Positions 1 through 29,327 of a DNA stretch of 29,327 nucleotides are shown piece after piece; positions within the stretch are counted from its first letter, which is position 1, and every line of letters starts with the position of its first letter. Both the position numbers and the translations under genes were made by a program. The stretch comes from a virus (lineage: Duplodnaviria > Caudoviricetes). The stretch spans positions 1 through 29,327 of the IMG/VR virus record IMGVR_UViG_3300031879_000014; one strand, 5' to 3'. The notes under the pieces are model-generated. The model worked only from the letters and a program-made list of their open reading frames with translations. It ran no database searches and had not been told where the DNA came from.

Positions 1-2203
1 GAATGATGTTGTAGAAGTAATAGTTCAGTGAATTAGCAATGCTGCCAACAAGATTAGGTGATTGGTTCCACAGATCCATCTTGCCTGAAACCGTATTGAA
101 CTTGTATATGTTGATCCATAGACCCGTGATTGATCCGGTATAACCAGTAGACTTCCAAGCAACAGCTTGCTTATTCGGCCATAGTGTCATTGGCGTATTC
201 GGATTGGCTCCGGTTGGAGTCCGAATAAATCCAATAATGCTATTGCCTTGTGTAACATTCAATACCGGCAATGTAGCGCCAGACAGCATAGCAAGATCAA
301 ACGTTGCGTCTCCGGTAGGCGCAACGGCATGTGAAACAGACCTAGTTGCAGCCATAGCCGCTAGAGTTTGGCTATTAGACGTAGTGGTCCCTGCGACCGA
401 AGTCAACGGCGGATTGTTAGGTGTATAACCATAAAGCTGATTTGCCATGCCGCTTAAGAAGTTTGCTACACCAGCAAGTGTGTTGCCGGTTACCGGATTG
501 TTCGTCAATCCCTGTAACACACTGTCGGCTAAGCCTTGCAGCGGTCCTGTTCCGGTGCTGCCTGGTGACCCGGCTAAGTTTCCGAATGGGAATTGCTGCA
601 GCGCACCTTGAATATCGGTAAGTGGTTGACCTGTATTCTGATTGGAAGCACCGAAGATTTGATCGGCAATAATTTGCTCATTGGCGGTAATGCCGTTGAT
701 AAGACTACCGGCGACAGTGCCAGTCCAACCACTCGTTAGACTTGGAATAAGAGATTGGTTAAAAAGACCACTAGTGATCTTGGAAGCGTCCAGGCTTGGA
801 ACAACACCAGATGAAATCGCCGTGGCAATATTCGGGCCGGGAATATTTTCCAGTGCCGTCGTGACGCCACTGGTGCCTGAGCCGGTTCCACCCAAGCCAG
901 TAATGATTGCGGAGATAAGACCTCCGACACCGGGGATTCCGGCGAGCAGGGTTTGCAGGTCAGAAAACCCAAGTCCCGTCGTGCCCCCGAATCCCTGTGA
1001 TATAGCATCGATTAACGGCTGAAGCACAGTAGAAATAAACGTACCTGTAGTAATCTTAGAAGCATCTAAGCTTGGAATCTGCGATGCAATAAGAGTTCCG
1101 ACAATATTCGAAGCATTAACAAGAATCGCCCCAGTAGGATTCAAATAATCATTAATAAAACTATCAACTACTGGCCCAGCATCCCAACCTGTCGGTGCAT
1201 CCCCAAATCCAAAAAGAGACAAGATACCCAGAATATCATCAATATACGGATTCAAAGCATCTACAACATAACCAATTTGATCAACAATCGGATTCAAAGC
1301 ATTGACCACTACAACAATGATATCAAGTATCGGCATGAGAGCAGAGATTAAATCGCCTAGTACTTCAATCTCTGGCTTAAGAATTCCACCAGCAATTTCA
1401 ACTGTATCGGTCAACAACGGTGCAAGTGCGGTAATCACTGACGCAATCAAGTCAATGAAAGGCACTCCCCACAAAAGAATTTTATGTAAAATGGATGAGA
1501 AATCCGGCAGTTCAATACCATCAAGAGCTTCTGCTAATGAATTTAAAATTGGTGCCATTGGGCCGAAATAACTTGTGACACCAGAGCCGTTACCAGGATC
1601 AGTAATGGCAAATGCGCTAAGAAGTGCATCGACAGCTGCTGCAATAGGGTCAAGCAAATCCCTGATATCGCTGATGACTACGGCTAACTGCTCTGCGGCC
1701 TGCCCGACAACTGGTACGTCTCCCAGAAAGGTGAGCATGGTGGCGATAACGCCATCAACAATCAGATCGATAACCTGTTGGAAGTTATCAACCGGGAAAA
1801 TATACTCAGAGAAAAAGTGCCATGCCGCATCAAAAAGATTGATTGGCAAAGGAATTCCATCGACAGATACAAATCCGAACAGTGCGCCAATCATCTGAAT
1901 GACATATTTCAAGTCACCAAAATCAATGCCACTGTTTCCGAATGAACCTCCACCCAGCAAGACGATAATATCATTAATTATCGACTGAATCTGTTGAATA
2001 AAGTTTTCGTTGGCTTGATCAATGCCTCGTTGCATCTTACGCATATATGCAGCCATATATGTACTATCAGATGCAAGCTTGCCTAAGAACCGTGCTTGGT
2101 CATCATAGATTTTGGAGTAAGACTCCATTGTAATTGTGCCAAGCGCACGACTTTCCGGTGACTCATAATGTAATGAGCCATACTGTCCAGCAGGACTACC
2201 CAT
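1..2203 (-). CDS. Minor tail protein, 3' end truncated by the window edge (not in the ORF track)
   Basis: ATG at 2203 overlaps the upstream stop (TAATG). I read an open frame to position 1 (MGSPAGQYGSLHYESPESRALG...NYYFYNII). Contains two PSLDASKIT repeats (about 1050-1079 and 774-803) typical of actinophage minor tail proteins; lies after the Dit/Tal-like genes. Confidence 0.8.
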   Translation of the reverse strand, partial: MGSPAGQYGSLHYESPESRALGTITMESYSKIYDDQARFLGKLASDSTYMAAYMRKMQRGIDQANENFIQQIQSIINDIIVLLGGGSFGNSGIDFGDLKYVIQMIGALFGFVSVDGIPLPINLFDAAWHFFSEYIFPVDNFQQVIDLIVDGVIATMLTFLGDVPVVGQAAEQLAVVISDIRDLLDPIAAAVDALLSAFAITDPGNGSGVTSYFGPMAPILNSLAEALDGIELPDFSSILHKILLWGVPFIDLIASVITALAPLLTDTVEIAGGILKPEIEVLGDLISALMPILDIIVVVVNALNPIVDQIGYVVDALNPYIDDILGILSLFGFGDAPTGWDAGPVVDSFINDYLNPTGAILVNASNIVGTLIASQIPSLDASKITTGTFISTVLQPLIDAISQGFGGTTGLGFSDLQTLLAGIPGVGGLISAIITGLGGTGSGTSGVTTALENIPGPNIATAISSGVVPSLDASKITSGLFNQSLIPSLTSGWTGTVAGSLINGITANEQIIADQIFGASNQNTGQPLTDIQGALQQFPFGNLAGSPGSTGTGPLQGLADSVLQGLTNNPVTGNTLAGVANFLSGMANQLYGYTPNNPPLTSVAGTTTSNSQTLAAMAATRSVSHAVAPTGDATFDLAMLSGATLPVLNVTQGNSIIGFIRTPTGANPNTPMTLWPNKQAVAWKSTGYTGSITGLWINIYKFNTVSGKMDLWNQSPNLVGSIANSLNYYFYNII

Positions 2204-3942
2204 TAGCTCACCGTCTGCAATTCATCGCCCATTGTATAGACACGACAAAATGTCCAAAAAGCTGTTCCATGTGTAACTGTGGAATTGACTGTCAACTGTA
2301 GCGCGACTTCATTAATCCCACTTGGTACAAGCCAATCCATTGTTCGTAACATTGTCCAACCAGCCGCCCCAACAGGATCAATTACATGACCGAAATCATA
2401 TGGACCCGCAACCGAACCACCGTTCAAATAAGTATATCCTTCTAGAATAAATCCTGGTGTACCACTTGGAGTTCCAGAAAGAACGTTCTCGTATTGCACT
2501 ACAGCGCAAATAGTCAAATGCTCACCAGGAGTGACATAGCATCGATTTGAAAGAAATCCTTCGCCATGATCATCACAGTCAATTCGAACTGATCCAGCAT
2601 CAGGCGCATATGGCGTATCATAAGTAACATCTGCAACCCGAATCCATTGGCCACGAGTAGGTACCCACCCTTGTAAACTATGACCAAAGTAACCGTTAGT
2701 AATACGATTAGGATCGGTCACAGGTTGTGATGCATAATCAGGATTGTAACTAATTGGATCATAATCAAATGCACCTTCGATTTTTAAATCCAATTTAACC
2801 AATCCTGCCGGGACTCCTGCTGACCCGCCAGAGCCTTGTTTCCCGCCACCTTGCGACGAATCTTGTTCTGTGTAAGTGATTCCAATGATGCGATGCCAAC
2901 CTTCAATTGTCCCAACCCAAGGATAATTTGTAGCTGAAACCCAAATGCTATCTCCAAGACCAAAACTCCCCAATGGCGCGGAAGGATGGTTAGGGTCGAT
3001 CAAAATCTCTTTGAAACTGTTAGGAATATTGCGACGAGTCAACTTGCGATGTGCCCATGCTGCTGCACGCTCTGTCGAATCGATCTGAGCGTTCTCTTCC
3101 ATAACGGTACGCCGATAGCGAGTAGGATCGGCATTAGTAACTTCGGCTGAGTAAACCTGTCCCGGTAGCCAACCACGAATGATCACATCTGAAACAGGTT
3201 GAATCTCACGTTCGTCGGCTTGCTTCGCCTGAATTACATTCTCGCCCAATCGAAATGAAAGATAGTTCTGCTGATATCCACCGCGAGGATACCCAAGATG
3301 AAGTTTCTTGGTGAAGACAGTTCGATCACTGTTCCATTCACCCTCTTCAATCATGTCGAAAGGAATATCACGGGCAAGTCCAGCCATAACATCTTGGCAA
3401 TCGTTAAAGTCTACTGATCGATAAAAGACCGCAAAGAAATCGAAATTAAGAACGCTGCCGTCAAAGCTATAGCCAGGAAGCATCTGCGTCCCACTGCTGG
3501 CGGGATAAACATCGACCTCAAGGTTGGCATTGCTGAACGATGATAAATGCGCCCAAATTCTCTGCACAATCTCAAATGGATCGACCGCAATTGGATTGAA
3601 ATTGATAAGAAGAGGAATGCCTTTAGCATATCCAATGATTCCGGTTGTCGTGATTTTATTGTCTCCCGTGGTGGGATCAACTGTCTGGTCAGTGACAATC
3701 CCAACTGCAAAAACTTTTCTTGCGCCGTCTATCTCGATTTCGGCAATAACTACCTGACCCCAAGTCTGCCAATTGATTCCATAACTCGACGCAAAAAACT
3801 CGCCTTGCGGGATAACAAATTCCATTGAACTTGGAGCAGATAGATTGATAGCAATTTGTGGGTCTTTGACAACCAAGTCACGAGAAAGAATTACATCAGT
3901 GTTGGCTTGCAAAACTGTGAAGCGCATACGGTCTGTTATCAT
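2203..3942 (-). CDS. Minor tail/baseplate hub (Tal-like) protein with C-terminal carbohydrate-binding-like domain, 579 aa
   Basis: Second gene after the tape measure. GSFGLGDSIWV...HRIIGI resembles the hub fold; C-terminal PNRITNGYF..LQGW resembles the start of a CBM4/9-like jelly roll. Confidence 0.7.
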   Translation of the reverse strand: MITDRMRFTVLQANTDVILSRDLVVKDPQIAINLSAPSSMEFVIPQGEFFASSYGINWQTWGQVVIAEIEIDGARKVFAVGIVTDQTVDPTTGDNKITTTGIIGYAKGIPLLINFNPIAVDPFEIVQRIWAHLSSFSNANLEVDVYPASSGTQMLPGYSFDGSVLNFDFFAVFYRSVDFNDCQDVMAGLARDIPFDMIEEGEWNSDRTVFTKKLHLGYPRGGYQQNYLSFRLGENVIQAKQADEREIQPVSDVIIRGWLPGQVYSAEVTNADPTRYRRTVMEENAQIDSTERAAAWAHRKLTRRNIPNSFKEILIDPNHPSAPLGSFGLGDSIWVSATNYPWVGTIEGWHRIIGITYTEQDSSQGGGKQGSGGSAGVPAGLVKLDLKIEGAFDYDPISYNPDYASQPVTDPNRITNGYFGHSLQGWVPTRGQWIRVADVTYDTPYAPDAGSVRIDCDDHGEGFLSNRCYVTPGEHLTICAVVQYENVLSGTPSGTPGFILEGYTYLNGGSVAGPYDFGHVIDPVGAAGWTMLRTMDWLVPSGINEVALQLTVNSTVTHGTAFWTFCRVYTMGDELQTVS

Positions 3943-3943
3943 A

Positions 3944-4858
3944 TCAACCTACTATCTGATATGCGTCACGGAAAAGTAAAACTGCATCAGTAGCAGATGT
4001 CATTGAGGCAGCCGTAAATAAAACCTCTAAATCTGCATCATGGCCAAAACGTAACCGATCAAGATATGGCGTATCGCCAGATAGTGAGGTTGTAAGATTC
4101 AACCCGGTAGAAGAGACACACCGTCGTGGCCCCCAAGGATAAGAATTAAGTTCAACAATTTCACCGGCAGCTAAAGTATGGTCAACTGTAATTGTTAACG
4201 GAGTCGATTGTATCACGCCATTAAGATATAAACCTGTGAAAGTAAATGAAGGATTAGTGCATGGGCCTACTACTAAAATTCGGAACCACGACGGTCCATC
4301 GCCCTGAGTACCATTAATAACGACATCAGGAATTGCCTGGGTCATAGCAATTCCGGTTTCTTTAACAGAATAGCCAAATGCATCAGAACGTCGAAACTCT
4401 GCTACGCACTGAATCGCCTCAGTGTAGTCTGTCTTTTTAGCATAGGTGAATTGTCCTGGCCGACCATAGATTGCACGGGTGATGCCATCCGTACCACAGC
4501 AATACAACGGCTCTAATTGACCCCATTGATTTCTGATATTATCAGAACGCCATACCTTTTGAAAATCAGCAACCGTTGGCATCTCATCCCAAAAGTTAGG
4601 AATGTAATCTTCATAGGGATGCAATAGTCGATTGATAAGTACATTAAAAGTTATCTCAATTGTGGTCGGTTTATGAGAATCCCAGCCAAATCGAGTTTCA
4701 TCAGAGCGAGTGACCTGATAATCCTGAGCGTTGATGTCATACGGTTTGATATCAAATGTCTCAACCCGAACTGTCGTTCCTTTACCGAATACCATATTCC
4801 CAATTTGGTACTGTCCTGAAATCAGGTTATAGATAACACCTGGAATGCCCCCGGTCAT
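3944..4858 (-). CDS. Distal tail protein (Dit-like), 304 aa
   Basis: Immediately follows the tape measure with an ATGA overlap. Size and motifs (RAIYGRPGQF, GPCTNP) fit actinophage Dit-type minor tail proteins. Confidence 0.7.
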   Translation of the reverse strand: MTGGIPGVIYNLISGQYQIGNMVFGKGTTVRVETFDIKPYDINAQDYQVTRSDETRFGWDSHKPTTIEITFNVLINRLLHPYEDYIPNFWDEMPTVADFQKVWRSDNIRNQWGQLEPLYCCGTDGITRAIYGRPGQFTYAKKTDYTEAIQCVAEFRRSDAFGYSVKETGIAMTQAIPDVVINGTQGDGPSWFRILVVGPCTNPSFTFTGLYLNGVIQSTPLTITVDHTLAAGEIVELNSYPWGPRRCVSSTGLNLTTSLSGDTPYLDRLRFGHDADLEVLFTAASMTSATDAVLLFRDAYQIVG

Positions 4859-7800
4859 TGTGCCGTCACCGTATTCATCTGAGAAGTCTTAACCTGGTAC
4901 ATCATCTGTCGTGTACTGTCTCGCGGGTCTTGCCCCGGTCCTGCATAGTAGTTTAGCTGACCAATGGTTTGATTGTTAGCTTGTGGATTGAGAACTTGGC
5001 CTGGCACCGGCAAAGCATTTCTTTTCAGAGGATTGTCTGTTGAATAAGAAATCAATTGACCTGTATTCTGATCTAAAAGGAACTTCACATTGCCCATAAG
5101 TCCTGCTGGCCCACCGGCCAAGAATCCCAAGAATTGCCCAAAATACGATCCGAAAATATGCCAGGATTCAATCCCAATACTGATTGCAGCATTGATTCCC
5201 TGGATCACCCCGGCTATCACCTGAGCAATAGCCTGTACGGCTTGCAGTGCGGCTCCTGCTGAACCGGCTCCCGGCATACCGCTTGCCCCACCGGCAGCAG
5301 ACATAATCCCACCGATCTGACCGGCGATGTCTCCGACCGTGTTAGCGATCTTTGCTGCAAACTCAAGGTATTTTTGGAAGTTTTGAATAATCCCAATAAC
5401 ATCCTCAGTGCTGGCGGGACCACGAACAAGAGTGTCAGCAATGTTCTTTGTTGCGCCAATCACTTCCACGAATGATTGGAAATCTCCAATAACATCGCTT
5501 GCGATACCACCGACCCCACTAGCGATGGAGGCAAAGGTATCCAGACCAGACGGCGCTTCTTTCAACCCCCACTGCTCTTGAATAGCAGAATGAACTTGGC
5601 TTAGTTGATCAGCCATCATTTTGCCTTGCGGCGTTTGCAGTTCGTTCTGCCGGGTTATTTCAGCGTCGATAGCTTGAAGAGCCGTTACAGCATCCGCTTG
5701 ACTGCTGATAGATCGCGGAACACCGATATCTTGCAAAGCCTGTTGAACTTGTGTCTGGGTATCTAAATTCCCAAGTTGCCCTGTATCTGGCGTAGTAACA
5801 TGAAGTGGATCGTTTGCCGAACCGTCTGGCGCTGCTGGCCCTGCTGCTGCTGGTGGTGCAGCGGGTGGTGCGCCTCCAAGTGGAGTAAAAGCCCCTTCAC
5901 CATGCGGACCAGTTCCACCCCATGTTCCTATTTTATTACCACCTGTAATTGCATCCCAGACGTCACCGTTACTATCAATCCAACCAACAACATTCAGTTC
6001 TTTTGGTAATCCCGTACGCGGTCCAGTTGCCGGTGGTTTGGGCGGTGCAGGTGGCGCTCCTGCTGGTGGTGGTGGCGCTCCTGCTGGTGGTGGTGCAACA
6101 GGCTGTCCATGTTTCGCCTCTGCTGGCCCATAAACTTCTATGCCTTGTGTATTATACCAATGCATCTTCCCGTCAGGCCCAGTTAGTAATTCCATTCCAT
6201 TTGGAGCGCCTGGCCTTGCTTTTGGATTAGTTGTTGGTGCGCCTGGTGGTGGTGGTGGTGCCGGTGCCGGTGGAGGAGGGGGGGGCGGTCCAGCGGGTGC
6301 AGCGGGCAAAGGAATTGAACCCAACGGAACAATATTGCCAGTTCTACCAGGCTGATAAAAAATGTGAACGTGATCGAGATGAGGGTTATCACCAGTATAA
6401 GGTCTTCCAGCAGCCCCATGTTCGTATCCATATACTTGCCTATTAAAAATGGCTCCATAGACATTTGGATCTCTAAGTGCTTGCGCTAATACTTTATTGC
6501 CTTCTTCAATAGAATTAACCATAACGTCAATCGCGCCATGTTGATGTTCGCCAAATTGGTCTGCGGCATGGTCGCCAACTTGAAATCCCAACTTTGTCCA
6601 AAACGGCATCATTACGTTATGAGCAAAAGTACGTGCATCTTCACCGGGTTGCCCAGGAACACCCGTTGGCGGGTAAGCCCCAGCCATTGCTGCTGAATAG
6701 ATGAGGCCAGTAGTCCCGCCAGGGTGTGCAGCCACATAGGGATTAGCCCACTGACCGTAAAGATTACCCCTATTCCGGTTATAGTTTTCTTGAGCCATTC
6801 GCGCTTGGACTTCGGCGGGTGCAGTGCCAGGATTCTTGCCAACCCATTCTGGCGCAATGGATTTTGCGATAGAATCCCAAGTGCTTTGTGCGAATTGAAA
6901 TAGACCGAAATGAGTAGGATTTTCCTGTGGATTGAGCCTACCACCCGATTCAGCTTGTATGACCCCTTCCCACCAGGGATCGCGAGAGTGCCAATTGCCA
7001 GCGGAGTCCTGGTAAAGGTTTGCACCACCACCCCCTCCACCGGGAGCGCCCCCACCTTGCGGATTCCAACCGCCAGGCGACCAAGGAAGTACCCTACTAT
7101 TTGGCGGCAATCGTAAAGGATCAGGAACATAACGCTTCGGGAAAATCTTTCCACCTGAAAGAAGATTTAAAGCTTTACCGGCTTCGATAAAAGTTGAGGT
7201 CATCTGTTTTGCGAAGTCAACTATATGACCGATAAGACTACCTATATCAGATAGTTGTTTGAAAGCATCAGTTGACTTGTCTTTCATTCCGGTGACGGCA
7301 CCATAAGCAACGTCTTTTGCCGCGTTTTTGACGATACCGGCACCGGAGTTAATGCCACCGGCCCAATCCGTTGTGAAGCTCTGACCACGATAATACGTCC
7401 AGCCGGTCCCGCTCAGAGGACCGTATTTTGCTGGCGATGAACCTAAACCATCACCGGCAGTTTGCGCCAGAGCAATGATAGCCTTTTTGACATCATCATT
7501 ACCGGACATGATACCGGCGGCAAAAGCTTGGGAAAGACTTATTCCCTGCTCATGGGCTTTGTCGATATATGGCTGTAAGGTAGCTTGTAAATCAGGATGC
7601 TTTGCCAACAAATCGGTTATTTGCTGATCCGAAAGATTTTGTAAACGAGCGAATTGTGTTGCTGCTGGTCCGATTAATCCTGGTATATCTTCTCCGCGCG
7701 CCGGAACTTTGAGCGGCCCCGGTGGTAATTGCCCCGCTGGTGGTGGTTGTGGCCCTCCTGCTGGTGGTGGTGGGGCATTCGGGTGTGGTGCATTCGGAGT

Positions 7801-10800
7801 CCCAGGAGGCCACCAATATTGTTGCGGCACAACATCTATAACACTTGGAATATGAAGTTTACCGTCAGGACCAAGAAGATTATTAATGATATCTTGAGAC
7901 TGTGTAAGTAGAGCCAGTTCAACTTGAAGCTTTACAGGGTCTTTAATTATAGCTTTCAATGCTTCTTGCGGATCTTGCGCTTTAATAGCGTTTACCATCG
8001 CATCTTTGGGGAAGTAAGTATCGATAATCTTCTGTTGAATATTGGGATCAACAATTCCGAACTGAGTCAACAGTCGCTTTATGGCTTCTGTCGTGTGAGC
8101 AAATGCCTCTTCCGGCGAAGCACGACCGGACTCAACCAAAGCAACATTATCTTGACGTAACTGTTCTAATGTAGCTGAAAGTGTACGACCATTCTTAGAA
8201 CTAAGATCAAGCTTGCCGCTTTGTTGAACAAGCGCATTTCCTGTCGTATCCAGCATATCGACAAGCTTGGACATTGGGCCGATAGCGTTATCAATGTCTT
8301 CGTTATATTTTGACAAGGCTGAATCATCAGGAACCTTGCCAAGTTTTTTCAGTGACTCAATAAACGTTGTTGCTTTATCATCAGCAGATGCCATCGAATC
8401 ATGTAGTTTGTCAATAGCATCTGCGAACGATTTGACCTGAGCGCCACCATTTTCGAACTGTTGGCGAAGTTGTTTAACCGTATCAATAAGAGCCGGTGCG
8501 GCTTTTTTCTCCTCAAGTGTCTTCAAGAACTTGCGGTAAGTATCAGAACTACCTGTAATTGCATCGTTGGCCTGATCGGCTTCGATTTGAATATGAGCGA
8601 GTGCTTGAGCAAGAGTATGTGCGCCTTCGCCATAAGCCGCTGCCGCCGCTTGGGCCTCTGTCATCGCGACAGTAGTTTTCTTGGTAGAATCCGTTGTAGC
8701 TTTGGCCTGTTCTTCTGCCTCTTTGTATTTATTACGAAGTGTCTCTAGCATTTCAGCAAGAGCTTTACCACCCTCGCCCTGTTGTTTCAGACTGTCGGTA
8801 AATTTGTTAAAATCTGCATCAGACCCTTGAACAATATGTGCAAGTTCACCAGTTGAAAGCCCAAGCTTTGTAATTTCTTCTCTGGCAGCTTTTGCTTTGG
8901 CCGCACGATCCTGCCATGCATTGATATCTTTTGGATCATGGAACCACTCAAGAAGAGGACTATTTTGATCCTTTTCGGATAAGCCACCAGCAGTTTTAAA
9001 GAACCCAACAACGTGATCCCACCAAGACGGCAGATTATTTGCGGTCTGATCTAGCTCCTGTTCCATTAAACTGAGTTGGGCTTTAATGGCAGTAAAAATG
9101 TTTTCCCCTGAATTGATAGTATCAGCAGAAATAGCCTCTTTAATACTGCCTTGGAACTCAACAAGACTACGACTATATTGTTCTTGCGCTTGTTTGGACT
9201 GAGCAATAGCATCATCATATTGAGAAAAGGCTAAAATTGCACCACCAATAACAAGAGCAATCAAAGCAATCTTACTGGCGAATGCCGCCACAGCATCACC
9301 GGCAAGCATTAGTTTTGCAGACGCAGCTTGCCCTACAGTTCCCAGTCTTTCGAGTGCAGCGGCAGCACTGACAACTATTCCATCAATGCCCCTGAAAAAA
9401 TTAAACGCACCAACGGCTATTCTTACAGCATCTCCAATTGGGCCTAAAGCAAGTTTGACAAGTTTAAATGCTCCGACAATACCAAGAATTGTACCAAGTA
9501 CAGCCCCACCACCCGTTGCATTGATAATTGCAAAAAATACATTGAGAACGTGAGAAGCCAGTGTTAATGCCGGAATAAGTGACCCGCTTAACGCCCCAAC
9601 AAATTGAGCAAGAAATTCTACTACTTTGCCAAAAGCGGGAGCCATTTCTTTAAGAGCATTTGTAAGTTGTTTGATATTGTCTGTTCCGACACCTTTAACA
9701 GATTCAGCAATATCATGCAACACACCACTAGCCGCTGAACGATGAACTGCTTCGTTAAACCTCTTCATATCGTCGGCGAAGTTCTTCAAAAAGTTATCGC
9801 CAGTCCCGGTCTTGAACAGAGTCAGTAATTGCCAAACGGCTTGAACTACATTCTTTGTTCCGATCCACAGTTCTTTAACCGCGATAACAGAACGATCCAT
9901 CCATTCTCGCATTTGCCCGGTTTCGCGAGCACGCGCAGCCCAATCGGCAAAACCCTGTGCAATGCTTGGAAGATATCGCTCAGCCAAATCTTTAATGAAT
10001 TCAGTACCGACAATACCGATATCGCGAAATGCTTGTGAAATCGGAGCTACTGTACGAGCAACAGCATTAAGAGTTCTAGCCGTATTAGAGAATAATTCGT
10101 TTGTGTCCTGAATGGTTTGAGCTTGTAATAAAAATCCAACAAACTCATCCTTGATATTTTTAAACGATTGAGAGACACGAGTCCCACCGTTATACATTGC
10201 CGGAAAATAGGTATCTGCAATCTTTTCTATTTGATCGCCCATTCCAGCGGTAAATGTAGCAGTAAACTGATTGCCCAAATCTTTCAGTTTTGGGGTAAGT
10301 CGTACAAGTTGGTCGCCAAGAGGACGAAGATAATTCGGCATCTTATTCAAGTCTTGGGTGACCTTTTGAAAATCACCGCTCATCGCATCTTTGAAAAGAG
10401 TGCCAAATGAATTTTTCAGCGTTAAAAGAATCCCAACCAAAGGAACTACCGAAGCGCCAATCATGGCGAATATACCTGGAATAACCAGGAATGCACCAGA
10501 TAAATCTTTAAGACCTTGCAATAATCCGACAAGTAAGTTTGACGTAAAACGCAGTGATGCAGCCAACCCCTCAACGATGGCCGGTCCCATCAACGCAATC
10601 GCACCGACAACGGCTTTGATCCAACCTGGCAGTTCCTTGAATAATCCAAGCAAACCTGAAACACGACCCATAAGGCTTTGAATCCCACCACGCATCACGT
10701 TCCAGCCGATAATCGATTGGCCTATACTACCGGCTAATTTTCCAATACCGCCGTTTAAATTATTAAAGTGACCGGCAAGAGGCCCGAGTATCCCAGCAAA

Positions 10801-11466
10801 CGGACGCACAACAGCGAAAAGAGCTTCCCCTGCCACAGCAGCCGCATTACTATGTAAAGCCAGTTTGTTTAAAATATCTGGGACAAACTTCAACCCAGCA
10901 AAGGCAACAGTGGCAAGCTTTATTTGATTTGACATGCCAAGCAAGCCACGTTGCCATTGCGGCGCATTGGCGAGAGCGCGATTGACACCAAGGAAATTAT
11001 TCCACAACGAGTGAACCGCAATATTTGCGACTCCAAGTTTATTCAACGAGGCATGGAATCCAAGAAGACCCCCTTGGCCCTCTCGTGTGATGTTGACAAT
11101 CTGTCTCAATTGTTGGTAGTGCAGGGCTGCCGCAGCAGTCGCACCGATCATGGCTTGGCGGGAGAAGTTAAGGTTGCGCCCGAAAAGATTGGTTGAATTA
11201 GCCAAATCTTTTTGAGAAACGTGAACGATTGTCAGCGTTCGATTGTAGTTATTAGCTGCTACTGAAGCTTGAAGGAAATCATTTCGAACTTGTTTCAGTT
11301 CGCGTTCCATATTGTTCATTGCACTATCGAACGCGGCAGTTCTAGCTGTTATTGCATCAATAGCTCGCTTGAACTGATCGATTGCCTGATTTACTGCCTG
11401 AACACCAGCCGAATCGGCTTCAATACGGATTTTACCGTGAGCGGTCCCAAGATCATAATCGGGAAT
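4855..11466 (-). CDS. Tape measure protein (2203 aa if started at ATT 11466; 2154 aa from ATG 11319) with Rpf/lysozyme-like and Zn-peptidase-like domains
   Basis: Longest ORF, follows the tail chaperones, Ala/Gly-rich helical with hydrophobic stretches. Motifs: SPAKYGPLSG, IQAESGG..FGLFQF..STW, HQHGAID...HLDHVH. Frame stays open 49 codons upstream of the ATG to an ATT 8 nt after AGGAGG. Confidence 0.93.
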   Translation of the reverse strand: MPDYDLGTAHGKIRIEADSAGVQAVNQAIDQFKRAIDAITARTAAFDSAMNNMERELKQVRNDFLQASVAANNYNRTLTIVHVSQKDLANSTNLFGRNLNFSRQAMIGATAAAALHYQQLRQIVNITREGQGGLLGFHASLNKLGVANIAVHSLWNNFLGVNRALANAPQWQRGLLGMSNQIKLATVAFAGLKFVPDILNKLALHSNAAAVAGEALFAVVRPFAGILGPLAGHFNNLNGGIGKLAGSIGQSIIGWNVMRGGIQSLMGRVSGLLGLFKELPGWIKAVVGAIALMGPAIVEGLAASLRFTSNLLVGLLQGLKDLSGAFLVIPGIFAMIGASVVPLVGILLTLKNSFGTLFKDAMSGDFQKVTQDLNKMPNYLRPLGDQLVRLTPKLKDLGNQFTATFTAGMGDQIEKIADTYFPAMYNGGTRVSQSFKNIKDEFVGFLLQAQTIQDTNELFSNTARTLNAVARTVAPISQAFRDIGIVGTEFIKDLAERYLPSIAQGFADWAARARETGQMREWMDRSVIAVKELWIGTKNVVQAVWQLLTLFKTGTGDNFLKNFADDMKRFNEAVHRSAASGVLHDIAESVKGVGTDNIKQLTNALKEMAPAFGKVVEFLAQFVGALSGSLIPALTLASHVLNVFFAIINATGGGAVLGTILGIVGAFKLVKLALGPIGDAVRIAVGAFNFFRGIDGIVVSAAAALERLGTVGQAASAKLMLAGDAVAAFASKIALIALVIGGAILAFSQYDDAIAQSKQAQEQYSRSLVEFQGSIKEAISADTINSGENIFTAIKAQLSLMEQELDQTANNLPSWWDHVVGFFKTAGGLSEKDQNSPLLEWFHDPKDINAWQDRAAKAKAAREEITKLGLSTGELAHIVQGSDADFNKFTDSLKQQGEGGKALAEMLETLRNKYKEAEEQAKATTDSTKKTTVAMTEAQAAAAAYGEGAHTLAQALAHIQIEADQANDAITGSSDTYRKFLKTLEEKKAAPALIDTVKQLRQQFENGGAQVKSFADAIDKLHDSMASADDKATTFIESLKKLGKVPDDSALSKYNEDIDNAIGPMSKLVDMLDTTGNALVQQSGKLDLSSKNGRTLSATLEQLRQDNVALVESGRASPEEAFAHTTEAIKRLLTQFGIVDPNIQQKIIDTYFPKDAMVNAIKAQDPQEALKAIIKDPVKLQVELALLTQSQDIINNLLGPDGKLHIPSVIDVVPQQYWWPPGTPNAPHPNAPPPPAGGPQPPPAGQLPPGPLKVPARGEDIPGLIGPAATQFARLQNLSDQQITDLLAKHPDLQATLQPYIDKAHEQGISLSQAFAAGIMSGNDDVKKAIIALAQTAGDGLGSSPAKYGPLSGTGWTYYRGQSFTTDWAGGINSGAGIVKNAAKDVAYGAVTGMKDKSTDAFKQLSDIGSLIGHIVDFAKQMTSTFIEAGKALNLLSGGKIFPKRYVPDPLRLPPNSRVLPWSPGGWNPQGGGAPGGGGGGANLYQDSAGNWHSRDPWWEGVIQAESGGRLNPQENPTHFGLFQFAQSTWDSIAKSIAPEWVGKNPGTAPAEVQARMAQENYNRNRGNLYGQWANPYVAAHPGGTTGLIYSAAMAGAYPPTGVPGQPGEDARTFAHNVMMPFWTKLGFQVGDHAADQFGEHQHGAIDVMVNSIEEGNKVLAQALRDPNVYGAIFNRQVYGYEHGAAGRPYTGDNPHLDHVHIFYQPGRTGNIVPLGSIPLPAAPAGPPPPPPPAPAPPPPPGAPTTNPKARPGAPNGMELLTGPDGKMHWYNTQGIEVYGPAEAKHGQPVAPPPAGAPPPPAGAPPAPPKPPATGPRTGLPKELNVVGWIDSNGDVWDAITGGNKIGTWGGTGPHGEGAFTPLGGAPPAAPPAAAGPAAPDGSANDPLHVTTPDTGQLGNLDTQTQVQQALQDIGVPRSISSQADAVTALQAIDAEITRQNELQTPQGKMMADQLSQVHSAIQEQWGLKEAPSGLDTFASIASGVGGIASDVIGDFQSFVEVIGATKNIADTLVRGPASTEDVIGIIQNFQKYLEFAAKIANTVGDIAGQIGGIMSAAGGASGMPGAGSAGAALQAVQAIAQVIAGVIQGINAAISIGIESWHIFGSYFGQFLGFLAGGPAGLMGNVKFLLDQNTGQLISYSTDNPLKRNALPVPGQVLNPQANNQTIGQLNYYAGPGQDPRDSTRQMMYQVKTSQMNTVTAQ
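6050..6095. repeat. Tandem 21-bp repeat (2 copies plus partial) encoding APPPPAG-type units in the Pro-rich tape measure linker
   Basis: GGTGGCGCTCCTGCTGGTGGT at 6050-6070 and 6071-6091. Confidence 0.8.
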
Positions 11467-11478
11467 AGGAATCGCCTC

Positions 11479-11856
11479 CTAAAATCCTTTTCGTATTGAC
11501 TCTACGTTATCCTCTTTTTGCCCGTCAGGCATATTGACTCTGACAGAACCAATTTGATCAGGAGTTCTGTACCTCTTCAATTCGGTTCCCAGATACTTGC
11601 TCAAAACCCCCAATCTCGCTGTCTGAGCTAATGCGTCCGTCGATGGCCCGTTCTGTCTCCCCCTCCGACTCGCTTGTTCCGCTTCGTTCATCTTCGCGTC
11701 CACCATCCGACCCCAACGGTAGACTCCCCTGTTGAAGTAATACCCCTTCGGTGTCGCCGGATCGAATGTCCATAGATCGGTCGGGAGGCAATTGTACGCT
11801 TGGCACATTTGCCACGTTTCCCACACCATCATCTTGTTCTTCGCGAAACATAGCAA
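11479..11856 (-). CDS. Tail assembly chaperone, downstream (T-like) frame, probably expressed by frameshift
   Basis: +1 frame relative to 11558-12292, directly before the tape measure, no convincing SD of its own; Trp/aromatic-rich sequence WETWQMCQAYNCLPTDL. Confidence 0.75.
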   Translation of the reverse strand: MLCFAKNKMMVWETWQMCQAYNCLPTDLWTFDPATPKGYYFNRGVYRWGRMVDAKMNEAEQASRRGRQNGPSTDALAQTARLGVLSKYLGTELKRYRTPDQIGSVRVNMPDGQKEDNVESIRKGF

Positions 11857-12292
11857 GTCCTTCGGCTTCGAATATCACCCCAAACAATTCCATTCGATCC
11901 GAAAAAGGAACTGAATCAAGATAGACCAGACCGGCTTGCCTTGCGTTCTCATGTTCCGGTGTTGCATATAACTTGGGTTTAATCACACCGGCACCAACCA
12001 CGGCGTTGATCATGGCTTCCATTTGTTCGAAGTTGCCAGACTTCATCACAACTTCCGCAAGCGTCTTTTTTGAATCCTCATCTGTTTGAGGTTTATCCTC
12101 GGCCATCAAAGCTTTTGACATCAAGTCCATTTGTTCTGCAATACCCAAACGCAGAATATCGCCCATGTCAAGGCGACGAATCAGAACAATCTGGCCAGTT
12201 TGACTCAGTTGGTAATCAAACGGTTGCTTGTATTCACGACCACGCGACCAAGCTTCGCTGAGTGCGTATTTGTCGTCGGAAAGATTTTCCAT
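11558..12292 (-). CDS. Tail assembly chaperone (G-like), 244 aa
   Basis: Between the major tail and tape measure genes; SD AGGAG upstream; overlaps a second frame as in lambda G/GT-type pairs. Confidence 0.8.
   Translation of the reverse strand: MENLSDDKYALSEAWSRGREYKQPFDYQLSQTGQIVLIRRLDMGDILRLGIAEQMDLMSKALMAEDKPQTDEDSKKTLAEVVMKSGNFEQMEAMINAVVGAGVIKPKLYATPEHENARQAGLVYLDSVPFSDRMELFGVIFEAEGLAMFREEQDDGVGNVANVPSVQLPPDRSMDIRSGDTEGVLLQQGSLPLGSDGGREDERSGTSESEGETERAIDGRISSDSEIGGFEQVSGNRIEEVQNS
11843..11848 (-). other. Candidate +1 ribosomal frameshift site TTT CGC
   Basis: ATG TTT CGC in frame 0 gives TTC GCG in +1. The +1 frame is closed by a TGA about 10 codons upstream, which bounds the shift site on that side. 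Confidence 0.6.
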
Positions 12293-12343
12293 TGTGCGCT
12301 CCTGGGCGTCCTAGAACTATGGATTTGTTTTAATCGATTTGGT

Positions 12344-13210
12344 TTAGGTGAATACCACCGCAACTGCCGGACATGGATCACCCATGACGCTACTGACCGT
12401 AGCTTTCACGCGGAACCACACCGTACCGGCACCCAATCCAGTTTCGGTAACATTCGCCGCAGTTGACGTTGGCGGGACACCGGCCACCCAAGTACCATCG
12501 ATTCCGTTTGTTGAATCGGTGGACTTTTCGATTGTGTAAAGGCTTGCGCCGGTAACCGGACTCCAAGTCAGAACCACCGTTTGTGCCGAACCGCTGCCGC
12601 TCTTTGCCCCAGCCGTCAGGTTCAATGGAGAACCAACAGGGTTAGGATCGGGAGTGAGCGTAAGCTGCGAAGTTGTTTCGCGGCGGAAGATCGAATACAG
12701 AAGGTCATTCGTGTCGTCCAGCAACGGAAGCCCAATCCCCGCAATTTGCGAAGTCTGGAAGTTTCCATCTTGGAAGTTGGCCTGAATGTTTCCGTTTGCG
12801 CGGCAGCGATAAATCCGTACCAGAACGTCGCCGCCCGAGTCGGAAATGATCTTGCCATCGATACGGAACCACGGGCGCTGCTGTGTTGCACGCTTGCGGA
12901 TTTCCTGAACGCGATTCGGGGTCAATCCGGTTTCGATTACATCGCCACCAGTAATGACTGCCCATGCAGCAACTTCCAAACCACCGGCTTCCAAGTCCCA
13001 GTTGACCTGGGAGCCTTTTCCGCGAGTAGTGATCAGCTTGTCATCGCCACGTAATTCGGCGAATTCTTCTGCCTCAGTGAAATTCAAGTGCTGAATGTAC
13101 GGGAGATCAACAGAAGTCGGACTGAGAACGGTTCCCGTAGCATCCGCATATTGCGTCAGCTTGACATCGCGGCAACCATAAGCAAGCCCAGTTGGAACGG
13201 GACTGGTCAT
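12344..13210 (-). CDS. Major tail tube protein with C-terminal fibronectin type III/Ig-like domain, 288 aa
   Basis: Strong SD AAGGAG; ELRGDD motif; position before the chaperones; C-terminal PLNLTA...LTWSPVTGASLYTIE...GLGAGTVWFRVKA FN3 pattern. Confidence 0.85.
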   Translation of the reverse strand: MTSPVPTGLAYGCRDVKLTQYADATGTVLSPTSVDLPYIQHLNFTEAEEFAELRGDDKLITTRGKGSQVNWDLEAGGLEVAAWAVITGGDVIETGLTPNRVQEIRKRATQQRPWFRIDGKIISDSGGDVLVRIYRCRANGNIQANFQDGNFQTSQIAGIGLPLLDDTNDLLYSIFRRETTSQLTLTPDPNPVGSPLNLTAGAKSGSGSAQTVVLTWSPVTGASLYTIEKSTDSTNGIDGTWVAGVPPTSTAANVTETGLGAGTVWFRVKATVSSVMGDPCPAVAVVFT

Positions 13211-13223
13211 TTAATTTTACTCC

Positions 13224-13421
13224 TTATTCTGGCCGTTTGAAGCGCAATGTCTCCACGGGCATTATGCAACCATCTTCAGTTGTCTTTTCAAGATTGAAAC
13301 GATGCATCACTACTTCGTTTCCAATTCTGCACCATCGACTGTTGCAGACAACCTCGAAAATTCCTTTTGAATTGTCACTTACCACACCGTGCAGTTTTGA
13401 ATTGCACCTGATTTCAGGCAC
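13224..13421 (-). CDS. Small Cys/His protein, Com-like Zn ribbon, 65 aa
   Basis: EIRCNSKLHG...EVVCNSRWC...H; GTG start overlapping the upstream stop. Confidence 0.6.
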   Translation of the reverse strand: MPEIRCNSKLHGVVSDNSKGIFEVVCNSRWCRIGNEVVMHRFNLEKTTEDGCIMPVETLRFKRPE

Positions 13422-13765
13422 TACGAACTCATGTACTCGAATTGCTCAGGGAATTCAGTCACCAGAAATTCTGCTACCTCTTTGGTTAAACCGCGCGGCT
13501 TCCCTACTGGAAGAGTGAATTGATCCTTACGGAAATTGAATTCGACAGTAGGGTGATCGATTTCGTATTCCGCAAAGTCTTGTTTTGTAACCCTGACAGC
13601 AGTTGTTTGTCCGACAAAAGCTGGGATTGCCCGCACCCGTTTTCCACTGAGATCGTCTTTCAAACGGGGGGCGTTGTCGCGGGTGTCGGTGACCTCAGAG
13701 GGGGTCAGCTTGCCGCTCGGTGGTACCTGCTTGCGCGGTGCCGCCTTGGCCGGTGCCTCAGTCAT
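13421..13765 (-). CDS. Hypothetical protein in the tail module, 114 aa
   Basis: SD GAGAGGA upstream; tight packing in the operon. Confidence 0.75.
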   Translation of the reverse strand: MTEAPAKAAPRKQVPPSGKLTPSEVTDTRDNAPRLKDDLSGKRVRAIPAFVGQTTAVRVTKQDFAEYEIDHPTVEFNFRKDQFTLPVGKPRGLTKEVAEFLVTEFPEQFEYMSS

Positions 13766-13795
13766 GGTCGTCCTCTCGTCAGTGATTATAGCCGG

Positions 13796-14218
13796 TTATG
13801 CTGCATCTTCATCATACGACACGCTGTAGAGAGCGTTGCGTGTTGCCGTCTTCCAGCCAGGGTCAATCGTGTTGCGCGACCGGCTGTGCCGGTATATCTG
13901 GCCGCACCGGACCCCATCTAGCCCAACTACGTTTTCCATCGCCAACAAAATATCATCTATCCTGTTCAGGATAGTACTTATCGGACCATAATCTCGACTG
14001 ATATCCGCTGGGATATGAACCCAAATTTGCATGGTCCGCGGACCCATATGTGGATTTAACGGCATTGCCGTTTCTTGCATATCAATGATGACGAAATAAC
14101 CATTACTAATTGGCCTCTCGTCAACCGATTGCAATTCGAAGATGCGATTACTCCCGCCAAGCAAGCCTTGCAATGTGGCGTCCGCAGCAAGTAATTCATA
14201 GATAGCTGATGGCATCAT
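13796..14218 (-). CDS. Tail terminator protein (SPP1 gp17/lambda gpU-like), 140 aa
   Basis: AIYELLAADATLQGLLG..RIF N-terminus and QIWVH strand; last of the connector genes. Confidence 0.75.
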   Translation of the reverse strand: MMPSAIYELLAADATLQGLLGGSNRIFELQSVDERPISNGYFVIIDMQETAMPLNPHMGPRTMQIWVHIPADISRDYGPISTILNRIDDILLAMENVVGLDGVRCGQIYRHSRSRNTIDPGWKTATRNALYSVSYDEDAA

Positions 14219-14712
14219 GGCTTTCCACGTCTCCTGGCTTGTTGTTTCTTTCCATAAGCTTTACGAGAGCGGCGATTTCCTGACTTATTGACCGTTCCTT
14301 TACGCGCAGTTTTACGGGCTACCGGAGGTATTTCTGCAATTGGTGGCGAAAGATTTGGCGGCTTGCCGTCAAGCATTCCGTCCAAAGCTTTCATAATGTT
14401 GTTGCCGATTACACGCATCGCGGGGCCGAGAATTTGAAAACGTCCAGAGTTAGCGACTTCCAGCCAGATACCGTATTGAACTGAATAGGCCAATACCATT
14501 TCATGTATATTGTGATATGAATTAGAAACCGCCGTCAAGCCGGATCGTGCCGCGCCGGTATCATCAGTCCACGGTGCATTGATTTTCATCCACGCTGTAG
14601 CCCAGGCCGCATAGTAATCGAAAAGCTTTGTAATGTCTTCGTTGACTTGTTCAGGTGTTTTATTGACCCGTTCTTTGAGCGCGCCTTGTTGATATCTGAC
14701 CGTAGCTTTCAT
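14215..14712 (-). CDS. HK97 gp10-like tail completion/neck protein with basic C-terminal extension
   Basis: APWTDDTGAARSGL and YGIWLE motifs. ATG 14712 preferred over GTG 14751 because it follows the upstream stop at 14717. Confidence 0.75.
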   Translation of the reverse strand: MKATVRYQQGALKERVNKTPEQVNEDITKLFDYYAAWATAWMKINAPWTDDTGAARSGLTAVSNSYHNIHEMVLAYSVQYGIWLEVANSGRFQILGPAMRVIGNNIMKALDGMLDGKPPNLSPPIAEIPPVARKTARKGTVNKSGNRRSRKAYGKKQQARRRGKP

Positions 14713-14716
14713 CAAG

Positions 14717-15091
14717 TTAGGCAACTGGCTTACTCCCGTAGCTAGTGCCACCGCATTTTATCTCATATCCATTGAAAGGATAGACGTAATCGATTTCGTT
14801 GTCCTGCTGACCTTCAAGCCAATGATCGCCAATAGCAACTATGGCGTCATAAGAACCGACCAGAATGAAATCAAATCGACGTGTCGTACCTTCGATTATG
14901 GGCACAATGCCGGTTGTAGGTGCCCAGATCACATGGAATGATTGCGGATCGCGGGGAGTTTGATCGCCTCTTGTTTTAGTACCGGCGACCCATGTGTCCT
15001 GCCTTGGAATTAAAATAATCTCTGTTGGATCGATACCAATATAGCGATCCGTGTTTGATCGGTGAACTGCGAGTTCACCAGCCGACATCAT
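14717..15091 (-). CDS. Head-to-tail stopper-like protein, 124 aa
   Basis: Position between the adaptor and the gp10-like gene; beta-rich; IAIGD-like (VAIGDHW) motif. Confidence 0.6.
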   Translation of the reverse strand: MMSAGELAVHRSNTDRYIGIDPTEIILIPRQDTWVAGTKTRGDQTPRDPQSFHVIWAPTTGIVPIIEGTTRRFDFILVGSYDAIVAIGDHWLEGQQDNEIDYVYPFNGYEIKCGGTSYGSKPVA

Positions 15092-15426
15092 TAGACCCTC
15101 GTTGTTTTGTGGCTAGTCCAGCGACGAATCAATTCTGTCCCAGCAGCATTCATTTCCTTATCAACCTGCGTCTGCCAGATCGTACACATTTCGCGGGCAT
15201 TGGCATTCAATGCCGACAGGTTTCTGCTTGATCCTGATTCATTGACATCTGTATATGTCGCCGTTTTAGCAGCGATTGCACGCCAACTAGCAAGGATCGT
15301 TTGGCTTATAGAGCTACCTGAATCCAAAATGGCTCCAAGTGTAGCGTCGTCCAAACCGAATTCAGCCAGAATTTCTTGTTCTGGAAGCTGAACTTTTACA
15401 GAATCGATATCGGCTTGTACTGCCAT
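15091..15426 (-). CDS. Head-to-tail adaptor-like protein, 111 aa
   Basis: Helical; LDDATLGAILD and DVNESGSSRNLS pattern; first connector gene. Confidence 0.6.
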   Translation of the reverse strand: MAVQADIDSVKVQLPEQEILAEFGLDDATLGAILDSGSSISQTILASWRAIAAKTATYTDVNESGSSRNLSALNANAREMCTIWQTQVDKEMNAAGTELIRRWTSHKTTRV

Positions 15427-15432
15427 ATCGAC

Positions 15433-15972
15433 CTACTTTTTGCCGTCGCGCTTGTCCTGCAAATGAATCGCTAACAAATCCTGAAGATCAGACTTCTTGT
15501 CTTCGTGAGTGTATTCGACTTTTGCCTTGTCCAATCGATCTTTCAGTTGTGGAACAGTTAGCGCATTGACCTCTTCGCAAATATCTTCGTCAATGTCACT
15601 ATCGTCATCGTCGCGTTCAGCAAAACCTTCCGGCCCCCACGGTGAGGGATGCGCGCCAGGAGTATGACCGGCCTGTCGTGGTTCGACCAAAACTCCGTTT
15701 TCACGGTCGAAAGCCCTGCCGGTGTCATAATCCAAAGTGGCTCCCGGCAGCGGAGCGCCACCAGTGTCGTAGACGGCTGCCGCTCTCGCTTCTGATTGGT
15801 AGAACGGGGATTGTGCTGCACTACCGGAAGATTCGTGCTCTTCGGGAGTTTCCGTACCATCGACTCCGAATCGGCGTTCGTTCGCCGGAATCAGATATTC
15901 CCTACCACGATCTCGAAGGTATTGCTTGTCCTCTTCAGACAAAGGTTGATTCAAATCAACAAATCGGCCCAT
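15433..15972 (-). CDS. Acidic protein with C-terminal HeH/LEM-like helix-extension-helix motif, 179 aa
   Basis: LTVPQLKDRLDKAKVEY...KKSDLQDLL; SD GAAAGGA; directly after the major capsid gene. Confidence 0.65.
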   Translation of the reverse strand: MGRFVDLNQPLSEEDKQYLRDRGREYLIPANERRFGVDGTETPEEHESSGSAAQSPFYQSEARAAAVYDTGGAPLPGATLDYDTGRAFDRENGVLVEPRQAGHTPGAHPSPWGPEGFAERDDDDSDIDEDICEEVNALTVPQLKDRLDKAKVEYTHEDKKSDLQDLLAIHLQDKRDGKK

Positions 15973-15992
15973 TTCCGATCCTTTCCTATCGG

Positions 15993-16018
15993 AAACCTGG
16001 GCGGGATCGCCGCCCAGG
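15993..16018 (-). terminator. Hairpin after the major capsid gene (weak intrinsic terminator/attenuator)
   Basis: CCTGGGCGG (15996-16004) pairs with CCGCCCAGG (16010-16018), 5-nt loop; only TTT follows on the minus strand. Confidence 0.65.
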
Positions 16019-16037
16019 AATCCTAGACCATTTTCAA

Positions 16038-17255
16038 TTAAACGAGGAATCCACCACCGCGAGTGTATTGCGTTGGAATGCTGTAACTCCCCGAAGCTTT
16101 GATTTGCATGATCGCAGCCCCGCCACGCTGGCGGATTCCGGTTCCAAATGACCTGGCATAGAAACCGTCCACCAACGGATAGCGTTGGTTGTTCCCTGCG
16201 ATAACACGCAAACCCTGCATGGCGGGATTCGAATGCTGCCGCATTCCGACTGGATTTGTCAGGTTGAACAGACCACCGTAGGCGACTCCCAACAGATAGC
16301 CCGCTGGAATGTAGTCGTCTTCGATGAGATGCCAGAAACCGTAGGAGCCGATCACAGGCAAACCGGATAGAATCTCAGCCGGTTGGTTTCCAAGCAAACC
16401 TTCCGCGTTCGGCAGAATCATCGGTGGCTGACTTGGGCTTGGAATGAAGTCGTAGCCCGCTGTCACACCGTTGTTGTTGACGATACCTCTACGGAAGGTA
16501 CGTATCACATCGGATTCGGCCTTGTTACACAGAAGTACGAAACTAGTTCCGTACTGTGGTGCGTAACCGTGTTCGGCAATCAACTGAAGTAGATCTTCGA
16601 CATCGGATGAGTCAATGACCGAGTTCGCAGAAATCACGTAGTGATTGTGTGTGGAAGCGAAGGTATTCGTTTTGAAAGGTGGTGGTGCAACACCATCGGC
16701 ATTGTAGAGCGGATAGACGTTGTACGCCTGATTGCGAATGTTCGCTTTGCGAGTTCTGTTGTCGAACAACGCTTCCATGATCTTACGGAACATGAGTCGC
16801 TTGTCGGCCCACAGAACTGCATTGTGAATCGCTTCGACCTGACGTGCGTCCGCATCGGCAAGGAACATCCATGTGTAGGCGTTTCGCTTGTCGTAGTGAC
16901 GCAGATCGTAGCCCATTTGGAACATTTCGATGGGCAACCCGGCACCGCGCGGCACACCGAGTTCTGATGCCTCTTCGAAAGTCAGTTCACCGATTTGAAC
17001 CACAGGTTCGACCGGAACCGTAACCGGATAGGTAAGAATTCCGATTAGATTGTCCATCACTTCGTTGTAAATAGCGATGGATTCGGCGAACTGATCCCAT
17101 AATGCGTTCAGGTCTACACCGTCAGCAGTTACGGTTACCAGATCGCCTTGAGTGAGCATACCCTCTTGGCGAAGTGGTTGCGTGCCACCAAAGATCGGAC
17201 CAACGGGAATGCCGTCAATCGTCAGCAATCCGTTTTCTTGTGCCAACATTGGCAT
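16038..17255 (-). CDS. Major capsid protein, 405 aa
   Basis: Size, position after scaffold and decoration genes, FEEASELGVP E-loop-like motif, C-terminal GTGIRQRGGAAIM strand; followed by a hairpin. Confidence 0.85.
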   Translation of the reverse strand: MPMLAQENGLLTIDGIPVGPIFGGTQPLRQEGMLTQGDLVTVTADGVDLNALWDQFAESIAIYNEVMDNLIGILTYPVTVPVEPVVQIGELTFEEASELGVPRGAGLPIEMFQMGYDLRHYDKRNAYTWMFLADADARQVEAIHNAVLWADKRLMFRKIMEALFDNRTRKANIRNQAYNVYPLYNADGVAPPPFKTNTFASTHNHYVISANSVIDSSDVEDLLQLIAEHGYAPQYGTSFVLLCNKAESDVIRTFRRGIVNNNGVTAGYDFIPSPSQPPMILPNAEGLLGNQPAEILSGLPVIGSYGFWHLIEDDYIPAGYLLGVAYGGLFNLTNPVGMRQHSNPAMQGLRVIAGNNQRYPLVDGFYARSFGTGIRQRGGAAIMQIKASGSYSIPTQYTRGGGFLV

Positions 17256-17289
17256 TCCCTTTCAATTCGTTTTCGATGAAAACTAAGCC

Positions 17290-17766
17290 TTAGAGGCAAA
17301 CTATGAGTCGGCTTGCTTCAACCGTGTGGCCGAGATAAACGCCGGTACTGGTGGTGTTGATCGCGCCGTTCGCAGTGAGGTAATACTTGGTTCCGGCAAC
17401 GGGAGCCGTTGCACCTACCGAATAAAGACCTGCACCAGATACACCGTAATCAGTTGTAGCGAAGTTCGTGATTTCGCCACGTTTGCCGACATCGACAATA
17501 TTTCCGGCTATCGGCGGTTCCAAAAGATAACCGTGTACGTCAACACCGACTGGCATGACGATCACACCGATAATGCCGGTTTGACCGGCCCCGAGTACGC
17601 AAGCGCCGGATGAGTTGAGGCCCACGCCGATAATGAGGTTGGCCTGATCCAGCGTTGCGTCCACTGCCAGCGGAGCGCGGAAGTTACCGACATAGGGGTC
17701 GTATTTGTCCCAACGCGGCTTGACGGCAAGCGCACCAATGACGGGAGGCACTGAGGGAAGAGTCAT
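17290..17766 (-). CDS. Capsid decoration/cement protein, 158 aa
   Basis: Gly-rich beta protein between scaffold and capsid (AGTKYYLTANGAI...YLGHTVEASRLIV); SD AAGGA. Confidence 0.65.
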   Translation of the reverse strand: MTLPSVPPVIGALAVKPRWDKYDPYVGNFRAPLAVDATLDQANLIIGVGLNSSGACVLGAGQTGIIGVIVMPVGVDVHGYLLEPPIAGNIVDVGKRGEITNFATTDYGVSGAGLYSVGATAPVAGTKYYLTANGAINTTSTGVYLGHTVEASRLIVCL

Positions 17767-17855
17767 TTTGAATCCTTACCTGTTAGGTTCGCGATTGATC
17801 TTATCATCGATGACCTGCGATCAAGCGCCAACACGGTTGATTTGACCGGCGTGTC

Positions 17856-18614
17856 TTACGAGGTTCTGCCATGTGCGATCACCGGGAATTTCTTCATCAG
17901 ATCGGCCCGCTTGGACTGTTTCTGCTCGTTGCCGGTGGGAGGCGCGGGGGGCTTGCCCGATCCCCGCTGTGGCTGCTGGGTCCGAGTGTCTTTAGCCCCA
18001 CCTGACTTGAGAAGCCAGGGACTCGACGCCGCGATTCTCTTGACCGCCCCCTCCATGCCGGTCACCGTCGCCTCACCACCGTCAAGGTTCACATCGATTT
18101 CAATTTCGTCTTCGTTCAACTCCGACAAGGCTTGCCGAATCGAATTCCACTGGAAATCGGATTGTGAAAGAAAAGCGTTGATCAGAGCCGTGTTGCGAAT
18201 GACTCGATCCATCTTCTGAATGGTTTGGTTCGCCGTGTCCAGATCGGTTTGCAGTTGCTCTTCTCTGGTCTGGGTCTTTCGGGCGTCTTCCTGTTGCTTC
18301 TGGACATAGCCGTCGCGCTCGGTCGTGACTTTGCTGAGATCGCCTTGGAGCTTCTCAACCTGCTTGAGAAGTTGGCTCAAAGCGTTTGGGTCAGCTTGCA
18401 ATTGGGCTACAGGATCAGGTTTCTGCTCTTCCTGCGGAGTTTGCTGCTGATCGACGCTCTGTTGAAGCGACTGTTGCGCAGCCTGACCTTCGGCGGTTAC
18501 CGGAGGCGTTATGTCGGTCGTGGTGGTACCACCGAAGATCGGCCACGCCTTGAGGGCCTGATTGTAAAGCGATCCCAGGGAATTATGGGAATTGTTGGTA
18601 TTCAACGTCGGCAT
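17856..18614 (-). CDS. Capsid scaffolding protein
   Basis: Gln/Glu-rich coiled coil, PWLLK motif then Gly/Pro tail and terminal helix. ATG 18614 (GAGG upstream) preferred over 18680, which overlaps the MuF-like gene. Confidence 0.8.
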   Translation of the reverse strand: MPTLNTNNSHNSLGSLYNQALKAWPIFGGTTTTDITPPVTAEGQAAQQSLQQSVDQQQTPQEEQKPDPVAQLQADPNALSQLLKQVEKLQGDLSKVTTERDGYVQKQQEDARKTQTREEQLQTDLDTANQTIQKMDRVIRNTALINAFLSQSDFQWNSIRQALSELNEDEIEIDVNLDGGEATVTGMEGAVKRIAASSPWLLKSGGAKDTRTQQPQRGSGKPPAPPTGNEQKQSKRADLMKKFPVIAHGRTS

Positions 18615-18660
18615 GATCTTCTTGACCTCTTCCATTGTCCGGTTCTTGATTGTTTCAAAA

Positions 18661-19581
18661 TCAGGCGGCTTTGCTTGCATTTTGATCTATCCAATCCCTA
18701 TACTGTCCTGCTGTCAAGTGCGCCAGGAACACGTCTGGACTTTCGATGTGGGGCGCGACGAAGCAACGGCACTGCGGATGAGGCTTCGGTGGAACGTTAT
18801 CCACATCAAAAATCTGTCCATTTAATTGTGTGCAGACTTCTTTCGGATCGTTGACATGAACCGCTGAAGTGTACCAACGCATCCCTGTAACCCACGGGCG
18901 ATCTTGTGCCATCGTGATGGCCGTGGCGTGGAAAGCATTATTGAGTTCCGTTCGTCCCAAACGAAGCGCGGCGTAACTTGCACCACCCGATACGTTGGGG
19001 TTGATTGATGATTTAACTTGTTTCGCGATATCTTGAGCACTGTCGCCTCGCAAAATAGAACTGTTAATGACCTGATTTACCCATCCACTAGCTAATGCTT
19101 GAGAACGGTAAACTCGTGCCGATAACGGTTGCTGGGATTGCGTAACGCGAGAGATTGCGTGCGCGACCCCTAAAGCCGCACTTTGTCTTTGACTCGTGAT
19201 GAAAGAATTCAAATCAACTGTGGTTAAAGCTTCTGTCAGATATTTCATATCAGTTGCGTTCAAAGCGTCAACGGCTGCGATTGCCTCTTCCCGCTGACCA
19301 CTCCCGATAATCGGGATCAATCTTCGAAATGTAGTTCGCAGAATCGACTTGGCTTCGTTTTGAGCTAATCTGATTTGAGCGGTTCGAACGCCAGAAGACC
19401 ACGTTGTCTTATGACTTAAATCGGTAATGGCTTGTTCGGCATCGTTTGACGCCGCGGTTAAAACGTCTCTGATCAACGCTTCGTTTTTGACTTGCTTCGC
19501 AAGAAATGCTCCCAGCCAACGCCGGTACAACGTTGACGGCGGCTCAATCGCAGCGGCTTGGGCGGGAGTGGGGGCGGTCAT
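18661..19581 (-). CDS. MuF/SPP1 gp7-like minor head protein
   Basis: LRLGRTELNNA...W...CTQLNG...PHPQCRC signature. Start ATG 19581 gives an ATGA overlap with the JAB gene (ORF track start 19680 is probably too long). Confidence 0.85.
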   Translation of the reverse strand: MTAPTPAQAAAIEPPSTLYRRWLGAFLAKQVKNEALIRDVLTAASNDAEQAITDLSHKTTWSSGVRTAQIRLAQNEAKSILRTTFRRLIPIIGSGQREEAIAAVDALNATDMKYLTEALTTVDLNSFITSQRQSAALGVAHAISRVTQSQQPLSARVYRSQALASGWVNQVINSSILRGDSAQDIAKQVKSSINPNVSGGASYAALRLGRTELNNAFHATAITMAQDRPWVTGMRWYTSAVHVNDPKEVCTQLNGQIFDVDNVPPKPHPQCRCFVAPHIESPDVFLAHLTAGQYRDWIDQNASKAA

Positions 19582-20030
19582 ATTAGCGACCACTCTATCA
19601 CTTCGTGCCTGGTGGCGATCCAATAGCGCCATCTCAGAGCAGGATTCGGCCACCCCGCCAGATCGCGAGGGGTCGGCCACGGCACGTTGTTGGGATGCGT
19701 GTGGAAGATTCCGAGAACCTTGTCTTCTCGTTCCTTATAGATAGCACGAAGAGCAGAGTCAAAATCCTCTTGCGACATCAAAAAATTATGTGTCGGTTCA
19801 TGGTGGATATTTTCAACATAGATAACTTCTTGCTCTTCAATGGTGATTAATCCACATCTTTCATTTCGATTCGCCAAACACTGTGAAATCAATTCGTGTT
19901 GTACGCTCTCAAAGAGAAGTATGTCGGGATGCCAAATTCTTTCCGCTTCCCGATCCGTTTTAATCAACTGATTGCAGTTGGAAGGATGGGCAGGATTGTT
20001 AAAATCGGTGTCTTGGAATGGATAAGGCAT
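19578..20030 (-). CDS. JAB/MPN+ (JAMM) Zn-metalloprotease, 150 aa
   Basis: N-terminal catalytic Glu (NERCGLI) plus HTHPNNVPWPTPRD = H-x-H-x7-(S/T)-x2-D JAMM motif. Confidence 0.9.
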   Translation of the reverse strand: MPYPFQDTDFNNPAHPSNCNQLIKTDREAERIWHPDILLFESVQHELISQCLANRNERCGLITIEEQEVIYVENIHHEPTHNFLMSQEDFDSALRAIYKEREDKVLGIFHTHPNNVPWPTPRDLAGWPNPALRWRYWIATRHEVIEWSLI

Positions 20031-20036
20031 CAGATA

Positions 20037-20654
20037 TTATTTCCTAGATGCTCTGCGCCTCTGTCTTCGTGGTTTTGATTGAGCCGTTTTTTGTCCTGCG
20101 ATAGCAGACATTCGTCTATCATATTTTTTGATACCGACCACACTTTTTTGAACAGGAACCTTGTGCTTTCCTCTGCGAACGATAACAGTAGGCCCAACAC
20201 CGCGCGATGTCCCAAGACGGAATTGCGCTCCCTTATAGGGAACTCTTGTTTTGGCGACAGTGCTAACTTCGACATGAGATCGGAAAGCAGAAAGAGCCTT
20301 GCCGCGTCGGGTGCCTTTGGGGAAGACATGTCCGACTGTTTTGTCAACAACTCTATCGAGTTTTGTTTTCTTACTGATGGATTCGATTCGCACATATTGA
20401 CCTGTCACCACCCTTTTACTGCTGCCAGGAATCCTTGTTCCGGCGTTATATCCCACCGTCGCGCTCCGCTTGTTGATCCGCGCATACGGGATAAAATTCG
20501 CTCTAAGTCCTCCAAGCCCTTCTGGACGTGGGGCTTGCGGAACGCGAGCCGAAACCTTGGCAATGCGCCGACCGCGACGAGCCACAGCAGAAGCCAACTG
20601 CGCCTTGCGGAGCGCGGCGACTCTTGCCGGTGTCATCACATGTTGGCGCGTCAC
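20037..20654 (-). CDS. Highly basic protein, leader-family member (MTPARVAALRKAQLASAVARR), 205 aa
   Basis: GTGA overlap with the upstream gene; shared N-terminal motif; Arg/Lys-rich. Confidence 0.85.
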   Translation of the reverse strand: MTRQHVMTPARVAALRKAQLASAVARRGRRIAKVSARVPQAPRPEGLGGLRANFIPYARINKRSATVGYNAGTRIPGSSKRVVTGQYVRIESISKKTKLDRVVDKTVGHVFPKGTRRGKALSAFRSHVEVSTVAKTRVPYKGAQFRLGTSRGVGPTVIVRRGKHKVPVQKSVVGIKKYDRRMSAIAGQKTAQSKPRRQRRRASRK

Positions 20655-21670
20655 TTCAACGTCGTCCCATGCATACGCAAACCTTTACGAATCCGGCGTT
20701 CTTTACGGAATTCCCTGCGCGCCCTCTTGTTCAAATTCAGCTTCGGTTTGACAGTTCCACCCGTGTATTGCGGGCGACCTCGGAAATAACCGAGTGCGGC
20801 TTGACGATGACCGTAAGAAACCTTCTTGCCTTTGGATTCAACTGATTTCGTATAGGCTGCGGTTCGCCGCAATGCTTCAGCTTCGGAAATCGACTTGTTG
20901 TATCCTTTGAGATTTTGGCCTTTAACCTTCCCGCCACCGAAGTGTTTGGGCATAAGACTTCTCGATGGAACAGTTCGCTTCGTTTTTCCTGGCTTACCGA
21001 ACGGACCTGTGTGCAATCGGCCTGGCGTTGGATGCCCGATTGAGGCGTGATACATTCCGGTGTCGCGTGCCGGTAACAGAATCTTCCGCTTGCCTTTCAT
21101 TCTCAACGCAGCGCCGGTATAGGCTTCCGGCGTCTTCGGATAATTGAACCGCGCCATCGTTTTCATTTCGCCTTGAGATGGCTTGTACGGTTTCAATCCG
21201 GCTTGCGGAGTGGTTTTACGGCCCAGAATATGAGACGGCTTGAGCGGCTTGTGAACATACGTGATCGTTGAATGCGAACCGAGCGGACCCTGTTTCTTTC
21301 CCGAATACTGAACCTGATATCCACCACTAGTTCGTCCGAGAACCTTTCCTTTCGGGGTCACATTCATGTGAGTAATACGGCCATGTGTCAACGAACGTGG
21401 ACGGGAGCCGGTGAGATTTCCCGTCAACGGTCCCACAGGGCCGTGCCTGGTTCTGGTCAATGTCGAACCGGAAAGTTTGTGCCGCTGATATCCGGCAGCA
21501 CCGACAAAACCTACCGCCCCAACAACCCCCGCCCCAATCGCAGCACGTTTGATTCGTCTTTTGGTAGTCGGAGTGGGATGAAATTTGCGACGTTTGGCCG
21601 CTGAAATAAGGGAAGCTTTGTGAAGTGCTGCCCTGCGACTTGCTGTGAAAACTCCATATCGCCTCGCCAC
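20651..21670 (-). CDS. Highly basic protein, leader-family member (FTASRRAALHKASLISAAKRR) with Gly/Ala hydrophobic segment, 339 aa
   Basis: GTG start overlapping the upstream TAG; about 8 acidic residues in 339 by my count. Confidence 0.85.
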   Translation of the reverse strand: MARRYGVFTASRRAALHKASLISAAKRRKFHPTPTTKRRIKRAAIGAGVVGAVGFVGAAGYQRHKLSGSTLTRTRHGPVGPLTGNLTGSRPRSLTHGRITHMNVTPKGKVLGRTSGGYQVQYSGKKQGPLGSHSTITYVHKPLKPSHILGRKTTPQAGLKPYKPSQGEMKTMARFNYPKTPEAYTGAALRMKGKRKILLPARDTGMYHASIGHPTPGRLHTGPFGKPGKTKRTVPSRSLMPKHFGGGKVKGQNLKGYNKSISEAEALRRTAAYTKSVESKGKKVSYGHRQAALGYFRGRPQYTGGTVKPKLNLNKRARREFRKERRIRKGLRMHGTTLK

Positions 21671-22146
21671 TATTTCACTCGCCTTATATAATTACGGGAA
21701 TTTGGCCGTTTCCCTTTTAAATTCGGATTTGGATTCTTGATAAGAGTCAAACGATCTTTACGTTGTGTATAGGCAGTGTGATAGAACTTATCTGCGTCGG
21801 AATGAACTTTAATTCCGCTCAACCCTCGTGCGCCGGAATGTGCCGAAGGATGCATAGACATCGATGTCTGTCTGACATGAGCTTGTTTTATTTTGTAAGG
21901 TACATACGTCCGTTGCCCGACAGCGTTAACCGTTGCCCCCAAAACCACTGATCCGACCAGAGCGCCACCGGCAATTCCCAAAGCCCTTCGTCTCATTTGT
22001 CTTTGAGTGGTTGCGTTTTGAACATAACGAGTCGCAGGATTTCTGCTGCGTCTACGTCCACGGCGTTTTGCAGCAGAAGCTAACTGCGCTCTACGTAACG
22101 CTGCACGTCTGGCGGGAGTAAAAGAACCGTAACGTCGGGCCATCAT
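21670..22146 (-). CDS. Highly basic protein, leader-family member with hydrophobic segment, 158 aa
   Basis: MARRYGSFTPARRAALRRAQLASAAKRRGRRR; ATGA overlap; 3 Asp, no Glu. Confidence 0.85.
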   Translation of the reverse strand: MMARRYGSFTPARRAALRRAQLASAAKRRGRRRSRNPATRYVQNATTQRQMRRRALGIAGGALVGSVVLGATVNAVGQRTYVPYKIKQAHVRQTSMSMHPSAHSGARGLSGIKVHSDADKFYHTAYTQRKDRLTLIKNPNPNLKGKRPNSRNYIRRVK

Positions 22147-22769
22147 AGACCCCGTATAGTCTTGCGAACCGATCTTTTCAAACCGCGAGTCTGAATTCTA
22201 GCCGCCCGATCTGTTTTCCATTTTCGTGTCTTATATTTCCTGTAAGATTGTCTTGGTGTTACTTCATCCATCTTCTTAGCCAAGCTGCGTGTCTTTACAC
22301 CAGATATGACACTCGAATGATGATAACCAGCTTTATAAATTCTTCTCTTGGTTCTAGCTTCTACTCCAAATAAAGTCGGGCCACCTTTATCCCATACTTC
22401 ATCTGGTAGTGGTCTACTGATATGACCGCGAACAGTGACTCTCTTTGAAAAATGCCCAGGATCAACGTATAGTTTGCCTCTTCTACCGGCTTGATTAGCT
22501 CTTGCATTAACTTTTCTGGCAGACTTCATCATACGATTCAGTTCGCTGCCAGTTGAATGCGTCTGAGCCGAGAAATACGATCCCGAAGCATAATGCCGTG
22601 CCGCTAAAACGCCGACCGCTGCACCAGTTCCCACCGCGCCATACTTAACGATTTTCCTTTGACGCGGAGTTAATCGTCTACGCCCACGTCTCTTCGCCGC
22701 AGAGGCTAATTGCGCCCTACGTAAAGCCGCTCGCCTCGCGGGAGTGAAACTCCCATAGCGTCGGGCCAT
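22143..22769 (-). CDS. Highly basic protein, leader-family member with hydrophobic segment, 208 aa
   Basis: First 32 aa identical to the neighbouring gene. Confidence 0.85.
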   Translation of the reverse strand: MARRYGSFTPARRAALRRAQLASAAKRRGRRRLTPRQRKIVKYGAVGTGAAVGVLAARHYASGSYFSAQTHSTGSELNRMMKSARKVNARANQAGRRGKLYVDPGHFSKRVTVRGHISRPLPDEVWDKGGPTLFGVEARTKRRIYKAGYHHSSVISGVKTRSLAKKMDEVTPRQSYRKYKTRKWKTDRAARIQTRGLKRSVRKTIRGL

Positions 22770-22775
22770 TTCAAT

Positions 22776-23003
22776 TTAATAGCCAGGCTTCCCTTTGACT
22801 TTCATCGCCGGGGGAGCGCCACCGGGAATCGGACGAGGATTTGTCCAGTTACGTGGATTCTGCGCTTTGATCTCATTCGGAATCGGCTGACCGGGAAGCA
22901 CGGCTTTGCCGCTCTTCACGATAGCGTTTTTCGGCAACCCCGCCACGCGAGCCGAAGCGTGACCCTGAATCATCTTCGGTTTGCCGGAAGTTCCTCTAGC
23001 CAT
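22776..23003 (-). CDS. Small basic Pro/Lys-rich protein, 75 aa
   Basis: Strong SD AGGAG 7 nt upstream; one acidic residue. Confidence 0.8.
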   Translation of the reverse strand: MARGTSGKPKMIQGHASARVAGLPKNAIVKSGKAVLPGQPIPNEIKAQNPRNWTNPRPIPGGAPPAMKVKGKPGY

Positions 23004-23019
23004 TTCAATCTCCTAACTA

Positions 23020-23439
23020 TTAGAGCTTATGCCTTTTCTGAATTCTCATAGCCTGATTTTGATGCATCATCGCTGACTTGGCTAAACGTCTGGAAACCGG
23101 ATGAGTGCTGGGAAGGAATCTAGACGCTTTCCTAGCCGTCTTGGCTTGTTGGTTGTGCTTATACATTCGGTCATAAGCGGTAGCATGAGAGTAAGCGCCG
23201 ACTGCCGCTGCTGCGCCCAAACCTACCGCAGCGTATTTCAAACCCTTTTTTACTTTGCTTCCTTTTTGGAAATCACGAGATTTGACTTGAAAACTGGCTT
23301 TGGCATAGCCTGTCCGTTGACCAATAGAACGTCTCAACGTTTGTGGAACTGTGCCATGCCGTCTGCGTTTCGCAGCGGAAGCCAGTTGCGCTTTCCGTAA
23401 CGCGGCGCGTCTCGCGGGAGTCAAAGTATAAGTAGCCAT
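23020..23439 (-). CDS. Highly basic protein, leader-family member (LTPARRAALRKAQLASAAKRR) with hydrophobic segment, 139 aa
   Basis: TAATG overlap with the upstream gene; shared motif; 2 acidic residues. Confidence 0.85.
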   Translation of the reverse strand: MATYTLTPARRAALRKAQLASAAKRRRHGTVPQTLRRSIGQRTGYAKASFQVKSRDFQKGSKVKKGLKYAAVGLGAAAAVGAYSHATAYDRMYKHNQQAKTARKASRFLPSTHPVSRRLAKSAMMHQNQAMRIQKRHKL

Positions 23440-23690
23440 TATGAGAATCTCTTTCTGGTTCCTTTAGCGGTCGGCCCGTGTTTGTAAATCGGCAGCCGTT
23501 GATACGCTGGCGAATGCCCAAGCGTTTTCGTAATCGCTGAATGCATTCCAGCCCTATGTGCCATCGTATGTGCCCACTTGGCTTTCAGTTTGGGATTCGC
23601 AAAGAAATAACGCATCTGCTTCTTGGACACGAAGCCAAGCGGCATCTTCAAACCGCCCTTGCGTTTCTTGCCTCTGCCACGCTTTCCCAT
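23439..23690 (-). CDS. Small basic protein, 83 aa
   Basis: No Asp/Glu; FVSKKQMRYFFANP..W motif; starts 3 nt after the upstream stop. Confidence 0.8.
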   Translation of the reverse strand: MGKRGRGKKRKGGLKMPLGFVSKKQMRYFFANPKLKAKWAHTMAHRAGMHSAITKTLGHSPAYQRLPIYKHGPTAKGTRKRFS

Positions 23691-23693
23691 GAG

Positions 23694-23813
23694 CTACTTT
23701 TTCCTGGCGACCTTTTTCATCGTTCCTTTGGCGGTCTTAGTCGAAGATTTCTTGCGTCCACCACCTTTCGCAAACGGAGCGGCACGCTTGCCTTTGAAAT
23801 TCTTGAGCGCCAC
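23694..23813 (-). CDS. Small Lys-rich protein, 39 aa (MALKNFKGKRAAPFAKGGGRKKSSTKTAKGTMKKVARKK); below the ORF-track cutoff
   Basis: GTG preceded by AAGGAGA; alternative in-frame ATG at 23840 overlaps the previous stop; no acidic residues. Confidence 0.75.
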   Translation of the reverse strand: MALKNFKGKRAAPFAKGGGRKKSSTKTAKGTMKKVARKK

Positions 23814-23836
23814 AACAATATCTCCTTGCGAATTGA

Positions 23837-23950
23837 TCATCTGATTTTTAGACCTGGCGTGATGCGCTTGATTTTGAATCCACCTTTGGTGGGAATGATT
23901 CGTGTTGACGCGACGATCTTGTTGAATGACCTCGTGCTGAACTTAGCCAT
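23837..23950 (-). CDS. Small basic protein, 37 aa (MAKFSTRSFNKIVASTRIIPTKGGFKIKRITPGLKIR); below the ORF-track cutoff
   Basis: Fills the gap after the portal; same composition as its neighbours; weak SD. Confidence 0.6.
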   Translation of the reverse strand: MAKFSTRSFNKIVASTRIIPTKGGFKIKRITPGLKIR

Positions 23951-23970
23951 GCGAGTAGTCTAACTCAGGC

Positions 23971-25632
23971 TCAGCCCAAAGGAACCGTCTGTTTGCCGAA
24001 TCCGCCTGGCGTGTTGCCGTTTGCTCCCGGCGCGGGAACGTTGCCCTGCGGCGGGGCGACACCGGCAGCCTGGTCGAACGCAGACAGGTTCGATCCGCCC
24101 GCAGCACCAGCGGCGAACGGGTCCATCGCCGTCGCGGCAGAGGACGCCTGATCGGTCAGCAGGGCCACGATGTCATCGTCGGTCAGTGCGTTGCCCTGAT
24201 CGTCAGTCGTCGGATACTTCCAGCCCAGTTCCCTCAACTTCGCAATCGCCATCTTCGTCAGAATCAGATTAGACGTTTGCAACAAAAGCGTTTCTTGAAT
24301 CTCAGCGTTTCTGTCCACCGGCATCGGATCATCGAAAACACAGACAACCGACATCTGACTCATGGTTTCGATACTGCCGAAAGTTTCGCTTTCGTAAGCC
24401 GGAAGCCACATCGTCGTGATATCGTGGAACATCTGATCCAGAATCGTAACGTATTCCAATTCCTTCTCAGCGTTCGCTGCGATCAACGGCATCAGTTCCA
24501 TTTTCATTGCGATACCGGATTGAACTGCCGTCACATCGACGCGACCGATAGCAAGCGCGGGCACTCCTGCCGCTTCAGACAATCCCTTATCGCTGATATA
24601 ATCCATGTGATTCTGATATGGACTCATATCAGTCACACCGCTTACACGTTGAAAAGTTTGATCCTGCCCAACTTCAATGATTTGCATTGGGCCGATATTC
24701 CAATCAGTGACTTGCCCGGTATTCGGATCAACTGGTGGCGCAGCCGTTGTCATATACATGCCCAAGCCCTGAAAGACAATCGTTGCGTCTTCATCTGTCA
24801 GGGATTGGTTGATGCCGTACATCAACGTTTCAAGACCGGCCAACTGACTGATGCCCCACGATGAATTCTGCGGCGGCATGTTGCGCCACTTGTATATCGG
24901 CAACTGAGTGATCGACGGCGGAAGCGGGGTTTCCGGTTCGACCGGCCCACCGGAAACCGATTCCATTTCGGATGAATCTAAAACGCGATCATCCCATTTA
25001 CCGATTTCCCAAAACGTCACTTCCTGCGTGATCGTTCCTGTCGGCTGCCCAGTGTCATCTAATTCCTTACGGAAAGTAGTTCGTTTGCAAACCTGCTTGT
25101 TTGGGTCACGCCAATCTTTGACTCGCTCAGCAACGTGATAGCCGATTGTATTCTGCTCTTCGTCCTCAATCGTAAAAACTTGGCGTGGATCGACTTCAGC
25201 AATGCATACGCGATTACCGGCTTCTTTATTAGGGTTAGCGTACAACATAAACGCGGAATCACCGCGAACCAATCCCCAACGCTTATTCGATTCGAATAGA
25301 GTCTTGAACGCTTCACGCTTAAAGAAAGCTTTCCACCAGTCGTCTAAAGCTTGCTGAGTCCCGGCGTCACCTTCGCCCTCAACCAAGTAATCAACATTGA
25401 TGCCAAGAAATCGATTCGTCGCTTCGATCAATTTACGACCTGACGGCATCAGCAACGGATGCGACTCATCGCCCCTGATGGTGATCTTCAGTTGCCACGT
25501 TGAGTTGATATACAGATTCTCGTACAAGTCATAACACTGGACGCGCAACTTATCGTGCAATTCAACAACGTTATCATCGCCGGTCTGAATAAAATCCCTG
25601 GCGGCGTCATATTGCTTCGGGTTGTAGACCAT
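23971..25632 (-). CDS. Portal protein, 553 aa
   Basis: Directly after terminase; WGLVRGD, WGISQL, AQSG-like (VQSGIAM) and VVCVFDDPMPVD motifs of SPP1 gp6-like portals; SD GAGG. Confidence 0.9.
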   Translation of the reverse strand: MVYNPKQYDAARDFIQTGDDNVVELHDKLRVQCYDLYENLYINSTWQLKITIRGDESHPLLMPSGRKLIEATNRFLGINVDYLVEGEGDAGTQQALDDWWKAFFKREAFKTLFESNKRWGLVRGDSAFMLYANPNKEAGNRVCIAEVDPRQVFTIEDEEQNTIGYHVAERVKDWRDPNKQVCKRTTFRKELDDTGQPTGTITQEVTFWEIGKWDDRVLDSSEMESVSGGPVEPETPLPPSITQLPIYKWRNMPPQNSSWGISQLAGLETLMYGINQSLTDEDATIVFQGLGMYMTTAAPPVDPNTGQVTDWNIGPMQIIEVGQDQTFQRVSGVTDMSPYQNHMDYISDKGLSEAAGVPALAIGRVDVTAVQSGIAMKMELMPLIAANAEKELEYVTILDQMFHDITTMWLPAYESETFGSIETMSQMSVVCVFDDPMPVDRNAEIQETLLLQTSNLILTKMAIAKLRELGWKYPTTDDQGNALTDDDIVALLTDQASSAATAMDPFAAGAAGGSNLSAFDQAAGVAPPQGNVPAPGANGNTPGGFGKQTVPLG

Positions 25633-25647
25633 GCAGTGATCCTACCT

Positions 25648-27285
25648 CTAGTGGACCCAACTTCCGGTTCGACGCCCCGTCTGAGCGTGCTTGATTCCCA
25701 TCGGCTCCGTCCGGTCAAGCTTGCGTCCAAGATCGCGCAAGAACTTGGCGTGCGACACGCGCGCACCACCCCCGACTTGTGTTGCGGCGCTGTGATACTT
25801 GCCAGCCAGGAACCGGCCCAACGCTTCCGGCGTGTGATCGTCTTTCTTCATGGGCAGTTCGTATCGCTTCAAACTCGTTTCAGCCATCTCCGATTTCTTT
25901 TCGGGATAGCGATACTCACCGAATTCATAGATCGTGTGTGGGCAACGAATCGAAATCATCAGCCTTGGGCGTCGAATGTCTTTCGGCCTTGGCTCGTCGC
26001 TCTCTTCCCGCCACTGCGGAGCGGACGCTTCGTTGTCGGTGATTCGGTCTTTGAGCGCAAGTCGGATGAGATTGAGTCGATTCTGTAATTCGCCGCCGGT
26101 GTTGGGCCTAGCTCTAATGCGCTTCCCGGCTTTACGAAATATATTTTCCAACGTCTTTGTATCCCCAGGAGATGCTGGGTCGGGATAGAACTCTGAACAA
26201 CTATCGGGTACCAATCCTCGTCTGAGTATTTCTTGTGCGAATTCATCTGGTGCCAAGTTTTCCTGATAAAGCTCTTCAATAACATTGATCTCGCCCCAAG
26301 GCCCGATTTGGATAAGTAGCCAGACGTTAGGATTGCGATAGCCATAGTCAACAGCAGCGACCGTTTCCCAACTTGGATAGAACGGAAGTTGTCTTGTGTG
26401 CGTTTCCTCATCGAATTCCTTAAACACCTTGCCAACGAAGTCGGTGAATTCTGCTGCGACTTCCTGTTGAAACGTAGGGATTGTCAGGTCATTTGCCATC
26501 TGCGCTATTTGCGAATCGATGACAAGGGACTCCATCTTGATTATCTCAAAGCTAGTGAATTCAGGATGCTCTGACATCAGTTGAATCAGCCGGTGAACGT
26601 CTTCGTCGCGTGTCGGCTCTTTGAACACATACGGATTACGCCACGACGGCAACTTGTGTCCTGACCAGTTGAGATTGCTTGGCCTTTTGGACTTGACATA
26701 AAGCTGATGAAACCAGTTCTTACCTTCTGGCGTGGAAGTGAACTTGGCCCATCCGTTGAAGTCGGCAAGTGTGGGCATCAGCATTTGAGTCCAAACGATC
26801 TCTTTCAGCTTTGCTGCCTCTTCGACGTGTACGCCGCTTAATCCTTCACCGACTAATCGCTCCGGTACCGCTGCCGACTTCGCCGAATATATGAACGCGC
26901 CTTCCCAAAGCGACACAACCATATCGCCGCCTTCAAGCGAATAATACGAACCAGGCTTATCCATTGGGATTTCAAGCCTGCGACATATGTCCCAAAATAC
27001 GCGAAACGGCTTTTCACTATCTGAATAGTTCGGGCCAACCGACCAGAACTCACGACGCTTTCCCTCTTCTTTAAGCCATGTTGCCATTTGTCTTGTAAGT
27101 GCGGCTTCAGGTAATAGTTCGTGACCAATCGCTCTAGATTTTCCAAGTCGGCGTCCCGCGTCGATAACCAGAAAACGCGCAGGGTCTTCCATGAATTCCA
27201 ATTGACCCGCGTGAGGATCGAATACCTTACGAGTGATTCCCGTCTTGTCCTCATACTCTTTGTCCAGTATCGCCCACTTGTTCAT
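25648..27285 (-). CDS. terL: Terminase large subunit, 545 aa
   Basis: Q motif PHAGQ, Walker A AGRRLGKS, Walker B VHVEEAA, coupling motif TSTP, nuclease AAVDYGYRNP and DDH motifs. Confidence 0.95.
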   Translation of the reverse strand: MNKWAILDKEYEDKTGITRKVFDPHAGQLEFMEDPARFLVIDAGRRLGKSRAIGHELLPEAALTRQMATWLKEEGKRREFWSVGPNYSDSEKPFRVFWDICRRLEIPMDKPGSYYSLEGGDMVVSLWEGAFIYSAKSAAVPERLVGEGLSGVHVEEAAKLKEIVWTQMLMPTLADFNGWAKFTSTPEGKNWFHQLYVKSKRPSNLNWSGHKLPSWRNPYVFKEPTRDEDVHRLIQLMSEHPEFTSFEIIKMESLVIDSQIAQMANDLTIPTFQQEVAAEFTDFVGKVFKEFDEETHTRQLPFYPSWETVAAVDYGYRNPNVWLLIQIGPWGEINVIEELYQENLAPDEFAQEILRRGLVPDSCSEFYPDPASPGDTKTLENIFRKAGKRIRARPNTGGELQNRLNLIRLALKDRITDNEASAPQWREESDEPRPKDIRRPRLMISIRCPHTIYEFGEYRYPEKKSEMAETSLKRYELPMKKDDHTPEALGRFLAGKYHSAATQVGGGARVSHAKFLRDLGRKLDRTEPMGIKHAQTGRRTGSWVH

Positions 27286-27315
27286 CGTGTCGTGACCCTC
27301 TCAGCCGTCGTGATC

Positions 27316-27325
27316 ATGCTATCAT
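27316..27325. promoter_or_regulatory. Overlapping divergent extended -10 elements (bidirectional promoter)
   Basis: Plus strand: TGC-TATCAT (27317-27325), 6 nt before GTG 27332. Minus strand: TGA-TAGCAT (27324-27316) facing terL. Confidence 0.55.
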
Positions 27326-27331
27326 CCAGGC

Positions 27332-27691
27332 GTGACCACGTTAGCCGACATGTTCGGGGAGCCTCAATGGGCTAAAGACCTTGACGCAAAACTGGACACA
27401 ATAGTGCTCGGTATTCAAGCCATTCAACGGCGTGAAGCATCTGAGCAACATCAGTTATCAGTCCTTAACGAAAAGGGAGATTTAATCATGGCCGCAGTAC
27501 AAATCGAACAGTCGGACCTTGACAACGTTGCCGCTGCGGTCGAATCCGTGGCACAAGCCCTCGGCAATCTTTCGGCCCCGCTAGCGACAGCGGATGAAAC
27601 GGCTTTGAATCAAGCTGTTTCTGATCTGCAAACCGCTCTGGCAACTGCTCAAGGAAACGTGACGCCTCCGCCTGTGCCACCGACCGGCTAA
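27332..27691 (+). CDS. Coiled-coil protein of unknown function, 119 aa (possible nested 67-aa form from ATG 27488)
   Basis: Occupies otherwise non-coding space; heptad pattern; leaderless-type GTG plus internal AAGGGAG SD; followed by a terminator. Confidence 0.75.
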   Translation: MTTLADMFGEPQWAKDLDAKLDTIVLGIQAIQRREASEQHQLSVLNEKGDLIMAAVQIEQSDLDNVAAAVESVAQALGNLSAPLATADETALNQAVSDLQTALATAQGNVTPPPVPPTG

Positions 27692-27699
27692 CCGTTTCG

Positions 27700-27746
27700 A
27701 AACGAAAAGACCCGCTGTGAGACGTGGAACACAGCGGGTCTTCTCT
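27700..27746. terminator. Bidirectional intrinsic terminator
   Basis: 13-bp stem AAGACCCGCTGTG (27707-27719) / CACAGCGGGTCTT (27730-27742), T-rich on both sides, between convergent genes. Confidence 0.8.
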
Positions 27747-27833
27747 ATCCGAATAGGCGAATGCGATTTGGGCAACCCCGGACAAAAGTCGCTGATCGCG
27801 CCACATCGGAAGTCATCTGCTTTGAATTAGATT

Positions 27834-28124
27834 CTAGACGGTTTCGCTCAGACCTGTTGCCGGATTGAAATCGCCTCCCGTGACCTGCGTTGCGCCAGGC
27901 ACAACCGTTCCGAATACCGTGTCTGCGCCACTTGGACGAGGCTTGCTTGGCATTTGAACTGCCTCAGTACGCGGTCTTTGATCCGCAGCAGCAGCCATCG
28001 CTGCAACGTGATCGCCATAATCTGTGATAATGGGGATCGGTCTTGTCGAAACATTGCGCCCATCGTACATCTTATGCATATTTGGCGTAACCGTTCCCGG
28101 TTGCACTCCACGAGTTAAAGCCAT
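27834..28124 (-). CDS. Hypothetical protein, 96 aa
   Basis: ATG 28124 preceded by AGGAG, just after the upstream stop (ORF track start 28166 overlaps it). Confidence 0.7.
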   Translation of the reverse strand: MALTRGVQPGTVTPNMHKMYDGRNVSTRPIPIITDYGDHVAAMAAAADQRPRTEAVQMPSKPRPSGADTVFGTVVPGATQVTGGDFNPATGLSETV

Positions 28125-28137
28125 GATTGCACTACTC

Positions 28138-29061
28138 CTATCCTGCTGTTTTTCTAATATTAGCAAGCTTTGCTTCAGTTATTTCTTCTGGTTCTGTCAA
28201 ATACGCTGTGAATGTGCCGTCTTTTCTTTTAACGATCCTGACAAACCAGGGAGCGTTGTCAACACAGTCCACTCCTGCTGCACGCGCGGCGAATCGTCGT
28301 GACTTCGCTTTCCTGATACGATCTTTGGTGTCTTTAATGGATTGCTTACGATCTTCGATATCTTCTGTTGTTTGGCCATCTTCGTTTGCCTCGCCTGTCT
28401 TACTCGTGGTTCCATTTTCGATACTAACCACTTCAACGTCAATAATAGAAGCAGATCGAAAAGCTTCCCTTGTACTCGTTTCGATAGAAGATTCAAAAAT
28501 CGCTTCATAAGGTTTGTCCGCATTTCCAAGCATCAAGACTTCGGGAGTCTTACCGATCACACGTTCTGCAATCCATGTCGCTGCTTTGATTCTGTCGCCC
28601 GGTTCAACAAAATCAGAGTCAGCAAGTTGAAACATGATCTCAACTGCTCGTGGAGCTTTCCTCCGCAAGTAGTCATTGATCCTTCGACCAAGTTCTCTAC
28701 TGAACTTGCTTCGAAATTTTTCAGCCAACGTGTTTACACTGACTTTTGTTCCATCATCGTTCAAAACGTAAGAACCAAAAACTTCTTCATCGCTTAACTC
28801 AGCGACTTCGAAGTATCCGTGAACAAACTTATGAGCGCGATCGAGATTCCTTTCACTGACAATCCTTCGCTCAGCGTATCGTTCACGTCCTTTTTTATTC
28901 CAACATTCCTTACAAATGTGATAAAGCCTATCACGATTCGTTGGATGAGCATGGAATTCACTTCGGTTTTTAACTACCTGACATTCCTTACACAGCTTTC
29001 CATCGGAATCATCAAACTCAACGATTCCATCATCCGCAACTATGTTTTGAGTTACTGTCAT
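28138..29061 (-). CDS. Putative terminase small subunit with N-terminal C4 Zn ribbon, 307 aa
   Basis: CKEC...CKEC motif; helical AVEIMFQLA...DRIKAATWIAERVIGK segment resembles TerS oligomerisation helices; upstream of terL. Confidence 0.5.
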   Translation of the reverse strand: MTVTQNIVADDGIVEFDDSDGKLCKECQVVKNRSEFHAHPTNRDRLYHICKECWNKKGRERYAERRIVSERNLDRAHKFVHGYFEVAELSDEEVFGSYVLNDDGTKVSVNTLAEKFRSKFSRELGRRINDYLRRKAPRAVEIMFQLADSDFVEPGDRIKAATWIAERVIGKTPEVLMLGNADKPYEAIFESSIETSTREAFRSASIIDVEVVSIENGTTSKTGEANEDGQTTEDIEDRKQSIKDTKDRIRKAKSRRFAARAAGVDCVDNAPWFVRIVKRKDGTFTAYLTEPEEITEAKLANIRKTAG

Positions 29062-29068
29062 TCCGTTT

Positions 29069-29299
29069 TCATTCCTGCCGGTTCACACCATACCGATAGA
29101 ACGGTCTTGGTATCGCTCCGCGTGGCCGATTCACAGGTTCTTGAACGAGAGCAGGAGCAGGACCAAAAGCATCAGGGTTTCCCAAAGCAAAGAACATGTC
29201 TGGATACAAATTTTCTTGGGGATTGGTTGCATCCAACCGAAGCGAAGCTCTGTACTCGTTGAGCATGTCGTGTGAGTCTTCACCAACGGCCCACGGCAA
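29069..29299 (-). CDS. Hypothetical protein, 76 aa
   Basis: Co-oriented, ends 7 nt before the next gene; start uncertain. Confidence 0.5.
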   Translation of the reverse strand: MPWAVGEDSHDMLNEYRASLRLDATNPQENLYPDMFFALGNPDAFGPAPALVQEPVNRPRGAIPRPFYRYGVNRQE

Positions 29300-29327
29300 A
29301 ACTCGTTGCGATTGAAAGTCCGAACGA

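Follow-up and report, generated by a model that had tools for sequence, protein, structure and literature searches.

Which enzyme, if any, reads a short peptide that is found near the N-terminus of both the scaffolding protein and the major capsid protein of one phage? The question is raised by a stretch of viral DNA of 29,327 nt, hereafter the window, in which these two unrelated proteins share the hexapeptide PIFGGT. According to ORF and profile annotation, the window carries head and tail genes of a siphophage on the minus strand. The gene order (portal, basic proteins, JAB, MuF, scaffold, minor capsid, major capsid) is that of mycobacteriophage Patience, of which the window is a relative. 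Its capsid protein matched 162 cultured-phage records, nearly all of them from actinobacterial phages. The JAB gene is located two genes upstream of the scaffold, with the MuF gene in between. A promoter scan gave no signal above chance. The features are collected in Table 1, where an arrow marks a scissile bond. Papers cited by accession were available as partial text, and what is taken from them is limited to those parts.

Table 1. Head-module features of the window (positions in nt; sites and cleavage products are predicted)
Feature	Coordinates	Strand	Evidence
Major capsid protein, 405 aa	16038..17255	-	phrog_3990, E 4e-169; PDB 8GIU, E 1.6e-225; 79% identical to Patience gp23
Capsid leader, residues 1-24, ending in PIFGG	17184..17255	-	Predicted scissile bond between the codons at 17184/17183; Patience model begins at the equivalent Thr20
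PIFGG↓T site in capsid protein, residues 20-25 (CCGATCTTTGGTGGCACG)	17181..17198	-	Sequence
Minor capsid protein, without leader motif	17290..17766	-	Patience and Adjutor minor capsid models retain the N-terminus (PMC11965321, partial text)
Scaffolding protein, start possibly also 18635 or 18680	17856..18614	-	phrog_4866, E 1e-46
PIFGG↓T site in scaffold, residues 25-30 from ATG 18614 (CCGATCTTCGGTGGTACC)	18525..18542	-	Predicted scissile bond 18528/18527; Patience gp21 peptides begin at the equivalent acetylated Thr
MuF-like minor head protein (306 aa), rejected as the protease	18661..19581	-	PF04233, TIGR01641
Stand-alone JAB/JAMM metalloprotease, 150 aa, likely maturation protease	19578..20030	-	PF14464, 43 bits against a cut-off of 25
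Basic 205-aa protein, labelled 'head maturation protease' in PHROGs	20037..20654	-	Without Pfam or NCBIfam match; rejected as the enzyme

The hexapeptide is present in both proteins as had originally been noticed, and its codons differ at three third positions. How much weight can such a match bear? A 6-mer recurring somewhere among the window's non-basic proteins was obtained in 63.5% of 2000 shuffles, and one chance pair is indeed present (GGAPPA, in the tape measure and a 75-aa protein). A 6-mer common to the first 40 residues of capsid and scaffold, in turn, was obtained in 0 of 2000 shuffles. The real support for PIFGGT is its conservation and covariation in relatives, as read from their sequences. 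Two looser motifs had been put forward beside it: PIPGG in the 75-aa protein (residues 58-62 of 75) and HFGG in a 339-aa protein. Both exist, but they were dropped as additional substrates for want of homologous support, since matches to the 75-aa protein and to the HFGG region were confined to the three loci that are identical to the window. Across 46 JAB-carrying loci, the own motif of each phage recurs in just 1 of 780 other ORFs.

Published data on Patience bear directly on the fate of this site. By sequence comparison, PIFGGT is found in both its scaffold gp21 and its capsid protein gp23. The N-terminal-most peptides of gp21 begin at residue 35, after a Gly; they are acetylated and fit neither a tryptic cut nor a start codon, and 11 such acetylated peptides are given next to a twelfth that retains the Gly (PMC4324244). 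In the available text this start is left unexplained by the authors. In PIFGGT, residue 35 corresponds to the T. In the supplement of the same paper this Thr is numbered 56 and not 35, but Gly-Thr occurs in gp21 solely at 34-35 and 184-185, and with neither start does Gly-Thr fall at position 56. The cryo-EM model of the Patience capsid protein begins at Thr20, again the T of PIFGGT, and that of Adjutor at Asn28 (PMC11965321; PDB 8GIU and 8SAJ for Patience and Adjutor). Asn28 is one residue past the predicted site LSGH↓D27, and LSGH↓D is common to the Adjutor scaffold and capsid. For the capsid, absent cryo-EM density could be disorder and is no proof of cleavage. A cut of the Patience capsid at 82/83 was proposed instead in 2014 (PMC4324244); it was rejected here, as it rests on one peptide and the later capsid model includes Thr20 and Asp40. 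Patience gp23 is devoid of Lys and Arg between residues 24 and 98 (a 74-residue stretch), so upstream peptides would escape trypsin mapping.

Removal of the leader at the GG↓T bond is considered highly probable. The common propeptide cut after GG, as originally predicted, is strongly supported by the Patience mass spectrometry and cryo-EM; its 'di-glycine' character turns out to be confined to this lineage. In the window, the mature capsid protein is predicted to start at T25 (TQPLRQEG; 44.4 to 42.0 kDa) and the mature scaffold to begin with TTTTDITP. The scaffold start is ambiguous (ATG 18680, 18635 or 18614), giving a leader of 51, 36 or 29 residues, and the predicted scissile bond coincides with the border between the hydrophobic leader and a low-complexity linker. 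The shared motif might also be mainly a binding or folding signal for a common partner or chaperone, with cleavage being incidental or limited to the scaffold. This would be in line with Staphylococcus phage 80alpha, where uncleavable capsid and scaffold mutants are viable and the scaffold leader is essential (PMC5744158), and with the Patience capsid evidence being absent density only. However, two independent Patience data sets end at the same bond and the Adjutor model ends one residue from the predicted site. Across the family, moreover, conservation is centred on the Gly, with a sharp hydrophobic-to-acidic border in both proteins. A pure binding signal is thus regarded as very unlikely.

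The site can be followed throughout the capsid family. In 16 cultured relatives a matching site is present in both proteins of each phage, for instance, the two proteins of Madi share KFFAFGG↓DGG, those of Sadboi IYGA↓E and those of PBI1 LSGH↓D. A profile was seeded with the window and Patience sites and then refined on the leaders themselves; the 95th percentile of 407 control windows is exceeded by 49 of 58 leaders from capsid proteins and by 45 of 48 from scaffolds, which is an in-sample result. A larger set of 277 usable loci was reduced to 150 at <85% identity. These comprise 46 loci with JAB, 21 without JAB that are at least 90% complete, 11 without JAB that are 81-89% complete, and 72 whose JAB status is undecided and which were therefore excluded. 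Site calls were corrected by hand for 6 capsid proteins and 3 scaffolds. The consensus is hydrophobic-x-Gly-x↓D/E/T. The first Gly is conserved and the second position varies (G, A, S, H, R, N, Q, C, F, W, D). Among the 46 JAB carriers this position is mostly G, A or S, and the next residue is mainly D, E or T. A strict di-glycine signal was rejected, as GG occurs at both sites in only 13 of these 46; the invariant Gly-Gly of a ubiquitin-like signal is absent from the family, though GG is found in the window and in Patience. The family also holds other leader types.

The two motifs of a phage change together. Compared at 4 variable positions, the scaffold and capsid motifs of one and the same phage match at 2.24, against 0.91 after shuffling (n=54), and 0 of 20000 shuffles exceeded 1.33. 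For 13 lineages at <55% identity, the values are 2.54 and 0.89. Leaders also come or go on both proteins jointly. Since the two proteins are unrelated, their covariation argues for one reader of both.

The candidate for this reader is the JAB protein, which the original prediction had named as the obvious candidate protease. Its PF14464 match lies above the curated cut-off, and the JAMM catalytic pattern E...H-x-H-x7-S/T-x2-D is intact (E57, H110, H112, T120 and D123; alignment of 33). The nearest solved structure is archaeal JAMM1 (5LDA, E 5e-4). The Patience counterpart gp19, already listed as 'Protease', was detected with 11 spectra late, 0 early and 0 in particles (PMC4324244). All 46 JAB carriers have the leader, and 0 of 15 leaderless phages have JAB, a contrast that amounts to about three independent points because 13 of the 15 form one clade. 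The JAB gene is found no more than 6.5 kb upstream of the end of the capsid gene in 36 of the 46, and its catalytic motif in 39 of the 40 that could be seen. Four cultured phages have their JAB outside the head module: Shrew, whose JAB alone among the four passes the Pfam cut-off, and Sparcetus, Krampus and Wollypog, whose divergent JABs retain His-Ser/Thr-His and a downstream Asp. Streptomyces phage Dryad, which is outside the hit list of the capsid family, combines a JAB with the leaders LLAAGG↓A and FWYASG↓D.

Could the cut be made by another protease, be it a host enzyme or the product of a phage gene beyond the 29-kb window, with JAB merely travelling along with the capsid lineage? The window is well under half of a Patience-sized genome, and JAB presence is strongly clade-structured, with 7 changes of status on a quick tree. 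Gordonia phage Gray carries a stand-alone JAB next to an HK97-type S78 protease, and its capsid start is without such a leader; here a phage JAB is unlinked to the leader. The further leader types in the family fit this explanation as well. Other proteases were searched for, and no protease family was found among 41 head-region ORFs from 9 relatives, 8 of them JAB-less. The two window proteins with a 'maturation protease' label in PHROGs fail to track the leader: MuF is present in 12 of 13 leaderless loci checked, and the 205-aa basic protein in just 5 of 16 GenBank stretches. Furthermore, the residue after the site does track JAB presence, including one nested contrast described below. Another protease is therefore judged improbable.

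The preferred candidate, the phage JAB, faces a more instructive difficulty. In the 16 cultured phages the coupling of leader and JAB seemed complete (16/16), but a strict coupling is broken by metagenomic genomes. Leaders are present in 17 of 32 JAB-less phages, so a JAB of the phage's own is not needed for a leader, and a host enzyme is implicated in these relatives. PF14464 matched 11 of 50 long records. A rescan of 19 records over their full length, in which a custom profile was combined with a motif pattern, revealed one hidden JAB (G028) and none in the other 18, ten of which have Gly-type leaders on scaffold as well as capsid. Highly divergent copies could be overlooked in this way, since the profile missed the Krampus JAB, although the motif pattern was written to fit the motif of the latter. 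It had been reasoned beforehand that the motif, if common in phages lacking JAB, would point to a host protease instead. With 17 such relatives, this has partly come true: JAB stands as the best candidate where it is present, and it does not account for every leader.

The JAB-less sites differ from those of the carriers. In 8 of the 17 phages, chosen by eye for a hydrophobic-x-G-[GA] site on both proteins, the residue after the site is Ala or Ser in 16 of 16 sites, versus 6 of 92 in JAB carriers. The rest are two with a site on the capsid only, six with other leaders, and L380 (81% complete), which has a D-type site and in which JAB was not found. The nested contrast is L339, a JAB carrier inside a JAB-less clade, where the motif has shifted to LEGG↓R and LAGG↓D. 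For the scaffold of one JAB-less phage, no match was found among cultured phages. The capsid gene gave 4 matches in bacterial genomes; the three examined are lone capsid genes whose flanks contain neither portal nor scaffold.

What would a host enzyme recognize in these phages? In actinobacterial genomes, JAB adjoins a carrier of the ThiS/MoaD family and a cysteine synthase. The JAB of this locus, Mec, cuts after the Gly-Gly of the carrier. The mec-cysO-cysM arrangement has been described (PMC8280819), and other JAMMs cut linear fusions after the C-terminal Gly of a carrier (PMC8832034). HvJAMM1 cuts linear SAMP1 fusions without requiring the di-glycine (PMC8832034, introduction), which suggests that JAMMs usually read the fold. 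Among 33 host loci, 31 carriers were found, and all 31 end in the tail (I/V)LPAVAGG; in 17 of the 31 this tail is extended, and the extension begins with Ala in 10 and with Ser in 3. In phages without JAB, the capsid leaders contain ILPGVAGG↓A, ILPGIAGG↓A or ILPMVAGG↓A. The median similarity of such leaders to the host tail is 27.5 (n=10, five of which form one clade), versus 6.0 in the 46 JAB carriers; the 95th and 99th percentiles of the controls are 10.5 and 15.5, and an internal loop of some mature capsids scores equally high, up to 32.5. A score of at least 20 is reached by 8 of 11 complete JAB-less leader phages and by 3 of 46 JAB carriers. No such resemblance to the host tail is seen in the scaffold leaders of these phages (5.5 versus 2.2). 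As the capsid leaders copy the carrier tail in many of the JAB-less phages, they point to the Mec-type JAB of the host.

The mimicry of a ubiquitin-like C-terminus that had been proposed for PIFGG is accordingly best supported in JAB-less relatives and not in the window's own motif, whose two sites score 8.5 and 4.5. Nor is a beta-grasp domain found before the Gly: the leaders of 24 and 29-51 residues are without ThiS or ubiquitin family match.

From here it is a short step to the proposal that the host's Mec-type JAB makes the cut in all lineages, including that of the window, and that the phage JAB is auxiliary or has another substrate. Of the 201 Actinomycetes genomes sampled, 183 gave a Mec-type JAB, so the enzyme may be available to the window's phage too; three of the 183 (G077, G082 and G089) are unpublished and enter this tally alone. 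Complete leader-bearing phage genomes without JAB, their host-like capsid leaders and the direct parallel of host Prp in 80alpha all agree with this proposal. On the other hand, the window's sites remain under the 95th percentile of the controls, and in JAB carriers the residue preceding the cut can be H, R, Q, N, F or W. In addition, JAB was found in 0 of 41 genomes from the family of a Cryobacterium record, and phages of this family have leaders: those of Microbacterium and Curtobacterium, which we take to belong to it, carry leaders plus a JAB-like gene of their own. Cleavage by the host JAB in all lineages is hence thought unlikely.

The main reading is that of JAB-class proteolysis. Some lineages would rely on an enzyme of the host; in the lineage of the window, the phage's own JAB would cut both scaffold and capsid after PIFGG to yield a Thr start. 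Judging from sequence and the published Patience data, the probability of this reading is put at roughly 0.6. The JAB would be made late and not be packaged. The hydrophobic-x-Gly-x stretch would be bound in extended-strand form, in the way that a ubiquitin-like tail is bound by JAMM enzymes. Soluble or procapsid-bound subunits would be cut during late infection, which would shorten the capsid protein by 24 residues and the scaffold by 29-51. The new scaffold N-terminus would then be acetylated; the acetylated Thr suggests that a host acetylase has access to this end. Removal of the leader may serve timing or folding rather than a strict need, given that 80alpha mutants that cannot be cleaved are viable.

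A possible history can be sketched. The site may have begun as a copy of the host tail (I/V)LPAVAGG, or may have been held to it in JAB-less lineages, where the host Mec-type JAB would handle that tail; phages with their own JAB would have let the site drift to hydrophobic-x-G-x↓D/E/T. More broadly, and only as a tentative idea, actinophage heads might be matured by enzymes of the deubiquitinase class: capsid leaders would mimic the C-terminus of the host carrier and be clipped by the host Mec JAB, and Patience-like lineages would have captured a JAB of their own, which would have freed the site to drift from Gly-Gly and allowed these phages to grow in hosts without Mec. The phage JABs do not appear to be recent copies of host Mec, as three that were tested share only 24-36% identity with it over meaningful lengths. 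If the mimicry holds, the host gene mec should be needed by one phage group and not by another.

Several known systems invite comparison. In phage 80alpha, the leaders of capsid and scaffold are cut by the host protease Prp (PMC5744158, PMC9405229). As here, scaffold and capsid are not homologous to each other but begin with a common leader, short and hydrophobic, which is removed (in our case according to the published Patience data). The 80alpha leader copies the host protease substrate L27, just as JAB-less relatives copy the host sulfur-carrier tail, and that protease clan, too, has a phage-encoded member (Cp-1). The motif, in contrast, is hydrophobic-x-G-x↓ here and LQ[FH]F↓A in 80alpha, and a zinc JAMM, phage-encoded in the present candidate, takes the place of a cysteine protease (C108). 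Neither LQFF↓A nor such a cysteine protease is seen here, and no match to the Prp family was found among the 27 window proteins.

In HK97- and T4-type systems, a phage-encoded enzyme upstream of the scaffold likewise trims head proteins. These enzymes are serine proteases (S78, U9) that remove long domains or degrade the scaffold. The window contains no match to such a protease family, including the S78 or HK97-type prohead protease; instead of a long delta domain, it has a separate scaffold gene and a 24-residue leader.

In lambda and T1, the tail protein K (JAB plus NlpC/P60) is paired with the ubiquitin-like tail protein I (PMC1779556). There too, a phage JAB has been proposed to process a virion assembly protein at Gly (PMC1779556). 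That system, however, belongs to the tail module, with an NlpC/P60 fusion and a true ubiquitin-like domain in the substrate, whereas the window has a stand-alone 150-aa JAB in its head module. The 'tail protein' label attached to the window's JAB gene probably derives from this system. Prokaryotic JAMMs (archaeal JAMM1/desampylase, Deinococcus DRJAMM and actinobacterial Mec) share the same catalytic residues but only about 25% identity, and they differ from the phage case in that the phage leaders lack a ubiquitin-like domain and a conserved second Gly.

The closest precedents are Patience and Adjutor, with the same module, the same gene order and, in both Patience proteins, PIFGGT itself (PMC4324244, PMC11965321). 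In the available text of these two papers, the shared motif is not named and the processed N-termini are not linked to gp19. A link between JAB and capsid or scaffold processing was not found in the literature searched, of which most subscription papers were outside reach; it is also absent from the available parts of PMC7150772, PMC9405229, PMC1779556, PMC10893344 and bioRxiv 10.1101/2022.09.09.507160. Shared cleaved leaders are thus already known from 80alpha and Prp, and the enzyme class and the mimicry of a host tail would be new. What the present analysis adds is a consensus other than GG, the class of leader-bearing phages without JAB and the proposed mimicry of a host tail.

If the main reading is correct, JAMM metalloproteases join the enzymes that mature phage heads, and the gp21 proteomics result of 2014 as well as the trimmed N-termini of two solved capsids would be explained. 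Action of a JAB on a short peptide without ubiquitin fold or second Gly would widen the known JAMM specificity. A substrate would also be assigned to a gene that is labelled tail protein, metalloprotease or capsid maturation protease in more than 100 phage records; the last of these labels is given to the JAB in some cluster D GenBank records, where it names no substrate.

Different leader classes occur within the same capsid family. In a group of loci without JAB (L253, L258, L320, L161 and L175), the leaders on both scaffold and capsid are long and helical, with ...(A/T)MM↓A/E at their end (the arrow marks the predicted cut). The leaders of another group (L263, L265, L273, L166 and L172) share a DLRxAF motif. 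The C-terminus of ubiquitin reads LRLRGG. In phage Onyinye (L020) the capsid leader KLLVRGG↓E and the scaffold leader KLRLRFG both come close to it.

Short leaders are also found on capsid genes in three bacterial genomes, where no scaffold or portal is present upstream of the capsid gene. These genes are possibly satellites that rely on the protease of a helper.

No leader-type motif was found in the window's homolog of Patience gp24. In the Patience study (PMC4324244), the peptides of gp24 recovered from particles derive from its N-terminal half only. Therefore, a second processing event may exist. Between portal and JAB, the window encodes five Arg/Lys-rich ORFs, all having an N-terminal stretch resembling PARRAALRKAQLASA, possibly a common packaging or DNA-binding tag. 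The products of Patience genes at the matching position are abundant virion proteins (PMC4324244).

Gordonia phage Gray, which also has an HK97-type protease, encodes a stand-alone JAB at a long distance from its head genes. The JAB match of locus L011 falls into two pieces with an internal stop, reflecting either an assembly error or a broken gene. The MuF protein is fused to an ADP-ribosyltransferase domain in one locus and to a PI3/PI4-kinase-like stretch in another.

Positions of the features discussed, in the window and the compared loci
Feature	Locus	Position	Strand	Setting	Short leader
Patience gp24 homolog	window	15433-15972	-		
Five Arg/Lys-rich ORFs	window	20037-23439	-	portal-JAB interval	
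Lone capsid gene, same family	L389	10001-11089		actinobacterial chromosome	IFGA↓M
Lone capsid gene, same family	L390	9977-11128		actinobacterial chromosome	IWAG↓D
Lone capsid gene, same family	L391	9962-11083		actinobacterial chromosome	IRGA↓D
JAB, gp116	L499	2468-2938		Gordonia phage Gray	
Split JAB match	L011	3565-3844 region			
MuF-ADP-ribosyltransferase fusion	L339	6212-8218			
MuF-PI3/PI4-kinase-like fusion	L330	4481-6235

Follow-up and report, generated by a model that had tools for sequence, protein, structure and literature searches.

A 20-residue peptide near the N-terminus is common to five very basic proteins encoded in the head module of a phage, and on balance it appears to be a docking helix which remains uncleaved and loads basic internal proteins into the head. 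The window analysed here, the whole stretch of 29,327 nt, belongs to a viral record that is about 42% complete. To judge from its sequence the phage is Patience-like, a relative of mycobacteriophage Patience, and its major capsid protein is about 80% identical to the Patience capsid protein.

The leader array and its distribution

In a six-frame scan the leader motif was found exactly five times, on the minus strand only and each time near the start of an ORF. Searching the entire record with a profile returned the same five ORFs with E values from 1.7e-16 to 9.8e-14 (Table 1). The array follows the portal gene (Pfam SPP1_portal) and precedes the genes for JAB, MuF, and scaffold. Both the set of five genes with a common leader and their location between portal and MuF/scaffold genes, as proposed in an earlier sequence-only reading, were therefore confirmed. 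That reading had also described the five genes as coupled, which holds directly for leader genes 2 to 5 only, the first being parted from the second by a leaderless gene of 75 codons. Three leaderless basic ORFs lie between portal and leader gene 1. Small basic genes like the 83-aa ORF are situated after portal in several relatives, and the ORF of 37 aa resembles, by eye, the Patience virion protein gp111.

Table 1. Features of the head module in the window
Feature	Position	Strand	Description
Portal	23971..25632	-	61% identity with Patience gp8; bounds the array on its upstream side
Two tiny leaderless basic ORFs	23694..23950	-	37 aa from 23950, 39 aa from 23813
Leaderless basic ORF	23439..23690	-	83 aa; PHROG 1375 family
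Leader gene 1	23020..23439	-	139 aa, net charge +30; leader helix 23362-23421; Gly/Ala/Val segment 23173-23235
Leaderless basic ORF inside array	22776..23003	-	75 aa; between leader genes 1 and 2
Leader gene 2	22143..22769	-	208 aa, net charge +45; leader 22686-22745; Gly/Ala/Val segment residues 43-57
Leader gene 3	21670..22146	-	158 aa, net charge +33; leader 22060-22119; Gly/Ala/Val segment 21913-21984
Leader gene 4	20651..21670	-	339 aa, GTG start, net charge +67; leader 21587-21646; Gly/Ala/Val segment 21485-21544
Leader gene 5	20037..20654	-	205 aa, GTG start, net charge +46; leader 20574-20633; last gene of array, conserved
JAB-domain metalloprotease	19578..20030	-	intact HxH...D motif; directly after array
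PIFGG/T site, scaffold N-terminus	18525..18542	-	same as processed N-terminus of Patience gp21
PIFGG/T site, major capsid protein N-terminus	17181..17198	-	Patience capsid model begins at its Thr
Major capsid protein	16038..17255	-	Patience-like; PDB 8GIU match, E 1.6e-225

All five leader proteins have a pI of about 12 and net charges between +30 and +67, and in four of them a Gly/Ala/Val-rich uncharged segment is located downstream of the leader. No Pfam domains were found in the five proteins, and in BLAST comparisons none of the cargos, the parts behind the leader, matched another. The cargo is thus unrelated, as had been stated, with regard to sequence similarity, but the strongly basic character and, mostly, the Gly/Ala/Val segment are shared.

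Among 8000 scored candidates from the databases, at least 974 proteins have the leader, a number in which distant relatives are under-sampled. There are 1 to 12 leader genes per locus, and the leader begins within 20 residues of the N-terminus in 119 of the 120 top matches. Leader-only scans of loci of 4.6 kb or more revealed Patience-type head genes at 18 of 18 viral and 16 of 17 metagenome loci, as expected from the proposal that the leader clusters in head modules. In bacterial and archaeal genomes, 100 stretches fitted by pattern, none of which was confirmed. A tblastn search of 50,697 phage records with a 34-residue leader gave no match and is uninformative, since Patience was missed as well. 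Among 13 reference phages of the same capsid type, all nine with tagged genes possess JAB, in line with the suggested co-occurrence of the two. In the other four, MrMiyagi, Shrew, Wollypog, and Anakin, the head region covered contains no tagged array and zero or one basic gene. The array is therefore not required to pack such genomes (70.0 kb in MrMiyagi, 68.0 kb in Shrew), and its size does not track genome length across the 13 phages. In Madi the array is present and no MuF is annotated in the head module.

Conservation of the leader and turnover of the cargo

The first 32 residues of the 208-aa and 158-aa proteins are identical, although 19 of the 32 codons differ. Over the 24 codons of the leader, the ten gene pairs differ synonymously at 9 to 17 codons. 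Identical protein sequence combined with heavy synonymous divergence indicates that the leader is kept by selection at the protein level, and the same divergence rules out a repeat at the DNA level as its origin.

AlphaFold predicts residues 9-35 of the gene 5 product to be helical (pLDDT 89 and 79 over residues 11-30). In a set of 143 unique leaders, the conserved positions mapped to one face of a helix. Near-invariant are T1, R/Q4, A7, L8, A11, Q12, S15, A16, and R19, with Arg in 98% at position 19, while the opposite face exchanges K and R freely; these counts stem from profile-selected matches and are biased toward the consensus. A twin-arginine signal peptide was considered and rejected, as the Arg pair is not fixed (R/Q at position 4, R/K at position 5) and a second basic patch follows.

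Gene 5 is the orthologue of Patience gp18 (49% identical; PHROG 12708). Among 23 gene 5 orthologues, 15 start with the helix leader or a variant of it and eight with an unrelated motif, RDxxG[RK][FW]. Since an orthologous gene carries either tag, the tag is swappable and at least one swap has occurred; a single swap is not rejected (AU p 0.096) by a tree of the core only, with hand labels and 23 rows, three partial rows out of 26 having been left out. The annotation of PHROG 12708 reads 'head maturation protease', for which no support was found in gene 5. Its invariant columns (P, R, T, G, R, R, E, R, G) include no His, Cys, or Asp, searches against Pfam and PDB proteases gave no match, and gp18 remains in mature particles. 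Long beta-meanders are predicted for gene 5 in a model of low confidence (pTM 0.31), to which only generic beta-meanders are similar (best Z 5.4). ESM Atlas searches yielded no usable match for gene 5 (best 0.79) or for residues 1-65 of gene 2.

Behind the leader, diversity is high. The 282 leader proteins compared form 135 cargo groups, of which 98 are singletons; the cargo family of leader gene 4 has 12 members. In a close relative whose gene 5 cargo is 95% identical, a 148-aa gene has the same first 28 residues as genes 2 and 3 and only 22-30% identity to them thereafter. Leader genes are gained and lost fast between close relatives. Exchange of the tag and quick turnover of the cargo support the modular tag-plus-cargo array envisaged before. 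Cargo is variable in that it turns over fast; it is not arbitrary, being almost always polybasic (at least +0.1 charge per residue in 120 of the 120 top matches) and usually equipped with a Gly/Ala/Val segment. It consists mostly of polybasic low-complexity sequence rather than diverse enzymes, and is likely for the most part of DNA-binding type.

Enzymatic cargo is rare. An ADP-ribosyltransferase (ART)-like YHxT domain was detected in 13 of the 282 proteins (about 5%); its profile matched ART-fold structures only (9/9 rows, best E 0.022), and a single-sequence fold of one such cargo had a pLDDT of 39. A SLOG domain scored above the Pfam cut-off in two of 144 leader proteins. Neither type is present in the five leader proteins of the window, and an ADP-ribosyltransferase in gene 2 was discarded, the NCBIfam match (E 0.013) scoring 15 bits where the cut-off is 250.

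Leader proteins in Patience particles

Six Patience proteins, gp11, gp13, gp14, gp15, gp17, and gp18, carry the helix leader. All six are contained in CsCl-purified particles with 30 to 694 stringent spectra, 694 being obtained for gp15 compared to 572 for the capsid protein; scaffold yielded three spectra and JAB none (PMC4324244 Table S1). From the same table, the leader proteins are 4.9- to 9.0-fold enriched in particles over late lysate, the corresponding values for tape measure and the inner protein gp4 being 5.9 and 8.2. Published mass spectrometry thus supports the expected presence in virions for the six Patience counterparts; these data concern Patience and not the window phage, and particle mass spectrometry does not separate inside from outside. 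The basic protein gp111 occurs in the particles without a leader (33 spectra, 6.6-fold; PMC4324244 Table S1), and therefore the leader is not strictly needed.

In the 2.4 A model of Patience, the shell is built from capsid protein, minor capsid protein, and gp4, and the map contains an unmodelled small helix at the capsid underside near the local three-fold (PMC11965321). This helix could belong to a peptide other than the leader, for instance an N-terminal piece of the capsid protein or part of gp4, gp24, or gp79.

Possible roles of the leader and known systems

The leader, a predicted helix, likely stays uncut and likely docks the tagged proteins to the inner side of the head during assembly, so that they are sealed in with the DNA; the proteins would thus be internal. 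The near-invariant residues would form the docking face and the opposite Lys/Arg face would point toward the DNA. The likeliest partner appears to be the major capsid protein, with a putative site near the local three-folds where Patience shows the small helix; an unassigned density of this kind would result if different proteins sharing one helix were averaged. The basic tails may neutralise or space the packed genome in an accessory role, and an ART-like or SLOG enzyme may sometimes use the same tag to enter the head and be delivered to the host. A more far-reaching version, possible though doubtful, equates the leader with the helix under the Patience three-folds. It would be an uncut, portable capsid-lining peptide with up to a dozen proteins competing for one repeated site, and one of two exchangeable address codes, the other being RDxxG[RK][FW], with which a long-tailed actinophage would fill its head with a rapidly changing, protamine-like protein core and recruit new enzymes by simple N-terminal fusion.

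The leader might instead be an arginine-rich helix binding nucleic acid, so that DNA binding and charge bring or keep the proteins in the head, the helix having spread for its DNA binding rather than as an address. This is rather unlikely. Lys or Arg at eight of 20 leader positions, the uniformly basic cargo, and leaderless gp111 would fit. So would a locus of an unrelated phage, L089, in which the motif is near the C-terminus of a basic protein adjoining terminase, a position that agrees less well with a capsid-specific site. However, conservation resides in the Ala/Ser/Leu/Gln face and Arg at position 19, not in the face that swaps K and R. Moreover, none of 70 leaders matched a Pfam DNA-binding family at E 0.1, the only hits being single weak ones to Ribosomal_S21 and Malate_DH, and a PDB sequence search with the leader gave no meaningful match. 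The alternative tag even heads a near-neutral ADP-ribosyltransferase of 1340 aa in Onyinye. Finally, portal motors translocate bare DNA, and internal proteins thus normally enter at the procapsid stage.

Quite improbable is a function as ejection (pilot) proteins, loaded by the leader and inserting the Gly/Ala/Val segment into the host envelope as DNA conduit or cargo anchor. It is compatible with the docking step, and the main purpose differs. In 51 of 88 proteins (shuffle mean 9.5, maximum 17) and in 82 of the 120 top matches, the leader is followed by a hydrophobic 15-mer (Kyte-Doolittle 1.4 or more). A segment of this type is also present in several RDxxG-type proteins, and the beta-meanders predicted for gene 5 would suit such a role. 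Conduit parts should, however, be conserved in sequence and number, which is at odds with the many cargo groups and varying gene numbers per locus, and about a third of the leader proteins lack the segment. In a 30-min infected sample relative to particles, leader proteins (0.16-0.57) track the shell (0.24-0.34) and not tape measure (0.02) or MuF (0.05), a ratio that gp4 (0.07) shows to be unreliable.

More improbable still is a true propeptide of the T4 type, cut off by the adjacent JAB after loading. The place of JAB directly after the array, its occurrence in every tagged-gene phage of the reference set, its absence from mature Patience particles, and a hydrophobic-x-Gly-Gly sequence within residues 25-90 of 22 out of 89 leader proteins would be consistent with it. 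But both published Patience N-termini, that of scaffold and that of the capsid protein, come after PIFGG; JAB is a candidate enzyme for this PIFGG/T cut. P[IVLM]xG[GA] was found in the first 80 residues of none of the 89 leader proteins, which makes T4-style removal of the leader unlikely. The Patience paper reports processing for gp21, gp23, and gp24 and for none of gp11-18. In it, N-terminal peptides (sample not stated) led to a revised start of gp17, and a 32-kDa band is tentatively ascribed to full-length gp15. MrMiyagi, in addition, has JAB without a tagged array. Removal of the leader as in T4, the analogy drawn in the sequence-only reading, is not supported. A nearly neutral expansion of paralogues, in which short basic genes were copied together with their translation start and have little function, is very improbable. 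Rapid gain and loss and the array-less phages of the same capsid type would allow it, but synonymous change is saturated with the protein unchanged and the Patience counterparts are abundant in virions.

The DNA in the heads of HK97-fold siphoviruses is generally regarded as almost bare. Loading by a docking helix, if true, would explain a dozen orphan Patience virion proteins, including gp15, one of the most abundant, as well as the unassigned helix in the 2.4 A map. A 20-residue tag by which selected proteins could be loaded into the heads of mycobacteriophages would be of practical use, and docking is testable now on existing cultured phages and deposited maps.

Scaffolds of HK97-fold phages such as P22 and 80alpha possess a C-terminal basic helix binding the capsid. 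A 7-column xRAxL pattern is common to the leader and the scaffold tails of Patience-type phages; mimicry is weak (hhalign probability 16.7%, one of 60 column shuffles as high) and a lead only. The Patience gp11-gp18 'virion proteins' (PMC4324244) are the same genes at the same place as the window array. In the available parts of the Patience papers (PMC4324244, PMC7150772, PMC11965321) they are treated as unrelated orphan genes, with no mention of a common leader; an initial guess took gp15 for the minor capsid or decoration protein.

Polyvalent proteins, MuF- or portal-fused effectors, and T4 Alt (PMC5512222) are alike in that ADP-ribosyltransferases of the head module are predicted to be packaged and injected. 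In contrast, leader proteins are small, and neither several enzyme domains in one protein nor a MuF or portal fusion was found among them, a few relatives having one cargo of SLOG or ART-like type per protein; enzymes are the exception and are absent from the window. Adenovirus core proteins V, VII, and mu offer a functional analogy only, several basic proteins being packed with the genome, and N-terminal peptides of VI and VII share one inner capsid pocket (PMC8011978). Virus and fold are unrelated, the adenovirus peptides are cut by protease, and the gene set is fixed.

Closest are the T4 internal proteins with their capsid targeting sequence (PMC3012670), where a conserved N-terminal tag is likewise found on diverse proteins, which are basic, accompany the packaged DNA, and are encoded by a variable gene set; some T4 ones act against the host. 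Tag-driven loading was shown in T4, whereas here it is proposed from genes and Patience virion data. There is no family match: Pfam, PHROGs, and NCBIfam revealed no T4-type prohead protease or similarity to T4 internal proteins in the module, only JAB, MuF, and Patience-like PHROGs. The window tag is a 20-residue basic helix that is likely not removed, in a siphovirus with an SPP1-type portal and two exchangeable tags. A variable basic core brought in by a short tag would, if true, carry the T4 principle over to another chemistry, probably without cleavage.

The leader and its array

Exactly the five genes described as sharing a leader in the sequence-only reading were found in the 29,327-base record, and the shared-leader array is real. 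All five motifs are on the minus strand, at most 10 residues from the start of an open reading frame. The leader core comprises 20 residues, TPARRAALRKAQLASAAKRR and variants thereof, and is a helix in the AlphaFold prediction. Among 143 unique leaders, T/S1, R/Q4, A7, L8, A11, Q12, S15, A16, and R19 are 86-100% conserved and fall on a single face of a helical wheel; the variable positions are 3, 5, 9, 13, and 20, with mainly Lys/Arg alternation. All five proteins have a pI of about 12 and contain 22-26% Lys plus Arg, whereas nine other head or tail proteins checked in the window are near neutral or acidic. Four basic ORFs without leader are included in the same stretch.

With mycobacteriophage Patience, the portal shares 61% identity; the capsid protein, about 80% identical to those of cluster U phages, matches PDB 8GIU. 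The gene order equals that of Patience (terminase, portal, basic array, JAB, MuF, scaffold, minor and major capsid protein), which bears out the placement of the array between portal and MuF/scaffold. The gene caller starts the MuF reading frame at a GTG within the JAB gene; a likelier start is the ATG at 19581, which overlaps the JAB stop. A terminase small subunit-like gene has an endonuclease VII/HNH-like zinc segment at its N-terminus, and the conserved C-terminal helix of the scaffold resembles the leader weakly.

Features of the window and of other loci (L numbers)
Feature	Position	Strand	Remark
Leader gene 1	23439-23020	-	motif scan, profile search of record
Leader gene 2	22769-22143	-	as gene 1
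Leader gene 3	22146-21670	-	as gene 1
Leader gene 4	21670-20651	-	as gene 1
Leader gene 5	20654-20037	-	as gene 1
JAB	19578-20030		
MuF, as called	18661-19680	-	
Propeptide end PIFGG↓T, scaffold	18525-18542	-	common to both proteins
Propeptide end PIFGG↓T, major capsid protein	17181-17198	-	common to both proteins
Scaffold C-terminal helix	17856-17900	-	xRAxLxxK[FY]P
Terminase small subunit-like	28138-29061	-	PHROG 10899
Leader + YAcAr/SLOG fusion	L056:1729-2451		Pfam E 7e-17
Leader + YAcAr/SLOG fusion	L059:5009-5701		Pfam E 3e-13
Leader-tagged ART-like genes (Tpt1/PARP-type YHxT)	L058:2738-3193; L058:3798-4391; L006:140-865; L066:1198-1812; L086:3-611		
RDxxG[RK][FW]-headed arrays/ART	L032:4913-7183; L033:5267-8749; L034:3454-5429; L041:11801-13254; L038:2619		
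Large genes inside or beside basic array	L006:4650-7248; L087:1627-4428; L059:10651-16097; L033:3182-5059		resemble tail-fibre or surface proteins; in several relatives
Leader-variant protein, phage Chill	L037:2145-4609		565 aa
Leader-bearing basic protein and neighbours	L089:5267-8105		leader-bearing protein 169 aa

Distribution, cargo and exchange of the tag

A profile search, suggested with the sequence-only reading, retrieved at least 974 proteins matching the leader at E 0.01 or better (70-sequence profile, 8000 candidates scored). Among the best 120, none has a precomputed Pfam domain, the leader starts within 20 residues of the N-terminus in 119, cargo net charge is at least +0.1 per residue in all, and a hydrophobic segment is present in 82. 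Leader-only scans led almost exclusively to loci with Patience-type head genes: 18 of 18 viral loci, among them copies of this phage and of cultured ones, and 16 of the 17 metagenome loci of at least 4.6 kb among the matches listed. The metagenome scan yielded at least 34 loci; the other 17 listed are short and consist largely of leader genes in tandem. The one longer locus lacking Patience-type head genes, L089, comes from an unrelated phage, whose motif sits near the C-terminus of a basic protein directly after terminase; two further basic genes, one DUF5872-like, lie around its terminase. No match was confirmed in the cellular genomes scanned. Loci contain 1 to 12 leader genes, and the leader occurs twice in each of four leader proteins (P0140, P0141, P0142, and P0186).

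The cargo of 282 leader proteins falls into 135 groups. Usually, the leader is followed by a basic linker, an uncharged segment rich in Gly, Ala, and Val (51 of 88 proteins versus 9.5 in shuffles), and basic low-complexity sequence. No enzyme domain is recognisable in the five proteins of the window. Among 144 leader proteins, a Pfam scan detected a SLOG (YAcAr) domain above cut-off in two and a sub-threshold Tox-ART-HYD1 match in one. A motif search found a YHxT domain in 13 of 282, some near-duplicates; a profile of ten YHxT cargoes gives weak matches (best E 0.022), all of them to structures of Tpt1 and PARP10. Two ART-like genes in the array of a close relative, L058, are absent from the window. 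These leader-tagged ART-like domains are small and form a family that is related to PHROG 6170 and is gained and lost between close relatives.

Gene 5 is the sole conserved array member. Among 23 orthologues, 15 have the helix or a variant of it at the N-terminus, and 8 the unrelated motif (N)PxQxRDxxG[RK][FW]. A tree of the core only requires three tag changes, one forced by well-supported branches; a single swap is not rejected. L023, a locus with the helix, and Thumb gp10 with RDxxG have Gly/Ala linker and core in common. Judged by such sequence comparisons, the tag is exchangeable. The label 'head maturation protease' of gene 5 found no support in conserved residues, profile or model comparisons.

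In the head regions of 13 annotated phages with the Patience capsid type, RDxxG-type motifs head the arrays of Apeppi, Madi, and P3.1, Send513, Chill, and Onyinye have helix variants, and MrMiyagi, Anakin, Wollypog, and Shrew lack tagged genes there. The 1340-aa ADP-ribosyltransferase of Onyinye also begins with RDxxG. Equivalent basic arrays of Gordonia and Nocardia phages are headed by RDxxG[RK][FW]; Madi and Apeppi have the prefix AWGNALGG in common.

Virion data and maturation cleavage

Leader genes number six in Patience (gp11, 13, 14, 15, 17, and 18), four in DrLupo, and two plus one unannotated in Thumb. All six Patience proteins are listed for CsCl-purified particles (PMC4324244, Table S1), with 30, 153, 257, 694, 124, and 233 stringent spectra, respectively, which do not measure copy number; capsid protein, scaffold, and JAB gave 572, 3, and 0. 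Particle-to-late-lysate ratios calculated from these data are 4.9-9.0 for the six proteins. Gp15 has been guessed to be an outer accessory protein (PMC7150772); the accessible text on the 2.4 A Patience shell (PMC11965321) does not mention it, and describes 'a small helix', unmodelled, on the shell underside close to the local three-fold. Averaging of different proteins with one docking helix would give such density, from which we infer that this helix could be the leader. Chill (cluster D) encodes a leader-variant protein upstream of terminase, directly preceding an annotated ADP-ribosyltransferase, and Adjutor-type capsids may therefore have a weaker inner helix.

Scaffold and major capsid protein share the propeptide end PIFGG↓T. 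Mass spectrometry places the N-terminus of Patience scaffold gp21 at residue 35, which follows a glycine (PMC4324244), and the capsid model begins at Thr20 (PMC11965321); both are the Thr of this motif, in two independent published N-termini. A cut of gp23 at residues 82/83, the alternative of 2014 (PMC4324244), conflicts with the later structure (PMC11965321). NCBIfam neighbours of the window JAB are desampylase and Cap3. Since JAB proteins cleave after Gly-Gly, the adjacent JAB is likely the enzyme acting here, a candidate di-glycine head-maturation protease; no such role was found in the literature. In three panel phages, a similar Gly motif occurs in a module without JAB. Hydrophobic-x-Gly motifs were seen by eye across the panel, also in modules without JAB.

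Proposed docking of basic proteins and comparison with T4

On balance, we favour an account in which an uncut leader helix docks basic proteins inside the assembling head. The proteins would be made late and co-translated, they would attach to the interior surface of the forming head by the small-residue face of the helix, and the basic tails would finish amid packaged DNA, the tag sometimes carrying an enzyme along. That loading requires the leader is limited by leaderless Patience proteins in particles, gp111 (33 spectra), gp16 (7), and gp10 (1) (PMC4324244). Passive inclusion of proteins whose leader is a DNA-binding helix is unlikely. An array of ejection or membrane proteins appears quite doubtful. 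Removal of the leader by a prohead protease, as in T4, found no support, the PIFGG-type motif being absent from all 89 leader proteins inspected, and a cleaved T4-type tag is still less probable. Neutral expansion of a gene family can practically be dismissed; genes 2 and 3 are identical over 32 residues yet differ in 19 codons, so that the leader is conserved at the protein level.

The docking idea is directly testable with existing virion and structural data. In the full-text literature, with few subscription papers and bioRxiv supplements covered, no description of the leader or the RDxxG tag was found, and Patience is not mentioned in the accessible part of bioRxiv 10.1101/2022.09.09.507160. 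The T4 precedent lessens the novelty of the array; the docking step is a proposal. Of the T4 analogy, the way of working remains: the array, as proposed here, would function like the internal-protein system described in PMC3012670. In contrast to it, the leader array shows no family match, no T4-type protease and probably no cleavage, and is therefore not a member of that system.

Follow-up and report, generated by a model that had tools for sequence, protein, structure and literature searches.

Genes A and B of the window (the whole 29,327-nucleotide stretch of viral DNA analysed here) begin with the same 32-residue peptide, and they belong to a family of leaders that head otherwise unrelated, very basic proteins. 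The family leader is a helix of about 20 residues with the pattern T-x-x-R-x-A-A-L-R-K-A-Q-x-x-S-A-x-K-R. By analogy, it is best read as acting like the capsid-targeting sequence (CTS) of phage T4, yet uncleaved. That the leader is an uncleaved head-loading tag which binds the prohead is a proposal whose chances we put at about even.

Gene content of the window

Judged from its sequence, the window covers the structural genes of a mycobacteriophage of the Patience type (cluster U). The major capsid protein has 79% identity to those of the cluster U phages Labelle and Madruga. Nine ORFs lie in the interval between the portal gene and the Prok-JAB/MuF genes. Each of them is basic (summed net charge +279), and five carry the leader. 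The features are as follows:

23971..25632, minus strand: portal protein, upstream border of the array
23439..23950, minus strand: three small basic genes without leader, of 37, 48 and 83 aa; the largest belongs to phrog_1375, as does Patience gp10
23020..23439, minus strand: leader gene 23439, 139 aa, net charge +30
22776..23003, minus strand: gene 23003, 75 aa, basic, without leader, within the array
22143..22769, minus strand: gene A, 208 aa, net charge +45, with a Gly/Ala-rich hydrophobic stretch behind the leader
22674..22769, minus strand: gene A leader, residues 1-32; the core helix starts at Thr9
21670..22143, minus strand: gene B, a leader gene, 157 aa, net charge +33
22048..22143, minus strand: gene B leader, residues 1-32; same peptide as in A with 19 silent codon changes
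20651..21670, minus strand: leader gene 21670, 339 aa, net charge +67, leader diverged
20037..20654, minus strand: leader gene 20654, 205 aa, net charge +46, orthologue of Patience gp18 (49% identity)
19578..20030, minus strand: Prok-JAB metalloprotease, likely the head maturation protease, downstream border of the array; Patience gp19 is labelled protease
18661..19680, minus strand: MuF-like head protein
17856..18680, minus strand: scaffolding protein with a PIFGG-T processing site
16038..17255, minus strand: major capsid protein with a PIFGG-T site, candidate partner of the leader

Patience has the same gene block as the window (gp111 and gp10-gp18), and the N-terminus of its gp14 is a nearly identical leader. 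Patience homologues of the bodies of A and B were not found, and tblastn with gene A, run with the low-complexity filter on, returned no phage homologue. Leader and gene position together suggest that the products of A and B are located in the virion. The 83-aa basic gene (23439-23690) contains an F-x-S-x-x-Q motif and is found near the portal gene in most of the related phages examined; in PBI1 the phrog_1375 gene is the sole gene of the portal-JAB interval.

Genes A and B start with the same peptide in different codons

Genes A (start 22769) and B (start 22143), both on the minus strand, were compared codon by codon. Residues 1-32 are the same. Of the 32 codons, 19 are different, as are 21 of the 96 nucleotides, without a single residue change; the silent differences include AGT/TCT at Ser7 and AGA/CGC at Arg27. 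Residues 33-40 differ at every position. The initial annotation, which described one peptide in silently diverged codons and an abrupt end of similarity after residue 32, was thus accurate on both points. At full silent saturation, 22.9 +/- 2.4 codon differences would be expected with the codon usage of this genome. The NG86 method gave a pS of 0.67 and a dS of about 1.7 for the pair; its three non-silent steps are a product of the Ser and Arg codon paths. Within the window, the five copies of the leader were detected with E values from 4.7e-15 to 4.7e-12. Among 7,626 pairs drawn from 124 family leaders of 23 genomes or contigs, the 32 residues of A and B are the longest identical run; one of three identical within-genome cores was dropped from this comparison as the same gene on two contigs. 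The A/B pair is the extreme case of a pattern that is seen family-wide.

The leader heads unrelated basic proteins in the head module

Carriers were collected by DNA patterns combined with a profile search, which gave 211 in the first tally. The motif is N-terminal in 209 of them and C-terminal in 2. Their bodies fall into 119 families and are basic in all 205 measurable cases. A Pfam scan of 99 carrier proteins gave no family above its cut-off. Leader arrays comprise as many as 12 genes per genome and are situated between the portal and the JAB-protease/MuF genes of Patience-like phages. For the analysis of leader conservation, chance matches in metagenome loci (CHAT-like or out-of-frame, for example in L064, L073, L090 and L061) were removed by filters on start, position and charge.

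In whole-genome searches, 10 of 18 records had matches. Patience (7), Predator (3), Barnyard (3) and G004 (12) had all of theirs within the head module, and further matches were obtained for Send513 (4) and PBI1 (1). Sadboi, Suzy, Cuke, Anakin and G001 gave none. Since the related Cuke and Anakin are without a match, such a tag is dispensable for this capsid family.

The basic ORFs of the portal-JAB block were also analyzed. Of those with at least 90 aa, 47 of 49 in 13 blocks begin with one of a few motifs. The 10 genomes among these that were picked without the motif contribute 30 of 32. All motif patterns were written post hoc. The two ORFs that lack a motif are a gene of Suzy and a frame of DrLupo that is not annotated. 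Outside the portal-JAB interval, PBI1 encodes a 546-aa basic protein with a leader variant at its start (L015:2136-3776), directly followed by an ADP-ribosyltransferase gene (L015:3773-4543). In related Gordonia phages and G001, the same slot is occupied by basic proteins with RDxxG[RK][FW] or WGNALGG motifs (L017:6593-9799, L018:4729-5468, L009:4964-7186).

Selection on one face of the leader helix

Carrier sets that are chosen by motif inflate conservation. Therefore, two less circular sets were used, namely 94 leaders that fail the DNA search pattern (profile-selected nonetheless) and 31 homologues picked on the 20654 body alone. In the 94 leaders, T2 (95%), R/Q5 (100%), A8 (89%), L9 (84%), A12 (97%), Q13 (76%), S16 (89%), A17 (91%) and R20 (93%) are kept, and positions 3, 4, 10, 14 and 15 are variable. 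Conservation has its strongest period at 100 degrees per residue (p 0.0097), corresponding to one helix face, and two models predict a helix from the capping Thr on. The initial annotation had argued that generic positive charge would not suffice, and that this would be wrong if homologous leaders varied freely as long as they stayed basic. The argument held, since the non-basic positions T2, A8, L9, A12, Q13, S16 and A17 stay at 76-97% and the conservation is helically periodic at p of about 0.01.

Residue identity of leaders was 72% within genomes and 69% between them (0 of 500 shuffles), with the two close relatives of the window left out of this test. Four-fold sites are near random, at 0.32 within and 0.29 between genomes. 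Position 18 is lineage-specific, with Ala or Val in all five window leaders and Arg or Lys in most other genomes. The orthologous leaders of genes A and 23439 have a dN near 0 at a dS of 0.5-0.6, and the dN of the bodies is 0.14-0.36. The leaders of genes 21670 and 20654 are not better conserved than their bodies, so that the proposed dN/dS comparison bears out a constraint on the leader beyond that on the body for the first two genes and not for the other two. RNA structure in the five window leaders was unremarkable (z from -0.17 to -1.65), and no common fold was detected.

One orthologue has a leader that reads MVRRYGSLT, and homologues show variation at roughly half of the core positions. 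Selection, as read from these alignments, targets one helix face and not the full 32 residues. The initial annotation had proposed that the peptide itself is specifically recognised. Selection on the peptide, more specific than charge, stands; a requirement for the whole 32-mer does not. The purifying selection seen in the sequences is real, and the complete identity over 32 residues partly reflects lineage history.

The leader is probably retained

The maturation site of the clade, PIFGG-T, is present near the N-terminus of both the capsid (16038-17255) and the scaffold (17856-18680). JAB-family proteases are suited to cleavage after Gly-Gly, and cleavage at PIFGG-T would suit the adjacent JAB-family protease. 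The site fits the published processing points of Patience, in which scaffold peptides begin at residue 35, after Gly, and the capsid is modelled from Thr20. An earlier placement of the capsid cleavage at residue 82/83 (PMC4324244, 2014) does not fit this later model. The sequence P[IFV][FY]GG occurs within the first 90 residues in none of 195 carriers. In Text S1 of PMC4324244, gp23 and gp21 are the only proteins listed as processed, and two peptides of gp17 map upstream of the helix start. As no site lies near the leader and these gp17 peptides were observed, the carriers probably keep the leader uncut.

Leader carriers in Patience particles

Portals are present in 12 copies per particle. All seven Patience carriers were detected in particles purified on CsCl (PMC4324244, Table S1). 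Spectral counts, which are a poor measure of copy number (the portal scores 0.22 of the capsid per residue), were 694 for gp15, 257 for gp14, 233 for gp18, 153 for gp13, 124 for gp17, 33 for gp12 and 30 for gp11, compared to 572 for the capsid, 3 for the scaffold and 0 for the protease (PMC4324244). gp15 is named as likely one of the three strongest gel bands. The leader-carrying proteins are listed there as virion proteins of unknown function, and the parts of that text considered here do not mention a common leader or charge. In infected-cell extracts, the ratio of 150-min to 30-min spectra was 0.35-1.15 for the seven carriers and 1.3-17 for seven other particle proteins.

Two capsid maps bear on the location of the carriers. 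In the 2020 map, gp15 was guessed to be a capsid accessory (shell) protein, without a fit (PMC7150772, in part). In the 2.4 A map, the ordered shell is accounted for by three proteins, capsid, minor capsid and gp4, the in-hexamer density being given to gp4, and the sections considered do not mention gp15 or gp14 (PMC11965321). The same map contains a small unmodelled helix on the capsid underside near the local three-fold axes. The CsCl purification, the absence from the ordered shell and the unmodelled inner helix suggest that the carriers are inside the head. The leader is thus a candidate for unassigned cryo-EM density in the Patience capsid, and the proposal offers a testable role and location for the most abundant unexplained proteins (gp11-gp18) of a cultured and structurally studied phage.

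Proposed mechanism and alternatives

Tailed phages pump their DNA into a preformed prohead. In the proposed mechanism, the Thr-capped basic helix of about 20 residues would dock each carrier on the inside of the prohead ahead of DNA pumping, the conserved helix face binding the inner capsid surface or the scaffold. The polycationic bodies would then attach to the packaged DNA, offset part of its charge and perhaps exit together with it, and some bodies would contribute ADP-ribosyltransferase-like domains. The leader DNA would serve as a crossover point through which the array gains, loses and shuffles cargo genes. Since the bodies are already basic, DNA charge is not reason enough for a specific helix. 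A tag would explain why the leader is N-terminal, why a single face is conserved and why leaders are swapped, and it would also account for the virion data and the inner helix.

A more far-reaching version is tentative. Here, the portable uncleaved tag would itself be the unmodelled inner-face helix, and heads would be lined with hundreds of polycationic proteins that offset the DNA charge and enter the cell, sometimes with ADP-ribosyltransferase cargo, the leader DNA being the hinge of an accordion-like cargo array. If true, this would be the first capsid-loading tag from a mycobacteriophage, and it could be used to pack proteins of choice into laboratory mycobacteriophages. Against a tag, the unmodelled helix in the Patience map could belong to a different protein.

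It is possible, though we hold it to be somewhat improbable, that the leader itself is a DNA-binding helix, with small residues and Gln in the groove and flanking Arg/Lys on the phosphates. It would act in a protamine-like manner, and retention in the head would be via DNA and not via a protein partner. The conserved Ala/Ser/Gln/Leu face with Arg/Lys at its flanks agrees with this, and so does the probable retention of the leader. Q13, SA at +3/+4 and R/K at +8 presumably resemble bZIP basic regions. A related type-2 helix occurs in tandem (5 to about 8 copies) in phages without a Patience-type capsid protein, which suits DNA binding and speaks against a tag. It makes up nearly the whole protein in L047 (5775-6371; about eight copies, three by strict pattern and the others by eye) and is present in five copies in L052 (5928-6599). 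None of the four records with the tandem helix, one of them complete, matched the Patience-type capsid profile. Unrelated leaders interchange, and two of them coexist in Predator, Barnyard and DrLupo; this is again in line with DNA binding. The coexistence also counts against the tag, as do the missing matches in Cuke and Anakin. However, the type-1 leader occurs once per protein, at the N-terminus in 209 of 211, and the bodies have enough basic charge of their own for DNA binding. DNA-bound proteins would also need to pass through the portal or through pores of the shell. The leader matches neither NUMOD3 nor any Pfam, NCBIfam or solved DNA-binding family. NUMOD3 (PF07460) was rejected as a candidate, with 0 of 44 leaders matching in Pfam and a search of Patience, Predator, Send513 and Sadboi that yielded nothing at E up to 1. 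The bZIP basic region (N-x7-[RK] plus leucine zipper) was likewise rejected, as it gave no Pfam or PDB match and the leader has Gln where bZIP has Asn.

We consider it unlikely that the leader acts jointly with the Gly/Ala hydrophobic stretch as a unit that is membrane-active, in the manner of a signal peptide or a cell-penetrating peptide, or self-assembling, for ejection through the mycobacterial envelope or for core condensation. Such a stretch, defined as a 17-residue window with a Kyte-Doolittle mean of at least 1.2 that lies at most 35 residues past the leader, is present in 75 of 111 body families, compared to 3.8 expected from shuffles. The low 150-min/30-min ratios of the carriers are compatible with early delivery, but low late counts may also reflect loss with the DNA in the pellet. 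The stretch is absent from 36 of the 111 families and its hydrophobicity is marginal for a membrane span. The Tat motif [ST]RRx[FL][LIM] was found in 0 of 195 carriers. Set against the layout of Tat and Sec signal peptides, a basic n-region and then a hydrophobic h-region, the stretch in the 75 families is moderately hydrophobic, and signs of cleavage were not seen. Moreover, this explanation accounts for the second segment and not for the conserved helix face.

Mimicry of the C-terminal scaffold helix by the leader was also considered and rejected. The scaffold helix has R-x-x-L in common with the leader, and a post-hoc scan of 6,118 windows placed it at rank 4, but the profile comparison gave a probability of 1.5% over 7 columns. 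The scaffold helix itself, R-x-x-L-x-x-K-[FY]-P (17859-17957 in the window), is kept across the clade, its likeness to the leader being faint and not significant.

Leader DNA as a crossover point

In the close relatives L084 and L093, the gene that follows the 23003 orthologue begins with 48 nt that equal the start of the A leader in L060/L114 (0 of 48 differences). Its body is that of a B-slot gene. The copy of this gene in L097 differs at 20 of the 48 leader nt but at only 16 of 351 body nt. L084 and L093 both lack gene A; the recombinant is present on two separately assembled contigs, and mis-assembly is possible. Gene content varies among the window, L093, L097 and L114. The initial annotation had argued against any function of the leader as a DNA-level repeat. 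As worded, this is not supported, as the exact 48 nt of a paralogue's leader indicate that the leader DNA is not inert; as read from these contigs, it is also a crossover point between paralogues.

The B leader differs from the A leaders of relatives at just 15 of 96 nt, and orthologous A leaders differ among themselves at 10-11 of 96. The A/B distance of 21 nt is only twice the latter value, and shared descent and exchange therefore contribute to the perfect match. Of the earlier view that purifying selection and not recent duplication accounts for the pair, the selection is upheld, with these contributions added. Nevertheless, the identity is most improbably in the main a by-product of DNA exchange between paralogues under loose selection for a basic translation start: the recombinant, the closeness of the B leader to relatives' A leaders and the ordinary conservation of the 21670 and 20654 leaders fit it, but the 21 nt changes with zero residue changes in A/B speak against it, and a pure by-product is largely refuted by silent sites near random where residues are about 70% identical over 23 genomes, and by the dN near 0 of the orthologous A and 23439 leaders against that of their bodies.

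Exchange extends to other leaders. Among the 31 homologues of the 20654 body, 7 have this leader, 21 have the [YF]NPxQxR[DG]xxG[RK]W type, 3 have MAWSxxARAAAL and none is without a motif. Thus three mutually unrelated leaders replace one another on a single body. A hybrid leader at L065:730 (minus strand) joins type-2 to type-1 in a register that places N-L-x-K-A-R over A-L-R-K-A-Q.

Comparison with known systems

In the parts of PMC9958956 considered here, T4 is described as loading internal proteins at prohead assembly, and the CTS of IPII/IPIII is a short peptide common to the N-termini of head proteins that lie outside the shell lattice and number in the hundreds. The ADP-ribosyltransferase Alt is packed by T4 as well (PMC9958956). 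As for the CTS, a common N-terminal peptide was found on unrelated head-module proteins (209 of 211 carriers, 119 body families), and the published spectra place 7 of 7 carriers in mature virions, in this case of Patience and not of the window phage. Unlike the CTS, and compared with it by description, the leader has about 20 residues, is helical and is strongly basic. Up to 12 genes stand in one tandem array, and at least three leaders are interchangeable. Cleavage behind the peptide, a feature of the CTS, was not found, as the protease site of the clade follows the leader in 0 of 195 carriers. This points to a loading of internal proteins without cleavage, unlike the T4 model.

Like the microvirus J and VP8 proteins, the carriers would be Arg/Lys-rich proteins inside the capsid that combine a short segment for capsid binding with a part that binds DNA. 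The microvirus protein differs in being one small protein of a ssDNA T=1 virus with a C-terminal aromatic anchor and, in the portion of PMC11281519 considered, no modular tag on many cargoes. MuF polymorphic toxins, as treated in part of PMC3482391, likewise comprise variable enzyme domains that are encoded in the head module and predicted to be in the phage head. There, the cargo is fused to MuF, whereas the leader array consists of separate genes beside muF with a 20-residue tag.

Searches of Pfam, NCBIfam, PDB sequences and the ESM Atlas gave no named family for the leader, only a weak uL16 match (E 0.08). The PHROGs matches of leader proteins are unnamed families of those same proteins. 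In the literature outside subscription papers, a description of the leader was not found.

Cargo bodies

PHROGs and RefSeq give the protein family of Patience gp18 the label 'head maturation protease', yet the family is very basic and particle-associated in Patience, which suggests that the label is wrong. A protease role for the 20654 body was rejected, as its model (pTM 0.30) consists of long hairpins and had no fold match at E 0.001. Two tandem type-2 helices precede an acidic domain whose Cys and His motifs are, by eye, reminiscent of a papain-like peptidase (L044:2860-3456, L046:4460-5068, L053:5884-6513); Pfam gave no papain-like support for this domain.

Some cargo of related phages looks like ADP-ribosyltransferase (ART). 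An ART-like motif (H-x-x-T strand and a second strand with aromatic and Ser/Thr residues) was found in 12 of 274 carriers, and one carrier matched Tox-ART-HYD1 with E 0.0013, below the cut-off. All 42 matches listed in a fold search with ART-like cargo are ART-fold entries (best E 0.028, not significant), as are all 3 matches of a sequence search (E 0.05-0.9, not significant). Two of the 12 are extra leader genes with ART-like bodies in the close relative L093 (L093:2768-3196 and L093:3819-4394), which are absent from the window.
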